Positions 1 to 64,000 are shown, numbered from the stretch's first letter. The stretch: 64,000 bases of DNA from an uncultured virus (IMG/VR IMGVR_UViG_3300035698_025391) (IMGVR_UViG_3300035698_025391), one strand, 5' to 3'. Made by a program: numbers and translations. Notes: generated from the letters alone by a model not told the origin.

Positions 1-74
1 CCTTTAAGTGCTTTAACTAATATCTTGTATTCTTGCTCCGATAGCCTAATATCTATGCGTTTGTTCTTATTCAT
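1..74 (-). CDS. Partial (runs off window start) ribbon-helix-helix-like DNA-binding protein
   Basis: Minus strand reads MNKNKRIDIRLSEQEYKILVKALK after GGAG SD; beta-strand R-I-D-I-R-L followed by S-E-x-E helix cap is typical of CopG/MobC RHH proteins; not in the ORF track. Confidence 0.55.
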   Translation of the reverse strand, partial: MNKNKRIDIRLSEQEYKILVKALK

Positions 75-98
75 AACAATCTCCGTGAGTTATAGTAA

Positions 99-128
99 CG
101 TATTACGTTGTACACACATTGTAATACG
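99..128. promoter_or_regulatory. Inverted repeat CGTATTAC..GTAATACG, putative operator
   Basis: 8-bp inverted repeat between the promoter and the SD of the RHH-like gene; same octamer recurs three times at 1439-1492. Confidence 0.45.
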
Positions 129-152
129 GTAGATCTCTCCATTCCTACCTTT

Positions 153-180
153 AATATAAGCACTATTTAGCCATTGTCAA
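153..180 (-). promoter_or_regulatory. Sigma70-like promoter driving leftward transcription
   Basis: Minus strand TTGACA-16 nt-TATATT upstream of the RHH-like gene. Confidence 0.6.
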
Positions 181-351
181 GGGGTGGTCTAGAACAAAAT
201 AGCATAACATAGTAGTATAACTATCTATTTAGTAACAAAAAGGCTTAATATGGCCTTATATTACTTATTCCAGAACGAAACAGCTTATTTAGGCCTAATG
301 GGGGCTTAAAAAACAACAAAAACGGCCTATTTGGCCAAAAAGGAGGTAAAA

Positions 352-552
352 ATGGGTAGTTTGTATTATCTTTTGGTACTTATATGTATTAATGGTGTGC
401 TTAGTCCGATGTTCGGTATGTTGAAATTCAACCTAGATAACAACCTGAAAGGAGTTCCAGCGGACATGCTAAGGGGAGCTTGGGTTCAGTCTACCTGCTA
501 TGCCGTCTTATTCCTACTCATTGAACGACCGGGTATGTTCATAATACCATAA
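352..552 (+). CDS. Hypothetical membrane protein
   Basis: ATG after AAGGAGG; hydrophobic segments. Confidence 0.5.
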   Translation: MGSLYYLLVLICINGVLSPMFGMLKFNLDNNLKGVPADMLRGAWVQSTCYAVLFLLIERPGMFIIP

Positions 553-895
553 TATCATAATACAACAATATTACTATGTTAGGAGGCTCTATGGAGAAGA
601 AAATCATACGGTTCGAGATGGACAAGAATATGTTACTTGCTGTTGTGGTAGCTGTTGTGGTAGTGGTACTATTCATATGTGCTACCCTCAGTCAGATCTT
701 CGGGAGGTGCCCATGAGAGAAAAACAATTGAAAAAGAAGAAGAAAGATGAACTGGTGGCTATAGTGATACGACTTGAACAAGAGGTACAGTCCTTAAGAG
801 AGGCAAGAGAAGCCTCTACAGCCGTATATGGCCCTATCCCCAAAACGGCATTCTGGTAGATAATTCTAACTATATCAACAAGATAGGAGGCCTCG

Positions 896-1099
896 ATGGC
901 TAATAGGCTACAAAAGGTTCAAGTTGAAACAGGTAAAGATGTCTATGTGGAAGGAAGAGATCAAAGGGAGATAGCCTACCTCAAAGCAGAAAATTCGAGA
1001 CTACGTGAACTACTACAGGAAAGGGGAAGGAAGATACCACATGTCCGTAAAGTAAGACATCGCGATAGCCAACATACACTCGGCTATATCATCGCATAA
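896..1099 (+). CDS. Hypothetical coiled-coil protein
   Basis: AGGAGG SD; EIAYLKAENSRLRELL heptads. Confidence 0.55.
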   Translation: MANRLQKVQVETGKDVYVEGRDQREIAYLKAENSRLRELLQERGRKIPHVRKVRHRDSQHTLGYIIA

Positions 1100-1215
1100 G
1101 GAGATCACAATGCTGACACTCAGTGAGAAGTTCTTCTGCTTCGTACTAGCCATTTGGATGGCATTCATTGTCGCTATGGCTGGTACCATCATTTACCTGT
1201 TTGTCTAAATAGCTA

Positions 1216-1361
1216 ACTATATCAATACTATACAATTACGTTAGAAATATTGTGGAGGATGGTCGAACTTTCTTCACTTCGCGACGGTGTGGCTCTCTAG
1301 CACCCATGCTTGTATTATACAGTAGTATAGTTATAGTATAGTTGTATAGTATTGATATAGT
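1216..1361. repeat. Perfect 20-bp inverted repeat with 106-nt spacer
   Basis: ACTATATCAATACTATACAA (1216-1235) and its exact reverse complement (1342-1361) in AT-rich non-coding DNA. Confidence 0.85.
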
Positions 1362-1438
1362 AAAGCAATGATAATGGTAGCATATAATCATATTAACATA
1401 CAGTACTTAAGTACCAGTATTTATTTAATTATTCATAA

Positions 1439-1492
1439 CGTAATACAATATAATGAACTAACGTAATACGATACATGCTGGTATCGTAATAC
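1439..1492 (+). repeat. Three direct CGTAATAC repeats at 23-bp period
   Basis: Copies start at 1439, 1462 and 1485. Confidence 0.8.
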
Positions 1493-1794
1493 ACTACAGG
1501 TATGGAGACAATATGGCCAAACCACAATGTAGTACATTAGGCAATTTAATTAAGCTTAAATGGCAAAGTATTGACTGGGTATCAGCCTTATTGTTCTTCA
1601 TGCTCTCTATCACAATTATAGTTGTGATTATTATCTGTCGTTTATGTCTTACTCACTATGCTATAGACCATTGGCCTAGTTGGATTGCTTGGTTAATTAG
1701 ACATGGTTAATGCTCTTATAGAGGACGTGGTCTAATATTCTAGCCCGAGATCGAAAATCGTATGATTACAGTGTATTAAAGGAGCATCAATCAA

Positions 1795-2067
1795 GTGACT
1801 ATTTTCATCGACAATTTGAGGCTCAACACTGACCCTGATTTGTGCCCAAGTGACATAGTTTGTCACCTATGTACTGATGGGCCAATAGAGAACCTCCACA
1901 CGTTTGTCCGTGATATTTTAGGATTCAAGGATAGGCAGTGGTTTGATGATAGACCTGATAGACAGCACTATGACATTGATGCTGATGAAGCCTTGATTGC
2001 TTTGAGAGCCGGGGCAATTCAACAACTATTCTATCGTAAGTCGATAGTTAATACTCTAGCTGTATAA
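1795..2067 (+). CDS. DUF4031-like protein
   Basis: MTIFID...CHL..D...NLHTF...WF...HYDI...A.RAGA pattern. Confidence 0.65.
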   Translation: MTIFIDNLRLNTDPDLCPSDIVCHLCTDGPIENLHTFVRDILGFKDRQWFDDRPDRQHYDIDADEALIALRAGAIQQLFYRKSIVNTLAV

Positions 2068-2092
2068 CATAGTATAATACATGGAGGTATAA

Positions 2093-2377
2093 ATGGGTTA
2101 TTCAATCTATGCTCTATATGACAATGAAGCTGATCAAGTCAAAGCGATTGAGCTACTTAACAATCACTTTGTACGTCCACACGGGGACGATAGTGCAATA
2201 TCAGGTCCTTGTACTGATCCTGCCTATCGAAATAAAAAGCACCAATTCATAGTTGGTTTTGACTACAGCTCATGGATAGAAGAGAATGAACGTGAATATC
2301 TCATGGCCTTGATGCATTGGTTGAGGAGTATACATGGTGGTGAGCTCTGGTATGACGGATGTAGATTAATAATGTGA
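2093..2377 (+). CDS. Hypothetical protein
   Basis: GGAGGT SD, 94 aa ORF. Confidence 0.6.
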   Translation: MGYSIYALYDNEADQVKAIELLNNHFVRPHGDDSAISGPCTDPAYRNKKHQFIVGFDYSSWIEENEREYLMALMHWLRSIHGGELWYDGCRLIM

Positions 2378-2484
2378 GGCCTGAATGTCATCTGTAGAGA
2401 TCCACGAGAAGATGAGGATTTGAGACATCCAGCCCAAATTACTTACAACTGTGATCCTAACCATAGTCGTAGAAGGAGATACTG

Positions 2485-2910
2485 ATGGAACTTATAAACC
2501 GGTGTAAAATGCTCATTGAGGTCATGGATGGAGACCATCCGAAGTACAGTTTAAATGTCAATGGTAATAATGTGGTGGAGATGTGTGGTATGATGCACAT
2601 ACTGCCTGCCGCCATTATTGAACTGGCACCAAAGGAAACTCTGGTAATTCATACCCACGTGCCTAGCAACAGGGTCAAGATGAGATGCTTGAAAGGGCTC
2701 TTGGTAGGAGATATGCCTATTGTTAGGATCACGGTTGAAGCATTGGACTTGTCTAGCCCCGAGGAGGACGCTGTCAAAGTGCTGGAAGAGACCCTTACAA
2801 CCGCAGTCACAACGTATGAAAAGTCTTCAGGCAAGATGGTGCGTAAGGTCATTGTTATGCGTTTTGGTGTGAACGTGCCAATAGACGTCATACAAATGAA
2901 TACTCTGTAG
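2485..2910 (+). CDS. Hypothetical protein
   Basis: AAGGAG SD, 141 aa. Confidence 0.6.
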   Translation: MELINRCKMLIEVMDGDHPKYSLNVNGNNVVEMCGMMHILPAAIIELAPKETLVIHTHVPSNRVKMRCLKGLLVGDMPIVRITVEALDLSSPEEDAVKVLEETLTTAVTTYEKSSGKMVRKVIVMRFGVNVPIDVIQMNTL

Positions 2911-2947
2911 TATAACTATAACGTAGTGTAAATAGGAGGTAGTGAGC

Positions 2948-3676
2948 ATGACAGCTATTTATGAAAAGAATAGATTCAACGACGAGAACTGCCCTAATAA
3001 GGTAGCCATAGAAGAGATGTTCACAACTTATGCTGGACAAAGAATGGCAAGTGATGCTTTATCTATTACTGGGCCAAACTACAAGCGACATGCAAAGAAC
3101 ATAATACCTAAAATTGTAAGGACGAAAGCCTCAACCTTTACCGTAGTAGAGATTGAAAAGGGCACAATGAATATTATATTAGCCGAGGCTAAACAGTGCT
3201 CAATTACAGTTGAGCATCGTTTAGAGTGTAGGTATAAATCTCCGATATTCTATCTTGGTAATGTATCTGGAATTGCCCGTAGTTTTAGATTTGAAGATTT
3301 AGACCTCACTTGTACCTGGGATCAGGCATTTCCAATATTCCACGATAGATTGCTGAAACAATCTAAAACTCGCTCAAGGCAGAAGTGTATGATATTTACC
3401 GTCAGTGAGCGTAATGGTTGTGGTTCAGAGAATATGATCAAGGGCATAAACAGCCTATTGGCTATTCTACATGCGAAGATTTCCGGATTCAATAACGTCC
3501 AGGAAGGCTTTAATATAGATAACAAAGTATGTAATAATCGAGAAAATAGTGAAAGAAGAAGCTACAGATATGTTCAAGATCCTGATTGGGTAAAGCATGG
3601 GAGGATACATCATATGGAAGCCTTTAAGTACAAAGATGAATCCCCAATGTTTACGTTCATGATAATGTATATATAA
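2948..3676 (+). CDS. Hypothetical protein, possibly divergent Rossmann/methyltransferase-like
   Basis: AGGAGGT SD; TVVEIEK and FEDLDLT strands weakly resemble MTase motifs. Confidence 0.5.
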   Translation: MTAIYEKNRFNDENCPNKVAIEEMFTTYAGQRMASDALSITGPNYKRHAKNIIPKIVRTKASTFTVVEIEKGTMNIILAEAKQCSITVEHRLECRYKSPIFYLGNVSGIARSFRFEDLDLTCTWDQAFPIFHDRLLKQSKTRSRQKCMIFTVSERNGCGSENMIKGINSLLAILHAKISGFNNVQEGFNIDNKVCNNRENSERRSYRYVQDPDWVKHGRIHHMEAFKYKDESPMFTFMIMYI

Positions 3677-3698
3677 TAATATAAGGAGATAATTTAGT

Positions 3699-4184
3699 AT
3701 GTTCAATTTCATAGAAGTAATGGCAAATTCACAAATAGTATCTAGTCTGTCAAAAGAGGATTATACCACATTGATGTATGTTCAGATCGGTGATGAATGT
3801 ATGATTAAAGGCGAAGCCTTCGATTGGTTAGACTCTCTTACATTGGCATGGGATGACGATGCTAATGAAATTATCATTACCAAAGATACTGTATTCGCTC
3901 CACTATCGGACAGTGCTCATGAACACTTCCGTCTACAAGGAGTGGATATGTCCGGCTCTCCAGGTACGGAGGAACAGTTCATTGTAAATATGCTGGGTGT
4001 AACATATCCATTTATGCCCATAACCCTGGCTTCCCAACTTCTTGATCTTATGGCAAAAGGTCATAACCTGCGTGGGTTTTTTATAGAACGTAAAATAGGT
4101 GCGGTCTTTCAGCCTGACGGGACTGGTAGATTTACAGAGGGCGGTGCCATCGCTCATCAGAAAGGTAAATTCAACGTAGTATAA
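3699..4184 (+). CDS. Hypothetical protein
   Basis: AAGGAG SD, 161 aa. Confidence 0.6.
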   Translation: MFNFIEVMANSQIVSSLSKEDYTTLMYVQIGDECMIKGEAFDWLDSLTLAWDDDANEIIITKDTVFAPLSDSAHEHFRLQGVDMSGSPGTEEQFIVNMLGVTYPFMPITLASQLLDLMAKGHNLRGFFIERKIGAVFQPDGTGRFTEGGAIAHQKGKFNVV

Positions 4185-4467
4185 ATAGGAGGTGTAGGCC
4201 AATGTACATTTGGATCGCTGTGATTGCTCTTGCTCTTATCATAGGACTGGTGTTAGTGGCAACCTGTGAAAGTAGTAGAGCTAACATTGCGGAAACAGTT
4301 GTCAAGGAACAGATCATATTTCGAAAGGACGGTCTTTCTCCCCGGCTACGTTCAGAGTTGGACAGGGCTGTGTATGCGTTACATCCTTACTCCTGTATCA
4401 AGGAGTCACGCATACTTGACAAGATCATTAGAGATAACAAAGAGCAGAAAGAGAGGAGAGGACGCAT

Positions 4468-4668
4468 ATGATAGGGGAACATAAACGTATAGCATTGGGC
4501 AAGTTTATAAGGTCTGTCTGGCTGAAGATAGAGAAGGGTTGTCCTCATCGGAAAGAGAGTCCCGGTTATATTCGGTGTACCCACCCAGAGGGAGACAATA
4601 TCGTGTTAGCCGGGGACAAGTGCGTCCCGCCTTGCCATGCTTACAGATGTCCCTATGTAGTCCTATGA
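4468..4668 (+). CDS. Small Cys-rich protein (CxHP..C..CP family)
   Basis: RCTHPEG...CHAYRCPY; ATGA overlap with upstream gene. Confidence 0.55.
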   Translation: MIGEHKRIALGKFIRSVWLKIEKGCPHRKESPGYIRCTHPEGDNIVLAGDKCVPPCHAYRCPYVVL

Positions 4669-5862
4669 AAGGAGAAGCATGACACCCGGAGAACGATACA
4701 TGGAACTGTACGAATGGGTACGAACGGAACATCCAACAACTGTTGAAGTCTTGGCGAGAACCTATGTAGCACTTAAGGACCAAGATGAAGATAGCAGGAA
4801 GGTGAGGTACGCCAATGATTCCCAAAATTAAAGCATATTTCAGCAATCCATCAGGTGCTGCCTTATTGTTCGTTATGATAATGGCTGTGCTTATCGTAGT
4901 CGGTATTCATTATATTGAAAGCAATGCCTCCGCTACCAGTAAGCCTCCGATTACAATCGAATGTCATGGTGGTTACTTATGGGCTGTTGCTTACAACAAC
5001 CATAACATAGTCGATATCGAACAAGTATGGGACGTTCGTGGATCCGATGACTTTCCCATAAAGTGTGAGCGAAAGGAGAACATTTGATGACCCTTCCGGA
5101 AGCCTACTATCAAATCGAAGCTCTGAAAGCAAAACAACAGGCTATTCAAGCAAGACTCTTGTTACTCACTTATGAAAATGATCGCTCCGCTTGGGCCAGG
5201 GCGGACGAGCTTGCCCTGGCCTCCGAGAACCTTGCTAAGGAAATAACAGCCATCTGTAAAATGGCCCATCAAAGTGTAAATAGAAAGGAGTAACCGTCAC
5301 CATAATTTCAACAATAGTGATAATAATGATAATAATGACCTGTATCATAGTAGCAATTCTTGGGGCCCATGGTGTGTGGCGAAGGCGATTTGAAATGAAC
5401 ATTGATATTCTAATGAGCCGATTCGCCGCGATAATCATGGTGTTATGTGTCATTTATATAATAGCAGAGATTGCTATAAGGAATATGGTATCATAACGGA
5501 GGATACCAATCTGACTCCCATCGAAATCTACAAACCAACACAAAAGGGATAGGCAGACATGGAGACTAAAGGAACAAATAACATTTCAGATGAAGCACCT
5601 GTTTGGATACGTATAGAATCGTCTGGAGCAATCGCAGCTCTCAAGGCAAGTAAATGCCAGTGCCATATCTGTAACAAATGGAAGGATCTCTTGATTGACT
5701 GTTCTTATCCAGATGTTACTAAAGACTTTTCGACTCCTCCTAATCCCGACAATAACTTCACGACTGGCCGCTTTATCAGAATATGTGCTGGGTGTATTAT
5801 GATGTTCAATATTATTATTCAAGTGGCAAAGGACCATAAAGAGAGCCAAGAGGAGACGTCTG

Positions 5863-6345
5863 ATGTATGCACCGACAGCTGATGGTATAACGCATATCAA
5901 TATATACAGTCGCAGTCAGACTGCTCTTGGTAGGTGGCTTTCTAACTTCACAAAAGAGCCCATGACACTGGACGGAACCGGAATACATGATGGCTGGTTC
6001 AATAGCATAGAGGCCTATTGGTACTGGCTCACACGTAGGGACGACAGATTGAGACCACTATACGGTTTCAATGCCAAAAAAATGGGCAAGCAACTTCCCG
6101 TCGTACTACAGAGCCAGGGATTTAACACTGTGAAGATGCACTCGGAGTTTGAGGCCAGGATAAGATATGCTATGTGGGTCAAATTATGTATTAATGAACC
6201 GATGCAAAAAGAGTTCACAGCTTCAGTCTTGCCTTTTGCACACTACTACGTATTCGGTGGGCATGTCAAGTCTGCCGGTCATACATGGATAATCGAAATC
6301 TGGGAATTCTATCGCCAGCACTTGAAGGAGATGGCTCATGGCTGA
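5863..6345 (+). CDS. Conserved phage protein, possibly NADAR-like
   Basis: HINIYS...LGRWLSNF...FNSIEAYWYWL resembles the LSNF/F.S.E.Y core of NADAR/YbiA-type folds. Confidence 0.5.
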   Translation: MYAPTADGITHINIYSRSQTALGRWLSNFTKEPMTLDGTGIHDGWFNSIEAYWYWLTRRDDRLRPLYGFNAKKMGKQLPVVLQSQGFNTVKMHSEFEARIRYAMWVKLCINEPMQKEFTASVLPFAHYYVFGGHVKSAGHTWIIEIWEFYRQHLKEMAHG

Positions 6346-6658
6346 TCGCGATGCCTTACAGGTGGTCCGCAAGCTTAACAGTGAAGAGCATCTTAAGAAC
6401 TTTGATGTCTTTAAGCGGATCGCCTTGATAGAATCAATAAAATGGTACGAGATACTGTCTGAAGTATTGGCACAGCTCGAAAGAGAATGGGAGGAAGAAG
6501 TCTACTCCTGTATTTTCAATACCGACCATTTGTACACAGCCAGACAGTGCTGTGACAATGGCCTCCATGCCCATCCTTGTGCTCATCCAGATAATCGCCA
6601 GCCAGGTGTGTGGGGAAATTGTAGACCGAGGTACTGCCCACTCAAAGAGGAGGAATAA
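6338..6658 (+). CDS. Hypothetical protein with C-terminal CxHP..C..CP motif
   Basis: PCAHPDN...NCRPRYCPL. Confidence 0.55.
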   Translation: MADRDALQVVRKLNSEEHLKNFDVFKRIALIESIKWYEILSEVLAQLEREWEEEVYSCIFNTDHLYTARQCCDNGLHAHPCAHPDNRQPGVWGNCRPRYCPLKEEE

Positions 6659-6660
6659 GC

Positions 6661-6924
6661 ATGCCAGACTATCCCAAGTGCATAAGGTGCGGTTGGTGCT
6701 GTATCATAGCCCCCTGTGGACTTGGCAGTGATCCTTGTGAACATTTGATAATACATGAGGATATGACCACTTCCTGTGCTATAATTGAGCAGCTTGCTAG
6801 ATTCCTCAACGCCGGATGCTTTTTACATTGTTCACCTGAAGTAACCGCTATACATGCGTTGGTATACAACCCTGAACTAATCAAACGCGAAATACATGAG
6901 CAACGTAAGGAGGAAGTGTTATGA
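6661..6924 (+). CDS. YkgJ-like Cys-cluster protein
   Basis: CIRCGWCC...PCEHL...SCAI motif. Confidence 0.55.
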   Translation: MPDYPKCIRCGWCCIIAPCGLGSDPCEHLIIHEDMTTSCAIIEQLARFLNAGCFLHCSPEVTAIHALVYNPELIKREIHEQRKEEVL

Positions 6925-7264
6925 TGATAGACCCTACTGTCTGGCTTGTATCTATCATTGGTACCGTATGTATAGGATTTGGTACCTTGTTGATATTGAG
7001 TATGATCAACAAAATGGTCCACAAAACATGGGGTGTCACGGCAACTTGGGAAATATACGCCGTCACCATTGGTGTCATGATAATATATTTCATCAATATA
7101 TTGAGTTCCGTAAGGTAGAGTAGAGGAGGTATACAATGTCTGATGGTTCCTAAAGGACCGGAGGCCTCTCAACTGGATAGACATGCATGGCGATCAATGC
7201 TTCTGCTTCGCATGTCCTATAATTATGAAGTTTTGTACTGTTAAAAAGTGTGAAGGGAGATGAC

Positions 7265-7717
7265 ATGTTCGGACGTAATGTTAAGATGACTGATACTGGC
7301 TCCTGTGGGCATACCATACACACTTTGGATCTAAAGCCTAGTGTAATACCAATCACATTATGTGGTATATCCTTCGCCATCGCAGAGATGTCGGATGAGC
7401 CTGTTGACTGTACGAAGTGTCTATCTTTGGAGGTCAATGTATTAAAGGCCAGGTTACAGATTATGTTCGATAAGGACCATGGTCTTGATAGGCCCGGAAC
7501 CGCTTTCATGTGGATCAGCCTTATGGGTATAGATGGTAGGACCAGTTATGGGTCCTATAAACGTATCACACAGAAATGTCTCGAAGGAAGAAAATACGAG
7601 ATTCAGAATGTCGATGGTGGTGTTGGTATTATGATCCTGGACTCTGTCTTTAATCCAAAATTCAGTGGTGATAAGGGTTGGAATAAACCTTTAGAGTGTC
7701 CCCGAGGCACATGGTGA
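7265..7717 (+). CDS. HC3 zinc-finger family protein
   Basis: GHTIH...TLCG...VDCTKCL. Confidence 0.6.
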   Translation: MFGRNVKMTDTGSCGHTIHTLDLKPSVIPITLCGISFAIAEMSDEPVDCTKCLSLEVNVLKARLQIMFDKDHGLDRPGTAFMWISLMGIDGRTSYGSYKRITQKCLEGRKYEIQNVDGGVGIMILDSVFNPKFSGDKGWNKPLECPRGTW

Positions 7718-8088
7718 GGAGAACTGAACATGGCTTACAAAATCATTATCGAGAAAAATCAAGTACCGATCGGTGCGGATGATAGACCCAGGGTTGTATT
7801 CAAACATGTTTTACCACCAATTGGTCGTGACGATGATCCAGGAAGGCCCCTCCTTGAAGAAGTACTCACCTTATTTGGCTTAGTACGTCATGATGTCAAC
7901 AAGCTCGGTAGCGAAACCGCAATGTTTTTCACTTCCTCGGATTTTGATGAACGGATCAAAAAGTGTGGACTTCCTGAACTTAAAACACTGCTTGACATGT
8001 TTCATCAAGTAGCCTATGATTCGATATTGTTCACTGTGGTTCAGTCGAATTCATGACATATTGTATCATAATGAAAGGATAATATGAT

Positions 8089-8568
8089 ATGAACTTCAAG
8101 GAACGTAAGAACGGACAAGTCAGACGTCAGATACTCAAGGCTCTGGTGGATGATCCAGTACTCGACATCATTACCAGCCCTGAAGTTGAGCCTCTGTACT
8201 CCATCGCCGATGTATCCAAGACTTTGGATATAAAAAGAGAGAGGTTAAGAGACTGGCTTGTCCGTAGATTCGTGATTCCGACAATGGCTTCCACCAGTAA
8301 AGGAACCATAACCATTTTTACAATCAGGACGTTACTGAATGTGGCCCTATTCAAGGAACTGGTAACATTAGGGCTAACTCGTGAAACCGCGAGCAATGCT
8401 GTGAAAAATTTCAGAAGCAAGTGGGAGACAACGAGTCCGATCAACAATGTGGCGGTATTGTATCTGTTGGATAATTATACCAAAGTAGTGGTTGATGTGC
8501 ACGGTATTAGATGCCGTTATACACGTAGGAGCTGTTGCGTTACACAAATAGGCAGATATAACATCTGA
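8089..8568 (+). CDS. MerR-like helix-turn-helix protein
   Basis: LYSIADVSKTLDIKRERLRDWLVRRFVIP...LFKELVTLGL. Confidence 0.65.
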   Translation: MNFKERKNGQVRRQILKALVDDPVLDIITSPEVEPLYSIADVSKTLDIKRERLRDWLVRRFVIPTMASTSKGTITIFTIRTLLNVALFKELVTLGLTRETASNAVKNFRSKWETTSPINNVAVLYLLDNYTKVVVDVHGIRCRYTRRSCCVTQIGRYNI

Positions 8569-8599
8569 TGATCCTGCCACAATTGAGGAGGACAAAAAA

Positions 8600-9775
8600 G
8601 TGAAAATAAGCCACACAATGGAGTTACTCGTCCAGATTGTAGAGTACATCAAAGTACCCGTAAGGAGCAAGGGATCTATAGCTTCGTATAGACACAAAGC
8701 ATATAAACATGCCTATATCATTAACTGTACTAGGATTGATGAGAAATTGACACCTTTCCAACTCGGCCTCTTTATCAGGTGCTGTAAGGTCGTGCTTGAG
8801 TCTTATGTCAGACCATGCCCTCATTATCGTGAATGGTATCAAATGATTATAGAAACGCGAGCAACACTAGCCCCTTATAAAAAGGCAGAACGTCTTGCCG
8901 AGATAAAACTTATGATGAAAACATTCATTACCCTGACTGACCAAGTGGACAAGGAGCCGGTAGCTAACAGAGCCTGTATTAAGTCCATTCGATACCGGGC
9001 ACTACTTGAGGCACAGATTCTCTTTGAATTACACAACGAACTGACAATTGATCAGCTCAGCCTCTTTATAAAACGTTGTAAAAATATGCTGACTACATTC
9101 AATACCACACAAGCAAGCACATACACTGAATGGTGGAAAATACATGATGCAGTGAGCAGTATATTGGACTTACAACCAACCGTAACATTAGGTACTCCCG
9201 ACATAATCAAGGAGGATGGACAAATGGGAATTACTGAAATTGAACACTCGATTGGTATGCTTATAGAATTGACGAGAAGAATGAAAGAGGCACCTGTAAC
9301 CAGCAAGGAATATGTCGCAGGACTCAGGGCACGTGCCCAATCGCATGCCGACGATATTTATGGTGCCTTAGTTGATGATGAATTGGTAACTTCTCAAATA
9401 CTGGATCTCATCAGTTGCTGTTCTGTAATGCTTGCATCCTATACCAGAACGAAAAGTTTTAACTACAGAAAATTGATCAGGACTAGAGAAGCAGCACAGG
9501 ACCTACTACTCATCCGGGAACGACAGCAAGGCAAACTCGATCCTGAAGCAGAGGAATTCTTCTTGATCATGTCACATGACGATAAGCTACTGTCCAAGTC
9601 TCTTATCAAGATTGTCCCAGGGATGGGCCTTCTTAATGAAGAGATTAATGACCTGATCGACGCGAGAAAGATAAATGTTAATAATGTGAAGGAGAGTATT
9701 AAACTCGTGCGTGTCCTATTCTTGAGCAGCCACGAGATAACCTCAAGGTTCCATGTGAAAGGATTAAAAATATGA
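8600..9775 (+). CDS. Protein with three tandem ~100-aa helical repeats plus C-terminal domain
   Basis: Repeated PV..K......R..A...LT..QL..FI..C...L..Y....Y.EW unit. Confidence 0.7.
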   Translation: MKISHTMELLVQIVEYIKVPVRSKGSIASYRHKAYKHAYIINCTRIDEKLTPFQLGLFIRCCKVVLESYVRPCPHYREWYQMIIETRATLAPYKKAERLAEIKLMMKTFITLTDQVDKEPVANRACIKSIRYRALLEAQILFELHNELTIDQLSLFIKRCKNMLTTFNTTQASTYTEWWKIHDAVSSILDLQPTVTLGTPDIIKEDGQMGITEIEHSIGMLIELTRRMKEAPVTSKEYVAGLRARAQSHADDIYGALVDDELVTSQILDLISCCSVMLASYTRTKSFNYRKLIRTREAAQDLLLIRERQQGKLDPEAEEFFLIMSHDDKLLSKSLIKIVPGMGLLNEEINDLIDARKINVNNVKESIKLVRVLFLSSHEITSRFHVKGLKI

Positions 9776-10062
9776 ACAGTGAATGTCAATTCTTCCAAAG
9801 CGGATGTGGCCATCCGCTTCAAACAAACGGACATACTTGTGACGAGAATGTCAGTTGTCCATTGATCACCCAGTTTGGTCGCCCGTTACTTGACATGAAG
9901 GCGTCCGTGCTCAAAGCAAGTACTATGAAGAATGACTTGTGCATCAAAATACTCGCCGAGATCCTTGAATTTGAAAAGCAGACTGGAACCGAGGTGTCAT
10001 CCATTGAGCTATGCAGAGTGGGTATTCATGGCAGACAAGTTGACACAATGGTAAAATTATAA
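9772..10062 (+). CDS. Hypothetical protein with CxHP..C..CP motif
   Basis: GCGHPLQTNGHTCDENVSCPL. Confidence 0.55.
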   Translation: MNSECQFFQSGCGHPLQTNGHTCDENVSCPLITQFGRPLLDMKASVLKASTMKNDLCIKILAEILEFEKQTGTEVSSIELCRVGIHGRQVDTMVKL

Positions 10063-11597
10063 AAGGACCACTACAGGGGACCTACGCGAAAGGGTTATAC
10101 CAATGAACCAGACATTTATAGACCTGGGCTTGGCGTTTCTGTTTGGCTGTGTATTATTCTGGCCAGTAATTCTATTCAAGATTCATCCCCCTACCGGCAA
10201 ACGGTTAGCCAACAGTTTGTTGATGAAGAAGAAAAAGGGAAAAAGAAAGCCCATGACTCAAGATAAAACCAAAGTCAAACTGTCAGCGGAACTAATTGAA
10301 CACATCCTCAATACCGAAGACGTCCTTTTCATTGGATGGTGCCTTCAACACAGATCTAATGGTCATCTACCTTCAATACCTCATGATGAATGGCGGACTT
10401 TGCTCACTGTAGTGATGCATGATCTCACACCGGAGGGCCTTAGGACATTGGCCAGGGCCTCGAAGAAAGAGCACCTCTTCGCCAAAGCCCTGGTAATCTG
10501 GGACCTTGACCATCCGGTAAAAGATACTCTTCCGACCGGTATTAGTACCGATCTTGGATTACCTGGAGATCCATTATCTGTCGTGATGAAAATAGACCAC
10601 GAAGAACATTAGAGTCAAAGGCAAATGACGTGGTACGTGAAGCCTTAGAGTTCCTGGGTTACAATCGCCTTGTCGAAGCCTTCGACGATATAAATCGATC
10701 TTGCCACTGATAGCAGAGAGGAAGACCCATGACATCTCAATTGGATCGTATGCTAATAGAAGACCATCAAAGTATTGAGGCAGATGAGGAGCTTCTTGAA
10801 CTCAGGCGGGAGAATGTCCTACTAAAGGAGCAGTTGAGGAGAAAATCCACTAGCTCCAACTATCAATACCCCGAGGAGACAATAACCATAGCAACTGCTG
10901 TAAAACTTCCATCTAATTCTGACTGTCCACTTTTTAATGATGACCTCTTTATAACAAGGCTGACCCATGTCCCCCCTATAATAAAGTAGTATTGTTCCCT
11001 ATCACTGTCCTAGTAGGTAAGTACTGTTGGGAACACAGACCACCCCATTCCATTTGTGGCCATTTCGATAACAAAGGGGGCCATAGCACCTGCTCTTTGG
11101 GCTTCGATATTGACGATAATCTACACAAGAGAGATCCAGGAGGTGTCTTGAAACCACCGGAATGTCTCATACTCAAAGAAGGATGACTACCTATGTTGAA
11201 TCCTGCACTGTCCATCGCCGCTAAGAGGTAATTTATAATGTTTTATAACATGGCAGCACTGGTGATGGCCGAAGTTGAAATTGCGTATCTCAATGGGCTT
11301 TTGGCATTACAGAAACAGATAGCCGATGAATTCACCGCCAGACTCATCGACAACAAGGAAGGAGAAGGTGAGGACATAGACACTACCGATGCTGTCAAAG
11401 AAAAGGCCATGGAAGGCCGTCTCAATACAGGTGCTGACAACCTGTACTATTCGTAGTCATATTTACCATCGTGGCTAGAACCAAAGTCCTTTGAGGATAA
11501 CTTTTTATGATAGCAAAGGTGAAGAAGGAGACTATCGAGACTCTCAAACTGACCATCAGAGATTGCTAACGGAATCAGTCATTAAAAGGAGCAAGTT

Positions 11598-12089
11598 ATG
11601 CTAGGAGTGAGAGTCAAAGAAAGTATGCCTGGAGGCATAGGTCACTATCTTACTCACATTGTTAAAGATGTACCTACCAGGAATCTGGAAGGTAATTTCC
11701 TAACATTCTGTGATAAGACTATCAAACGTGAGGAAATGATAACGATTTCTTCCATAGATGGTAATATCAACTGCCCTACCTGTATTGCCAGATATGCTGA
11801 AGAAACCAAAGTTCCGATCACCCTTGTGCGACTACAGTTGAGATTGGGACATAATATAGCCAGACTCATCAGCGAATACGTTAATTATGTTCATCAAACT
11901 GATAGATCTCTTGAAAAGCCACCCACATTTAGCTGTTCGCATTCATTTAAATGTAACCCTGGGCTCACCCACTGCCCGTATGACTTCGCAAAGGCCTGTC
12001 ATACAAAAGAGCCAGGCGAAGCAGTCGAGTTTGATTGTCAAGTGCTCGACTTCCGTGGCGTCTTCGTAAACATTACAAAGTTCGTATAG
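11598..12089 (+). CDS. HC3 zinc-finger plus Cys-rich C-terminal domain protein
   Basis: GHYLTH..TFCD..INCPTCI; FSCSHSFKCNPGLTHCPYDF. Confidence 0.65.
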   Translation: MLGVRVKESMPGGIGHYLTHIVKDVPTRNLEGNFLTFCDKTIKREEMITISSIDGNINCPTCIARYAEETKVPITLVRLQLRLGHNIARLISEYVNYVHQTDRSLEKPPTFSCSHSFKCNPGLTHCPYDFAKACHTKEPGEAVEFDCQVLDFRGVFVNITKFV

Positions 12090-12102
12090 AGGAGCAGTCA
12101 GT

Positions 12103-12447
12103 ATGATTGGAGTTAAGATAAGAGAGCGGAAGCCCGACGGCACAAATCACTATATCACCCACATCACCAGGGCACCGACAAAACGCTCACTGTTTGTAAC
12201 AGAAGGTGTCACAACCATCTGTGGTGAGTACAGTCGGGCTGGCAGTGACAATCTGGTGTTTGTGTCTTATATAGACAGCAATATCGACTGTCCTGGCTGT
12301 ATTGAGCAATACGCAAAGGAGAATGGCATTCCTATCACACTCTTTCGTTTGCAACTGGCATTGGGTGATGAGCATGCCGAACTCATCGACCGACATATCG
12401 GCTACTCTATTGATGATCTTTCACGTTCGACCAAGAAGGGAGGATGA
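12103..12447 (+). CDS. HC3 zinc-finger protein, tandem paralog of 11598
   Basis: MIGVKIRE..G..HYITH..TICG..IDCPGCIEQYAKE..PITL.RLQL.LG aligns with 11598. Confidence 0.7.
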   Translation: MIGVKIRERKPDGTNHYITHITRAPTKRSLFVTEGVTTICGEYSRAGSDNLVFVSYIDSNIDCPGCIEQYAKENGIPITLFRLQLALGDEHAELIDRHIGYSIDDLSRSTKKGG

Positions 12448-12947
12448 CATGCCCAAGAAAGTAACCAGGTTCGAGGCGTACCAGATATCGGTTGATACCA
12501 AACCGAACGACGCTACTGACATCAAGTGTGGTGGCCCACATATACTGGGCTTCGATTTCTTCATCGACACTACCTTCACCAAGAACGCGGCATTGGAGAT
12601 GATCAGGAAGATTTTCATAGAGGAAGGCCACTCTGATGTATCAGTGCGGATAGTCGGCAAGGTAGCTGTCAAGAAACTGTGGACAACGACAATGATCCGA
12701 ACTGAAATAATCAGGAACCCAGAAATGTTTTGAGGTAGATTATGTCCCTAGCAACCGTAGCAGAACAGGAGGAGTGTTCATCATGCTTCTGGTTCATACC
12801 CATGGAAACACATGATTGTGGCTATCCCAATGGTATAGGTGTGTGTAGCAACGACGAGTCTGACCATTGTGGGCATGTGTTGAGTAGTAATCATACGGCT
12901 TGCAAGGAGCACAGCCCCCCAACAGAATCATAAAAGGACATATACCT

Positions 12948-13556
12948 ATGGAGTTCATAAAAAAACCAGTAAGGAATCTCCGCAATCAGTTCCAATCTTT
13001 ACGCCCAACAGAAGTTATAGAAGTAGACTTCGAGGTACGGGTTGTGGAAGAATTTCCGAACTGGTGGCTGGAGAAGGCCAAAGAGCTGGACTTTTGGGGG
13101 CTTGCCCTCAACAAGGATGACATGATGATACTGTATGGCTTCCCAGCCAAAGGAGGGCACTTCAGCCACAGTACAAAGGATGTGCGTGTGACACGTCATC
13201 CTAAACTCGGAGGAGTCAACAGAATATTAATAATGGACTACCTACACAACATTTGGGACTGTCCACGCAGTCGTGGAGCAGCCGAAGCAGCATCAATGCT
13301 TAATATGATGCGACATGACTATCTCGGCAGACTGGTAGACCCAATATGTATTCAGGATGAAGCAAACATGATTGAATTCCCTGAAGAGCTTCCCACATTT
13401 GGTTGTTCATATTCACTTAAGTGTGACAAAGGGATCAAGCATTGTCCACATAATCTTGAAATGTTCTGCCTCACGCAAAAGAAAGGAGAATCCAGAAATT
13501 TACGCTGCCCAGTGATCGGAATACATATTCCGGTAATAATCACAAGACTTACTTAA
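12948..13556 (+). CDS. Two-domain hypothetical protein
   Basis: N-domain VVEEFP...AKEL..W shared with 15406; C-domain TFGCSYSLKC..G..HCP shared with 11598. Confidence 0.65.
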   Translation: MEFIKKPVRNLRNQFQSLRPTEVIEVDFEVRVVEEFPNWWLEKAKELDFWGLALNKDDMMILYGFPAKGGHFSHSTKDVRVTRHPKLGGVNRILIMDYLHNIWDCPRSRGAAEAASMLNMMRHDYLGRLVDPICIQDEANMIEFPEELPTFGCSYSLKCDKGIKHCPHNLEMFCLTQKKGESRNLRCPVIGIHIPVIITRLT

Positions 13557-14108
13557 GGAGGAAACAATGGTTGGTTTTCATAATCAAACCATCTATTCGT
13601 TGGCTGATAATGACTTGTGTGTTAAATGTGCTAATTCCGAGTTAATCTTTGGAGACAGTACATTTAGTGGTGGTGGCTTCATCTGTCTACCGCATGGTCT
13701 ACCCAACAAACAAGGTTGTCCTCATTTCGTACAGGCACCTACCAAAAGGATCAAAAATCGGGAAATCATCATTAAATTCATGCTTGTCAAGGGCTTTCAG
13801 AAAGAACCCGATCAGGAATGGGAGGACGCAAAATATTACGAACTCTGCTGATGGGGATATAGGTTGTCATCAGTCTGACTCTCATCGAATTCATAAGAAC
13901 ATTATATCACATATGTATGTAAGGAGATTTAGCATGTCATTCAAATGCTGTGCTCCGGGCAAGGGATGCGGGGATATTAGAAATTGCCCGTATGATTTTG
14001 AAAAACAGTTACCCTGGTTAGAACCGGGCCTATCAGTTCCAGTAAACTGTCAAATAGTGAACGGTATTGTATCCATACGCAGATCATCGACTTCCGAAGG
14101 GGGATAGT

Positions 14109-14369
14109 ATGGCATTCACACTGAAGTGCGAGAACTGTGGTAACACTGGCGGCATCACAACGGAAGGAGAACATACTCCCAGCCCTCAAGGAGAGGCAAT
14201 AGCCATGCAGGTCATGAGACAAAGTAATTCCGTGTGGCTCAACATTACATGCGAAGCATGCGGGCATACTTTCGATGGCAAACCACCCATGAGCGTAGCC
14301 CACAACCCGTACAACATTCATCAACCGGCATTGCTGATCGCTGGTACCGATGCAATGAAGACAAGGTGA
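14109..14369 (+). CDS. Zinc-ribbon protein
   Basis: CENCG...CEACG. Confidence 0.55.
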   Translation: MAFTLKCENCGNTGGITTEGEHTPSPQGEAIAMQVMRQSNSVWLNITCEACGHTFDGKPPMSVAHNPYNIHQPALLIAGTDAMKTR

Positions 14370-14662
14370 TGTAAAAATGGTATTTACTCAATATGTGATG
14401 AAACAGGGAGGTGATCAATGCCTGAATACGAAGATGGACTGTTGATTGTATATGTAATCCCATCCGCCAAAACAACGGGATCGGATCACTATGAAGAGAC
14501 ACACAACTACGTACTTTCTCATTCACGTGGCCTCTCACAAGCCGGTATAAAATTCTTCAAGAGACAGCGGGCAAAAAAACACAGATGTGGGGAAGACGAC
14601 ATTAAGATAACGAACTTCATCAAACTGGTCAAACATTCCAGAGAATCGGAGTAAAGGAGGTA

Positions 14663-15403
14663 ATGTTCATGGCCACAGTGGTTGATACAAAAATAGAAGA
14701 ATTTCAGTATTGGGCCCATCGAATAATGAACTACGAGAACAAGCCCGGGATGCCTCAAAGCTATGTGGATGCCTGTTTTGCCAGGTGGAGAGCACAGGCT
14801 TTGATACCGGCTCGTATACTCTTGAATCTTGAATATATCCACAGCACAACCCTTACGCAATTGAAAGCCCTTTTGGTGTGTTGTAATGCGGTCATGAGAA
14901 CGTATACTGACCCCAATAAGGGTTATTATGCGAAATGGACAGAATTCAGGGCCGATATCGCCGAATGTATCCGTGAAAAAGAAAAGGCTCGAGAAGATCA
15001 AGAACCTGACACCAAGCAACGCTATACGGAACAACAGATTTCAGCTACGTGTGAGTCATGTTCTGATATGGTTATGCATAACATGCCGGTGGCTTGCCTT
15101 ATCTTCACTCAAACTGGCAGGTGTAAATATCTGGGACATAGGATCAAACCACCTATAGGCGGACGCTTTGCTGATTTCGGTATGCGTCGTCAGTTTGGTG
15201 GTGTGCCTGTCGCAACCAAGGTGGATATGTATACGGCCCGTTGGGGCTCTTACGGTGTCAATAAAAAGGGCACATTGGAATGGGTCAGACTCATTGATCT
15301 ATCCAGTAAGCATCTGTTAAACATTCTAACTTCAGAACATCAGATCCAACCTGACTATCGTGGATTCATTAAGGATATTCTATTACAAAGGAAGGTGGTC
15401 TAA
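14663..15403 (+). CDS. Helical-repeat family protein with additional domains
   Basis: TLTQLKALLVCCNAVMRTY....YYAKW matches the 8600 repeat; AAGGAGGT SD. Confidence 0.65.
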   Translation: MFMATVVDTKIEEFQYWAHRIMNYENKPGMPQSYVDACFARWRAQALIPARILLNLEYIHSTTLTQLKALLVCCNAVMRTYTDPNKGYYAKWTEFRADIAECIREKEKAREDQEPDTKQRYTEQQISATCESCSDMVMHNMPVACLIFTQTGRCKYLGHRIKPPIGGRFADFGMRRQFGGVPVATKVDMYTARWGSYGVNKKGTLEWVRLIDLSSKHLLNILTSEHQIQPDYRGFIKDILLQRKVV

Positions 15404-15405
15404 CC

Positions 15406-15864
15406 ATGCCAGGGGATTTAAACATAACGGGCGGGAGTATAGAGTCACAATTCTGGTTCAGGCTACAAACTACCGAACCAAATCCCTGGAACCTCGACCT
15501 CGAAGTGGTTGAAATATTCCCGGATGCTATTATGAGCCAAGCCAAGGAATTACAGTGCTGGGCATTGCTTGCTAGCACCAAATACCCCACCGTTGTGGGC
15601 TTTGATCTGGTCCGTGTCAAAATGCAAGTAATGAAGGCATGGGTCATTGTCAACGAGAATCTGGTTGTACAACAATGTATCGTACGCGATCTCTCCGAGG
15701 CTTTTTTATTGAAACCCGAACAGTCTGCTTCTTACCTTGAATTCTCATTGAGGATACTGAAGCAGGAATTTGATCATCAGATGTGGGATGGACACATGCT
15801 AACCGAGAAAGTCCGAGCTGATGCTGATTTTCCATTAGAATCTGACGACTTGCCAAACGAATAA
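15406..15864 (+). CDS. Hypothetical protein, paralog of the 12948 N-domain
   Basis: LEVVEIFPDAIMSQAKELQCWAL. Confidence 0.6.
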   Translation: MPGDLNITGGSIESQFWFRLQTTEPNPWNLDLEVVEIFPDAIMSQAKELQCWALLASTKYPTVVGFDLVRVKMQVMKAWVIVNENLVVQQCIVRDLSEAFLLKPEQSASYLEFSLRILKQEFDHQMWDGHMLTEKVRADADFPLESDDLPNE

Positions 15865-15960
15865 GGACCAGCCTATGACCCAAGATGAGTTGACCCTACT
15901 GTTAGCTATCATAGCAATAATGTTTGCTCTATTCAACCTGTCGGACTAAAGGAGAATGTC

Positions 15961-16464
15961 ATGTTTTATATAGCCCAATTTCTTGGATATCTTGCTCTTT
16001 GGCGTACCATATACACGATTGCTCCAGAAAATGTACAAGTGTTGATCATTGTGATCGGAGGTATTATAGGCTTTATATGGCTCATGGTCCTGCTGAACGG
16101 TGTTACTGAAGCCATTAGGAAGCAACTCAAGGATATCAACGAGTTAAGAACACAAAGTGATGATAAGATATCCCATCAAGCCCAATTAGATGAGTATGTC
16201 AAAAGAATGGAACCATTGATGACCACCACCTATGCCCAATTTGAGAAGGACATCATGAAAACTGTCAGCGGTTCCTCTCTGTTGGCAACAGTCAAGGACA
16301 AACCAACGGGCAACTATGCTAATGTGTTGAAAGTGTTCGAAGATCGCATCAGAAGTTCGTTGAATAGCATCTGCGAGTGTGACAGGCGTATTAACGACCT
16401 CAAAGCCATGATTGAGGTTAGCTCAAAGATGAGATGGTCCGGATGGGGAATGTTTCTTCCCTAA
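15961..16464 (+). CDS. Membrane-anchored coiled-coil protein
   Basis: Two N-terminal hydrophobic helices followed by heptads. Confidence 0.6.
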   Translation: MFYIAQFLGYLALWRTIYTIAPENVQVLIIVIGGIIGFIWLMVLLNGVTEAIRKQLKDINELRTQSDDKISHQAQLDEYVKRMEPLMTTTYAQFEKDIMKTVSGSSLLATVKDKPTGNYANVLKVFEDRIRSSLNSICECDRRINDLKAMIEVSSKMRWSGWGMFLP

Positions 16465-16861
16465 TGCACTGATCAATCATAAGGAGATGGTATCATGGAA
16501 AATGAAGTATTACGTGTTCACATCGAAGAAGCCACGATATTACGACTCATAACAGAGTTTATCAAAGGACAGACCGGGACGGAAGTTGACGAAATCAATA
16601 TTAATTTCAAAGGTACGGTTGGGCAAGACAACACCTCACAACTTGTCTTTGGGGTCGGCGTCGATGTCATTGTGCCTGTAAAAGTGGATTAATCGGAGTG
16701 AGCTATGGAAACAATCGATATGTTACTCAAAGTTCGAATAGGCTTGGCGTGTGAATACTGTCTCGAAATAATACAGGATGGTCCACCACCAGGACATCGG
16801 AGGTACTGTTCTATATGTAAAGAGATATTTTCAAGTGTGGAAAACAAGGGGGGATCGACCA

Positions 16862-17323
16862 ATGGCTGAATCAATTACAACCAGAAAGATGGTACTGTGG
16901 ATCTGCATAGCATCTATCGTCACCGCAATTATTTGCTGTATGATATTTGGTCTGATGCTCAGGAACCAGTTGCCGAACACTGTGGTGCTACAACAACCGA
17001 CACCATATGCCACCCAGGCCCCGATTCAGCACACCATGAAGACGAATGGTGGGCAACTGGCCGTGGCCACTTTAGCCCAGGATATGAAAGTGGTCCAGCT
17101 AAACACCGTTATACGACACAGATTTGAGGAAGGAGATAATCTTCGTCATGTGTCTGGTATCAAAAAGTATGATGTCGAGGTTACTACTGTTATGCGTAGC
17201 TTACTGAACGACGGTACTGTCAAAGTGACATATTATCTACGACTCAATACACGTATTGGATCATTGTACGGATCAGAAAATCTACCAGCACCATTCATTG
17301 ACGCCTGCTACAACAAACGGTAA
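16862..17323 (+). CDS. Membrane-anchored hypothetical protein
   Basis: G-rich SD before ATG 16862; N-terminal TM helix. Confidence 0.55.
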   Translation: MAESITTRKMVLWICIASIVTAIICCMIFGLMLRNQLPNTVVLQQPTPYATQAPIQHTMKTNGGQLAVATLAQDMKVVQLNTVIRHRFEEGDNLRHVSGIKKYDVEVTTVMRSLLNDGTVKVTYYLRLNTRIGSLYGSENLPAPFIDACYNKR

Positions 17324-17336
17324 GGGGAGGTTTTGG

Positions 17337-17729
17337 ATGAAACCGATGGATAAAACGGGCTTCTTCAAGAATGTGAAAGATACGCGGAACATTGTCCATG
17401 CTGTGAAATCTAAGGATCGAATTGGGACAATAACCACCCAGTGTGGTCTGACATTTCCTACATTACCCACTTCAACTTCAAAGCCCTCCTGTCCTGAATG
17501 TTTAGAGTTCTACCGCCGCACGGTTGTGGTGCCCGGTTTGAAAGAGGCTATCGCCGAACATCTGGTTCGAACAGCTGCTTTAAGACGAACCTTATTGAGA
17601 TTCAAGGGCCTGAAATTCTCTTGTGAATTTTTCTTCAGTGATCCCGAAAGTCGAGTTATTTGTAGTCACCCTGACAAAAGTCGTATAAGTGAATGCGAAC
17701 CTTGGATATGTCCATTTGAAGAGGAGTAA
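17337..17729 (+). CDS. HC3 zinc-finger plus CxHP..C..CP protein
   Basis: IVHAV..TQCG..PSCPECL; ICSHPD..ECEPWICPF. Confidence 0.65.
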   Translation: MKPMDKTGFFKNVKDTRNIVHAVKSKDRIGTITTQCGLTFPTLPTSTSKPSCPECLEFYRRTVVVPGLKEAIAEHLVRTAALRRTLLRFKGLKFSCEFFFSDPESRVICSHPDKSRISECEPWICPFEEE

Positions 17730-18509
17730 ATACTGTGTCAAAAGTAGAAGATATTGGCTATGTGGCCGTAAGAAAATACCGAAGGTTAGCCGATGAGCAT
17801 GGGCATGACCATGCTGTAGCTACAATGGGTCAGCGTGAGATCGATATAGGATTTGAATATATCGTGGCCTGTGCCACCCCTGAAAATTACGACAAAGCCG
17901 TGGAACTTGGCTATCCGCCTGGAACTCACGTCATTCTGGCAACTCTAGGGCGTTAGGCTCCGGAGTGGGTTGGACTGCTCTCAGCCCGTCAGGTGTGGAG
18001 GTGACAAGGATACATCGTCCGGACAAGAGAACCATAAACCATTAGAGGGGAGGTAAATTACATGACAGACCCAATTGCTGCCACAATGAAACCAAGACTC
18101 GTAGAGGTAGCACAAGAGATGATCAACAAACTCAATGGATTAGTACAAGCACCGATTGAATATGTATTCGGTGAGGATGAGTACCACCTTTTCCTCAACG
18201 AGGGTAAAGAGTCAACGTACACACTCATCCTGAAAACTTACGATTCTGACCTGATTGTCATCAGTCGAAAGCAAGTCGGTACTGGCAAGACTATAGGCCA
18301 GCTCAATGACTTCTTAAAGGGCATGCTCGAAGCCATGAAAGTAACTATGGAGCGTCTCCCAATTAGGACAATATCCAAGCCTAATTGTACTGCATATGTA
18401 GATGGAGGCTGTCCTCCTTGTTACGGTAGGTCCGATGTCAAAGGACAATGCGAGGAAGGTGGGACGGCCCGCTGTCCACACTGTGCCAAGAAAACGGAGG
18501 TGCCACATC

Positions 18510-19529
18510 ATGTTCAATAAATACATACAGGGGCTTAACACAAGCCTTCTGGCAGCAATTTTTTCTTTCTTTCTTTCTATTATTCTTCCCTCTCTTCTTT
18601 TCTTCTCTATTCATAACGCATTCGCTTCAGCAGGGGGCAAACATGAGTATGTGGCCAATTTTCCTGGTGGCTTCATATATACGGTGGACTCCGAAACAGC
18701 CGCAATATTGGCCAAGGGCCTTAAATCGGAAACAGAAGCTTTTGAAAAAGCGGCCCAAGGCCTCAAAGAAAGTAGCGATGTCTCTACTGCCCCGGATGCC
18801 GTATTAAACGGTAGGTCCTGTATTGGCTCGTTATACCTGATCAGAGATAAGGACGGCCACATACGTGCGGAGATCCTCTACACTGATGGTGTTCTTGAAG
18901 CCATCTACAATAAAGCAAACACTACTAACGTTGCCCCCACTGGCGGTTCAATAGATGAAGGAACTTTAGTCAAGGTAACAAATGAACAACCGATAACCAT
19001 TTTCAAACTGGAAGACGTAACAGAAGCTATTGCGGCCTCCTTTCATTCAGAAGAAGTCAAACCCACACAAAATAAGGGAGAACAAGTCATGACACTGCTA
19101 AACCTATTGTGGAATTCGTACCAGGCGGCTTTTCCGATTTGTTTGATTTTTTGGATAATCCTGTGGTCCTTAACCGCTTCCATCGAAGTCTTTAACTACG
19201 GAAGATCCTACATTTTAGACATTGAAGAGCACAAACCCTGGACGTATGTATTCAAGGACAATGCTTTCATCAGCAAATGGGTACTTTTCGCTGACACCGG
19301 AGTCTTTGAAGATGAAGACTCCATGGAGTCGGAGTTCTGGTTGTACCAATGGCTCTTTTGTTCAATAGTCGGTTGGGGAATCTGTATCTTCCTGTGGCCC
19401 ATTGTCATGGTAATTGGATGCTCCATAGGCACCATGCGTGGTCTACGGGGATTTTTCAGATTAAAGACAAAGGTCGATCACATCGACGTGCGATGCGGGC
19501 GTCGGCACCCAGAAATGACAGGAGAGTGA
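18510..19529 (+). CDS. Membrane protein, probably a fusion of two genes
   Basis: TM segments; internal AAGGGAG SD plus in-frame ATG at 19089. Confidence 0.55.
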   Translation: MFNKYIQGLNTSLLAAIFSFFLSIILPSLLFFSIHNAFASAGGKHEYVANFPGGFIYTVDSETAAILAKGLKSETEAFEKAAQGLKESSDVSTAPDAVLNGRSCIGSLYLIRDKDGHIRAEILYTDGVLEAIYNKANTTNVAPTGGSIDEGTLVKVTNEQPITIFKLEDVTEAIAASFHSEEVKPTQNKGEQVMTLLNLLWNSYQAAFPICLIFWIILWSLTASIEVFNYGRSYILDIEEHKPWTYVFKDNAFISKWVLFADTGVFEDEDSMESEFWLYQWLFCSIVGWGICIFLWPIVMVIGCSIGTMRGLRGFFRLKTKVDHIDVRCGRRHPEMTGE

Positions 19530-20778
19530 GAAATAATGACCTTAAGAAGCAGATTTAATAGTGCCTTAACCATAGGCATCTACGTGATCACGGCTTTTAG
19601 TTGTCTGACTGACAGCATCGCGTTGGCAGTATTGGCCTACGCCATAGCCATTGTCCTCCTATGCACATATGCCATGTTGGCATTCAATAGCGGAGTGTTA
19701 TGCCTTATCGTTGACGATATTATGGCAAGGGGGGTACCACAGGCCGAAGCGTCTCGAAATACGAAGGTGCTATGTACAGGCATGGTATTATGTGCATTAA
19801 CAGTCCTATTCACAGGTATGTACATCCTCTTTATAATATGGACGTTCGCGTTGCTGTTCCTTGGTATCGGTATTGTCAAACTGTCCGAACGACTTGAGGT
19901 TGCGAGGAGGACATGAACATGGCATTTTACAGCCACGGCCTTCGTGAATTCGGTATTAGACAGCCCCGTATAAATCTTATGCCCAGGCCAGAGCCACGGT
20001 TCAAACTGCCGAAGCTTAACATTGGTGGATCGTTTAGCTTCTGGTTCTGGCAGGGTATATTCTGGATTGGCCTAGCCGCTGGTATCTGTTTTCTAATTGG
20101 CCTAGCCATTGCGTTTGGCCACTTCTTTATCGATTTAGGGGTGGACTTCGCAACGGTCCTTATCAGCCATTTCGGGGGGGGGGTGAGTAACGCCTATGAC
20201 TGCGACAAAGTTTGATTAAATCCTGCAACTATACACAACAGAAAGGCTTAGATTATGTTACTTTGACTTCACACAACATAGAACATCAGAACTGAAGGGG
20301 CATTAAAGGGTACGAAAGAGCTGAAGAATGGGATGGAAACCTGACCAACTGCCATGACTTCGTACCCTTTCGAATTTCTTCAGTAACCTACAACTAATGG
20401 AGGAAGCCAAGACCCCACGATATAAGCCACATCATCATACTTACTGTATTGGATATGGGGATGCAGGCCACTTTAGGTTTCTAATGATATATTTCCGCTA
20501 TCCTGTACAAAAATCATATAAACTATTTCCAAATCATTCTAGACATAGAGGAGGTGATGAGTAATGGCCGATCAAAACGTTGTTAGTGACAAAAGCGTTC
20601 CAGGTTTAACAGCAGCACATATTTTGGGAACATGTGCCAGCACTGAAAGCCGTGCTACCACTATCCGCAAACTGGCTATAGTGGAACTAGTCAGACGACA
20701 TGACGGGGAGTTTCGAGATATTAAAGTCCTGATTGATACTGATCCTGACAGTTTTAGTTTTGATTTCGTGGTGACATA

Positions 20779-21012
20779 ATGATCGTAGCGAAGCTAGGAA
20801 TTAGCAGAGGTACCGTAATGTGTGAGTGTGGTGACCATTGCTATCCATACAATGAAAGCCATTACAACTACGTCAGAAAGTGTGTACTGTGTGGCAGACG
20901 ACTGCCTGTGGTACAAGACCTACTATCAGGAAGTGACGATCTCTACTACAAGCTTCAATGGCATCGAGGTAAATTTGACCCTCAAAAGGAGACGAAAGTA
21001 TGGAATCAATAA
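20779..21012 (+). CDS. Double-CxxC zinc ribbon, LP..WH family
   Basis: CECG..CVLCGRRLP..L..YKLQWH. Confidence 0.65.
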   Translation: MIVAKLGISRGTVMCECGDHCYPYNESHYNYVRKCVLCGRRLPVVQDLLSGSDDLYYKLQWHRGKFDPQKETKVWNQ

Positions 21013-21467
21013 CCATCTATTGGATCATGCTCATGGCCGCATTTGCTATCGCAGAAATGATCAGCCCATCGTTCATAATGGGATTCTTCGCTCTTGGTAG
21101 CTTAGTGACTGCCATCGTGTCATGGATCTTCCCTCTTCCCATGGTATACTACACGAGTATTTTCATCCTTTCTTCAGTGCTTAGTCTGATGGTAGCTAGG
21201 CGATTCGTCAAAGAAACATTCAGAGGCGGAACGATTAAAGGCGAGGACTTACCACACAAATCCCGCATCGGCCAAATCGGCATCGTGGCTGATGATATTC
21301 ATCCTAATATGCCTGGCACAATTAAACTCGCAGGCACATTTTGGTCAGCCAAAGCTGATGTGGTCATTATATCCGGAAGAGCAGTCGAGATTGTTAACCA
21401 TTCGGGCCCGGCACAGTTCGTGGTGAAATCTCTCCAAAACAACGTCAATGAAATGGGGGAGCCATGA
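21000..21467 (+). CDS. NfeD-family membrane protein (YbbJ-like)
   Basis: TM helices with AEMISP, then OB-fold IGQIGIV...GTIKLAGTFWSA....I..G..VEIV. Confidence 0.8.
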   Translation: MESITIYWIMLMAAFAIAEMISPSFIMGFFALGSLVTAIVSWIFPLPMVYYTSIFILSSVLSLMVARRFVKETFRGGTIKGEDLPHKSRIGQIGIVADDIHPNMPGTIKLAGTFWSAKADVVIISGRAVEIVNHSGPAQFVVKSLQNNVNEMGEP

Positions 21468-21748
21468 GTATTCTTGAATGTAGTGAGAGTAATTCATAGT
21501 GTCGCCGCAGCAGAGACATTGTGGTACAGGCATGGGTTTAGCCGGGTAAAACTCCAGGATACCCTTGCAAATCGCATTGAAGATGGTTTTCCAATGTGCT
21601 ATTGTATTCCTACCAAATGCCAAGATTGGCAAGCCTTGGAACCAGAAGAATTCAACGACGAAAAGGTCCCCATGGGCCATTGCATAGCCACAACAACGGA
21701 GATCTTACTTTAACATTCTCATGACACTCAACAGGAGGCAAGAAGACA

Positions 21749-22294
21749 ATGGACAAGAAAAGTATCGCAGTAGCACTCATCGCAATACTGGTTATCGGCG
21801 GTGGCCTTATCGGCTACAAGTTTAGCATTAACAACCGAGTAATGGTGTTGGCCAATTTGTTTGATGCTCAGATGCAGGTGGTCGAATCATTTCACGACAA
21901 GATGTGGAAAACCATGAAGGAAAAATGTGGCGTTACCGACAAGGCCAAGGATGCCTTCAAGGAAATGTATACCCCTCTCATAGAAGGACGTTACTCACAC
22001 GGTGGCGGTCAGATGATGCAATGGGTCAAGGAACAAAACCCGTCGTTCGATTTCAGTTTATTCAAGGACCTTATGGTTACTATTGAATCCCTCAGAACAG
22101 GTTTCTTCAAAAAGCAGGAGATGGTGATTGCAACCGTACAAGAGTTTAAGAACACACGTGATGTTATGCCTGGCTCCTTCTTCTGTCCCTCAAATGATCG
22201 CACCCGCAAAATGGAAGTATTTCAACCCATCACATCTTCCAAATCTAAAAGCGTGATGGCCACTGGTAAAGACGACGAAACATACATTAAATAA
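21749..22294 (+). CDS. LemA-like membrane-anchored protein
   Basis: N-terminal TM; EQNP...SLFKDLMVTIESLR...QEFKN...PG helical pattern resembles LemA. Confidence 0.55.
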   Translation: MDKKSIAVALIAILVIGGGLIGYKFSINNRVMVLANLFDAQMQVVESFHDKMWKTMKEKCGVTDKAKDAFKEMYTPLIEGRYSHGGGQMMQWVKEQNPSFDFSLFKDLMVTIESLRTGFFKKQEMVIATVQEFKNTRDVMPGSFFCPSNDRTRKMEVFQPITSSKSKSVMATGKDDETYIK

Positions 22295-22325
22295 CCATTG
22301 ACTTTATGGCCATGTGTCAATTAGG

Positions 22326-22360
22326 AATGGGCAGACTCTTCGGAGTCTGCCCATTTTAAT
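22326..22360 (+). terminator. Rho-independent terminator
   Basis: 13-bp stem AATGGGCAGACTC-TTCG-GAGTCTGCCCATT followed by T-rich tract. Confidence 0.8.
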
Positions 22361-22379
22361 TTCACAGGAGGATTGAATT

Positions 22380-23594
22380 ATGTTTGGGACCATATGGTAT
22401 ATAATGATCTTGCCGGTCATAGCCACCATCTATCTGATGGTTTGGCACAAAAAGAAAACAGCATGGTACGAATTGGTCGGTATGTGGGCCGTTTGTATCA
22501 TCCTCATAATGATAGGACAGTGGGCAGCCGTCCGTGTTGCCGTCACAGATACTGAATATTGGGGACATTTGGGTATCAAAGTGGAACACAATGAGCCATA
22601 TTCAAAATGGGATACCTGTGACAGACAAGTACGTGATGGAGAAACTTGTTCTGGTTCGGGCAAGGACCGGACATGTTCCCCAAAATACCGTACGGAATAT
22701 TATGATTGTGTTAAAAACACATCTCGCCAGTGTTTTCTGTATGACAGAATGAAAAATCGACATTACATCTCCTACGGTAGATACCGGGAGCTTGCTGTAC
22801 GCTGGGGCAATGATGCGAAATTTCGCAATATGAATCGTAAAGGGACTATCCGCCGCTTTATTAAACGTGGCAGACCTTACTATACTGGAGAAGGTAATCG
22901 CTATACCGCCGAATGGAACAAGGTGTGGACAACCTCCGAGCCGATGGTATCTGTACACAAATACGAAAATCGTGTCGCGGCCAGCTCAAGCGTTCTCAAC
23001 TTCAAACAAGTTACGGAACAAAAGAAGATTGTTTACAAGTTGTACGACTACCCATTTATGTATGAAGGCGGCGGTGGTTATGAAATGGTTTCTATACTAT
23101 CACATACCAAGAAATTTCCGGCTGCCGACACATACTGGCGTTTCATCAATGGCCAATTCGGCCCTGTTAAACGTATCCGCGTATGGATCTTGCTGTTCGA
23201 AGGACAAGAGCGTGAAGCAGCTCTATATCAGAAACAACATTGGAAAAATGGTAACAAGAATGAACTGACCCTATGTATAGGTATGGATAGAGCTGGGAAA
23301 GTCACATGGGGTGAAGTATTCAGTTGGACCGAGCAGGATGAAATGGTCATCCGAGTTCGAAATCGCATCGAAGCAATGGAAGTAGTGTCAGATCAATCCC
23401 TCATTAAGTTAGCTATGTGGGCAGAAAAGACAGCCATTCCCAAATATGTCAAACCTGAATTTACCGAGAAATACAAACATCTAGCTGTGAATCCTCCCAT
23501 ATGGATCATTCTGGTTGTGTGGGGCGTGATTGCATTGGCAAACATCGGCCTGTGCATTTACATAGTCAGAAATAGTCTAGATGAAAGTCATTAG
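22380..23594 (+). CDS. Membrane protein with large extracytoplasmic, possibly TPM-like, domain
   Basis: Two N-terminal and one C-terminal TM; QHWKNGNKNELTLCIG resembles the TPM W..G...NG strand; follows a LemA-like gene. Confidence 0.55.
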   Translation: MFGTIWYIMILPVIATIYLMVWHKKKTAWYELVGMWAVCIILIMIGQWAAVRVAVTDTEYWGHLGIKVEHNEPYSKWDTCDRQVRDGETCSGSGKDRTCSPKYRTEYYDCVKNTSRQCFLYDRMKNRHYISYGRYRELAVRWGNDAKFRNMNRKGTIRRFIKRGRPYYTGEGNRYTAEWNKVWTTSEPMVSVHKYENRVAASSSVLNFKQVTEQKKIVYKLYDYPFMYEGGGGYEMVSILSHTKKFPAADTYWRFINGQFGPVKRIRVWILLFEGQEREAALYQKQHWKNGNKNELTLCIGMDRAGKVTWGEVFSWTEQDEMVIRVRNRIEAMEVVSDQSLIKLAMWAEKTAIPKYVKPEFTEKYKHLAVNPPIWIILVVWGVIALANIGLCIYIVRNSLDESH

Positions 23595-23685
23595 TCCGCA
23601 AGGAGTGGCCTCATCACACGGCTACGACATAAATAGTGTGTTAAAAAACGGCGAGAGGACGCATAGTATCCTCAAGGAGACAATT

Positions 23686-24522
23686 ATGTCGATCGTAGCG
23701 AAGGTAGGAGTAGAGGCGGAATTTTTGATGTTCAACGCAAAGGGTGACCTTATTGTGCCCCCAGCATCCTTTCCACGTGATGATTACCCACTGCTCGGCG
23801 AAATCCGAGGGGATCCGGGAAAAACCACACGGGAAACTTTGGTGGAATTCTTCGATGAACAAATGCGAATCATGGACAATTTGCGTAGTACGCACACCCT
23901 CAAGTTCTCGGACCAGGAGAAAGTGCCGCTGAAAATCTACAAAGAGGCCAACCGCCAGGTCAAGATTCCGAAACACGACATGACCACAGCGAAGAACATT
24001 TACGGCACCGACATCAGTGACTTCACCGACCAGATCATCGCCAAAGGTAAGATCCAGGGTGTCATGATCTCCTGCGGTCTTCACATCCATTTTTCCTGTG
24101 AAGCGGTACAGGAGGTCAAGATCGAGGAGAGGCAGTACGAATTGGTCCAGATTCCGATAGATCTGACTCTGGCCAACGGTGAGGCTCTGACAGGTAAAGA
24201 TGGCATGCTGTCGAGTGAGCTCATTCGTCCCTTCATCAAGCTTTACCGCAGCAAAGGGTATGAGACGAAGAAGACTCTGATTGCCAGGGCATCTCGCCTC
24301 AACCGACCCACGATTTTTCACATTGTAAAGGAAATGGACGAAGCCTTCTTCGAGCGTTTTGCCCCTCCCGTGGGTAAACGTACCAAATACCGACATCCTG
24401 GTTTCTATGAACTCAAGCCCTATGGCTTTGAATATCGTAGTCTACCCGCCAATGAGACCACCATCGCCGCTCTCCCCGAAATCATCGCCAAGGCATTTGA
24501 ACTCTTGGCCGACGCCAGCTAG
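23686..24522 (+). CDS. phiEco32-like COOH-NH2 ligase (glutamate-cysteine ligase fold)
   Basis: GVEAEF, EIRGDP, GLHIHFS, R..Y..PG...KPYGFEYRSLP motifs; AAGGAG SD before 23686. Confidence 0.75.
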   Translation: MSIVAKVGVEAEFLMFNAKGDLIVPPASFPRDDYPLLGEIRGDPGKTTRETLVEFFDEQMRIMDNLRSTHTLKFSDQEKVPLKIYKEANRQVKIPKHDMTTAKNIYGTDISDFTDQIIAKGKIQGVMISCGLHIHFSCEAVQEVKIEERQYELVQIPIDLTLANGEALTGKDGMLSSELIRPFIKLYRSKGYETKKTLIARASRLNRPTIFHIVKEMDEAFFERFAPPVGKRTKYRHPGFYELKPYGFEYRSLPANETTIAALPEIIAKAFELLADAS

Positions 24523-24531
24523 TGAACCAAC

Positions 24532-24566
24532 GGGCAGGCTCTTCGGAGTCTGCCCATCCCTTTTAT
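24532..24566 (+). terminator. Rho-independent terminator, near copy of 22326
   Basis: GGGCAGGCTC-TTCG-GAGTCTGCCC then CCCTTTTAT. Confidence 0.7.
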
Positions 24567-25411
24567 CCCCATAGGAGACAATTCCCAATGAAACAGCCAC
24601 CGTTGAATGAAGTCAAGAATCCCTGGGTTAGAAAACCAGCCACTTTGGTACTATTTATAGGTGTAGTGTTTGTGTCAATAGTAATAGCCATCTTGGAAGG
24701 TATTTCGGCAATGTCCAAAAGCCTCGTCAATGGTGTGGATGATTCCGTCAAATTCCTTGCTGACTGTTGGTTAGGCCCTGACAAGGAGAGGTAAAGGGGG
24801 CCTCATGGCAAGAAAACACAAGAAGGTGTCCCGCTTTAATTTGGACTGGAGTATGTCCCCGGAGACGGTACGACTGAATTGGAACTTACTGCCCGTGTGA
24901 CTCTGGAACATTGGCCTAATGAGAAAGTAGTGCTTCAACCTCCCTCCGAAAGGCATGTGTTCGAGGTATACGCACAGAACCACACACACGGCAACAGAAG
25001 CATTGGATGGGGTGGTGTTCCGAAAATGACCAGATGTGAACGACTCGTTCTGGAGACCATAGCACGTACTGCTTATGCTGGGTTCGTTCTTGCCATGGAA
25101 GGTGATGAACAATTCAACACTGTATGGATTACGTGAAAGGAGGAATACTTTGAACACATTAGGAATATTATTCTTTGTTTGTGTTGGAGGAACTATTGGT
25201 GCCATCATGGCGAAGGCCAAGACATTCGAAGCCAGACTAAATAGAGGCTTCATCATAACCAAAGGGCAGGTCCGCCTCATGAGGGCCTCCAACGTTATCT
25301 GGAAAATATTTCTCGTCATTGCGGCTCTGCTGTCAGTTGGAGCAGTCCTCGCATTAACCGGAGCCTTACTACACTACGGCTGGAACATTATACCATAGAG
25401 AGGGTGACACC

Positions 25412-26179
25412 ATGAAATACTTCGACGATTGGAACTGGTTCGAACGAATCTGGCTCTTCGGCTTTACCATCATCGGAACCTACCTCTGTCTTCACTGGGG
25501 AGAGTCGGCCGTGGGCATTGCCTCCTTCCTCACCAACATCTGGTGCGTCATACTCGTCACCAAAGGTAAAATCCTAAACTATCCCATTGGCATCATCGGT
25601 GTCATAACCTACGCTTACGTCGCATACAACCGTCAATTGTACGGTGATATGCAGCTTAACCTGTTCTACTACTTGCCCATGTCTTTTTATGGTTGGATTG
25701 TATGGGCCGGTAACAAGACCCGGGGTAATGTTGTTGAGGTCAAATTAATGACCGGTCTTCAACGCGTAGGGGCAGTCATTTGCTGTATGGTTGCTATAAC
25801 ATTGTATTCGTGGTATCTACAAAGCATTGGTGGAGCCATGCCTCTGAAAGACGCCACCACTACCGTTTTGTTCGTATTGGCCATGTTTCTTATGGCCCAA
25901 CGCTACATGGAGCAGTGGGTGCTGTGGATCATAGGTGATATAGTAGAAGTGGTGATGTGGGTTAAGATTACCATCATAGAGGGCACCAACGATATAGGGG
26001 CTCTATTGATGTGGTCAGCATTCCTCATCAACGCCGTCTATGGCCTGTACAACTGGATCACATTACACAGGGAACAGGAGGTATGGCTTATACGCAAACA
26101 AGACGATCTGGCCTACAAAGAGACCCTAAAAAAGAGCCTTGGTGGTCCATCTTCTGATTTACCACCAGGAACGTTCTAA
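25412..26179 (+). CDS. pnuC: Nicotinamide riboside transporter PnuC
   Basis: Multi-TM; KGKILNYPIGI, LYGD, YGWIVW, DATTT, RYMEQWVLWI motifs. Confidence 0.9.
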   Translation: MKYFDDWNWFERIWLFGFTIIGTYLCLHWGESAVGIASFLTNIWCVILVTKGKILNYPIGIIGVITYAYVAYNRQLYGDMQLNLFYYLPMSFYGWIVWAGNKTRGNVVEVKLMTGLQRVGAVICCMVAITLYSWYLQSIGGAMPLKDATTTVLFVLAMFLMAQRYMEQWVLWIIGDIVEVVMWVKITIIEGTNDIGALLMWSAFLINAVYGLYNWITLHREQEVWLIRKQDDLAYKETLKKSLGGPSSDLPPGTF

Positions 26180-26391
26180 AAGGAGAGTAGATTCAATGCT
26201 TTTGTTCAGACTAAATATTTGGCTTATCATACTCACCGTGGCAGTTCCGTGTGGTATTTTCACAGTGGCCGGACTGATTCTAATCGAAGCCATATTACCT
26301 GCATCTCTGGCCGCTGTTTCAAGTACTGTATTGATGGCTATATTAATTGTATTTCAGAGGAAAACAACAGAATGTGAGGAGGTGCCAGAAC

Positions 26392-26898
26392 ATGGAAAAT
26401 GCCAGAAGTCCCACCGGCAAAGTACATAGCATTACAGCATGGTCATGGCCACCCGCAGGCGGTGAATTATGTATGACGAAGTGTAGTCATAGAGCCCCAC
26501 ATAGACACGGTGCTGATGGCTTTCTTCACAGATGGAAAAGGACTAACGAATCTATCACATGTATCGCCTGCCTATCCATATGGAAAAAGGAAAATCCCCA
26601 ACTGGCGAAATCGCTGAAAAATGTAACTACGAGCTATGCGGAATTCAGAACCTATATTGTTTGTGAAAGTGCCAATGGAGATTCTGAAAGTGAGTTTATC
26701 TCCTGGCGTGCCGATATTGCTGAAGCTGCTATATCTGATTTAGGCATTTCTCCTGGTAGTCACCACGGATGGCAACAAACCTGTGTCATATCCTGTTATG
26801 TCAAAGGGAGACTTTCTAAATTAATTAATGGTTACGAAGGTAGAAATCTTACCATAACCATTAGGAGATTGCCCAAAGTCCTCAAGGAGGAAATATGA
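26392..26898 (+). CDS. HC3 zinc-finger family protein
   Basis: GKVHSI..TKCS..SITCIACL; AGGAGGT SD. Confidence 0.6.
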   Translation: MENARSPTGKVHSITAWSWPPAGGELCMTKCSHRAPHRHGADGFLHRWKRTNESITCIACLSIWKKENPQLAKSLKNVTTSYAEFRTYIVCESANGDSESEFISWRADIAEAAISDLGISPGSHHGWQQTCVISCYVKGRLSKLINGYEGRNLTITIRRLPKVLKEEI

Positions 26899-27469
26899 TG
26901 AATGTAATGTATAAACAGCTGTTCACGTTACCGATAGCCTGGAGATTCTGGGACAAGACCAACGGTAGTAGTATGGTAACTGTACCATTGGGGGCTATAG
27001 TCGGAATAGGCTGTAATTCAATAGTGCTGTTCAATGGCAATACTATGGAAATACAACGATTTACCAACTGGGCCTATGAAATGCTCGAAATTTCTTATCA
27101 CCGTTATTATATAACTGAACGCGAATGGATAGACCCATTACAAAAGGACTTCGATGATATGGACCGGGCCTTCATCATGTTTACCTTGCGTAAACGACTG
27201 AACGACTATATGGAACTTGTCAACCGGAAGGAATGATCCATGCTGGCAGCAATTGATTCCGCTGCGTGTACAATCATATAAGGAGGGACCTATGCCTACG
27301 TCAAATCAAGTAGCAGCATTTGCAATATTATCTTCGCTAGTCTTACCCGCTGGAAGACTCATCCTTATTTTCCTATTTCTTTTACTGGTTGGCCTGCCGC
27401 TTTGGAAATGTTTAGTTGGAGCAGCCATACTATCACTATTGTTAACCATATCATAGGGAAGAAGAATCT

Positions 27470-27838
27470 ATGTGTACCACTCCGCAATTGATCAGTGTAA
27501 ACGGCTGGAAGACATCAGATGGAGAGAAGTTCTTCTTGGAAGAAGACGCAATAGCACATCAGACGTTTATCGCCAACAAAGCGAGAACTGGAGAACTTGC
27601 TAAACTCCTGATGGTCGAGCTTGGTTGCCTCGATGAAAAAGGGAACATCATTGATGAGAAGGTAGATGCCATCATAACTGGTTTCAATGACCTCGGCTTT
27701 GATTTCGACATGGACTTTGAAAGTGATGATGATGATGGGCCTAATCTGGTGGAAGTGGCGAATCATCTTATCGATATGTTCGGCGACAATTTTAAAACAT
27801 GGAATACCATATTCACCAAATTCATTGCGGGAACATAA
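27470..27838 (+). CDS. Acidic hypothetical protein
   Basis: WKTSDGEKF..EEDAIAHQ; very acidic C-half. Confidence 0.55.
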   Translation: MCTTPQLISVNGWKTSDGEKFFLEEDAIAHQTFIANKARTGELAKLLMVELGCLDEKGNIIDEKVDAIITGFNDLGFDFDMDFESDDDDGPNLVEVANHLIDMFGDNFKTWNTIFTKFIAGT

Positions 27839-27948
27839 AATGACTGTTGTAATATTTGGCTCCGAGTCAGGATGCTATGAGCTTTTCATCAAGGAGGTCC
27901 GGTCGGAGCTAAATATTGCTATAGAACGTCTCAAAGAAGGAGATAGTA

Positions 27949-28485
27949 ATGAATGACAGACTTGGGGCATATTATAACAAGGCCTATGTCGCAAAGATAG
28001 TTTCCGAAAATGGATTGTTAGCCATATTGATTTCTGAAATTGAGAAACAACCGGCTATCTCCGAAGAAATTGGAACCGATCTATGTGAGGTTGTTAGTAG
28101 AATTGGATCAATCAGACTTGAGAGTCTTATTTGGGGAATCGTTGTAAATTCGGATGGTGAGACTTATCGTGGTAACCATATTATAAACACAGTTGCAAAA
28201 CTGAAAACACTATTGGATGCATTAAGAAAGGATGTTGTCAAACCCGGATTATCTTTAAGTACAATATTTACTTCTAAACGATCCTGCGAGTTATTAGCAG
28301 AAGGGCGTAAATTAAGTGAACATGGTCAGTTCGTGTTGAGTGCTCTTGATGCTGGAAGATACGATAAAAATACTATCATTGAATGGTTACAGTGGGGCGA
28401 GTGGCCGGATGAACGCGAATTCTTTGAAGGAACCAAAATGGAGATACTCATTTCAAAATGGGCCAATACAACAGGGGAGGTATGA
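27949..28485 (+). CDS. Hypothetical protein
   Basis: AAGGAG SD, 178 aa. Confidence 0.55.
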   Translation: MNDRLGAYYNKAYVAKIVSENGLLAILISEIEKQPAISEEIGTDLCEVVSRIGSIRLESLIWGIVVNSDGETYRGNHIINTVAKLKTLLDALRKDVVKPGLSLSTIFTSKRSCELLAEGRKLSEHGQFVLSALDAGRYDKNTIIEWLQWGEWPDEREFFEGTKMEILISKWANTTGEV

Positions 28486-28488
28486 TTT

Positions 28489-29805
28489 ATGTATTCGATC
28501 AATATGACACATCGCCACGGATTATACTGTAAAGATGATAGGGCTAAAGCGATAGTCCTGAAAGCTAATGACACTGAATACAGGTATCAGGCCGTGCGTA
28601 TTATCGACAGTGGCGATAATGCGTGGAGAGGTCCCTTTGACGAGCTTCAGAAGCTATCGAAATCGGCATCTTCTGATGTACTTAATCCAATCGAGGTACT
28701 ATGTTCGGCAGTCTTACAATGGTGCGATATTTCAAGATTTCCATTAATAATCCAGATATGGTTAGCCACCGGCAGCCCAGTACTACTTGAAGCAGTCAAA
28801 TTAATGACCGACAAAACAGCTGATAACGGTACGTGGAGTGATAAGAATATTAGAAGTCATTCTAATGTTCGAGACGATATATATGGCCTTGTCAACCAGC
28901 TCACATGGTACTCTCCTATTTGGCTCCCGAGAGTATACGAGCTTTTTGAAGGACACCTCGGTTATGGCGATGCAAGTGCCTATATCTTTGAGGGTTTAAC
29001 CGCCTACAGCAACCACATCAAAGCTCATCCACCTGAAGATGAAATTGATCCATGTAAGGTTAATGCTGAAGGTGTTGCCGAAAAAGAGCAATTGGAATTG
29101 TCACTAGTTGAACTCAATAGTGAACTGACGACATTGCGGAAACGGTTAGCCGCTATCGAATCGAAACCACCCTCTAGAATTACTGCCAGTGTAATTACCG
29201 GCATAACCAAAAGTATTGCTGATAACGTTGATGAAGTGGTCACCTGTGAGAAGCAATTAGCGACTCTGGAATTATCACTTAAAGAACTATATAACTCCAC
29301 AGCCTTTAAACAATGTACTAAAATCGTCGAATTAACCACCGACTGCACAGCCAAAGCAATTGAGGTGGCTTCCAGATTCACTACTATAGTGACTGAAGAG
29401 TTCGCTGTGGACTTATTAGTAGAACAGGAAAATAGCCGCATCTACTCTACAGCCCGCGACATGCTGGATAAGGAAGGATATCGGGGAGAAGAGGGTCGTC
29501 AGGTGCGTTATGATGAAATAATTGAAACGTTGAAAGCTACAAGTCCCATTTATGGAAAACTCAAAGGACTTACATTAGATAAGGCCATGCGTAAAAGTGC
29601 AGCTTTCAAAGAAATAACAGCCATTAAAAAGGCGTCAGACAAGGAAAAGGAGATGGCCCACAACAGAATGCTTCGGGACAACCGAGATGCGATTAATCTT
29701 GACAATGTCAGAAATCAACCAGGGTATGTTAATCTGAAAGGTATGACAACGGTAGAAGCTAAAGTCGCACTACTCGGAGATTACGTAATGATGCGTGATC
29801 GTTAA
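28489..29805 (+). CDS. Large hypothetical coiled-coil protein
   Basis: 438 aa ORF with heptad-rich central region. Confidence 0.65.
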   Translation: MYSINMTHRHGLYCKDDRAKAIVLKANDTEYRYQAVRIIDSGDNAWRGPFDELQKLSKSASSDVLNPIEVLCSAVLQWCDISRFPLIIQIWLATGSPVLLEAVKLMTDKTADNGTWSDKNIRSHSNVRDDIYGLVNQLTWYSPIWLPRVYELFEGHLGYGDASAYIFEGLTAYSNHIKAHPPEDEIDPCKVNAEGVAEKEQLELSLVELNSELTTLRKRLAAIESKPPSRITASVITGITKSIADNVDEVVTCEKQLATLELSLKELYNSTAFKQCTKIVELTTDCTAKAIEVASRFTTIVTEEFAVDLLVEQENSRIYSTARDMLDKEGYRGEEGRQVRYDEIIETLKATSPIYGKLKGLTLDKAMRKSAAFKEITAIKKASDKEKEMAHNRMLRDNRDAINLDNVRNQPGYVNLKGMTTVEAKVALLGDYVMMRDR

Positions 29806-29828
29806 TTCTAACAAATGGAAAAAGAACT

Positions 29829-30839
29829 ATGACTGTTGGAATGTTCGCCGGTAAGATGATACCACTACATCGAGGGCATGTCTATGTGGCTACTCAAGCC
29901 AGTAATATGTGCGATGAAATGTGGTGGGGACTATCCCATTGTTTTTTACGGGATAGGCTACTTTGCCATCGCTCACACTTCAAAAGTTGTTCAGCAGAAC
30001 AGCGTCTCACCTGGATGAGGATGATCGCCAAAGACATGCCCAACGTCAAGGTGTTCGAATTTGAGGACTGGGACGGGGACAACTACCACAGCTGGGAAAT
30101 GGGTGCTGATGCTATTCGGAACTCTATCGGCAAGAAGATTGACTTCGTATTCGGATCCGAACCGTCATATCGTAAGATCTTTGCCGAGATTCATCCTGAG
30201 GCAGAATATATCCTCATTGACGCAGGCCGAAAGTACTTCCCCATATCTTCCACCCAAATAAGGAAGGAGGGACCGTACAAACACTGGCATATGCTACCTG
30301 ATGCGGTAAGACCATCCTTCGTTAAGAAAGTGGTTGTCGTCGGAACCGAATCATGTGGCAAATCTACACTGGTCAAATCATTGGCAAGAACCTTTGACAC
30401 TACCTACGTAGAGGAGTTCGGTAGAACCATATGTGAAGAAGTAGGTGGTATACCTACATTGGAGCATTATCCGTTTATCGCCTATGGGCACAAGATGGCA
30501 GAGCGGAAAGCCTGTAAGACGGCCAACCGTGTCGTATTCCTTGACACCGAGGTTCTTACTACCATGTACTACAAGAACCTCTACACCAAAGAGTTTTGGA
30601 GTGACCTCTTGTACGTAGAAATGGCGAGGCATCAGAAATATGACCTGTGGATCTTTCTTGAGCCGGATGTGGCCTGGGTGGATGATGGGCTCCGACAGAA
30701 CGCTAGCGACAGAGAGAAGCAGTATATTACTCTACGTCGCCTGCTGGATTCACGCAGTATCAAGTATGAGTTGGTTGGTGGAAACTACCAGGAACGTTAC
30801 ATGAAAAGCCTGGATCTTGTTAACAATCTATTACTGTAA
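29829..30839 (+). CDS. nadR: Bifunctional NMN adenylyltransferase / ribosylnicotinamide kinase (NadR without HTH)
   Basis: GKMIPLHRGH (HxGH), ISSTQIR, P-loop GTESCGKST, EFGR, FLDT, WVDDGLR. Confidence 0.92.
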   Translation: MTVGMFAGKMIPLHRGHVYVATQASNMCDEMWWGLSHCFLRDRLLCHRSHFKSCSAEQRLTWMRMIAKDMPNVKVFEFEDWDGDNYHSWEMGADAIRNSIGKKIDFVFGSEPSYRKIFAEIHPEAEYILIDAGRKYFPISSTQIRKEGPYKHWHMLPDAVRPSFVKKVVVVGTESCGKSTLVKSLARTFDTTYVEEFGRTICEEVGGIPTLEHYPFIAYGHKMAERKACKTANRVVFLDTEVLTTMYYKNLYTKEFWSDLLYVEMARHQKYDLWIFLEPDVAWVDDGLRQNASDREKQYITLRRLLDSRSIKYELVGGNYQERYMKSLDLVNNLLL

Positions 30840-30854
30840 AAGGACAGTAAGATC

Positions 30855-31334
30855 ATGATCATTAAAACGGGAACATTGTTAATTGAACGTAAAGGTATAG
30901 GACCCGACATCACTTTTAACATCAAGACCAAGAATGATGTTCGGATAATGTATACATTGTTATATTACTATGCCAGCTCCTTATTCACCGATAACAACAT
31001 ATGTGATGTGGTGGATGGGGTTTGCCGAAGGAAGCAACTCAGATGTGGGGACAACTTCTGTTGTACTTGTCCTACATGTGAGTATCTCGGTCCGAATGGC
31101 TGTACTGTTGTAATGGCCCTAGGATGTAAACTATGGGTGTGTACCAGCGTAGCCGAAGAGCACATAAATGCGGGAAAGAGAGCAGGCGAAGCGGTAAAAG
31201 AGTTACAACACCTCAAGGATATCTTTCAGGCCATAGGCCTCGTCTCCTTCAGGAAGCATTTGGAGCAGGACATAGAGGGATTCTGGCAAGCGGGCTTTGC
31301 TAAAACAAGAAGGCGTGATGACATAGACTGGTAA
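30855..31334 (+). CDS. Cys-rich, possibly Fe-S or Zn binding, protein
   Basis: CC..C..CEYLGPNGC....LGCKLWVC. Confidence 0.55.
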   Translation: MIIKTGTLLIERKGIGPDITFNIKTKNDVRIMYTLLYYYASSLFTDNNICDVVDGVCRRKQLRCGDNFCCTCPTCEYLGPNGCTVVMALGCKLWVCTSVAEEHINAGKRAGEAVKELQHLKDIFQAIGLVSFRKHLEQDIEGFWQAGFAKTRRRDDIDW

Positions 31335-31352
31335 CGAACAAGGAGAATACAA

Positions 31353-31922
31353 ATGACAGCAATGGTCACAGGTCATCGGAAAATTATCCCAGCCAACTTG
31401 GTAGGAAGTGCTTGGCCAGATCAGAATCCGGTAGTAGCAACCCATCATAAGGCTGTCAAAGCAGCAATGGCAAGATGGATTTCCAATCAACATCTGGTAT
31501 TCGGAGAGACGGAATTCATTTCAGGCATGGCATTGGGGGCGGATCAGCTGTTCGCGGAAACAGTATTGGAACTCAAAGCTATTGGATTCCAGATCCATCT
31601 AATTGCAGCTATTCCATTTCAGGGACAAGATAGTAAGTGGCCCGCAGCCTCACAAGTCAAGTGGCGGGCTTTAATAGCCGGTGCCAGTTACATAGAATAT
31701 GTATGTGATCCTGGATACGCTTTATGGAAAATGCAGAAGCGTAACGAGTGGATGGTAAATCACTCCAGGTGTATACTGGCTATATGGAATGGAATTCAGA
31801 AAGGTGGCACATGGAATTGTATTAATTACGCCAACAAGACCAAGACAGTGGATATATTAAATCCTACAACTTTGACCATTTTACCTAAACCTGATCAAAG
31901 CGGAATACAATGGGTGACCTAG
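31353..31922 (+). CDS. YspA/SLOG-family (DUF1273-like) protein
   Basis: VTGHR, FISGMALGADQ, IPF.GQ..KW, MQKRNEWMV, GGTWNCI.YA. Confidence 0.88.
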   Translation: MTAMVTGHRKIIPANLVGSAWPDQNPVVATHHKAVKAAMARWISNQHLVFGETEFISGMALGADQLFAETVLELKAIGFQIHLIAAIPFQGQDSKWPAASQVKWRALIAGASYIEYVCDPGYALWKMQKRNEWMVNHSRCILAIWNGIQKGGTWNCINYANKTKTVDILNPTTLTILPKPDQSGIQWVT

Positions 31923-32012
31923 GCAAAGCGGAATGCTTTGAATGTAGGTCGACAATTTTCATCTGTTCAGGATATTAACCTAAAGAACCCAACAGAAGGG
32001 AGGACACTGGAA

Positions 32013-32591
32013 ATGAGAGAGGCAACCCCAGAGTTCCAACTGGGAGCTCATATCAAAATTCCCAAACGTGGACAAATGTTCACGAACGAAGATTTACCCG
32101 CTATCGTTTTGTGTAACCCGAAATACGGCCACAACATCGGGGCGGCTGTTCGTGGGGCATCCATTTTAGGAGCCAAAACTGTTATTTTTACAGGTACGCG
32201 TGCCATTGATGGGCTCATCAAGAGTTCCAAAGATGGGAAAAGGGGATTCAGACTGCCCCGAGAAGAACGTATGAAAGAGTACAAAAACGTAGCCATTTTT
32301 AACGACGATCGTCCATTCGATAGGTTCCCTAAACACGTATCTTTCGTGGCCATCGAATTACTGGACAACGCCGAGTGGCTTCCTCAATTTTCCCACCCTG
32401 AAAAATCCGTCTACGTATTTGGACCAGAAGACGGTTCCATTCCTCCGGTGTATAGAAGACATTGTTCAAGATTCGTAGCCATACCGGCATTAAGCTGCTT
32501 CAATTTGGCTGTTGCAGTCAATATAGTGCTGTATAAACGTAACGAGTTCTTCGGAGTAATTACTACGGAGGACATAGGACAGTCGAGGTAA
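32013..32591 (+). CDS. SPOUT (SpoU/TrmH/TrmL-type) RNA 2'-O-methyltransferase
   Basis: IVLCNPKYGHNIGAAVR, VFGPEDGSIP, IP...CFNLAVAVNIVLY; single-domain size. Confidence 0.88.
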   Translation: MREATPEFQLGAHIKIPKRGQMFTNEDLPAIVLCNPKYGHNIGAAVRGASILGAKTVIFTGTRAIDGLIKSSKDGKRGFRLPREERMKEYKNVAIFNDDRPFDRFPKHVSFVAIELLDNAEWLPQFSHPEKSVYVFGPEDGSIPPVYRRHCSRFVAIPALSCFNLAVAVNIVLYKRNEFFGVITTEDIGQSR

Positions 32592-32596
32592 AACAC

Positions 32597-33367
32597 ATGC
32601 GTAAGAACGAATTGAAAATGGCCCCCACTATCAACTTCTATGCCAATTTTACCGCTCATCGTGCCCTTGGTGACGTAATAGCTCGAGCGGGCGAAGATAT
32701 TCTCAGCACTTTCGTACGAATCGAAAGGTCGGACGCCTATCGAAGAGATGAAAATGGCACAAGTGAGGCCACAGTCCGGTCAGGGTGTTATAAATTCATC
32801 CCCAAGGAGGGATTGTGCGGTCATCTTTATCAATTCTTGGCATTGAAAGAGCTCATCGAGGCTGAACGACTGTTTGAACAGAATGCTAAATATCAGAAGG
32901 CTGACAAACCGACTTACATCGAATACTCTAATTGCCGCAAGATTAATTTCGTGGATGCTGGATGTGGTATAGGCAACATTATGCTCATAGCCAGGATCGC
33001 CGGAATGGTCGCCAATGGTATAGAATATGACCCAAAACTGGTAAGACGTGCCAAAAAGATTCACCAGTATTTCTACGGTTACAATAGCTGCGGTAAAGGT
33101 AAAGTCATTCAAGGTGATATCCTCAAACATCGCAGTTGGAAAAACTATGATATTGTTTACTTTTACTGTCCAATGTGTAACTCTAAAATGGAAAAAAAAT
33201 TCGAAGAGAAAATGGAAGATGAGATAAAAGTGGGGACATTCATCGTGCCTCATCTCAAAGCCAGTTCGCGGTTTCGAGAAGATCCTCGCTTTGCTCGCGT
33301 GGCTTTATTTGATAACAACGGGTTTGGTATATCCAACGGTGGAATATTAAGGAAGGTATCACAATGA
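32597..33367 (+). CDS. Class I SAM-dependent methyltransferase
   Basis: FVDAGCGIG, GIEYD, QGDIL, YDIVYFY. Confidence 0.85.
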   Translation: MRKNELKMAPTINFYANFTAHRALGDVIARAGEDILSTFVRIERSDAYRRDENGTSEATVRSGCYKFIPKEGLCGHLYQFLALKELIEAERLFEQNAKYQKADKPTYIEYSNCRKINFVDAGCGIGNIMLIARIAGMVANGIEYDPKLVRRAKKIHQYFYGYNSCGKGKVIQGDILKHRSWKNYDIVYFYCPMCNSKMEKKFEEKMEDEIKVGTFIVPHLKASSRFREDPRFARVALFDNNGFGISNGGILRKVSQ

Positions 33368-34239
33368 AAATACTAGTCGTACCGTCTGATGATTTACTGG
33401 AAGCCCTCCAGGAACATCGCAAAGGGACAAGAACACCAAAAACACCGCTCATGGCGAGGGCCAGAGAAATGGACACGGTCGCTAAACAAATACACAGACA
33501 TTTCTCCGCTCTTGCCTTGGGCCAGGTTATTTCGTTAATACAGGCAAAAAAGCAGATCGAGGCAGTCAAGAAAGTACGCCAGACCACCGGTGTCGGGCTT
33601 AAAGAAGCCAAGATATTTGTGGATTCATATACTGCCGCCGATTCGAGTGATGAAAAATGTCAGACTACCCTACTCAAGGGTATGGTGCGTGATCATCGTA
33701 ATGTTCGTATTAATGCTCACGTCGATGCTATTAAGGCAGGGAAACTTGATGCTGGCATACAGGGGTTGAAAACCTTGGGCGGGGCCGATGGCGAAATCGA
33801 TGTTTCCCCGGAAGAACCTCCGAAGCTTCCTGGACAAATGGAAGTGGGGTCACCCCGACAACTTGTTGCTGACCCTGATCCTACCAAATTCAATTACCGA
33901 TTTCCAAGAGACTATGCCTTGAGCGACGAGGTTGTTGAGGAAGTTAATCCGTGTAGAGAAACAGTATTACCATCCAAAGGTACTGATCATAAACAGGAGG
34001 GCGACCGTTTCTCCAACATCTTTAACCGTGTTAATGGCAGGCTTGCCCAGAGAACTGATGTTTCAGTGGCACAGGAGATGCTCAATGGTATTGACAAAGC
34101 ACTAGTACAGCCACAAGAGGTGGTTGAAGATGGTGATGACCTACCCATCGTGGATGAGGATAACTTTGGCGAGTTCCCGCTTCCCTCTGAAGATGACGGT
34201 GATTATCCTAGCCCATACGAAAATGAAAACGGCAATTAG
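33364..34239 (+). CDS. Protein with ribosomal L7/L12 C-terminal-like domain and acidic tail
   Basis: KQIEAVKKVRQTTGVGLKEAKIFVD matches bL12 CTD consensus. Confidence 0.7.
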   Translation: MKILVVPSDDLLEALQEHRKGTRTPKTPLMARAREMDTVAKQIHRHFSALALGQVISLIQAKKQIEAVKKVRQTTGVGLKEAKIFVDSYTAADSSDEKCQTTLLKGMVRDHRNVRINAHVDAIKAGKLDAGIQGLKTLGGADGEIDVSPEEPPKLPGQMEVGSPRQLVADPDPTKFNYRFPRDYALSDEVVEEVNPCRETVLPSKGTDHKQEGDRFSNIFNRVNGRLAQRTDVSVAQEMLNGIDKALVQPQEVVEDGDDLPIVDEDNFGEFPLPSEDDGDYPSPYENENGN

Positions 34240-34251
34240 AGAGGTGATATC

Positions 34252-34746
34252 GTGTTAGTAATCTTTAGAAGTGAAACCGAGAAGGCAGAGAGCCATGTTA
34301 CCAAAGATTCTAAAAAGACTACTTTGTGCGGCCTCCCCCTGGAAGATGGAAAATGGGAATTGGGACTTCAGGGTTCCTGGCTGTCATGTGTGGCCTGTAA
34401 GGAAAGATTCAACGCTAAGCTCCGTGGCATAGGCCCTGACATCCCTCGTCTCGAATTACTGAACACCGTAATGGACTGTTTCATTATGGTATGGCAGGTC
34501 AGAGATAGAGCACCGGACTGTCAGACGAACATCGGCCAATGGTTGGCGGTTGCCGAGGGAATCATAAAATTGATAGAAAGCCTGGACTGTAAATCCTGGG
34601 GAGGATACGACGGTCCCAACAGTGGTATTCCGACACTCTTTTTGCGATTCGAATGGTTGGTCTATAAATATAACCTACCCTTGAATCTCAAGGAAGCTGG
34701 CAAATACGAAGCTGTACGCAAATACTTCACGCGTAGCAAACGCTAA
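34252..34746 (+). CDS. HC3 zinc-finger family protein
   Basis: ESHV..TLCG..LSCVAC. Confidence 0.6.
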   Translation: MLVIFRSETEKAESHVTKDSKKTTLCGLPLEDGKWELGLQGSWLSCVACKERFNAKLRGIGPDIPRLELLNTVMDCFIMVWQVRDRAPDCQTNIGQWLAVAEGIIKLIESLDCKSWGGYDGPNSGIPTLFLRFEWLVYKYNLPLNLKEAGKYEAVRKYFTRSKR

Positions 34747-34766
34747 ACATCAAGGAGGATGTGATC

Positions 34767-35357
34767 ATGGGAAATCCATACGAAAAAATTAACAAGCTCA
34801 ACAAAAGGACGAGGGAACTGCTTTGGAATTTGGAGGCTAACGCCAAACCGTACTTGGCCGTTCGTCTTCACGAAATCAAAACCTCCTATTTGCTCCCCTC
34901 TCCCAAACAGCGGGTAGGGCTTCGGAACGATATGCACAAATGCATCGAAGAGCTGGAACAACAGATAACTTCTATGGGTATGTTGGAACTCCAGCTGTTC
35001 CAAAGGCTACTGGCTACTCTCCTCAAGGACAAGTCGGTACGTGCCTCCCGCTACTATTCCGACTGGACCGATGTATTCGATAACGTCTGTAACGCGACCA
35101 AGAGCAGGTCCACAAATATCGAGGCTTTCTTCCTTGTCGATACCAAACCCAAGGAGAAGGCGAGCCATATTAAGCCGATCTGTGCATTGCCCACAGTCGA
35201 GGCAGTGATAGACCATATGTTGCGACTATGTGGGGAAAGTCAGATTGAACTATTGGAAGCCATGCGATTCAACCGTTTCATGCTCATTGCGGGCAAACGT
35301 GTCAACCTTGGATATGAAATCAAGACCGTCAAAATGGAGGTAACCGTTGACCTTTAA
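34767..35357 (+). CDS. Helical-repeat family protein
   Basis: LELQLFQRLLATLL...YYSDW plus EAFFL C-domain similar to 8600. Confidence 0.6.
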   Translation: MGNPYEKINKLNKRTRELLWNLEANAKPYLAVRLHEIKTSYLLPSPKQRVGLRNDMHKCIEELEQQITSMGMLELQLFQRLLATLLKDKSVRASRYYSDWTDVFDNVCNATKSRSTNIEAFFLVDTKPKEKASHIKPICALPTVEAVIDHMLRLCGESQIELLEAMRFNRFMLIAGKRVNLGYEIKTVKMEVTVDL

Positions 35358-35371
35358 CAGTGGGGGGATAT

Positions 35372-35638
35372 ATGGCCAGCGAAAAAGCCACCAGACGTGC
35401 CTCCTGTACTGGCAAGGTCAGATATGAAAGTCCCACTGAAGCCAAAACTGCAGCTCATAGGTTACGTGATCAAACACACTCAAGGCAGTATGGCTTTTAC
35501 AAATGTCGATTTTGTAAAGGATGGCATGTCGGTCGAAGAAGTAAAGACCTAATCAGATCCGCTTTAGCTCATACCACCAACAAGCGGAAACAGGAATACT
35601 TCAAATATTTGTTAAGGAGACCAAACGTATGCCAGTGA
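35372..35638 (+). CDS. Small basic zinc-finger phage protein
   Basis: CTGKVRY....EA...YKCRFCKGWHV. Confidence 0.65.
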   Translation: MASEKATRRASCTGKVRYESPTEAKTAAHRLRDQTHSRQYGFYKCRFCKGWHVGRRSKDLIRSALAHTTNKRKQEYFKYLLRRPNVCQ

Positions 35639-35970
35639 TTTATACCGCCCAATATCGATATTCAGGGCCAGGTCGACTGGACATCTCAATGAAGGGGCAG
35701 GACCCGATTGGAAAGGTCTTCGCCCCTTCAAAGGCAATCGTTCACGGCTACCTCTACAAAGGTATGTCACAAGAACAGTACACAGCAGAGTACAGACGAC
35801 TCATGTCCATTAGCTGGCAACAGTATAATGGTATATGGCAGCAAGTATGGGCCATGTCTGAAGTTACATTCGTGTGTTTATGCCGTGCCGGTGAATTCTG
35901 TCACCGCACCTTACTCAAGGACATGTTCGTCGGGGTAGGAGCAGAGGACGGAGGAGAAAGGAAACTATGA
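35629..35970 (+). CDS. DUF488-like protein
   Basis: IYTA...FAPS...Y..EY...FVCLC....FCHR. Confidence 0.6.
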   Translation: MPVIYTAQYRYSGPGRLDISMKGQDPIGKVFAPSKAIVHGYLYKGMSQEQYTAEYRRLMSISWQQYNGIWQQVWAMSEVTFVCLCRAGEFCHRTLLKDMFVGVGAEDGGERKL

Positions 35971-36438
35971 GACACGTAATTCTTTACGAATGGCCACATA
36001 CACAGCTATGTGCTGAGTGCGTACATGGTTGGGCTCTACAGCATCGCCGTGACAAGTTAGGTGCTATGGCCCATATATGCAGGGAGAACTTCGAAGGAAA
36101 TGAAGGTGGGTCCTGCCTGAAACAGGCCCTGTCAAAGGAGGCTAGATGAAGCTCTATGTCACCTATGTCATTCTCGGAATCCATGTATCGGAACCGGACC
36201 GCCACCGTTCAAGAAGTATTAAATGGGAAGGTTCTTGGGAATGGACTGAACCGAATCTGTCCAAGGTGCGAAGGGCTCTGGCCAACGCAAATCTGAAGTC
36301 TTCCAGAATCGTAGTGGAGGGGGTCCAGGAAATGAAAGGTTAACGCCCTGCTGCTCAGTAGACAGGCCGGATGTCCCCGCTGTAGTTAGCCAGCAGGTAG
36401 TCTATTGGGCTCAATACAAACAACTATGGAGTCCTGCT

Positions 36439-36885
36439 ATGTGGCCGTTTAATGGGAAAGAAAAGAAACAGCCTGAACTGGAGCAGAGAAAGTCAGAAGA
36501 GTCTCCGGCAATTATGAATATAGGACAGGACAAAGTACTCGTAATAGAGCAGAGTCATATGAAATGGCCGAACAATGTAATAGACTCTGTAAGAACTTGG
36601 ATGTCTGAAGTGGGCGTGACTGAAGCTGCGGAGAGAATGAAAAAGACAGAAATTCCATACTATATCTTTTACTTTGATGGCACGGAGATACTCAGGGGAT
36701 CAGGGCCTGTGTCTGAATTGGACGCGGTCATTTTTCACAGTATTGGTCAATGTTTCGGAAACATCGAAGGTGATAACGTCTCCACTTCTACATTCTTCGG
36801 CCCAATTGGAGTTAGCACCTATATAGGGTTTAAACTGGCCGGAAATGAATTCAAAAGTGTAACAACAACAACAGGCAATTGTTAG
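36439..36885 (+). CDS. Hypothetical protein
   Basis: GGAG SD, 148 aa. Confidence 0.55.
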   Translation: MWPFNGKEKKQPELEQRKSEESPAIMNIGQDKVLVIEQSHMKWPNNVIDSVRTWMSEVGVTEAAERMKKTEIPYYIFYFDGTEILRGSGPVSELDAVIFHSIGQCFGNIEGDNVSTSTFFGPIGVSTYIGFKLAGNEFKSVTTTTGNC

Positions 36886-36888
36886 GAG

Positions 36889-37434
36889 ATGTCATACCCC
36901 ATGGATGATATATTTGATGACTTTACTAAAGCGATGAAGGACTTCGACGCTCAAATGAAGGAAATGGACACCGAACTCGACGAAGCCATGAAAAAGCTTC
37001 CAATCGCACCCAGCATAGATATTCAGATACCGAGGCATCTGAAAGTCAGGGCAGCGGGCACCGGTATCCGGCCAATATTGCCTAATAATTTCAGTTCAAT
37101 GTCCGTTAGAGAACGAATACTGAATACAGACCTTCGTCTCAAGAAATTACAGACCACAGACTTCAAACAGACTATCAAGGAGGAAGAAGAGAGACTGGCC
37201 AAAGTGAAGAAACTTCATGGGAATGCGGCCACAGTAAGTGACAGCCTCACAATCCTATCGAGGAAGACTACCGTGGCAATAGCTTCAAAACTGGGGTTTC
37301 TGGGCAAGGTCAGGACCTGGGCAAAAGCTGAAGTCGAGGAATTCAGGGAGGATTTCAAAAATGGAGGAAAAAAGGACGATAAGGATAGTAGGCAAGGATT
37401 GCCAGGGAAGATTGATAACCCTGACAAAGAGTAA
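36889..37434 (+). CDS. Hypothetical helical protein
   Basis: 181 aa ORF in the operon run. Confidence 0.55.
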   Translation: MSYPMDDIFDDFTKAMKDFDAQMKEMDTELDEAMKKLPIAPSIDIQIPRHLKVRAAGTGIRPILPNNFSSMSVRERILNTDLRLKKLQTTDFKQTIKEEEERLAKVKKLHGNAATVSDSLTILSRKTTVAIASKLGFLGKVRTWAKAEVEEFREDFKNGGKKDDKDSRQGLPGKIDNPDKE

Positions 37435-37681
37435 CATGCGGAACATGCTAAAACGACGGCTGTCTTGTCATGTCGAACCTGAAGTTCGGGAAGTCGTGGT
37501 CGTGAGAAGGAATAGGGGCTACAGAAGTTTCCATGTCCGTGACATAGCCCTTGAATTGGGTGTAGTATTCATGACTATCCATAGAATTCTAAAGAAAATG
37601 GAAACCGAAGGTGTAGTGGAAAGTACCACGTCAGAAGAAGAAGGCGTGGCGAACAGGAAATTCAAAATAGTGAGGAAATGA
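37361..37681 (+). CDS. Winged helix-turn-helix protein
   Basis: VRDIALELGVVFMTIHRILKKMETEGVV. Confidence 0.7.
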   Translation: MEEKRTIRIVGKDCQGRLITLTKSNMRNMLKRRLSCHVEPEVREVVVVRRNRGYRSFHVRDIALELGVVFMTIHRILKKMETEGVVESTTSEEEGVANRKFKIVRK

Positions 37682-37682
37682 A

Positions 37683-38594
37683 ATGGCAATTTACAATGGA
37701 ACAGTTTATCAAGGTGGTAACGGACGGTCAGTTTATCAGAAAGGTAGTGCGTATAAACACTTTGAGGTCACTGAAAAAATAGTCCCTGTCGGAATTTCTC
37801 CAGAACGAGAAATCGAGTTTAAAGAAGCAATTAAAGCTATGGAGAATATGATCGGGATCAAATCAGAAAACGGACAAGATGACAGTCTAGATGAAGGTCT
37901 CATTAGACTACTGTCTTCCAGTATTAAGCCAATGGTGAGTATGACTTCAACATCAGAGAGATTGGCCAGATTGGACAGTGAAGATAAAGTGGCTACGAAA
38001 GTAAGCTACGGTGGTTATGTAAGAAGAACACTTCATGTTGATGACGAAGCTAAAAGTGACGTTCCTCACTGGTCAAGGGCATGGAATGAACGTGAAAATA
38101 AATACGAGCAAGTGAAAACTGATGAACGAGCATGGAATTCCAATAAACAACGTTACGAATCTCTCGAACCCAAAGAAGCAACAAGTCTATGGGGAGCCTT
38201 CCCTTCTTTATCCAGCCTAAACCCCCCTCTCCTCAACACTATGTCCGTCGGTGAGTTCTGTAAAATTTCCTTGGATAATACGGCCCTCACGATTAGAACA
38301 TACATGTCTGAAAATGACAAGAGAGTCCCGATATTGATACCGGTATACTATAAAGTGAGCAAGGTTGGTCCGTCATCAAGCATGTTCCTCTTGATTGTTG
38401 ATAAACCTAGTGCTCCGAAGGGATTGCTCGATCAGTGGCCTGACGGGTGTACTGGGACTTCCAGGATTATTTTAAGTGGTACTAAAGAATCAATGTGTCA
38501 TTTTGACGATTCCGATAAAGGTAAGAAACTATTCATGGACAAGGTGATCCGATCTGGCCACTTTGTTTTCCGGCGACTACTCGGACCACGGTAA
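37683..38594 (+). CDS. Hypothetical protein with short internal repeats
   Basis: VYQ repeat; RAWN....YE repeated twice. Confidence 0.6.
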   Translation: MAIYNGTVYQGGNGRSVYQKGSAYKHFEVTEKIVPVGISPEREIEFKEAIKAMENMIGIKSENGQDDSLDEGLIRLLSSSIKPMVSMTSTSERLARLDSEDKVATKVSYGGYVRRTLHVDDEAKSDVPHWSRAWNERENKYEQVKTDERAWNSNKQRYESLEPKEATSLWGAFPSLSSLNPPLLNTMSVGEFCKISLDNTALTIRTYMSENDKRVPILIPVYYKVSKVGPSSSMFLLIVDKPSAPKGLLDQWPDGCTGTSRIILSGTKESMCHFDDSDKGKKLFMDKVIRSGHFVFRRLLGPR

Positions 38595-38603
38595 GGAGAA
38601 ATC

Positions 38604-39077
38604 ATGACAATAATAAACGTTCTAACAATCGGAGACGAAGATCACACCACAATTCTCCGGGCAGAAAGCAAGGATATCAACACGGCCGACATCACCAACG
38701 AAGAAACAGCGGCTATTGTAAAGGATATGATTGATTCGTCCAAAGCTGCGGGTGGCAGCGGGCTTGCTGCTCCGCAAATCGGCTACAATGTTCGTATCTT
38801 TATCACAGGAGGACCAGAGCCACTCGTAATAATCAACCCCAATATTACTGCAAAAATCGGCAAAATCAAATCCTATGGGGAGGGTTGTCTCAGCGTGCCA
38901 GGACAACGCTTCGATGTCAAACGGGCAAAGCAAGTGGTGCTCACTGGATTCAATACCAAAGGCGAGTCCATTCGCTATCGAAGTAAATCTGCCACCCAGG
39001 CCATCATAATCCAACATGAGGTGGATCATCTGGATGGCATACTCATCTGCGACATGGGTATTAAACCCAACGTCTAA
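38604..39077 (+). CDS. def: Peptide deformylase
   Basis: GLAAPQIG, EGCLSVP, QHEVDHLDG signature motifs. Confidence 0.95.
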   Translation: MTIINVLTIGDEDHTTILRAESKDINTADITNEETAAIVKDMIDSSKAAGGSGLAAPQIGYNVRIFITGGPEPLVIINPNITAKIGKIKSYGEGCLSVPGQRFDVKRAKQVVLTGFNTKGESIRYRSKSATQAIIIQHEVDHLDGILICDMGIKPNV

Positions 39078-39124
39078 CAACAGCACCAACTGCGGAGAAA
39101 ACTCCGCACAAGAGGAGACAAAAC

Positions 39125-40096
39125 ATGACTGATAACAGAGAAAAGTATTCGGACACCAGAGAGGAAAGTTCCTACAATCTATTAGGCATTGTATGGTTTG
39201 TTATGTCTTTGGTTGCGGCTTTCATCACCATCGGAATGACCCTGGCTATATTCAAACCTGAAATTCGCCCAGTATGGATACCGGATATATTTCAAATGGA
39301 CAAGAGAACATTCGAGGAGAAGGTAACTACGAAGCAAACAACCTACGTTGTCAAGCAGATGGAGGGACTTGCGGAAAATCCAGTGTCTGCGTTGGGAGTT
39401 AACGTAATCAAAGGTGAAAAAGCCGTCGAATTTCAAGACGGGACCACCATCAAGTTTAGGGACAGTGTGAACAAAGCGACGATAACTCCTCCGCAAGACA
39501 TAAATGCAATCCAAAAACTCAATCTCGGCCGAGTAGTTGTGCTAGGTATGACCAATGAAGCAATCGGAATTTCAGCTACTTTGTTGGTCAGTGTGGAGAT
39601 ACTCAATTCATCAAAGCTCAAGGATTACGGTATCACAAATAAAACAGAGATATTTGAACAAGCAATTGAGCCGCTACTTACCACTGTATTTAGCAAAGTC
39701 ATTGCGGAACACGGCATTGAAGAAATCCTCATGTCCAAAGATGTTCGAGTCGAGGTTGCGACAGCTCTGGCCAATGTGAATGCTACTGAATTTATGCCCT
39801 GTTTACAAGTGAAAGCCATTCACATGGAAGGGGTAGATTACGATTCAATAATTAAGCGGGTTCTAATCGAAAAGTTTCTGACGCGACAAAAAGTCGAGCA
39901 AGCAAGAACAGAATTGGGAATAACCAGAGAAAAAGCGATTATTGAAACCCGCATAGCCCAAGCTAAAGCGGAGATCTTGACAATAAAAGCGAAGGCAAAA
40001 ATCGAAAATGAAACTATAGAAATTGAACATCGAATTCGGATATGGAAAATGAGAAAGGACGCAGGTATGGATCCTGGAGAACATCCGGTACCGTGA
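39125..40096 (+). CDS. SPFH/band-7-like membrane protein
   Basis: N-terminal TM, central SPFH-like region (IEP...HGIEEIL), C-terminal AQAKAE coiled coil. Confidence 0.6.
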   Translation: MTDNREKYSDTREESSYNLLGIVWFVMSLVAAFITIGMTLAIFKPEIRPVWIPDIFQMDKRTFEEKVTTKQTTYVVKQMEGLAENPVSALGVNVIKGEKAVEFQDGTTIKFRDSVNKATITPPQDINAIQKLNLGRVVVLGMTNEAIGISATLLVSVEILNSSKLKDYGITNKTEIFEQAIEPLLTTVFSKVIAEHGIEEILMSKDVRVEVATALANVNATEFMPCLQVKAIHMEGVDYDSIIKRVLIEKFLTRQKVEQARTELGITREKAIIETRIAQAKAEILTIKAKAKIENETIEIEHRIRIWKMRKDAGMDPGEHPVP

Positions 40097-40106
40097 TAAT
40101 ATTATA

Positions 40107-40143
40107 GGGAGCCGGTACGAAGACCAGCTTCCAATTTTTATTT
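40107..40143 (+). terminator. Probable terminator
   Basis: GGGAGCCGGT/ACCAGCTTCC imperfect stem followed by AATTTTTATTT. Confidence 0.5.
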
Positions 40144-40892
40144 AGGGGGGAATATGCGGGTAGAAAAAGGACACTTCGGCGGTCGGAGAAGAGATATTGA
40201 TGGTAGCGTACTTCCTATAGAAAATACGGATAAAAGGAGAACACGCACCGAAGCGTTGATCATGATAATGGCGGTCTCCTTCTTTATAGGTATTGGTATG
40301 ATAGGTGCGGTATCACTTTACGTCCAGTTAAAGGGAGGTGCCACAGCTGTAGCCAAGGCTGCCGTTGTTGCCGCGGTAGAAGATCAACGTGAAAAGGTAG
40401 CTGCCAGAGTCGCTGTCAAACACGAAAAAGTGAACTCGGCACTTACCGATATACGTGACAAAGCAGAAGAACAGCTTCTTACAGTCGGGAAAAAGCTTGA
40501 TGAGATAAAAGGCAAATTTGGAGATGCAGATGGTAAAGTCTCCCTTTTGGGCGGAGCCATTAACGTTGAGTGGGAAGATGGTAGAGTTACGGTAAAAATC
40601 AAGAAGAAAGAGTGATCTACAAATTTTGGAGGTGAAAGATGGAGTGCCCAACATGTACCCAAAACATGGAAGATCTTCACTGCCCAACTTGTGGAGGTAA
40701 ACTTCGCTATGCACTGATTATAAGTGGTAGAGTTGAAATGCTATCCGACGGTAGATTTTCGGAGCACGGTCACTTTACCGAAATTGTACGATGTAACACA
40801 TGTCCAGACGGATTCGGGACCATTCTACCTACTAGACTGGTGAAAACTATGAAAACTCTTTGCCGTCCCAAAGCACTAGAGGAGACAGTCAA

Positions 40893-41330
40893 ATGGCGAA
40901 GTCCTTAAAACTTCCCAGACCATACTGGTCTGATATCAATGAAAAAAAAGGGAAAAAGTGTGAGGTACTCCTGATGGGAACGAACCAATCTGGAGTCGTG
41001 GTCAGGGTACATACCGATCACATGGAAATAAATGGCTATTACGAAAGCGAAACCAATGATGATTACCTACTGGCCAATCTTCGTACCCCTATCAAAATAT
41101 CCTGGACCGAGCTGGAGAAGGCAAAGCAGAGGGCTGTGTTGCCTGCAAAGCTGATCAAAGCGATGGAACCGGATTATGAAGACGACCCTTCAGAGGAGTA
41201 TTTGGCCTCATTGCCCCAGGTTCACATAGCAGGTAGATTGTTTTATGTAGATGGCGAGAGGAAGGAACGCCGTCTTGTGGATAATCCTAAACAGGTATTT
41301 GTGTACTTCAAGAAGAGGACGTTACCATGA
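40893..41330 (+). CDS. Hypothetical protein
   Basis: GAGGAG SD. Confidence 0.55.
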   Translation: MAKSLKLPRPYWSDINEKKGKKCEVLLMGTNQSGVVVRVHTDHMEINGYYESETNDDYLLANLRTPIKISWTELEKAKQRAVLPAKLIKAMEPDYEDDPSEEYLASLPQVHIAGRLFYVDGERKERRLVDNPKQVFVYFKKRTLP

Positions 41331-41738
41331 TGGATGTAACCTTAACAAGAAGAGCTGTCGGACAGCCGGTGAAATTTCGTGTCTACAATGAGGGTGAGAT
41401 ACGCAAAATAATTATCGAAAACTGCTTTTTAGTCGGTAAGTGCTTAAATACTCCTCACGAGTTCATGGTGATCCATGTAACATCTTTTTTCAGAGCGAAA
41501 ATACTATTCGCTACCCTCATAAGAGAGATATTCGAAGACGACATTCAATACGTCACATTCCTACCGAGTCGGAAGCTAATGTATATACATTTTGGACCGA
41601 AGTCGAATTGGATACCCGATACCAAAGCAAGGACCTTAGAGGTGGTCCATCGTATATTGTTAGTCCCTGAAGTCGATCTAACTGGAGTAAAAGACAAATG
41701 GGGCGAGAATCTCGTATCCATAGCAAACAGGAGGGTTC

Positions 41739-42203
41739 ATGACGACTGAAGTGAAGGGAAATCTTTTAACCATACCAACAGGCATTTTGTGCCATCAAGT
41801 GAACTGTATGGGTAGAATGGGAGCCGGTATAGCCTTAGGGATTCGCAACGCCTTCCCTACGGTCTATAGAGACTACATTAATGCTCATGCCAGGGGAAAA
41901 CTACGTCTAGGCTACGTACTCTTCGTAACCATTAACCCAACACTGGTAGTTGCCAATTTGTGTGGGCAATATTACTATGGTGGCAAGGGACGCTATACTG
42001 ACTATGATTCACTTTCCACGTGCTTATTAACCGTACAGACAGCAGCGGATGAAACCAGATTACCGGTGTACATTCCGAAAGGAATGGGCTGCTCACTGGC
42101 CGGTGGAGACTGGAATGTAGTGGAACTGATGATAGAATCCACCGTTCCAAACGCTACGATAATCGACTACAACCAACCGTCAAACTGGAGGAGACGAACA
42201 TGA
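41739..42203 (+). CDS. Macrodomain protein (Poa1p/DarG-like ADP-ribosylhydrolase family)
   Basis: GNLL, CHQVNC.GRMGAGIA, VANL.GQ, TDY, IP.GMGC.LAGGDW. Confidence 0.88.
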   Translation: MTTEVKGNLLTIPTGILCHQVNCMGRMGAGIALGIRNAFPTVYRDYINAHARGKLRLGYVLFVTINPTLVVANLCGQYYYGGKGRYTDYDSLSTCLLTVQTAADETRLPVYIPKGMGCSLAGGDWNVVELMIESTVPNATIIDYNQPSNWRRRT

Positions 42204-42554
42204 ATAACATGGACAAAGACATCAAACTGGCTGATTTAAGTGTTATCTGGAAATACATCAAGCCACTAATGCCGGTGTGGAAGAAACTCGGCAATGATTG
42301 GGCCAGGTTTGTAGACGATTTCATGCCGGGGGCTGTAATGGGATGCGTTATCGGTTGTCTCGTGTGTATGCTTGGATTTTCAATGCTGATCGGATCGTTT
42401 CATTTGCTTTTCTTCCTCACCATTCCGATAGCCCTTTGTATCATCATTACCGCCAGTTTTATCATTTTCTACTCTTTCATGGGACTTCTGGGTAACGTCA
42501 ATTATCAGGCCTGCAATTTAGACTTGGAAGGCTGGCGATACAAGGTGGCCGACG

Positions 42555-42812
42555 ATGATGTATCTGCGGAGTCATAATGACTGTGGTGTAACATTTTTCA
42601 CCTGCTCGTCGTGCGGTAGAAGCTTATCTGTCTCTGTGGATGTCATAGGGCGTCCGCATGACGTAGGAAGTGACTTATGTGGGGGCTGTGCCGCTCCTCT
42701 TGATGACCCATTGTCGTTAATGGGAGATGGCCCCTATAGAGCACTCTGGCATTACAAACTTGATGGGATGTTCAGTCATGGAAATAGAGGGTCTAGAAAA
42801 TGCTACGTATAA
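42555..42812 (+). CDS. Double-CxxC zinc ribbon, LP..WH family
   Basis: FTCSSCG..CGGC..RALWH. Confidence 0.6.
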   Translation: MMYLRSHNDCGVTFFTCSSCGRSLSVSVDVIGRPHDVGSDLCGGCAAPLDDPLSLMGDGPYRALWHYKLDGMFSHGNRGSRKCYV

Positions 42813-43054
42813 AAATAGGGCTTCCTTCAAGAACATGGCAATATCGAACAATAAAGTTTTTGTGCCCAAACTGTCAAGGCATATTACTTTACATGATATC
42901 CGATGACCCCACGGAAATCTCGGTTATGACAAAACCACCCGATCTGTGTACCAAATGCTGGGCAGTCATGCCCGAAGTAGATAAAGTAATGGAAAGCCGA
43001 CAACACAGGTTGATTTGGCACAGATCAGAAGACATCTACTTTTTAGGAGAATGA
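42800..43054 (+). CDS. Double-CxxC zinc ribbon, LP..WH family
   Basis: FLCPNC..CTKC..MP..RLIWH. Confidence 0.65.
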   Translation: MLRIKIGLPSRTWQYRTIKFLCPNCQGILLYMISDDPTEISVMTKPPDLCTKCWAVMPEVDKVMESRQHRLIWHRSEDIYFLGE

Positions 43055-43834
43055 TCATGGCTGAAATAATCATTATGACCCATGGACCTGAATATTTTTA
43101 CATAGGAATTGTCCTGATGTTTTTTCGTCTTTGCATGCATTGAATTAACTAACCTCTAAATACATATCAAGGTGGAAAAAATGAGTAAGATTATCACAGC
43201 CTTTGTGTTCATATGCATGGTATTACCTGTCGTAGCACTTTTTGCCGATGATGAATCGACGGGACAAAAGTTGAGACGCGAAGCGGTAGAACTCAGACTT
43301 CGCCAGGCGAAACAACGCAAAATAAGAAGACTGGCTATTGCAAAGAGGCAAGCCAAGAACAAACCGGCCGCTAAAGTCAAGGCCGTAAGGCTACAATTCA
43401 CCCAGGACATAAATCTTAAAGATATACTGACAAAGAGCGGGCTTATCTCCCTCATGAGTCGTGTCAGTGATTGTCCGCAAGCGATGGCCTTTATGAAAGA
43501 GATTGTAGACGCAGGACGGCCCGTCTTGTGTAAAGATCGTGCTGCCATGCTCATCATGGTAAGTATTCAAGAAGCAAAGGAAGCATACGGAACTATAAAA
43601 TAGTACGAATGTAGTGGAAGTACACAACGAATATAATGGAGGTACTCGAAATGTTTTATTGTGAGAAATGTAGAATAAAGAATGAATGGCCTGATGCCTT
43701 TTCACAGTCCATAGGCAAATGCGGGATTTGTGGAAAATATGCTGCGTGCTGGGATCGTCCTTCCAAATATCTACTCTTGTCCAAGCAGTCCAAGCGACTG
43801 CGACTCCAGAAGAAAAAACAATAATACAATTTAA

Positions 43835-43924
43835 GCCGGAATGGCGAAATTGGTATTTCAACGACGTGGCCACACACAACAATATCTTGAACGTTGTCTG
43901 TAGGTTTGAATCCTACTTCCGGCA
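43835..43924 (+). ncRNA. tRNA-like element (Leu-type remnant, no canonical anticodon arm)
   Basis: Acceptor GCCGGAA/TTCCGGC+A, TGGCGAAATTGGTA D-arm start, T-arm GTAGG-TTTGAAT-CCTAC. Confidence 0.7.
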
Positions 43925-43938
43925 CAAGGAGATATCTG

Positions 43939-44733
43939 ATGAAGATTATATCTAAATTTCATGACTATTACGATAGTGCGTCCTGGTATGATTCGGACGC
44001 CACGTGTGTATTCATCAGAAAGACAGAAACATTGGAAAAGCCTCCGTTCAGCATTGTACTGCCAATCCAACTGCCCGAAAGTGATGAGTATTACATCAAT
44101 AGAGAATTTCCCGGTCGTTTAATACGCTACGAAGAGCAAGGGATGATATTCTTCTGTGGCAGGGTAATACCGTATATTATACTATCAGTGGCCGGAACCA
44201 GCTTGGTAAGGTACTTCAACAACCGTGGCAAGCTCCACATAAGTAAAGAGGACATCCGCAAGCAATACTTCTGTTATTCGGCAGATGATGTTTTGAAAAT
44301 ATTCAGAAAGAAAGGAAATAGACAGGATCTAAAATTTTTTATGGGCCAGTCCTGGAAAAGATCTTCCAGTAAAAAACCTAGAACGCCCACCAGGGAGTAT
44401 CGTGTTCATGAGTTTTTTGAAACCACTAAAAATAAACTCGCCAAGGGAAAGATAGCTGACTATCATTTTGAACTGGGGACACCTTATTTTCTCGTGAACA
44501 AAGAGATGTCTCCCAGTCGCGGTTCAAATATCACTGTAAGCCCTGTACTGTCCGAGCTGGAGTTTTTTAGACTTTATTCTCCGCCACAAGCATTTCAAGA
44601 GATCGAAATGTATATAAATGGCATCTTCGGTCGTCAGGCTCCTCCGATGGTAGAGATCTCCGATCAAGTTCGTTTGGAAAAGCACGGATTTTGTCCGAAA
44701 TGGTCCTTTAGAAAAGAACCGGAGGGGAAGTAA
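43939..44733 (+). CDS. Conserved phage hypothetical protein
   Basis: MKIISKFHDYYD...QAFQEIEMY...KHGF..KWSFRK; AAGGAG SD. Confidence 0.7.
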   Translation: MKIISKFHDYYDSASWYDSDATCVFIRKTETLEKPPFSIVLPIQLPESDEYYINREFPGRLIRYEEQGMIFFCGRVIPYIILSVAGTSLVRYFNNRGKLHISKEDIRKQYFCYSADDVLKIFRKKGNRQDLKFFMGQSWKRSSSKKPRTPTREYRVHEFFETTKNKLAKGKIADYHFELGTPYFLVNKEMSPSRGSNITVSPVLSELEFFRLYSPPQAFQEIEMYINGIFGRQAPPMVEISDQVRLEKHGFCPKWSFRKEPEGK

Positions 44734-45249
44734 ATGAGTGAATTTTGCACATTACCTGTTGAATATGAAAAAAGATTCAAGACGGCTGATAGTGAGGTGG
44801 TCCATGCCACCACGTACTTTGATCGTACAGCATGCGGCCTGCGGGTGAAAACGGAGCCAAACCGGAGATGGAGACCTTGGCCGGAACATTGCTGGGACTG
44901 TGTGGAACTTCCAGCAAAAACCCCAATAACATGTGAAAGCTGTCTGAAAGTGATAGCGGCCGATGATACAGTAGTTCCCAAGGCTGATAATCTCCTGTTT
45001 GCTGTCAAAACACCGGAAGGATTGTATCGCAGGCGAAACACCCTTGTGTCTTCCCTCTCAAGGGCTACCCTGTACGCTACATACGAGACTGCTCTCGAAT
45101 CAATATCTAGTATTATGGTTGATCCTGTAACCAAAAGTGTCGTGCCGGACAGGGTTACCGGGAAACTCAAGAGGCGAAAGCGAAGAGGCTTCAATATAGT
45201 CTATGTCTGGTTAGCTGAAAAGTCCCTAACCGAGCAAAGGAAATCTTGA
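44734..45249 (+). CDS. HC3 zinc-finger family protein
   Basis: VVHA..TACG..PITCESCL. Confidence 0.65.
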   Translation: MSEFCTLPVEYEKRFKTADSEVVHATTYFDRTACGLRVKTEPNRRWRPWPEHCWDCVELPAKTPITCESCLKVIAADDTVVPKADNLLFAVKTPEGLYRRRNTLVSSLSRATLYATYETALESISSIMVDPVTKSVVPDRVTGKLKRRKRRGFNIVYVWLAEKSLTEQRKS

Positions 45250-45369
45250 AATGGATATAAAACCCTCTGATATGATCGAAGAAAGAGCGACACGGGCGTT
45301 CAGATTCGCATTGATGGTTGTGTTCGTTGGTATTATCGTGGCCATGATCGTTTGGATCTAAAAATAGAA

Positions 45370-45456
45370 GCCGGGGTGGCGGAATTGGTAGACGCGGCGG
45401 CCTCAAAAGCCGTTGGGCGAAAGCCCGTGTGGGTTCGAGTCCCACCCTCGGTACCA
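45370..45456 (+). tRNA. trnL-CAA: tRNA-Leu(CAA)
   Basis: Full cloverleaf, loop CTCAAAA, long variable arm GGGC-GAAA-GCCC, encoded CCA. Confidence 0.96.
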
Positions 45457-45475
45457 GTTATAATAGGAGACTAGA

Positions 45476-45808
45476 ATGGGTCTTGAAATAAGCTTTGCGA
45501 CAAAAGAAGAATTTGGTATTGGGTTCTATGTGAAATGTGGATGTGGTGCAACCCTTACTCTCTCGATAGCCGAACGAAACAAACTTCTGGATAAGTTTGA
45601 AGCCACACTCGGAAAGATAATAGAGGATAATATTAAAAAGGGACTGCCAGAGGTAGGGCTTCTCATCTCTAACGAAAAAGTCGTGGGCAATTTTAATATT
45701 ACACTCTCCGGAGCTCTTCTACAAAAGGAGGGAGAGATTACTAAAATGTCCCTACAAATTGCCTGTAAGGAGTGTGATGATCCAGTGAAACTAACATTTA
45801 CACATTAG
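45476..45808 (+). CDS. Zinc-binding protein, paralog 1 of triplet
   Basis: MG...KCGCG...CKEC. Confidence 0.65.
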   Translation: MGLEISFATKEEFGIGFYVKCGCGATLTLSIAERNKLLDKFEATLGKIIEDNIKKGLPEVGLLISNEKVVGNFNITLSGALLQKEGEITKMSLQIACKECDDPVKLTFTH

Positions 45809-45834
45809 CAAACTATTGTGATAAGGGGGATAGG

Positions 45835-46155
45835 ATGGGTGGATTGAAAATTGAAGTTTCCAAGCTAAAGAGTGAAAACGGTATTTCACTTACATGTATT
45901 AATTGTGGCCACAAATCGAACAGTCCTAGACAAGATGTAGAGTCTTACCTTGACAGTCTGACGGAATTAATAAAGGAAGTCCAGTTTGGCAACCGCACAA
46001 GTCGGAGGGACGTAAGGGATGGCTTCAGTAATACAATCGATCTGGAAGTTTTGGCCGAGCCTGAACCTCTTATGAAAATACACTCAAAAGTTGCATGTGA
46101 ACACTGCGGTGACATACTGTTAGATGTCAGTTCGATAGACATACAAGATTTCTAA
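45835..46155 (+). CDS. Zinc-binding protein, paralog 2 of triplet
   Basis: MG...CINCG...CEHCG. Confidence 0.65.
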   Translation: MGGLKIEVSKLKSENGISLTCINCGHKSNSPRQDVESYLDSLTELIKEVQFGNRTSRRDVRDGFSNTIDLEVLAEPEPLMKIHSKVACEHCGDILLDVSSIDIQDF

Positions 46156-46177
46156 CTGGATATGGAGGAAGAAACGT

Positions 46178-46498
46178 ATGGGATTTAAATTTGTCATAGT
46201 AGAATCAAAGTTTTTAGGTCAGAAATGTTCGGTCCATTGCGGATGCGGTAATCGTTTGACCATAGGCTTCGCTGCCTTAATGCGTATAGGCAAGCGTATC
46301 GAGAAATACTACCCTGATGCTCACCTCACAGAAGAGGATATAAACGATTCGATGAAGGTCAAAAGATTCAAGGTGACTGTCACAACGAAGAAAATTCACG
46401 CATTAAGAAAGATATACAATCTGATACTCTCAGCGGAATGTATGGACTGTGGTGAAAGTCTAACCGCTGACGTAACTAGCAGATTTGAAGAGAAGTAA
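46178..46498 (+). CDS. Zinc-binding protein, paralog 3 of triplet
   Basis: MG...HCGCG...CMDCG. Confidence 0.65.
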   Translation: MGFKFVIVESKFLGQKCSVHCGCGNRLTIGFAALMRIGKRIEKYYPDAHLTEEDINDSMKVKRFKVTVTTKKIHALRKIYNLILSAECMDCGESLTADVTSRFEEK

Positions 46499-46541
46499 AA
46501 AATTGCCGGGGTGGTGAAACATAGGTAGACACAAGGGACTT

Positions 46542-47256
46542 AATGAATTGAGCACCTGGATAGGAAACTTCCAGAGTGAATGCGGTTAAATTCGGGGAAA
46601 CCTTAACAGACAATGCTGATGGCAATCCCGAGCTAAACTTTGAACATGTTCTTTCCGCGATAAGTGGAGGTCAAAGCATGACAATTAGGGCAAAGTAGAC
46701 GTAGATTATTGAAACTATTATTCGAATTATTCCCATCAATATGGTCTAGTTCAAGTGGTATAAGCTGCCCAAGCCATTTATCTTGGCGACAGTTACTACA
46801 AAAAGGAAACAACAACCCTTCTTTGAGTAGTCGATTCTTGAGCTTGTAAGATTGTATAGGGAATTTATTAGATAAATAGTCCTCAATAGGTTTTTTAAAG
46901 CCAAACTTTTGTCCTTTATTCCATCCTTGACCACGGAAATGGGAAGAGTCAATTTCAAAATGGAATATGGCTTTTCTAATTACATCGTAGTTGCCTCCAT
47001 AAGGAGCAACCCCGAGCTTTTTTAATGCTTGACGATAGCTGTGTGATGTCTTAACAGCCTCTTTTAGCTGCTCAACGGTATATTTTCGTAATTTCATAAG
47101 AACCTCTGTTTATTGAAAGTGTAGAGACTTGACAGCCGCTACCTAAATCACAATGTGATATGGTAAAGAGAAAGTCCAGACCACAAATGCGTTTTAAATA
47201 TCTCTAACAAAATAGAGGTTAATTAAAGTGTAGCAGTGAAAACTGTAGATGGTAAG
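46542..47256 (+). ncRNA. Group I intron (trnL-UAA type, likely IC3)
   Basis: P1 CTTAA/TTGAG with U-G at splice site, P2 GAAA loop, P3 GCGGTT/AGCCGC, P AAATTCGGGGAAAC, Q GGCAATCCCGAGC, R GTGTAGAGACT, S AAGAGAAAGTCC, terminal G before AAAATCC. Confidence 0.93.
46633..47097 (-). CDS. HNH homing endonuclease, antisense within intron P6
   Basis: CSNC...LELDHIDGNNSNNSFNNLRLLCPNCH; own GAGG SD on the minus strand. Confidence 0.9.
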   Translation of the reverse strand: MKLRKYTVEQLKEAVKTSHSYRQALKKLGVAPYGGNYDVIRKAIFHFEIDSSHFRGQGWNKGQKFGFKKPIEDYLSNKFPIQSYKLKNRLLKEGLLFPFCSNCRQDKWLGQLIPLELDHIDGNNSNNSFNNLRLLCPNCHALTSTYRGKNMFKV

Positions 47257-47336
47257 AAAATCCCTCGATCGGAAGGTCATACGGGTTCGATTCCCGTCCT
47301 CGGCACCAATCGCAAGCTAAATTAAGGGGTCATGAA

Positions 47337-47714
47337 ATGGAATATACTTTCAAGGGCAAGGTTAAAAAATGGCAACCACACAATGACGTTGCAGTATATT
47401 TAAGATACGCCAAGTCATGGGCAGAAGCGGCTGCTAAATACCGCGACTACATAGCATACAGCTCTATAAAAGGCAGAGCCCTATTCAACATGAAACATCT
47501 TGTGGCCAGGATAACCAAGCTTTCGGACAAACAACTTGAAAGTGCCGAAGATGTGTGTATGTTTGTAATGGCAAACCTTTATTGTACTGAACGCGGCAAT
47601 TACAATGAGTGGGAAAGTGCTCTATACAAAATCCACAAAGAAATGAACAGGGGCGAAGAGCCTGCCTCCGTAACGGAAGGGTGGCATATCGCCCTACATT
47701 GGTGTAATCCGTGA
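47337..47714 (+). CDS. Helical-repeat family protein
   Basis: KLSDKQLE...C..VM......YNEW. Confidence 0.55.
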   Translation: MEYTFKGKVKKWQPHNDVAVYLRYAKSWAEAAAKYRDYIAYSSIKGRALFNMKHLVARITKLSDKQLESAEDVCMFVMANLYCTERGNYNEWESALYKIHKEMNRGEEPASVTEGWHIALHWCNP

Positions 47715-48688
47715 GTCGATACAAAGTGCTTAAATTACCTAGATGGTTGAACTACAACGAGTTAATACAACATGACCTGGAAGGTAACATTCCAAGGAGC
47801 TGGAAAAGCATTGAGCCCATATTCAATCGTTATGGAAGATACCATGATAGAAAATTGAAGAAAGCTTGGGTGGAGACGGACTTCGGGTGTTGGGAAATTC
47901 CTGTAAAGGAATTCCAATTCGAGTTCAGAATCCAAAATCACAAAAGGCCACCGAGGAAAGTGGTAGAGGCAATATTGACGCTTATCAATTACAACTGCTG
48001 TCCGCAAGAGTTAGTTGACTGGGCATGTTTCGAAGGATTCATTCACGATCTTCATAGAACTTACTGGAAAGGTGTGTCAGGGAGAATAAGAATGCTTGCG
48101 GCAATAAAGGAGTGAGTATGACAACCGATTTTAGAGTGGGCGACCTTATTACGTCAATTACCGAAGCTGGACTCATACTGTCAACTGAACCATGCGACGG
48201 GAAGTTTGAACAGAAACGCACAAGAGCGTGTGCTCTTCGTGGTATTGGTATAGTGTTGGAAACGAACGACATTACAATAGATTATGACACTTGGCCAGAC
48301 GTTTATAAAGGCACTGGGAAATTGACCATAAGATCCTACCATATACGATGTGCAGATGGTGAAGGCTGGGGATCAGCAGTAAAACTAGCACCACCAAATA
48401 CGATCAGATCAGAAGGTAAGATGGAATACAAACTTAAAACAATAGCCAAAAATTGGGCCGATAGCAAGTTCGTTTCCGATTTATTAGAAGGCATAGGACA
48501 AGGGCCTAAATTTACTTTGGAACGAATGCCATCAATGATTGCATCATTGGCGACAGCGGAAGCTGGGTGGCTGTTCCCTGAAGGAGACTTTCCTTTAAAA
48601 TTCAAGGACTATATTTTTGAAAAATGTGCGGAGTTAGTAAAAGAAAAAATTATTAAACACAATAAAAGATGAAAGGATTGGGACTAAT

Positions 48689-48958
48689 ATGACTGCCATG
48701 GCACATGCAATAAAAAAGGAAGTCGCTTTTTTGAAGAAATTCAGAGATAGGTTTCCATCCAAGAAAAATTATAGGGCAGCTTTGGAGGATTTATTAGATC
48801 AAGGACTGATTATGCGTGCGTCATACAATGCTGTTACGAAAGTGTCTGGTACAAGGGCTGTTAAGCCTTTAATGGTCAAAAGCAAACCACGTAAGCGATC
48901 AGACGAACGTGTTGAACTATCCGGTTCGTGCGGTGCCACATGGTCTTCACACTGTTAG
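48689..48958 (+). CDS. Small basic protein with C-terminal SCGATWSSHC tail (possible rSAM substrate)
   Basis: Ends 10 nt before a radical SAM gene; both Cys lie in the last 9 residues. Confidence 0.55.
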   Translation: MTAMAHAIKKEVAFLKKFRDRFPSKKNYRAALEDLLDQGLIMRASYNAVTKVSGTRAVKPLMVKSKPRKRSDERVELSGSCGATWSSHC

Positions 48959-48968
48959 GGGATATACA

Positions 48969-49832
48969 ATGACGGCCTTACAATTCAGGACCAAGTATTG
49001 TGCTTTGAATGGGATGGAACCAGACAAGGTTCCTCATAAGTATGTACACATCTACGTGAGAATGGCTGATGCGTGTCAGGCACAATGCAGATTTTGTGAT
49101 TACCGCAATAAAATTCCAGATTTCAAATTCAATTTGGGAAAATTCAAACAAATGATTGACGCTCTTTTGCTCAAAGGAATCGTTATAAATAAGATAGCGT
49201 TCACCGGAGGCGAGCCTACTTTAAGTCTACACAAGTTGAATGAGTGCATCGCGTACGTAAAAAGCAAATCTCCTACCACGTTTGTGTCAATCAATACTAA
49301 TGGAGCCTTTGCAATCGGTATAAGTCCTTTAGCAGATTGTATCTCATTGTCACGGCATCACTATGATGACAAAGCGAATCAGAAAATATTCGGATCACAG
49401 GCTCCGGATATTGGACATATAAAACTTTTACAGACTAAACACGGCAATCTTCATTTGACATGTAATCTTATAAAAGGATACATTGACAGCCGCAAAGAGG
49501 TATTTAAATTCCTGGAATTTGTAGCCAGTGTTGGCGTTTACAGCACCGGATTCGTAGACTTGATGGCCGCAAATAAATACGCGGAGGATCATGTTGTACG
49601 GCTTCAAGACATTGATTTGACTTCGGAAAGACTTGTTCAAAACAAGCTCTGGGAGTATAATGGCCTCTGTTCATGTAGTAACTATTTATACATACCTACA
49701 TTCGGACAAAAAGTTGTCAAGTTTTACAACCGACACAGTCGTGATCATTTCGTACTCGTAGAGAGCACGGCTGTATTCGACGGGAAAGATATACGGAACA
49801 ATTTTGCCGGAGAAATAATCGACGATATTTAA
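48969..49832 (+). CDS. Radical SAM enzyme
   Basis: CQAQCRFC (CxxxCxxC), FTGGEP, INTNG, ISLSRHHY. Confidence 0.9.
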   Translation: MTALQFRTKYCALNGMEPDKVPHKYVHIYVRMADACQAQCRFCDYRNKIPDFKFNLGKFKQMIDALLLKGIVINKIAFTGGEPTLSLHKLNECIAYVKSKSPTTFVSINTNGAFAIGISPLADCISLSRHHYDDKANQKIFGSQAPDIGHIKLLQTKHGNLHLTCNLIKGYIDSRKEVFKFLEFVASVGVYSTGFVDLMAANKYAEDHVVRLQDIDLTSERLVQNKLWEYNGLCSCSNYLYIPTFGQKVVKFYNRHSRDHFVLVESTAVFDGKDIRNNFAGEIIDDI

Positions 49833-49846
49833 AGAAAGGGGCAGAT

Positions 49847-50320
49847 ATGCCTACTTATGAATGGGAAAAGGTTGATTTTCCAAATGCTAAATCTGGAATC
49901 GTTCATGAGGCAAGGGACGTAGCAACAACCCCCCACATCTGGTTGAATGGATATAACCCACTAAACTACCTTACCACACGATGCGGGAAAGGCTCATGGT
50001 ATAACGAAGTTCCTAAACTTGTTGCTTCGAAAACACCAGTAACTTGTAAAAACTGTCTAAAAACAATACAGAAGGAGGAAAATATGTCTGATAATAAACC
50101 AGTAGGATGGAAGCCGGTATGCGATTTGTGTGCTTACTTCACGGGTAAGGGAACCAGACGCTTTAAATGCTATTGCGGTGACTGCCCTGCAAAAACCATG
50201 GATATGAAGGAGCGAGACTATGTGCTGTCAAGGAGGAGAACTGCCAAGAAAGACGAAACAGATTGTGATCATCGGCGGAACGTGGGACGGAGACGAGGGA
50301 AAACCGTCAAAAGTTGTTGA
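49847..50320 (+). CDS. HC3 zinc-finger protein fused to a second Cys module
   Basis: IVHE..TRCG..PVTCKNCL; internal AAGGAGG SD plus ATG at 50084. Confidence 0.6.
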   Translation: MPTYEWEKVDFPNAKSGIVHEARDVATTPHIWLNGYNPLNYLTTRCGKGSWYNEVPKLVASKTPVTCKNCLKTIQKEENMSDNKPVGWKPVCDLCAYFTGKGTRRFKCYCGDCPAKTMDMKERDYVLSRRRTAKKDETDCDHRRNVGRRRGKTVKSC

Positions 50321-51461
50321 TAGCCTCGTTGAGGGCATTGGAGAGACTGGCTTATTCGGCGAAATCGATAACATCAATGGCGGCAAATTGTGGAATTTCG
50401 AGTTAGATACAAGCCCTATCGGTTCGGAGGACAGAGAGGAAGAGGGCATGGCCCAAGTTCTCGACGATATGATGGAAGTAGCCGGGGATAATGAGGTATA
50501 TCCGGACGTAATCGTTTGGATGCCAAACGTATCCAACGACCTGGCGAAAGAACGTGATGTGAAAGAATACTTCCCCCACGCCGTTCTAGTGACCTCTAAA
50601 AGGAATCTTGAAGGGAAATATAACTTACCGGAAGTGGTGGCACACGGTCTGTCCCTCAAGAGTCAATTGGTGATTGAAATATTGCCGCATGGTAAACATT
50701 TTGCAGTGTGCCTGATGGACACCTTAGGCAATGTATGGTACGCTGGTACTGATTGGAAAGAACTAGGCAAAGCCCTGGCCACCCGTGCTCATTTCATTTC
50801 CACTGTCCATAGACAGGGCACCATACAATCCCCGGAGGAACCTGTAGATTTCATGAACGTTGAACCTGTGGCTTTAATGACAGAGGGCGACAAGAGAAGA
50901 CATGATGATCTGAAGATGTTTCTGAGGATCATCAAAGCGAAGGCCGATGTCTTTCATGCCCTTATCAACCCGCCCAAAGATGTAACACGCTTCCTTGGGA
51001 ACTCTTCATTCAGATGTATGCGGGGATTCCCCAGCATGCGGATGAATGACGGGGCTATCTTTGTATCCAAACGGAACGTGGACAAAAGATTCATCGGACC
51101 TGATGCGTTTGTACAGGTTGGACTGAATATAAAAGCTGACACGGTGTGGTTTAGGGGGGAACATAAACCAAGTGTGGATACAGTGATCCAAGTGCGTCTT
51201 TACCACCTGTTGAAAAACATTAACTACATGTTACATGCACATGTGTATGTGGAAGGGGCACCGTTCACACGCATAATGATACCATGTGGCGGACTGGAGG
51301 AAATAAGGGAAGTATATACCATGATACAACGCTACAGACTTCAGGACAAGCGAAGCTTTGCTGTTAATCTGAAAGGCCATGGCAGTATTATATTCATGTC
51401 CGATCCGCGAGACATTGACCAGTTTACTTTCATAACTAGACCAATGTACGAAAAAATGTGA
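50220..51461 (+). CDS. Protein with C-terminal class II aldolase/adducin-like domain
   Basis: GNSSFR, KPSVD, LY....NYMLHAH, NLKGHG metal-binding pattern. Confidence 0.7.
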   Translation: MCCQGGELPRKTKQIVIIGGTWDGDEGKPSKVVDSLVEGIGETGLFGEIDNINGGKLWNFELDTSPIGSEDREEEGMAQVLDDMMEVAGDNEVYPDVIVWMPNVSNDLAKERDVKEYFPHAVLVTSKRNLEGKYNLPEVVAHGLSLKSQLVIEILPHGKHFAVCLMDTLGNVWYAGTDWKELGKALATRAHFISTVHRQGTIQSPEEPVDFMNVEPVALMTEGDKRRHDDLKMFLRIIKAKADVFHALINPPKDVTRFLGNSSFRCMRGFPSMRMNDGAIFVSKRNVDKRFIGPDAFVQVGLNIKADTVWFRGEHKPSVDTVIQVRLYHLLKNINYMLHAHVYVEGAPFTRIMIPCGGLEEIREVYTMIQRYRLQDKRSFAVNLKGHGSIIFMSDPRDIDQFTFITRPMYEKM

Positions 51462-51471
51462 GGAGGGGGAC

Positions 51472-52071
51472 ATGGAATTTCTGTTAGGTGTTTTCGTAGG
51501 CCTTGGATGGTGGTTTTGGGGGTTGTGTTTTGCTGAATGGTGCCTACTTACCTGGTTCGTTGAATGTGAGATGGCAGCCGCCTCATTGTTAAGTCTACTA
51601 GTATTCGTGGCATGCCTTTGGTGGTTAGCTGATGTTCCGATATGGACTTGGATTAAAGCCAATCCCGGCCTCCTTTTGAGTTACGTTATTTATTATGTGA
51701 TCATTGGGCTTGCCTGGTCAGTCGCCAAGTACTATTTCATACTCAAACGTATGCGAGAAAACATCAAAAAACATAGAGTGGCCTGGGACAAGTACAAGGT
51801 AGACTCATCCGATACGGAAAACAAAAGAAATGCGTGTTCAACGTTCGATCAATTTCTAAACCATAACGATAGTGGTTTTTCAAGCGACTATAAGTTCGAA
51901 AGGAGTTCCAAAAAACTCACCTTCTGGGCATCGTTGTGGCCAACCTCAATGTTCTGGACTCTACTGGACGATCCGATTCGCAAACTCTTCAAGTTCCTAA
52001 TTTTCGACATATTCTCCAGTGTGTACAAATGGATGCATCACAAAATGGTCGGGCAGTACCTGGAGGAATAG
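51472..52071 (+). CDS. Membrane protein
   Basis: Several TM helices; W...WP.S..W C-terminal motif. Confidence 0.65.
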   Translation: MEFLLGVFVGLGWWFWGLCFAEWCLLTWFVECEMAAASLLSLLVFVACLWWLADVPIWTWIKANPGLLLSYVIYYVIIGLAWSVAKYYFILKRMRENIKKHRVAWDKYKVDSSDTENKRNACSTFDQFLNHNDSGFSSDYKFERSSKKLTFWASLWPTSMFWTLLDDPIRKLFKFLIFDIFSSVYKWMHHKMVGQYLEE

Positions 52072-52664
52072 CATGGAGCCAGCCTGTAAACAAGTGATAA
52101 AGTTCTCGGACTTTAAGAATGGCCAACCTTGCCCATGGCGATCCTTTACTGATAAGCACGGCAACTTCGTGAATAGTAAACACTTTCAGTGTAAAGCCAC
52201 TTGGGAACCATGCCGAGCAAAGTGGTGCGGTCCCTGGACAATGTTCAAGTTCATATTGGGCAGGCAAAATACCGATTGGATATTTATTGATGAATGAAAA
52301 ACTACGCTGCCCTATATGTGGCAGCACAAACGTAATAGCAGTCCCATCATTCGATTATGTTAAAATGTGTATTAATGATACCTGTTCCTACAAAAAGGAG
52401 CAGGCAAAAACGATGAGCTGGCGATATCAATTTTCAACAGGAGAGCATAATTGACTGAAGAACGTAAAATACTGTGCTGGACATACAAATGTACATGCGG
52501 GCATACCACCCATTTTATTTTGGGAGGCTCTGCTGATGTTATTTGTCACAAATGCTGGAATTATACAGTGAGCTACCTTGGTCAAAAAGAGGTGAGTCCA
52601 ACGGAATATTACGATTCTCAATTTCCTGGGAGAAAGCACGGACAGAAAACATAGGAGCAATCCG

Positions 52665-53150
52665 ATGCAAGAATACGTGGGTGCAATACCCAAAAAACAT
52701 CTGCCTCTGATGAGAGAAACCTTTAGAAGGCTCAAACGTTGTACAATGTTAGTCGAAGAATATATCGATACTCCCAATGTGAAGGTATGGATTGGTGGTC
52801 TCGATTATTATGATCGGGAACGTATCATATGGTGGACAGAAGACCAGCATCACTGCGATGGAGGATTTGAAATGGAGGGCTTTTCTCATGAAATGGGAGA
52901 AGAATGTATGGCCATTTATCAGGGGCTATACTATACCACCACGTCGGAAGGTAAAAAAGCATGGATAGTCCTTGAAAAGAAACGCAAGAGAAAAGAAGTC
53001 GAGAAAAACAAAATAACCACCAGAAAACTTCTTATAGAACTCGGCAAAAGTGCTATGGTTAAGAAAATGATAGCCCTTCATATCAGAGACATAGAAAAGG
53101 CCTCACTCTTCGGAATGTGGCGAGGATTAGACAATGGACAGAAAGCGTGA
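52665..53150 (+). CDS. Hypothetical protein
   Basis: AGGAG SD, 161 aa. Confidence 0.55.
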   Translation: MQEYVGAIPKKHLPLMRETFRRLKRCTMLVEEYIDTPNVKVWIGGLDYYDRERIIWWTEDQHHCDGGFEMEGFSHEMGEECMAIYQGLYYTTTSEGKKAWIVLEKKRKRKEVEKNKITTRKLLIELGKSAMVKKMIALHIRDIEKASLFGMWRGLDNGQKA

Positions 53151-53748
53151 ACAGTTGCTTGTGAAACGATTCCCAGTATTTTTTCAGGATTATCGGGGCG
53201 ATATGCGGAAAACTTGTATGGCTTGGGGTATGTCTTGTGGAGATGGCTGGTATAAATTGCTGTGGGACACTTGCCTGGCCGTCGAAAAAGAGCTTGAAGG
53301 AGCCCAGTATGAGTTTGTGGCGGCCCAGGTGAAGGAGAAGTTCGGTGGCCTTCGCTTCTATTATCTTGTGCGAAACAAGTTGCCACTGTCCGATGGTCTA
53401 CAAAAGATCAAGAACATCAGTGATAAGATTGCCATTAAAATATGTCGTATGGGCTTCCACAAACTCAGGTGGAAAGCCAGGGAAATTCGTCAGATCTTCT
53501 ACACCACACCACTGGAACGAATTGATAACATCGTGAACCAGGCGGAGTGGGATTCTTATAGAATCTGTGAAAGATGTGGCCGATCTGGTCATCCCCAACA
53601 CGGCCATTGGAGAAGAACACTTTGCAATTGGTGTGAAGTTGCCGGTCGCATTGAGGATCTCAAATGGAATCTCAAGACACTCAAACACGTGAGGAGCCGG
53701 GATGTCAGACGAGCAGTTATTGTTCCATCTCCATTTCAAGATCACTGA
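53134..53748 (+). CDS. Conserved phage protein with QxKEKFGGLRFY motif and C-terminal zinc finger
   Basis: CGDGW, QVKEKFGGLRFY, ICERCG..G...W.RTLC..C. Confidence 0.75.
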   Translation: MDRKREQLLVKRFPVFFQDYRGDMRKTCMAWGMSCGDGWYKLLWDTCLAVEKELEGAQYEFVAAQVKEKFGGLRFYYLVRNKLPLSDGLQKIKNISDKIAIKICRMGFHKLRWKAREIRQIFYTTPLERIDNIVNQAEWDSYRICERCGRSGHPQHGHWRRTLCNWCEVAGRIEDLKWNLKTLKHVRSRDVRRAVIVPSPFQDH

Positions 53749-54145
53749 AAACGGGATGGTGTTCCCCTACCAGAACGAAATCGAGAATCTGATGATGGAA
53801 TTGGGTATGGACTGTGCTGGGATAGGTGAAAAGGAGATTTATTTAGGGCCAGGAGTTTATATTCAATATCGCACAGAGCCTCATGGCTGGCATCTCTTCC
53901 GCGATCCGAACGAGGATGAATACGACGCAACGACCGGCCAGTGGGTAGGTTGGAGATTTCAACGTCAAAAGGGGGTGACACCTATGGATGAAGAGAAGAT
54001 CAAAGCTTTGGAAACAAAGGGATTCATGTTCGGAACCGTTCAGCAATTATTGAACTTGACCGACGAAGAAATGGCAATTGTCGAAGAGAAAACCGCTGTT
54101 GCTCTCAAAGCAACAAAAAATCCGAAAGAGAAGTGAATAATAATC

Positions 54146-54229
54146 GCCGAAGTGGTGTAATTGGCAGGCACGCCAGCCTAAGGAGCTGGTGACCGCAAGG
54201 TCGTGCGAGTTCAAATCTCGCCTTCGGCA
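54146..54229 (+). tRNA. trnL-AAG: tRNA-Leu(AAG), no encoded CCA
   Basis: Acceptor GCCGAAG/CTTCGGC+A, anticodon arm CCAGC-CTAAGGA-GCTGG, variable arm GACC-GCAA-GGTC, T-arm GCGAG-TTCAAAT-CTCGC. Confidence 0.93.
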
Positions 54230-54500
54230 CACTCTAACAGGAGATAGGTATGAATGAATTTGAGATTACATTACTGATTATTGGTTTAATATTCGGCGGT
54301 GGTACTATCATCAACGCAGTGATCGACCAGATCACCGTCACCGATATTATACTCACACTTGCTGCAATTATCCTTGGTATTGTGAGTAAGGTACTGTTCT
54401 GGCCCATTCGCATGTTGCGTAAAAATGGCAACCACGCCCAGACAAAAAAGAAAACAGGGCCCGAAGTGAATATGGTCCAACTGAAGAGATGGTAAAATAT

Positions 54501-54576
54501 AGGGGTATAGTTCAGCTGGTAGAACAACAGGCTTTGGTCCTGTAGCTCGATGGTTCGAGTCCATCTACCCCTTCCA
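54501..54576 (+). tRNA. trnQ-UUG: tRNA-Gln(UUG)
   Basis: Acceptor AGGGGTA/TACCCCT, anticodon arm ACAGG-CTTTGGT-CCTGT, T-arm, CCA; atypical U discriminator. Confidence 0.88.
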
Positions 54577-54628
54577 GGCCCGCCTGATATGTGAGAGGGG
54601 TCTGTCTTATAGCATATCAGGTTTCGCC

Positions 54629-54702
54629 GCGATGTTAGCTTAATTCACCGAGAACGGGCTCTCGCAAGTCAGATTGTGGTATTGGTAATCCACAACATCG
54701 CA
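54629..54702 (+). ncRNA. tRNA-like element lacking a canonical anticodon arm
   Basis: Acceptor GCGATGT/ACATCGC+A, TAGCTTAATT D-arm start, TGTGG/CCACA stem abutting the acceptor. Confidence 0.55.
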
Positions 54703-54729
54703 TCAAATTTTCAAAGGGGTAGTGGAAAT

Positions 54730-55410
54730 ATGGCCTATTGTATACTACATCAAGATTTTCCGCATAGAATAAGAGTAGCCGTCGGCGGTGTCGTCCACGC
54801 AGCTCAAGCTAAATCTGAAGACATCGAGGTAGCCCTGGAAGTGTGTAAGAAAGGGCAAGTTGAGGGAGTAAGATTCGGTGGTCATGATACAGCCATTCAT
54901 AGGGTCAAATTTGCCTGTTCACATGACTTGATAAAAGGTTCACATTACGTGTCCCATGACGGAAGTGGCGGACCTAAATGGAAGGGCAAAGGGCACTATG
55001 TTCATACACTTTGTAAAGATGCTGTGCTATTGTCCAATGACACCCCGATCACCTGTAAGAACTGTCTTGCCAACATGGGTGACGAAGACCATGTCAAAAA
55101 GTACACACATCGCTGGGTAATCCAAGATTCAGACGGTTTCTTCCTGAAAGCACGAACTTGGTCTAAACACAGTCGTACCACTGAACCTGCCGATGCTAAA
55201 CTCTATCGTGTAAAGGGGGCTACCAGTTTCATCAACAGTTATACTGTGTTCCTGGGTCCAAGGGGTGAGGAAATAACTCGCGAAGAGTACTACAACGCCA
55301 ATTACAGAACACGCTTGGAGGAAGGGTACGGAAAAGTAAGACGCATGGGAAACGAATACAAGATAAGAAAGGTCATTGTCACTCTTGCCGATAACGACAA
55401 TGACGAATAA
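54730..55410 (+). CDS. HC3 zinc-finger family protein with insertion
   Basis: VVHA...TLCK...PITCKNCL; C-domain pattern similar to 44734. Confidence 0.6.
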   Translation: MAYCILHQDFPHRIRVAVGGVVHAAQAKSEDIEVALEVCKKGQVEGVRFGGHDTAIHRVKFACSHDLIKGSHYVSHDGSGGPKWKGKGHYVHTLCKDAVLLSNDTPITCKNCLANMGDEDHVKKYTHRWVIQDSDGFFLKARTWSKHSRTTEPADAKLYRVKGATSFINSYTVFLGPRGEEITREEYYNANYRTRLEEGYGKVRRMGNEYKIRKVIVTLADNDNDE

Positions 55411-55826
55411 CGCCCTTCGGGGCACAACTCAAGGAGAGATGTCATGCCATTGTATGGAAAAGGAAAAGACGCAGTCGACAGAGATCAGGTGATCACCATG
55501 CTGACCAAAATGGCCAGTATAGGCGACAAGGCCGTTTACATGAAGGTCTACAAAATCAGACCAGAAGAAGTCGCCGAGCGTATGGGGGCCATTGCGGCCG
55601 GGGAGCACGATGGAAACTTCGTGTTCGGAAGCAGTAAACCCGACACCATTGCCATGGCTAATGTTGCCGGTATGGACGAACATGACATCGCCATCGCGGA
55701 AATCAATGAGGGTTGGTACGACCGGTTCAGCATTGTCATGGCATCCCTCGGCCTTCTGATCTTGATCGAACTCAACCTCGTGATGTACTCCGATCGTATA
55801 TTGCTGTACTTCCAACGCGTGTTCGG

Positions 55827-56261
55827 ATGAAAATACTCGTATATCCGAGAGTGGAGGTGGAGAAACTCTTGAAGGAGACCGTCCTTGACGAGAGAGTAGC
55901 CATCGTTTCCATTTGTGAGCCGGTAGCGGAACCAATCAGATTCGATGCTTCCAAACATACCTGTCTATTCTACCCGGTAGCATTTCATGATATGGACAAG
56001 CCATTGGACGGATACATACTCATCGATAAAGTACTGGCCAGAGGCATAGCGGGATTCGTCGATGTAGCGATTGACAATGGTGTTAAAATATTGTTATGTC
56101 ATTGTACTGCCGGCATATCCCGCAGTGCCGGTGTTGCAGCAGCCGTAGCCAAGTATTATTTCAATGATGACAACGAGTATTTTAAACGATATTCACCAAA
56201 CAGGCTTGTATATCGTTTGATACTTGAAGCATTAAATGAAAGGGGGAGGAGGAGTAGTTGA
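55827..56261 (+). CDS. CX5R (tyrosine/dual-specificity-type) phosphatase
   Basis: FHD loop, HCTAGISRSAG, SPN. Confidence 0.88.
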   Translation: MKILVYPRVEVEKLLKETVLDERVAIVSICEPVAEPIRFDASKHTCLFYPVAFHDMDKPLDGYILIDKVLARGIAGFVDVAIDNGVKILLCHCTAGISRSAGVAAAVAKYYFNDDNEYFKRYSPNRLVYRLILEALNERGRRSS

Positions 56262-56868
56262 TGACAAATAACAAAAAGCCACTCGGAATGTATCCACTGC
56301 CGCCACCGCCACCCCCGCCAATAAGTTTAAGCGGGAGCCCACAAAAGGAAAAGCCCATGGAAGATGCAAACAGCGTTCATAAAGCATTCGCAGAGGCCAT
56401 TCGGGCCTCTAGATCTACCAGTCGAACTTCTCACAGGCTACTCATCGTAATGGCCGGGCTTACTGGCATTCCATGGGAAAGAGTCAAGATGCTCAAACTC
56501 GACTGGAAAGTTCTGGAGCTAAACGATGAAGAGCTTTCGGTACCAGTCATAAATGTAATGATGCATGACGGTACCGGTGGGACAATTTCAGATGAGCCCG
56601 AAGTTCCCAAACCTGCCGGACCAATCACCGATAATGATCGCGGCCCTGGATGATAAATAAGGAGAATGGATCATTGAAGGTTATTATTATCGTCAAGAGC
56701 TGCGGTGAATGCCCCTATAAAAAGGATAATGACGGTATGGGTCATGGCGGATCTTTCGTCAAGTGTGAGAAATTTAACATTATGCTCAGGGATGAAGACG
56801 GACCTGAACATTTTGATTTGAGTAAAATTCATCCCAAATGCAAGTTTCCAAAAAGGTATTAGCAAACT

Positions 56869-56956
56869 GCCAGAGTGGCGAAACTAGGTATACGCGTAAG
56901 ACTTAGGATCTTATGAGCCTCGGCTCGTGGGGGTTCGATTCCCCCCTCTGGCACCA
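56869..56956 (+). tRNA. trnL-UAG: tRNA-Leu(UAG)
   Basis: Anticodon arm TAAGA-CTTAGGA-TCTTA, long variable arm, CCA. Confidence 0.96.
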
Positions 56957-56960
56957 ATTA

Positions 56961-57024
56961 GGAAGGTATGATAGTGTCTAGGGCGACGGCTGAAGGACAC
57001 GTAGGTTTAACTCCTACCCTTCCA
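56961..57024 (+). ncRNA. Minimal tRNA-like element without D arm
   Basis: GGAAGG/CCTTCC+A acceptor-like stem, GTAGG-TTTAACT-CCTAC T-arm, GTGTC/GACAC hairpin; 4 nt after tRNA-Leu(UAG). Confidence 0.6.
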
Positions 57025-57436
57025 TAACACAAAAGGAGAGGATGGAATTAGCATGAATAAAACGGAGTTGAAAAGGTCCCTCTTTGGGGGCATCAGCCTC
57101 GTCATGCAGAAGAATGGGGCATTTGCCTGGGTTACTTTTGAGGAAATTGCTTCATACTACGAAGACGGTTTTACACTACTCAACGATGACAAACACACTC
57201 TTTACAAAAGGCGAGGAAAAGATGGCAATCGGCGAGAAGTATGAAAGTCTTGAAGAATTAGCTGAATCTTTGCGTACATTACCAATCAATTGGCATCGTG
57301 TCAGAGAATTGGGCATCGTATGGGCCAGACACCAGACACATTTTGACGAAGACAATCGGGCCGTGGCTAAAGTGTTTCCAAATGTTCGCATAGTCTTTCA
57401 CGATCCCCCTCACTAATCCTCCACGGACGAATAATA

Positions 57437-57694
57437 ATGTATATCCACAACTTTATTTCCCCCAATATCGATGAAAAGGATTTAGAACTCTTCTTTGGTC
57501 CCCTCATCTCTGACGATAGTTTCGTCACAATCCAACCGAATTGGCTAATGGCTCACATAACATATCGGGCCGGTCTGTTCCAGTCTATATCACAGGCCAG
57601 GAAAAACGGGTGGAACAAACCGATTCCGTCCGGTTTCAGTGAGCATATTATTGGCAAAAAAAGAATTCATGTATACATTTTCAATTTACTATGA
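57437..57694 (+). CDS. Small S4-like RNA-binding protein (TyrRS C-terminal-like)
   Basis: AGLFQSISQARK.G...IGKKR resembles GL..S.SEARR...GKK. Confidence 0.55.
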   Translation: MYIHNFISPNIDEKDLELFFGPLISDDSFVTIQPNWLMAHITYRAGLFQSISQARKNGWNKPIPSGFSEHIIGKKRIHVYIFNLL

Positions 57695-58379
57695 GGGGAG
57701 GGGGAAATGACACTTTTGTTACCATGGACTGGTTTGTCAGAAATTGAATGTAGCTTGATAGATTACAAAATCAAAACGTTTCCAAATGGATTTGACCATG
57801 AAGTGCCAGGGGAGAGATTTTCTGCTCTGAAGCTCCATCTGAACAGTCTTGGTCTATTTTGGTATAGGGTAACTACCTGGAGTGAAAAGAGTGTATGCTT
57901 CAGCGTTTGTACAACATATGATCTTCTTCAGAGAAGGGAACGCTACCGATGAATCAAATGACAAGGAGAATTGCTATGACATCACTGTTCAAACCAGAGA
58001 CTCGTGCAAAACTGCTCAAAGAGATCAGATCAAAAGGTTCCGGAACCCATTATATGGTATTAACCGACCAGGCGGAAAGCCTTCGGTCAGCAATTTCTGA
58101 AGTGGGCTTGGTGGTGAAAGAACAAGACCAACTGGGGGCACAAATCGTCAGAATTACCCGTAGAAACGCTAATTGGAAAGAGCGATTTGCAGCTTTGGTG
58201 GAATTCTTCACTCCTGGTGAGGATGGTGAAATGTTGGTATGGCGAGGCACCAAAGTGCCCCTACAGGCCCATAATGAATTCGTCAAACAATGTCAAGTCC
58301 TCATTGACGGCGATGACGTTGGCAACACCGAAGGCCGATATCCGGTGGTGGTTATCTCGGCAATGTCGTAATCAAGATC

Positions 58380-58548
58380 GGAGCGGTGGCGGAGTAAGCA
58401 GTGGAGATAAGAACTCCAGTTAAAAAAATATTGCTCGGTATACGCTGGCCAACAGCACCAGAGTGACCCTTTCCGGAGAGGGACTGCCCGCCGTGAACTT
58501 CAGCGGCAAATTTCACTCATGCAGGTTCGAATCCTGTCCGCTCCACCA
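58380..58548 (+). ncRNA. 169-nt expanded tRNA-like RNA with CCA end
   Basis: Perfect acceptor GGAGCGG/CCGCTCC+ACCA, canonical T-arm GCAGG-TTCGAAT-CCTGT, Leu-type TGGCGGA..GGTATACGC D-arm with insertions. Confidence 0.85.
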
Positions 58549-58761
58549 GTTTTAACAATAAGGTAGTGGTATTACTATGACGAAATATAATCATGCATAC
58601 GATATAGCATTTGAGGTTATTAGTGAGGACCCTAAAGATGCGACAAAGGAACAAATTTTTGCTGGTCTATTAAGAAGAACGACGGACCTACTTCAAAATG
58701 GGGATGAGCTATTGGAAGCAGTAGGTATGCCATCCGACACTTACGAGATTGAGGAGAAAAC

Positions 58762-60078
58762 ATGATCAAAATTGAAGCCGGACAGGTATTACTCTTGGAC
58801 ACCGGCAAAGGGATGAGAAAGTTCACAGCAGGTTCACCAATCGTTATCTTTTCAAACGAAGTCGAAGATGGGGCTATGATACAGCTACTAGACGCTTCCA
58901 ATCACCCCTGTCTTTTTAAACATCCTGCGGCTATGCCTGATGTTCACAAGGGCTACGGTCTGCCCATTGGGGGCGTCGTAGCCTTCCACGATGGAGTCAG
59001 CCCCTATTGTGTAGGTAAGGATAAGGGTTGTGGCATGCACTTCGTCCTGCTCAACTACAAATGGGAGAATATCACCACAGATCAGATCATACTTATCAGA
59101 CAGCTAATTCGGAAGGCCATTCCGATGGGAATGGGCAAAGTCCATGAGCTACGACAGGCCTGGAACGGTTTTTCTGATTACCTAAACAGCTTCCGTGCCA
59201 GTCCTGCGGCCCAGGGGCCGGAGCTTATCGACACAAAGAAGTGGAACTGGGTCCACCGTAGTTTGGGTACACTGGGTGGGGGAAACCATTTCGTAGAACT
59301 CCAGGCGGCTTCCAATGGCGGCCTTGGAGCTATGATTCATTCAGGTTCGAGGAACTTGGGCGAAATGTTCTGTACTCACCATCATGGAATTGCCTTGGAA
59401 CACAACAAGCGATGGAAGACCAACCTGCCTTCCGAAAATCTCGCATTCCTTCCCACCGGTACCCGACTATGTGAGGATTATATACGTGACATGAACTTCG
59501 CCCTGGCCTTTGCTCGCGAAAGTCGTACTCGTATGATGAACGTTGTTCTCGAAATCATTGAAAGCGTTGTCGGAAGCTTCAAAGTTGAAAGACGTCATGA
59601 TGTCCACCATAACTACGCCGCCCTGGAGAACCATATGGGCAGCAATGTGTGGATACATCGGAAAGGGGCCACTAGTGCCCGTAAGGACGAGGTAGGCATT
59701 ATTCCTGGTTCTCAAGGATCTGCTTCATACATCGTGCGTGGCACTGGCAACCCAATAGCCTTCATGTCCTGTCCTCACGGAGCTGGACGAGTCTCCAGTC
59801 GTACTGATGCCATCCGATTTCTTGATCCAGAGGCAGAGGCAAAGAAAATGGAGGGCATCGTCTATGATTCTCCCAAGGACACCGTTGTCAAAATTGGTGG
59901 TGAGCAGGTGGTCCGCAAAGACTTGGGTGAAAGTGCTGGAGCCTACAAGGACATCAGCGTTGTCATGGAAAATGCCAAGCCCTTGTGCACTGTGGAGATT
60001 GAGTTACGTCCTCTAGGAAACATCAAGGGAGACGACGATCTTTTTCGTAATAAGAAACTCAAGAAACTTGGACTGTAG
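58762..60078 (+). CDS. rtcB: RNA ligase RtcB
   Basis: MPDVHKGYGLPIG, DKGCG, LGTLGGGNHFVE, IHSGSR, HHNY, HRKGAT, IIPGS, SCPHGAGR, AYKDI. Confidence 0.96.
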   Translation: MIKIEAGQVLLLDTGKGMRKFTAGSPIVIFSNEVEDGAMIQLLDASNHPCLFKHPAAMPDVHKGYGLPIGGVVAFHDGVSPYCVGKDKGCGMHFVLLNYKWENITTDQIILIRQLIRKAIPMGMGKVHELRQAWNGFSDYLNSFRASPAAQGPELIDTKKWNWVHRSLGTLGGGNHFVELQAASNGGLGAMIHSGSRNLGEMFCTHHHGIALEHNKRWKTNLPSENLAFLPTGTRLCEDYIRDMNFALAFARESRTRMMNVVLEIIESVVGSFKVERRHDVHHNYAALENHMGSNVWIHRKGATSARKDEVGIIPGSQGSASYIVRGTGNPIAFMSCPHGAGRVSSRTDAIRFLDPEAEAKKMEGIVYDSPKDTVVKIGGEQVVRKDLGESAGAYKDISVVMENAKPLCTVEIELRPLGNIKGDDDLFRNKKLKKLGL

Positions 60079-61307
60079 GAGGGAGGAACTTATGAAAGAT
60101 AATACGGAATGGCTTTGTAAACCCTGTAACTGGTTTACCTCCGAAAAGGCCCTTAAGCAACTGGAAAAAATGGGTGTTGTCAGCAAGCCTTGGAGTTGTC
60201 CAGAATGTAAGAGAAGATTGACGAAAGAGAAATAGTATGCCATATGCAGATGGATGTTGTATTGGCTGTGGGACGGTACTCGATGCGAGAGATAGAGATC
60301 CTAATGGAGACATGGGATGTGTTTGTGTCCGCTGTCATGCCGAGGAAAAACATGATTTTGATGCGGAACCAGGAGTGAGTTTTGAACGGGATGGTACCGC
60401 TGTGTACGAGGCAGATATCCCACAGCCAAAGACAACTGTAGTCTGTGAAATAACCGTTCTAGAAGGACTAATCTCCAAGCTTGGTGATTTCGGTGAGGAA
60501 TTTGATGAGGAGCAAGACGCTGAAACTTTCTGGGCCGCTATTAACCATACAACTAGTACTCTTACAAAGGTGCTTGAGGGGGGGGGCTGATATGTCAGAA
60601 ACAAGTGCGGTAGGTATCGAGAGGCTCAAAAAAGAGCTAGGTACCAGCCTGTTAAGTCTTAAAGATGAAGCTACCTACTCATACGCCGAAGGATGCAATG
60701 GTCCAGGCTATACGGGAAAGGAGTTGAAAGAGAACCCTGGGTTGGTGCATTGGTTATATCTGCCAGGGTTTGAGATACACTTACCGGTGGCCGTACTCTC
60801 TACTGTACTTTGTAAGCTTTACAGAAGAGAGGTGAACGAATGATACAAATTCTTGTATGTTTCACCATTGGTTTCGCAGTCGGCAAGTACTACAAACGTA
60901 AACCAAAACGCAATTTTTGGGACTGGGAGGCTTTGAAGAAAAGGATAAATAACAATACCATATAAACTCTTTCCACACACACACGACGGTGATCAAATCA
61001 GCATCGAATTCGATTGTGAACCTGAGCGTGATGCTTTCCAACGAGCGTTGGAAATTGTGAAACTTGCCATCAACACTAGAAATTGGCAGTGGGAGTCGAG
61101 TCGCCTTTTCGGAGTTATGGTACTTACCAATGGTGTGGTCTTTACTACTACACTTCAAAAAGAAATGGCCGAGAAGATGGTCAATGAAATCCGTAAGATC
61201 ACCGGACTCACAGTCGCCAATTTCTGGAGTAAAGACAGCAGTACATTATTGCGGGCACCAACTCAAAGTGAGCGGGACAAATTCATTAATAAAAAGGAAA
61301 CCGTAAA

Positions 61308-62162
61308 ATGAAAGCCCAAAACCTTACCATCAGCATACCCGACAAGGGGTGCGACAAGGACTGTCCCTATTGTATCAGCAAAATAACCTGGGCCCCACCA
61401 ATAGATGATCGTACGATGGTTCGAAATCGGGGCAAAGTCCGTAAATTGGCTGATACGGCCAATGTCACCAGTGTACTGATCACTGGAAAAGGCGAACCTT
61501 TCCGCAACTGGCCTGGACTGATATATTGGGCTCAAGCCTTTGGTGATCTTCCTGTGGAAGTACAGACCAACGGAGTGGCCCTGTTCAAAAGGTATGAAAA
61601 GGTGGCCAATCCGTCTCCGATCGAAACATTAAAAGAGGCTGGGCTGGATGTCATAGCCTTTTCCATAGACACTTTGGAACAGTTTAGGCTGTACGAGCCT
61701 CTGTTTGCCTGTATCGCCGATTATGGAATGGTTGTTCGGGTGTGTATCAACCTCACCAATAAAATCGGCTACTATACGGACGCTATTGTGAAAGTGGTCC
61801 TGGAGGTAGGAAATGTCCGCCAACTTCTTTTTCGGAACATTTCATATCCTAGAATGAGTCCCGTTTATACGTCAAAAGCCCTGCCTACGCAAATGGACTG
61901 GATTGAACGACATACGGATCAAGGAGCCTATATGAAAATGGCCCAAGGTTTTCATGGTCGTATGGCGACACTCGGCAAAAAGCCGATCAGAGTGCTACCT
62001 GAAACAGGTGTGGAAATATTCGAAGTTCGTGGACTTTCAGTGTGCTTCTCCGACTATTGTATACAACAGGAAAATCGGATGGAAGATATACGGTCATTGA
62101 TTTTTCACCAGGACGGACACGTCTACACAAGTTGGGACAGTCCGGCCTCAATACTATTTTAA
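61308..62162 (+). CDS. Radical SAM enzyme
   Basis: CDKDCPYC, ITGKGEP, VQTNG, AFSID. Confidence 0.88.
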   Translation: MKAQNLTISIPDKGCDKDCPYCISKITWAPPIDDRTMVRNRGKVRKLADTANVTSVLITGKGEPFRNWPGLIYWAQAFGDLPVEVQTNGVALFKRYEKVANPSPIETLKEAGLDVIAFSIDTLEQFRLYEPLFACIADYGMVVRVCINLTNKIGYYTDAIVKVVLEVGNVRQLLFRNISYPRMSPVYTSKALPTQMDWIERHTDQGAYMKMAQGFHGRMATLGKKPIRVLPETGVEIFEVRGLSVCFSDYCIQQENRMEDIRSLIFHQDGHVYTSWDSPASILF

Positions 62163-62173
62163 GGGGTTATGTG

Positions 62174-62473
62174 ATGGAACTTAAGTGTAAAATCAAAACG
62201 ATTTATTTAGTGGAACAGGCCGATCTCGAAAAGTTCGTCATGCATCATATGAACGTAGGGGAATTCAATGTGGCGTCCATAGAAGAGTTGTCGAACGGAG
62301 TTATGGTCCGCTACAATGTTTCTGCGGATGAACCAAGTGAGGATATGGAGGAATTGAAAGAAATATTCGGCAAAGAAGACCCGCCGCAATATTGTACCAG
62401 AATGATCCTCAAATATCTGTGCTTCAAAGGCTTACTCCCTGCCGGTGAGTACGTCATAGATGTGAGTTGGTAG
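62174..62473 (+). CDS. Conserved phage hypothetical protein
   Basis: DLEKFV...IL..LC..G..PAGEYVIDVSW. Confidence 0.6.
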   Translation: MELKCKIKTIYLVEQADLEKFVMHHMNVGEFNVASIEELSNGVMVRYNVSADEPSEDMEELKEIFGKEDPPQYCTRMILKYLCFKGLLPAGEYVIDVSW

Positions 62474-62481
62474 GAGCAACC

Positions 62482-62751
62482 ATGATACACGTCAAAATTT
62501 TCAATGAGAATAAAGCATCGGACTACTTCTATGGTGCGACGCAAGTCTTTCCATTCATAGTGTATCGCTGTCATTGTGGATATGTAACCAATTATGATTA
62601 TTTTGACGTGTACAGGATAGCCCTTCGTAAAATAAGATATTGTAAGGAGTGCAAGAGAGTACTTCCCGTAATAAAAGATTTAGCTCCTGGAGGTAAATCA
62701 AGAGCTTACAGATTGGGATTACACGGTTATCACCATGATATATACACGTAA
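62482..62751 (+). CDS. Double-CxxC zinc ribbon, LP..WH family (array member 1)
   Basis: YRCHCG..CKEC..LP..DL..YRL.LH. Confidence 0.65.
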   Translation: MIHVKIFNENKASDYFYGATQVFPFIVYRCHCGYVTNYDYFDVYRIALRKIRYCKECKRVLPVIKDLAPGGKSRAYRLGLHGYHHDIYT

Positions 62752-62968
62752 ATATAAACAGACAATGTTAGCAAAGAGGCTTTACTTCACCTGCCACCAC
62801 TGTAAGGTTACATTCGCATCTTTCGGATATGAGGCCCGTAGTTGTGAAGGGTGTCACGCCGAAAAGCCAATCATAAATGATCTTATTGACTCACCTCTTC
62901 GCAGGCTAGCTTGGCATAATAAACCAGCAAAGGAAGAGCTGGACACTAGAGAGAGATGGTTCATATAA
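62735..62968 (+). CDS. Zinc ribbon array member 2
   Basis: FTCHHC..CEGC..KP..DL..RLAWH. Confidence 0.65.
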   Translation: MIYTRKYKQTMLAKRLYFTCHHCKVTFASFGYEARSCEGCHAEKPIINDLIDSPLRRLAWHNKPAKEELDTRERWFI

Positions 62969-62985
62969 TTTTAAAGGTGGCGTAC

Positions 62986-63198
62986 ATGATAAAAGTGGAG
63001 GCTATAGTAAAAAAAACCATTATACCCCATTTTAACATAAAGTGTTATTGTGGTCACAGACAGAAGACCCACTTTAATATGATAGATATGGTCTTATATT
63101 GCAATAGCTGTAGTGCAAGGCTACCACGTATAAGCCACTTGCTCGCAATAGGCGGGTCAAGTCTTTACAAATCTACATGGCATTTTAGTGGAAAATAA
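62986..63198 (+). CDS. Zinc ribbon array member 3
   Basis: KCYCG..CNSC..LP..WH. Confidence 0.65.
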   Translation: MIKVEAIVKKTIIPHFNIKCYCGHRQKTHFNMIDMVLYCNSCSARLPRISHLLAIGGSSLYKSTWHFSGK

Positions 63199-63200
63199 GA

Positions 63201-63428
63201 ATGATTCAAATAAAAATAAATTCAAATTCCAATCAAGTTACTTTTATCTGCCATTGTGGGAGAATACAGCAGATACCGATAAGATATTATAGAGCTGGCA
63301 TGTGGTGTGCCAAGTGCCAGAGTAAGGTCCCTCAATTGTATCGTTTAATGTCCAAACGGAACAGCCAAAACTTCGTCAAATTACGATGGCACAAAGGGAG
63401 TGTATGCTATGTTGCGTGTAGGATATAA
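63201..63428 (+). CDS. Zinc ribbon array member 4
   Basis: FICHCG..CAKC..VP..KLRWH. Confidence 0.65.
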   Translation: MIQIKINSNSNQVTFICHCGRIQQIPIRYYRAGMWCAKCQSKVPQLYRLMSKRNSQNFVKLRWHKGSVCYVACRI

Positions 63429-63615
63429 GCAGGCAGATAATTACATATTCAATATGTGCCCATACTGTTTTAAAGTCATGGCTGTTGTAATGAAACAACC
63501 TATAACTATTTACAGAAAATGTTACCATTGTGGAAAATACCACGTAGAGCCAAAATCAATGTTCCGAGATCCATTTGTCAGAGTACAATGGCATTATGAC
63601 AAGGATATAATATAA
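63409..63615 (+). CDS. Zinc ribbon array member 5
   Basis: CPYC..CYHCG..RVQWH. Confidence 0.65.
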   Translation: MLRVGYKQADNYIFNMCPYCFKVMAVVMKQPITIYRKCYHCGKYHVEPKSMFRDPFVRVQWHYDKDII

Positions 63616-63617
63616 TA

Positions 63618-63842
63618 ATGTTATATATAAAGGTATATCCAAAACGAAAGACTTATTTTAAAGGCACCATGGGTGTCAAATCAACCTTTTCCTGTTACAA
63701 CTGTGCGGCAGTGTACGCCAACTATGGATTACAAGTGACATTTTATTGTCCTGACTGTAAAGAGGAATTACCTGATGCTCATTTAATTAGCACAAATAGC
63801 CTACATAGGACATGGTGGCATAGATCCCCGGAGGTCCCGTGA
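63618..63842 (+). CDS. Zinc ribbon array member 6
   Basis: FSCYNC..CPDC..LP..RTWWH. Confidence 0.65.
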   Translation: MLYIKVYPKRKTYFKGTMGVKSTFSCYNCAAVYANYGLQVTFYCPDCKEELPDAHLISTNSLHRTWWHRSPEVP

Positions 63843-64000
63843 TACAAATAACAATCGAAAGAGAGGCTGATTTCTCTGGTGATTTCCAGATGGAGTACAA
63901 GTGCCCCCATTGCTGTCTAACACTGTATATGTTCATAATGGAAAACGAACCAGGGTCAGTCCAATACGATTCAGTATTATGGCATAGTGGTATGTGGGGA
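63839..64000 (+). CDS. Partial zinc ribbon array member 7
   Basis: GTGA overlap; MIQITIE...YKCPHC; runs off window end. Confidence 0.5.
   Translation, partial: MIQITIEREADFSGDFQMEYKCPHCCLTLYMFIMENEPGSVQYDSVLWHSGMWG

What the first reader, a model, noticed from the sequence alone, without database searches (positions are those of the whole stretch)
58380..58548. 169-nt CCA-ending tRNA-shaped RNA with hairpin-expanded D-loop and branched variable region, upstream of rtcB
Seen: a perfect 7-bp acceptor (GGAGCGG/CCGCTCC), A73+CCA, a textbook T-arm, and D-arm ends matching this phage's tRNA-Leu genes (TGGCGGA...GGTATACGC). The D-loop holds about 40 extra nt (GAGTAA/TTGCTC enclosing TGGAG-ATAAGAA-CTCCA, a 5-bp stem with a 7-nt loop centred on AAG, i.e. 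anticodon-arm shaped). The normal anticodon position has only a weak CTGG/CCAG stem without U33. The variable region is a GAGTGA/TCACTC stem carrying two further hairpins. Paired stems throughout argue for selection, not decay. Known: LeuRS relies mainly on A73 and the elbow rather than the anticodon, and T4 encodes stable tRNA-ended RNAs of unclear function in its tRNA cluster. Inference: a processed, possibly leucylatable, non-decoding RNA acting as a nuclease decoy, an RtcB partner/substrate, or a precursor spliced by cleavage and ligation.
Basis: partly seen in the sequence, partly recalled or inferred. Interest (0 to 1): 0.88.

Follow-up and report, generated by a model that had tools for sequence, protein, structure and literature searches.

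The report
Oversized tRNA-like RNA gene in phage
A salt-lake phage carries a 169-base gene that keeps the top half of a leucine tRNA but has extra hairpins where the decoding part should be, so it is probably a non-decoding tRNA-like RNA like the unexplained small RNAs of phage T4, though a decaying tRNA gene is not excluded.

Summary
Window 58380-58548 (+) has a perfect 7-bp acceptor stem, a canonical T-arm, A73-CCA and tRNA-Leu-type D-arm ends. It fills a 205-nt gap between two ORFs, 214 nt upstream of a Pfam-confirmed rtcB. This frame is not chance: it was one of 5 hits in the window, against a mean of 0.15 hits in shuffled copies and none with NCCA. ARAGORN and Rfam do not call it, and there is no canonical anticodon arm at the normal position. 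The inserts fold only modestly better than shuffles (6 of 200 and 12 of 200).

I found no homologue in any collection, so covariation could not be tested. The closest rtcB relative with upstream sequence (60% identity) lacks the element.

The same phage has two more aberrant tRNA-like elements. Two unrelated phage lineages carry insertion-bearing tRNA genes just upstream of rtcB.

Best reading (0.45): a tRNA-Leu-derived, non-decoding RNA processed like a tRNA, comparable to T4 RNAC, perhaps serving tRNA-damage counter-defence. Main rival (0.30): a decaying tRNA gene. A spliced precursor is unlikely, because no excision I tried restores a tRNA. It is a new variant of a known but unexplained kind.

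The parts
58380..58548 (+). Whole 169-nt tRNA-like RNA gene, including the encoded A73-CCA
   Evidence: Sequence and fold. It is the only non-tRNA hit of the strict scan. ARAGORN does not call it, nor does Rfam.
58380..58386 (+). Acceptor stem, 5' strand (GGAGCGG)
   Evidence: Pairs 7 of 7 with 58538-58544. Pair probability is 0.91-1.0.
58389..58391 (+). D-stem 5' strand (GCG), preceded by T8-G9
   Evidence: Identical to the phage's tRNA-Leu genes. Its partner is CGC at 58443-58445. The thermodynamic model does not favour this stem (probability 0.0).
58392..58436 (+). 45-nt insert in the D-loop: 6-bp stem, A-rich internal loop and inner hairpin
   Evidence: Alone it folds at -8.5 kcal/mol, z = -2.31, and 6 of 200 shuffles fold as well. 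Stem probability is 0.59-0.64.
58402..58418 (+). Anticodon-arm-shaped hairpin: 5-bp stem and 7-nt loop AUAAGAA (U at loop position 2, AAG at the centre, A after it)
   Evidence: Sequence. Pair probability is 0.76-1.0.
58437..58442 (+). GGTATA, the retained 3' part of the D-loop with the G18-G19 equivalents
   Evidence: Identical to tRNA-Leu(tag) of the same window.
58446..58460 (+). Collapsed anticodon-arm position: 15 nt where 17 are needed, with no 5-bp stem or 7-nt loop
   Evidence: Sequence. Only CTGG/CCAG or GCUG/CAGC 4-bp stems are possible, and both borrow D-stem bases.
58461..58518 (+). Branched variable arm: 6-bp stem carrying two hairpins
   Evidence: Alone it folds at -19.6 kcal/mol, z = -1.82, and 12 of 200 shuffles fold as well.
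58521..58537 (+). T-arm GCAGG-TTCGAAT-CCTGT
   Evidence: Pair probability is 0.87-0.99.
58538..58548 (+). Acceptor 3' strand CCGCTCC, then A73 and CCA
   Evidence: Sequence.
57949..58371 (+). Upstream ORF (140 aa, no family). Its stop codon lies 8 nt before the RNA.
   Evidence: ORF list. No family in Pfam or PHROGs. The protein atlas gave only leads below its bar.
58577..58765 (+). Small acidic ORF (62 aa, no family) between the RNA and rtcB. It starts 28 nt after the CCA.
58762..60078 (+). rtcB (438 aa), RNA 3'-phosphate / 2',3'-cyclic-phosphate ligase family
   Evidence: Pfam RtcB, E = 1.8e-90, covering profile positions 1-426 of 426. H339-G340-A341-G342-R343 is invariant in the 9-sequence alignment.

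Best explanation
This is a real RNA gene derived from a class II (leucine-type) tRNA gene of the phage. It no longer decodes.

Shown: the 'top half' is intact. That means the acceptor stem, T-arm, G18-G19 equivalents, D-stem bases, A73 and CCA. The 'bottom half' has been rebuilt. The anticodon arm has collapsed, a 45-nt hairpin module sits in the D-loop, and the variable arm is a three-way junction.

Inferred: the RNA is co-transcribed with the flanking + strand genes, because no promoter-like or terminator-like site flanks it. It would then be released by the tRNA machinery, with RNase P at the 5' end and trimming to the encoded CCA at the 3' end. It would accumulate as a stable tRNA-like RNA, as T4 RNAC and RNAD do.

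Most likely role (inferred, weakest step): it belongs to the phage's tRNA-supply and tRNA-repair island, which holds three tRNA-Leu genes, tRNA-Gln and RtcB. It would act as a tRNA mimic that occupies or diverts a host factor that recognises the tRNA elbow and acceptor, for example a tRNA-directed defence nuclease. It offers no anticodon loop at the normal place to be cut there.
For: - The tRNA frame is far beyond chance: 5 real hits against a mean of 0.15 in 100 shuffles, and none with NCCA.
- There are no mismatches in the 7-bp acceptor, the 5-bp T-stem or the 3-bp D-stem, even though three large rearrangements have occurred elsewhere. This pattern suggests selection on the top half only.
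- The gene exactly fills a 205-nt gap in a tightly packed + strand gene array. Its GC content is 0.54 against 0.44 for the window.
- Independent contigs from two salt-lake runs reproduce it with 0 differences (records 3 and 10). It is therefore not an assembly artefact, though one of those runs may be the source sample.
- The same window has two more elements with an intact top half and an aberrant bottom half. One is at 43835-43924 (Rfam tRNA 34.3 bits, about 28 nt where the anticodon loop should be). The other is a 65-nt mini form at 56960-57026 (z = -3.23).
- Two unrelated phage lineages have insertion-bearing tRNA genes that ARAGORN misses, on the rtcB strand. L083 lies 25 nt upstream. L127 and L131 lie about 370 nt upstream, in a block that also holds an Acb2/Tad1-domain anti-defence gene.
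- T4 RNAC has the same design, and papers still describe its role as unknown.
Against: - No homologue was found in any collection, so there is no conservation or covariation evidence.
- L002, the closest rtcB locus with upstream sequence, lacks the element. The RNA lies in a 7.3-kb variable segment that is only about 0.9 kb long in L002.
- The inserts are only marginally more stable than shuffles.
- The canonical D-stem is disfavoured by 6.5 kcal/mol in the nearest-neighbour model.
- No expression data exist.
- The decoy role rests only on gene neighbourhood.
Confidence: 0.45

Rival explanations
1. It is a decaying spare tRNA-Leu gene. Insertions hit the D-loop and variable loop, part of the anticodon arm was deleted, and the remnant has no function and has simply not yet been purged.
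For: - It is an orphan, with no homologue anywhere.
- It is absent from the nearest rtcB relative and lies in a variable accessory segment.
- The phage already has three working tRNA-Leu genes and at least one other damaged-looking tRNA at 43835-43924.
- The inserts are only modestly structured.
- An earlier follow-up in this scan (e1-4171730) judged a similar insertion-bearing tRNA near RtcB to be a freshly broken gene.
Against: - All 15 stem pairs of the top half and the CCA are intact, although three large rearrangements have occurred.
- The gene fits its intergenic gap exactly in a compact genome.
- The inserts are not copies of any repeat in the 64-kb window or in the fetched loci.
- The same 'top half kept' pattern appears in three elements of this phage.
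Confidence: 0.3
2. It is a cis-acting tRNA-like punctuation element. The top half recruits RNase P and 3' processing enzymes to cut the long + strand transcript. This sets the ends and stability of the flanking mRNAs, including the ORF62-rtcB message. The released RNA itself would have no role.
For: - No promoter-like or terminator-like site flanks it. In 56600-60300 the scan found 6 promoter-like sites against 5.5 expected, none adjacent, and 1 terminator-like site on the other strand.
- All three aberrant tRNA-like elements of the window end 10-30 nt before a ribosome-binding site and start codon.
- The 65-nt mini element keeps only the acceptor, the T-arm and one hairpin.
Against: - A minimal acceptor and T-arm would be enough for processing. 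That leaves 100 nt of extra hairpins and the encoded CCA unexplained.
- In a genome this dense, anything intergenic lies just before an ORF.
Confidence: 0.13
3. It is a precursor that is cut, by a host or phage endonuclease or by self-cleavage, and rejoined by the neighbouring RtcB. This would remove the inserts and yield a working tRNA.
For: - It is adjacent to rtcB.
- Two other phage lineages have tRNA genes with 66-nt and 39-nt inserts that ARAGORN's intron option places in or beside the anticodon loop, immediately upstream of rtcB.
- The element at 43835-43924 likewise has an oversized anticodon loop.
Against: - ARAGORN with the intron option finds nothing at its default threshold. At a lowered threshold it gives only a forced tRNA-Cys with a 97-nt 'intron' whose stem does not pair.
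- After both inserts are removed, the anticodon position still has 15 nt and no 5-bp stem or 7-nt loop.
- By inspection there is no bulge-helix-bulge motif.
- No ribozyme family matches at E<=10.
- Peptide deformylase and an L7/L12 domain point to a bacterial host, where no tRNA splicing endonuclease is known (for the domains; the rest is my recall).
Confidence: 0.07
4. It is a divergent member of an already described tRNA-like family: tmRNA, a YrlA/Y RNA, or an archaeal multi-intron tRNA.
For: - L003, an rtcB locus with 48% identity, has a standard tmRNA about 560 nt upstream of rtcB.
- The acceptor 3' end GCTCCACCA resembles Ala/tmRNA-type ends (my recall).
Against: - ARAGORN's tmRNA search finds nothing even at a lowered threshold.
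- The 3:70 pair is A:U, not G:U.
- There is no Rfam hit.
- None of the 100 window ORFs scanned with Pfam carries a TROVE/Ro60 domain.
- The RNA ends lie at the acceptor stem, not at a Ro-binding stem.
- There is no bulge-helix-bulge motif.
Confidence: 0.02

Closest known systems
Phage T4 RNAC (species 1 RNA, 139 nt) and RNAD (species 2 RNA, 119 nt), the small stable RNAs at the end of the T4 tRNA cluster
   Same: - Both are encoded among the tRNA genes of a large phage and are longer than a tRNA.
- RNAC has a canonical T-arm (CCGGG-UUCGAAU-CCCGG) followed by an acceptor-like closing stem, with extra hairpins in place of the decoding half.
- Rfam gives RNAC only a weak tRNA-Sec hit of 17.5 bits, as it does for the candidate at 14.8 bits.
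- The roles of RNAC and RNAD are described as unknown in the passages I read (PMC3014915; PMC9697503).
- Both RNAC and the candidate have an unpaired A-rich tract ending in AAAAAUAUUG. At 10 nt this could well be chance.
   Different: - There is no sequence homology beyond the T-loop and that 10-mer.
- The candidate is much more tRNA-like. It has a perfect 7-bp acceptor, an encoded A73-CCA, the D-stem and the G18-G19 equivalents. By my pairing of the sequence, the RNAC closing stem has two U-U mismatches, and the annotated RNAC has no encoded CCA.
- The candidate sits next to rtcB. T4 has no rtcB in the annotated 8-kb stretch that I viewed.
Class II tRNA-Leu genes of the same phage (window 45370, 54146, 56869)
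   Same: GTGGCGGA and GGTATACGC at the D-arm ends, A73, the encoded CCA, a GAG...CTC-framed variable stem, and the T-loop.
   Different: The acceptor stem sequence is entirely different. There is a 45-nt D-loop insert, a branched variable arm about 58 nt long, and no anticodon arm. It scores as a tRNA with neither ARAGORN nor Rfam.
YrlA / bacterial Y RNAs (tRNA-like domain, Ro60/Rsr partner, often in rsr-rtcB operons; Chen et al. 2014, PMC4201824, seen only as a search listing)
   Same: A tRNA mimic that keeps the T-arm and D-loop elbow, lacks a decoding function, and is genomically associated with RtcB.
   Different: - None of the 100 window ORFs scanned with Pfam carries a Ro60/TROVE domain.
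- As I recall, the ends of YrlA lie on the Ro-binding stem. Here they form an open acceptor stem with CCA.
- There is no Rfam hit.
Insertion-bearing tRNA genes upstream of rtcB in other viral contigs (L083, 145 nt; L127/L131, 116 nt)
   Same: - They lie on the same strand as rtcB and close upstream of it.
- They have perfect acceptor stems and T-arms and a large insert.
- Default ARAGORN misses them.
- L083 also has a Leu-type D-arm.
   Different: - They are not homologous to the candidate. The shared 22-mer with L083 is mostly the common T-arm, which ordinary tRNAs in L148 and L092 also carry.
- They still score as tRNA in Rfam, at 35.1 and 40.4 bits.
- They have a single insert in or beside the anticodon loop. 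The candidate has two inserts elsewhere and no anticodon arm.

Membership tests
tRNA (Rfam RF00005 / ARAGORN cloverleaf) | 7-bp acceptor stem, T-arm with a canonical T-loop, and a discriminator base plus CCA | tested here: met
   Sequence, pair probabilities, and the strict scan.
tRNA (Rfam RF00005 / ARAGORN cloverleaf) | Anticodon arm (5-bp stem, 7-nt loop with U33) at the canonical position, and an overall model score above threshold | tested here: not met
   ARAGORN does not call it, even with the intron option at the default threshold. There is no RF00005 hit at E<=10 in a 351-nt search. Only 15 nt lie between position 26 and the variable arm.
tmRNA | tRNA-Ala-like domain with G3:U70, plus a tag reading frame and pseudoknots | tested here: not met
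   ARAGORN's tmRNA mode finds nothing at a lowered threshold. There is no RF00023 hit. The 3:70 pair is A:U.
YrlA / bacterial Y RNA | An adjacent Ro60 (TROVE) gene and a Ro-binding terminal stem | tested here: not met
   No TROVE domain in the 15 and 85 window ORFs scanned with Pfam. The termini form an acceptor stem with CCA. There is no Rfam hit.
Archaeal-type intron-containing tRNA (bulge-helix-bulge introns; EndA plus RtcB) | A bulge-helix-bulge motif at each exon-intron junction, and a canonical tRNA after excision | tested here: not met
   By inspection of the fold, no 3-nt/4-bp/3-nt motif flanks either insert. Removing both inserts still leaves no anticodon arm. Bacterial-type genes are present in the window: peptide deformylase at E = 1.9e-35 and an L7/L12 C-terminal domain.
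Self-cleaving ribozyme-bounded insert (hammerhead, twister, pistol, hatchet, HDV-like) | A match to a ribozyme covariance model within the inserts | tested here: not met
   No such family at E<=10 on 58300-58650.
Phage stable tRNA-like RNAs of the T4 RNAC type (a descriptive kind, not a curated family) | Encoded in a phage tRNA region, with a T-arm plus terminal acceptor-like stem, longer than a tRNA, and without a decoding arm | tested here: met
   For the candidate. For T4 RNAC.
Phage stable tRNA-like RNAs of the T4 RNAC type (a descriptive kind, not a curated family) | Accumulates as a discrete stable RNA during infection | not testable with these tools
   No RNA run holds the locus, so no expression data were available.
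Phage stable tRNA-like RNAs of the T4 RNAC type (a descriptive kind, not a curated family) | Sequence homology to RNAC or RNAD | tested here: not met
   blastn-short finds only the 11-nt T-loop and a 10-nt A-rich word.

The most novel reading that the evidence does not exclude
Phages that carry RtcB may run their own cut-and-rejoin pathway for tRNA-shaped genes. On this reading, the insertion-bearing tRNA and tRNA-like genes that sit just upstream of rtcB in three unrelated phage lineages (this window, L083, L127/L131) are substrates whose inserts are excised or rearranged at the RNA level and sealed by RtcB. That would be a bacterial-virus counterpart of archaeal and eukaryal tRNA splicing. 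The 169-nt RNA would be its most elaborate substrate, or a regulator of it.
Probability: 0.08. Interest if true: 0.9.

Novelty: new variant of a known kind. Interest (0 to 1): 0.55.

Why it matters
Phage tRNA clusters have held unexplained tRNA-like RNAs since T4 RNAC and RNAD were sequenced in the 1970s (the date is my recall). The passages I read still describe their roles as unknown.

This element is a cleaner case of the same design. It has a perfect tRNA top half with CCA and a bottom half replaced by new hairpins, and it sits in a tRNA-supply and RNA-repair island. If it is expressed, it offers a defined substrate for asking what such RNAs do. Candidate roles are a decoy for tRNA-directed defence nucleases, a partner of RtcB, or a processing signal.

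The finding also shows that standard tRNA finders miss a class of insertion-bearing tRNA genes next to phage rtcB. That class could be surveyed systematically.

Tried and rejected
**Homologue searches (all negative)**
- blastn of 401 nt and of 169 nt against 50,697 phage records. The first gave no match. The second matched 663 records, of which 0 cover at least 80% of the query; the best cover 21% or less, over the T-arm and 3' acceptor.
- Exact and one-letter-degenerate patterns in IMG/VR gave 0 hits.
- RtcB as a single query in IMG/VR gave no relatives.
- The RtcB alignment in metagenomes gave 80 loci and in IMG/VR 80 loci at 46% identity or less. blastn of the RNA against all 161 fetched loci returned only T-arm words.
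- The 413-aa neighbour-gene alignment in IMG/VR gave none.
- This scan's earlier findings, searched by place and by sequence, gave nothing.

**Loci and sequences out of reach**
- L001 (61% RtcB identity) starts only 42 nt upstream of rtcB, so it cannot show the RNA.
- No whole genome is held for this window.

**Sequencing runs**
- No RNA holder is listed.
- Laying 4 DNA runs gave only identical low-depth contigs and no variants, so there is no population covariation to read.

**Ideas tested and dropped**
- Mobile-hairpin origin of the inserts: there are no other copies in the window or in the loci.
- Embedded smaller tRNA at 58475-58544, the tRNA-Sec alignment: it would have one acceptor mismatch, no D-arm and a 14-nt loop.
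- tmRNA-like tag frame: there is an open frame of 22 codons starting at a GCA, but that is expected by chance about one time in three, and it has no tmRNA features.
- Antisense targets: the best is a 15-nt, one-mismatch match to the start of ORF 44734 (E = 1.9), and it lies in a paired stem.
- The protein atlas on the upstream 140-aa ORF gave only leads below its bar.

**Literature searches**
I found no description of an expanded tRNA-like RNA linked to phage rtcB, and none of small non-group-I introns in phage tRNA genes. These searches cover open-access full text only.

Full report
**The observation**

It has a perfect 7-bp acceptor stem (GGAGCGG/CCGCTCC), A73-CCA and a T-arm GCAGG-TTCGAAT-CCTGT. 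T8-G9 is followed by a GCG...CGC D-stem.

The flanks of the D-arm match the phage's own tRNA-Leu genes. GTGGCGGA is shared with Leu(caa) and GGTATACGC with Leu(tag). The D-loop carries a 45-nt insert: a 6-bp stem, an A-rich internal loop and a 5-bp hairpin with the 7-nt loop AUAAGAA.

The anticodon position holds only 15 nt and cannot form a 5-bp stem with a 7-nt loop. The variable arm is a 6-bp stem bearing two hairpins.

RNAfold recovers this layout. MFE is -60.1 kcal/mol, z = -2.82, and 0 of 200 shuffles fold as well. Pair probabilities are 0.91-1.0 for the acceptor, 0.87-0.99 for the T-arm and 0.76-1.0 for the AAG hairpin.

**Is it more than chance?**

I ran a strict scan for a 7/7 acceptor, a 5/5 T-stem, a canonical T-loop and T8-R9. 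It finds five places in the window on both strands: the four ARAGORN tRNAs and this element. One hundred block-shuffled windows give a mean of 0.15 hits, and none is followed by NCCA. The tRNA frame is therefore real.

The inserts are less compelling. Folded alone, the D-insert has z = -2.31 (6 of 200 shuffles as good) and the variable insert has z = -1.82 (12 of 200). The nearest-neighbour model also prefers a GCUG/CAGC hairpin over the canonical D-stem, and forcing the D-stem costs 6.5 kcal/mol. This is not decisive, because the same model also fails to draw the D-stem of the genuine tRNA-Leu(tag).

**Setting**

The gene fills a 205-nt gap. It starts 8 nt after the stop codon of a 140-aa ORF and ends 28 nt before a 62-aa ORF. 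That ORF overlaps the start of rtcB at 58762-60078 (Pfam RtcB, E = 1.8e-90).

Nearly all genes in the window are on the + strand and tightly packed. No promoter-like or terminator-like site flanks the RNA, so it is probably cut out of a long transcript.

The window is an accessory region of a large phage. It holds the following:
- PnuC and an NMN adenylyltransferase.
- Peptide deformylase, a SpoU methylase, an L7/L12 domain and an HNH protein.
- Two radical SAM proteins.
- tRNA-Leu(caa), Leu(aag), Leu(tag) and Gln(ttg).

The deformylase, the L7/L12 domain and the Shine-Dalgarno motifs point to a bacterial host. Public runs that hold the sequence are salt-lake metagenomes. Contigs from two of them reproduce the RNA gene with no differences. 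This rules out an assembly artefact but provides no variation to analyse.

**Known families**

- ARAGORN does not call it. It fails with the intron option too, and its tmRNA mode fails at a lowered threshold.
- Rfam gives nothing at gathering thresholds. At E<=10 it gives only a tRNA-Sec alignment of 14.8 bits (gathering score 47) on the 3' 70 nt.
- The 3:70 pair is A:U, so it is not Ala- or tmRNA-like.
- None of the 100 window ORFs scanned with Pfam has a Ro60/TROVE domain. The ends also form an open acceptor stem, so it is not a YrlA-type Y RNA.
- Neither insert is flanked by a bulge-helix-bulge motif, and no ribozyme model matches.

**Relatives**

I found none.
- blastn against 50,697 phage records gave no match with 401 nt. 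With 169 nt at E<=10 it gave only T-arm and acceptor words (663 records, 0 covering at least 80%).
- Exact patterns were absent from IMG/VR.
- The RtcB protein has relatives at 56-66% identity. Of these, the metagenome scan returned two loci. L001 (61%) starts 42 nt before rtcB. L002 (60%) has coding sequence directly upstream and no tRNA-like element.
- Synteny shows that the 7.3-kb segment between a conserved 413-aa gene and rtcB in the window is only about 0.9 kb in L002. That segment holds two tRNAs and the candidate, so the RNA lies in a variable accessory block.

**Two findings that bear on the interpretation**

First, the phage has two more elements with an intact top half and an aberrant bottom half.
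- Window 43835-43924 scores 34.3 bits as a tRNA (E = 5.8e-6). Its acceptor is 7/7 and its T-arm is good, but about 28 nt sit where the anticodon loop should be.
- Window 56960-57026 lies 3 nt after tRNA-Leu(tag). It is a 65-nt mini form with a 6-bp acceptor, one hairpin and a T-arm whose stem (GTAGG/CCTAC) is the same as in the first element.

Second, I ran the strict scan on the 161 fetched loci (160 rtcB loci and the T4 locus). It found two further lineages of insertion-bearing tRNA genes that default ARAGORN misses, on the rtcB strand and close upstream.
- L083 is 145 nt long and ends 25 nt before the rtcB start.
- L127/L131 is 116 nt long and lies about 370 nt upstream, followed by a bacterial-type class II tRNA-Tyr.
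- Both score as tRNA in Rfam, at 35.1 and 40.4 bits. ARAGORN's intron option models them with 66-nt and 39-nt inserts in or beside the anticodon loop.
- The L131 block also encodes an Acb2/Tad1-hairpin-domain protein (E = 1.2e-16) and a DNA methylase, so it looks like an anti-defence neighbourhood.

These elements are not homologous to the candidate. The 22-mer shared with L083 is mostly a T-arm that is common in ordinary tRNAs. Exact-pattern searches found no further copies of them. The strict scan also returned three likely false hits far from rtcB (L046, L076, L126). The apparent clustering near rtcB is suggestive, but it was noticed after the fact and has no proper control.

**Closest known thing**

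The closest known analogue is phage T4. Its tRNA cluster ends with RNAC (139 nt) and RNAD (119 nt). RNAC has a canonical T-arm followed by an acceptor-like closing stem, long extra hairpins (z = -4.57) and only a weak tRNA-Sec hit in Rfam (17.5 bits). That is the same signature as the candidate.

Passages of a 2010 review and a 2022 omics paper describe the roles of RNAC and RNAD as unknown. There is no sequence homology beyond the T-loop and a 10-nt A-rich word.

**Interpretation**

I favour a selected, non-decoding tRNA-like RNA (0.45). Three large rearrangements have occurred without a single mismatch in the 15 stem pairs of the top half or in the CCA. The gene fits its gap exactly. The same design recurs in this phage and in T4. 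The decoy role in tRNA-damage counter-defence is inferred from the neighbourhood only.

The rivals rank as follows:
- A decaying tRNA gene (0.30). The element is an orphan, it lies in a variable segment, and its inserts are only modestly structured.
- A cis-acting processing signal (0.13).
- An RtcB-dependent spliced precursor (0.07). No excision I tried restores a cloverleaf.
- A divergent member of a known family (0.02).

Leucylation seems doubtful to me. As I recall the literature, LeuRS is sensitive to D-loop geometry, which is exactly what the insert alters. I did not test this.

Noticed in passing
window 43835-43924 (+): A fifth tRNA-type gene that ARAGORN and the first Rfam pass both missed. 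It scores 34.3 bits as tRNA (gathering score 29, E = 5.8e-6 in a small search). The acceptor is 7/7 (GCCGGAA/TTCCGGC), the T-arm is GTAGG-TTTGAAT-CCTAC and the 5' part is Leu-like. About 28 nt sit between the CAACG/CGTTG anticodon-stem strands, and there is no encoded CCA.
   Followed up: partly
window 56960-57026 (+): A 65-nt mini tRNA-like element 3 nt after tRNA-Leu(tag). It has a 6-bp acceptor, one hairpin and a T-arm GTAGG-TTTAACT-CCTAC, whose stem is the same as in the 43835 element. It folds at -24.9 kcal/mol, z = -3.23 (2 of 200 shuffles as good). Rfam gives only tRNA-Sec at 13.4 bits.
   Followed up: partly
window 46531-46904 (+), overlapping ORF 46633-47097 (-): A weak group I intron match (29.3 bits, gathering score 50, E = 3.9e-4) overlaps a minus-strand ORF with HNH endonuclease motifs (HNH_3, E = 1.4e-4). 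It may be a degenerate intron with a homing endonuclease. I did not identify the host gene.
   Followed up: no
L083 2815-2963 (+); rtcB starts at 2986: A 145-nt tRNA gene with a Leu-type D-arm and a 66-nt insert that ARAGORN's intron option places beside the anticodon. It ends 25 nt before rtcB in a 33.5-kb viral contig. Rfam tRNA scores 35.1 bits, and default ARAGORN misses it. The neighbours are a DNA methylase and a Vut_1 transporter.
   Followed up: partly
L127 1265-1384 (+) and L131 2243-2362 (+), identical sequence in contigs from two samples: A 116-nt tRNA gene whose anticodon arm is extended into a long, nearly perfect hairpin (39 extra nt; z = -4.44, 0 of 200 shuffles as good). It is followed by a class II tRNA-Tyr(gta) and then rtcB. 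An Acb2/Tad1-hairpin-domain gene and a DNA methylase lie just upstream in L131.
   Followed up: partly
L003 2082-2437 (+): A standard tmRNA (Rfam 200.5 bits; tag peptide ADDYTQELALAA) lies about 560 nt upstream of rtcB in an AT-rich phage-like contig whose RtcB is 48% identical to the window's.
   Followed up: no
L024 1477-1564, L027 1122-1209, L028 2071-2158; L044 3540-3637, L048 1881-1978: Unusually long ARAGORN calls sit near rtcB in metagenome contigs. One is an 88-nt 'tRNA-Cys(gca)' about 1.1-1.8 kb upstream of rtcB. The other is a 98-nt 'tRNA-Leu(caa)' about 140 nt downstream. The first might be a Y-RNA-like tRNA mimic next to an rsr gene, but I did not check.
   Followed up: no
window 58420-58433 and T4 RNAC (L081, minus strand, RNA positions 82-91): Both RNAs have an unpaired A-rich tract ending in AAAAAUAUUG (10 identical bases, E = 0.03 in a two-sequence search). 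This could be chance or a shared single-strand signal.
   Followed up: no
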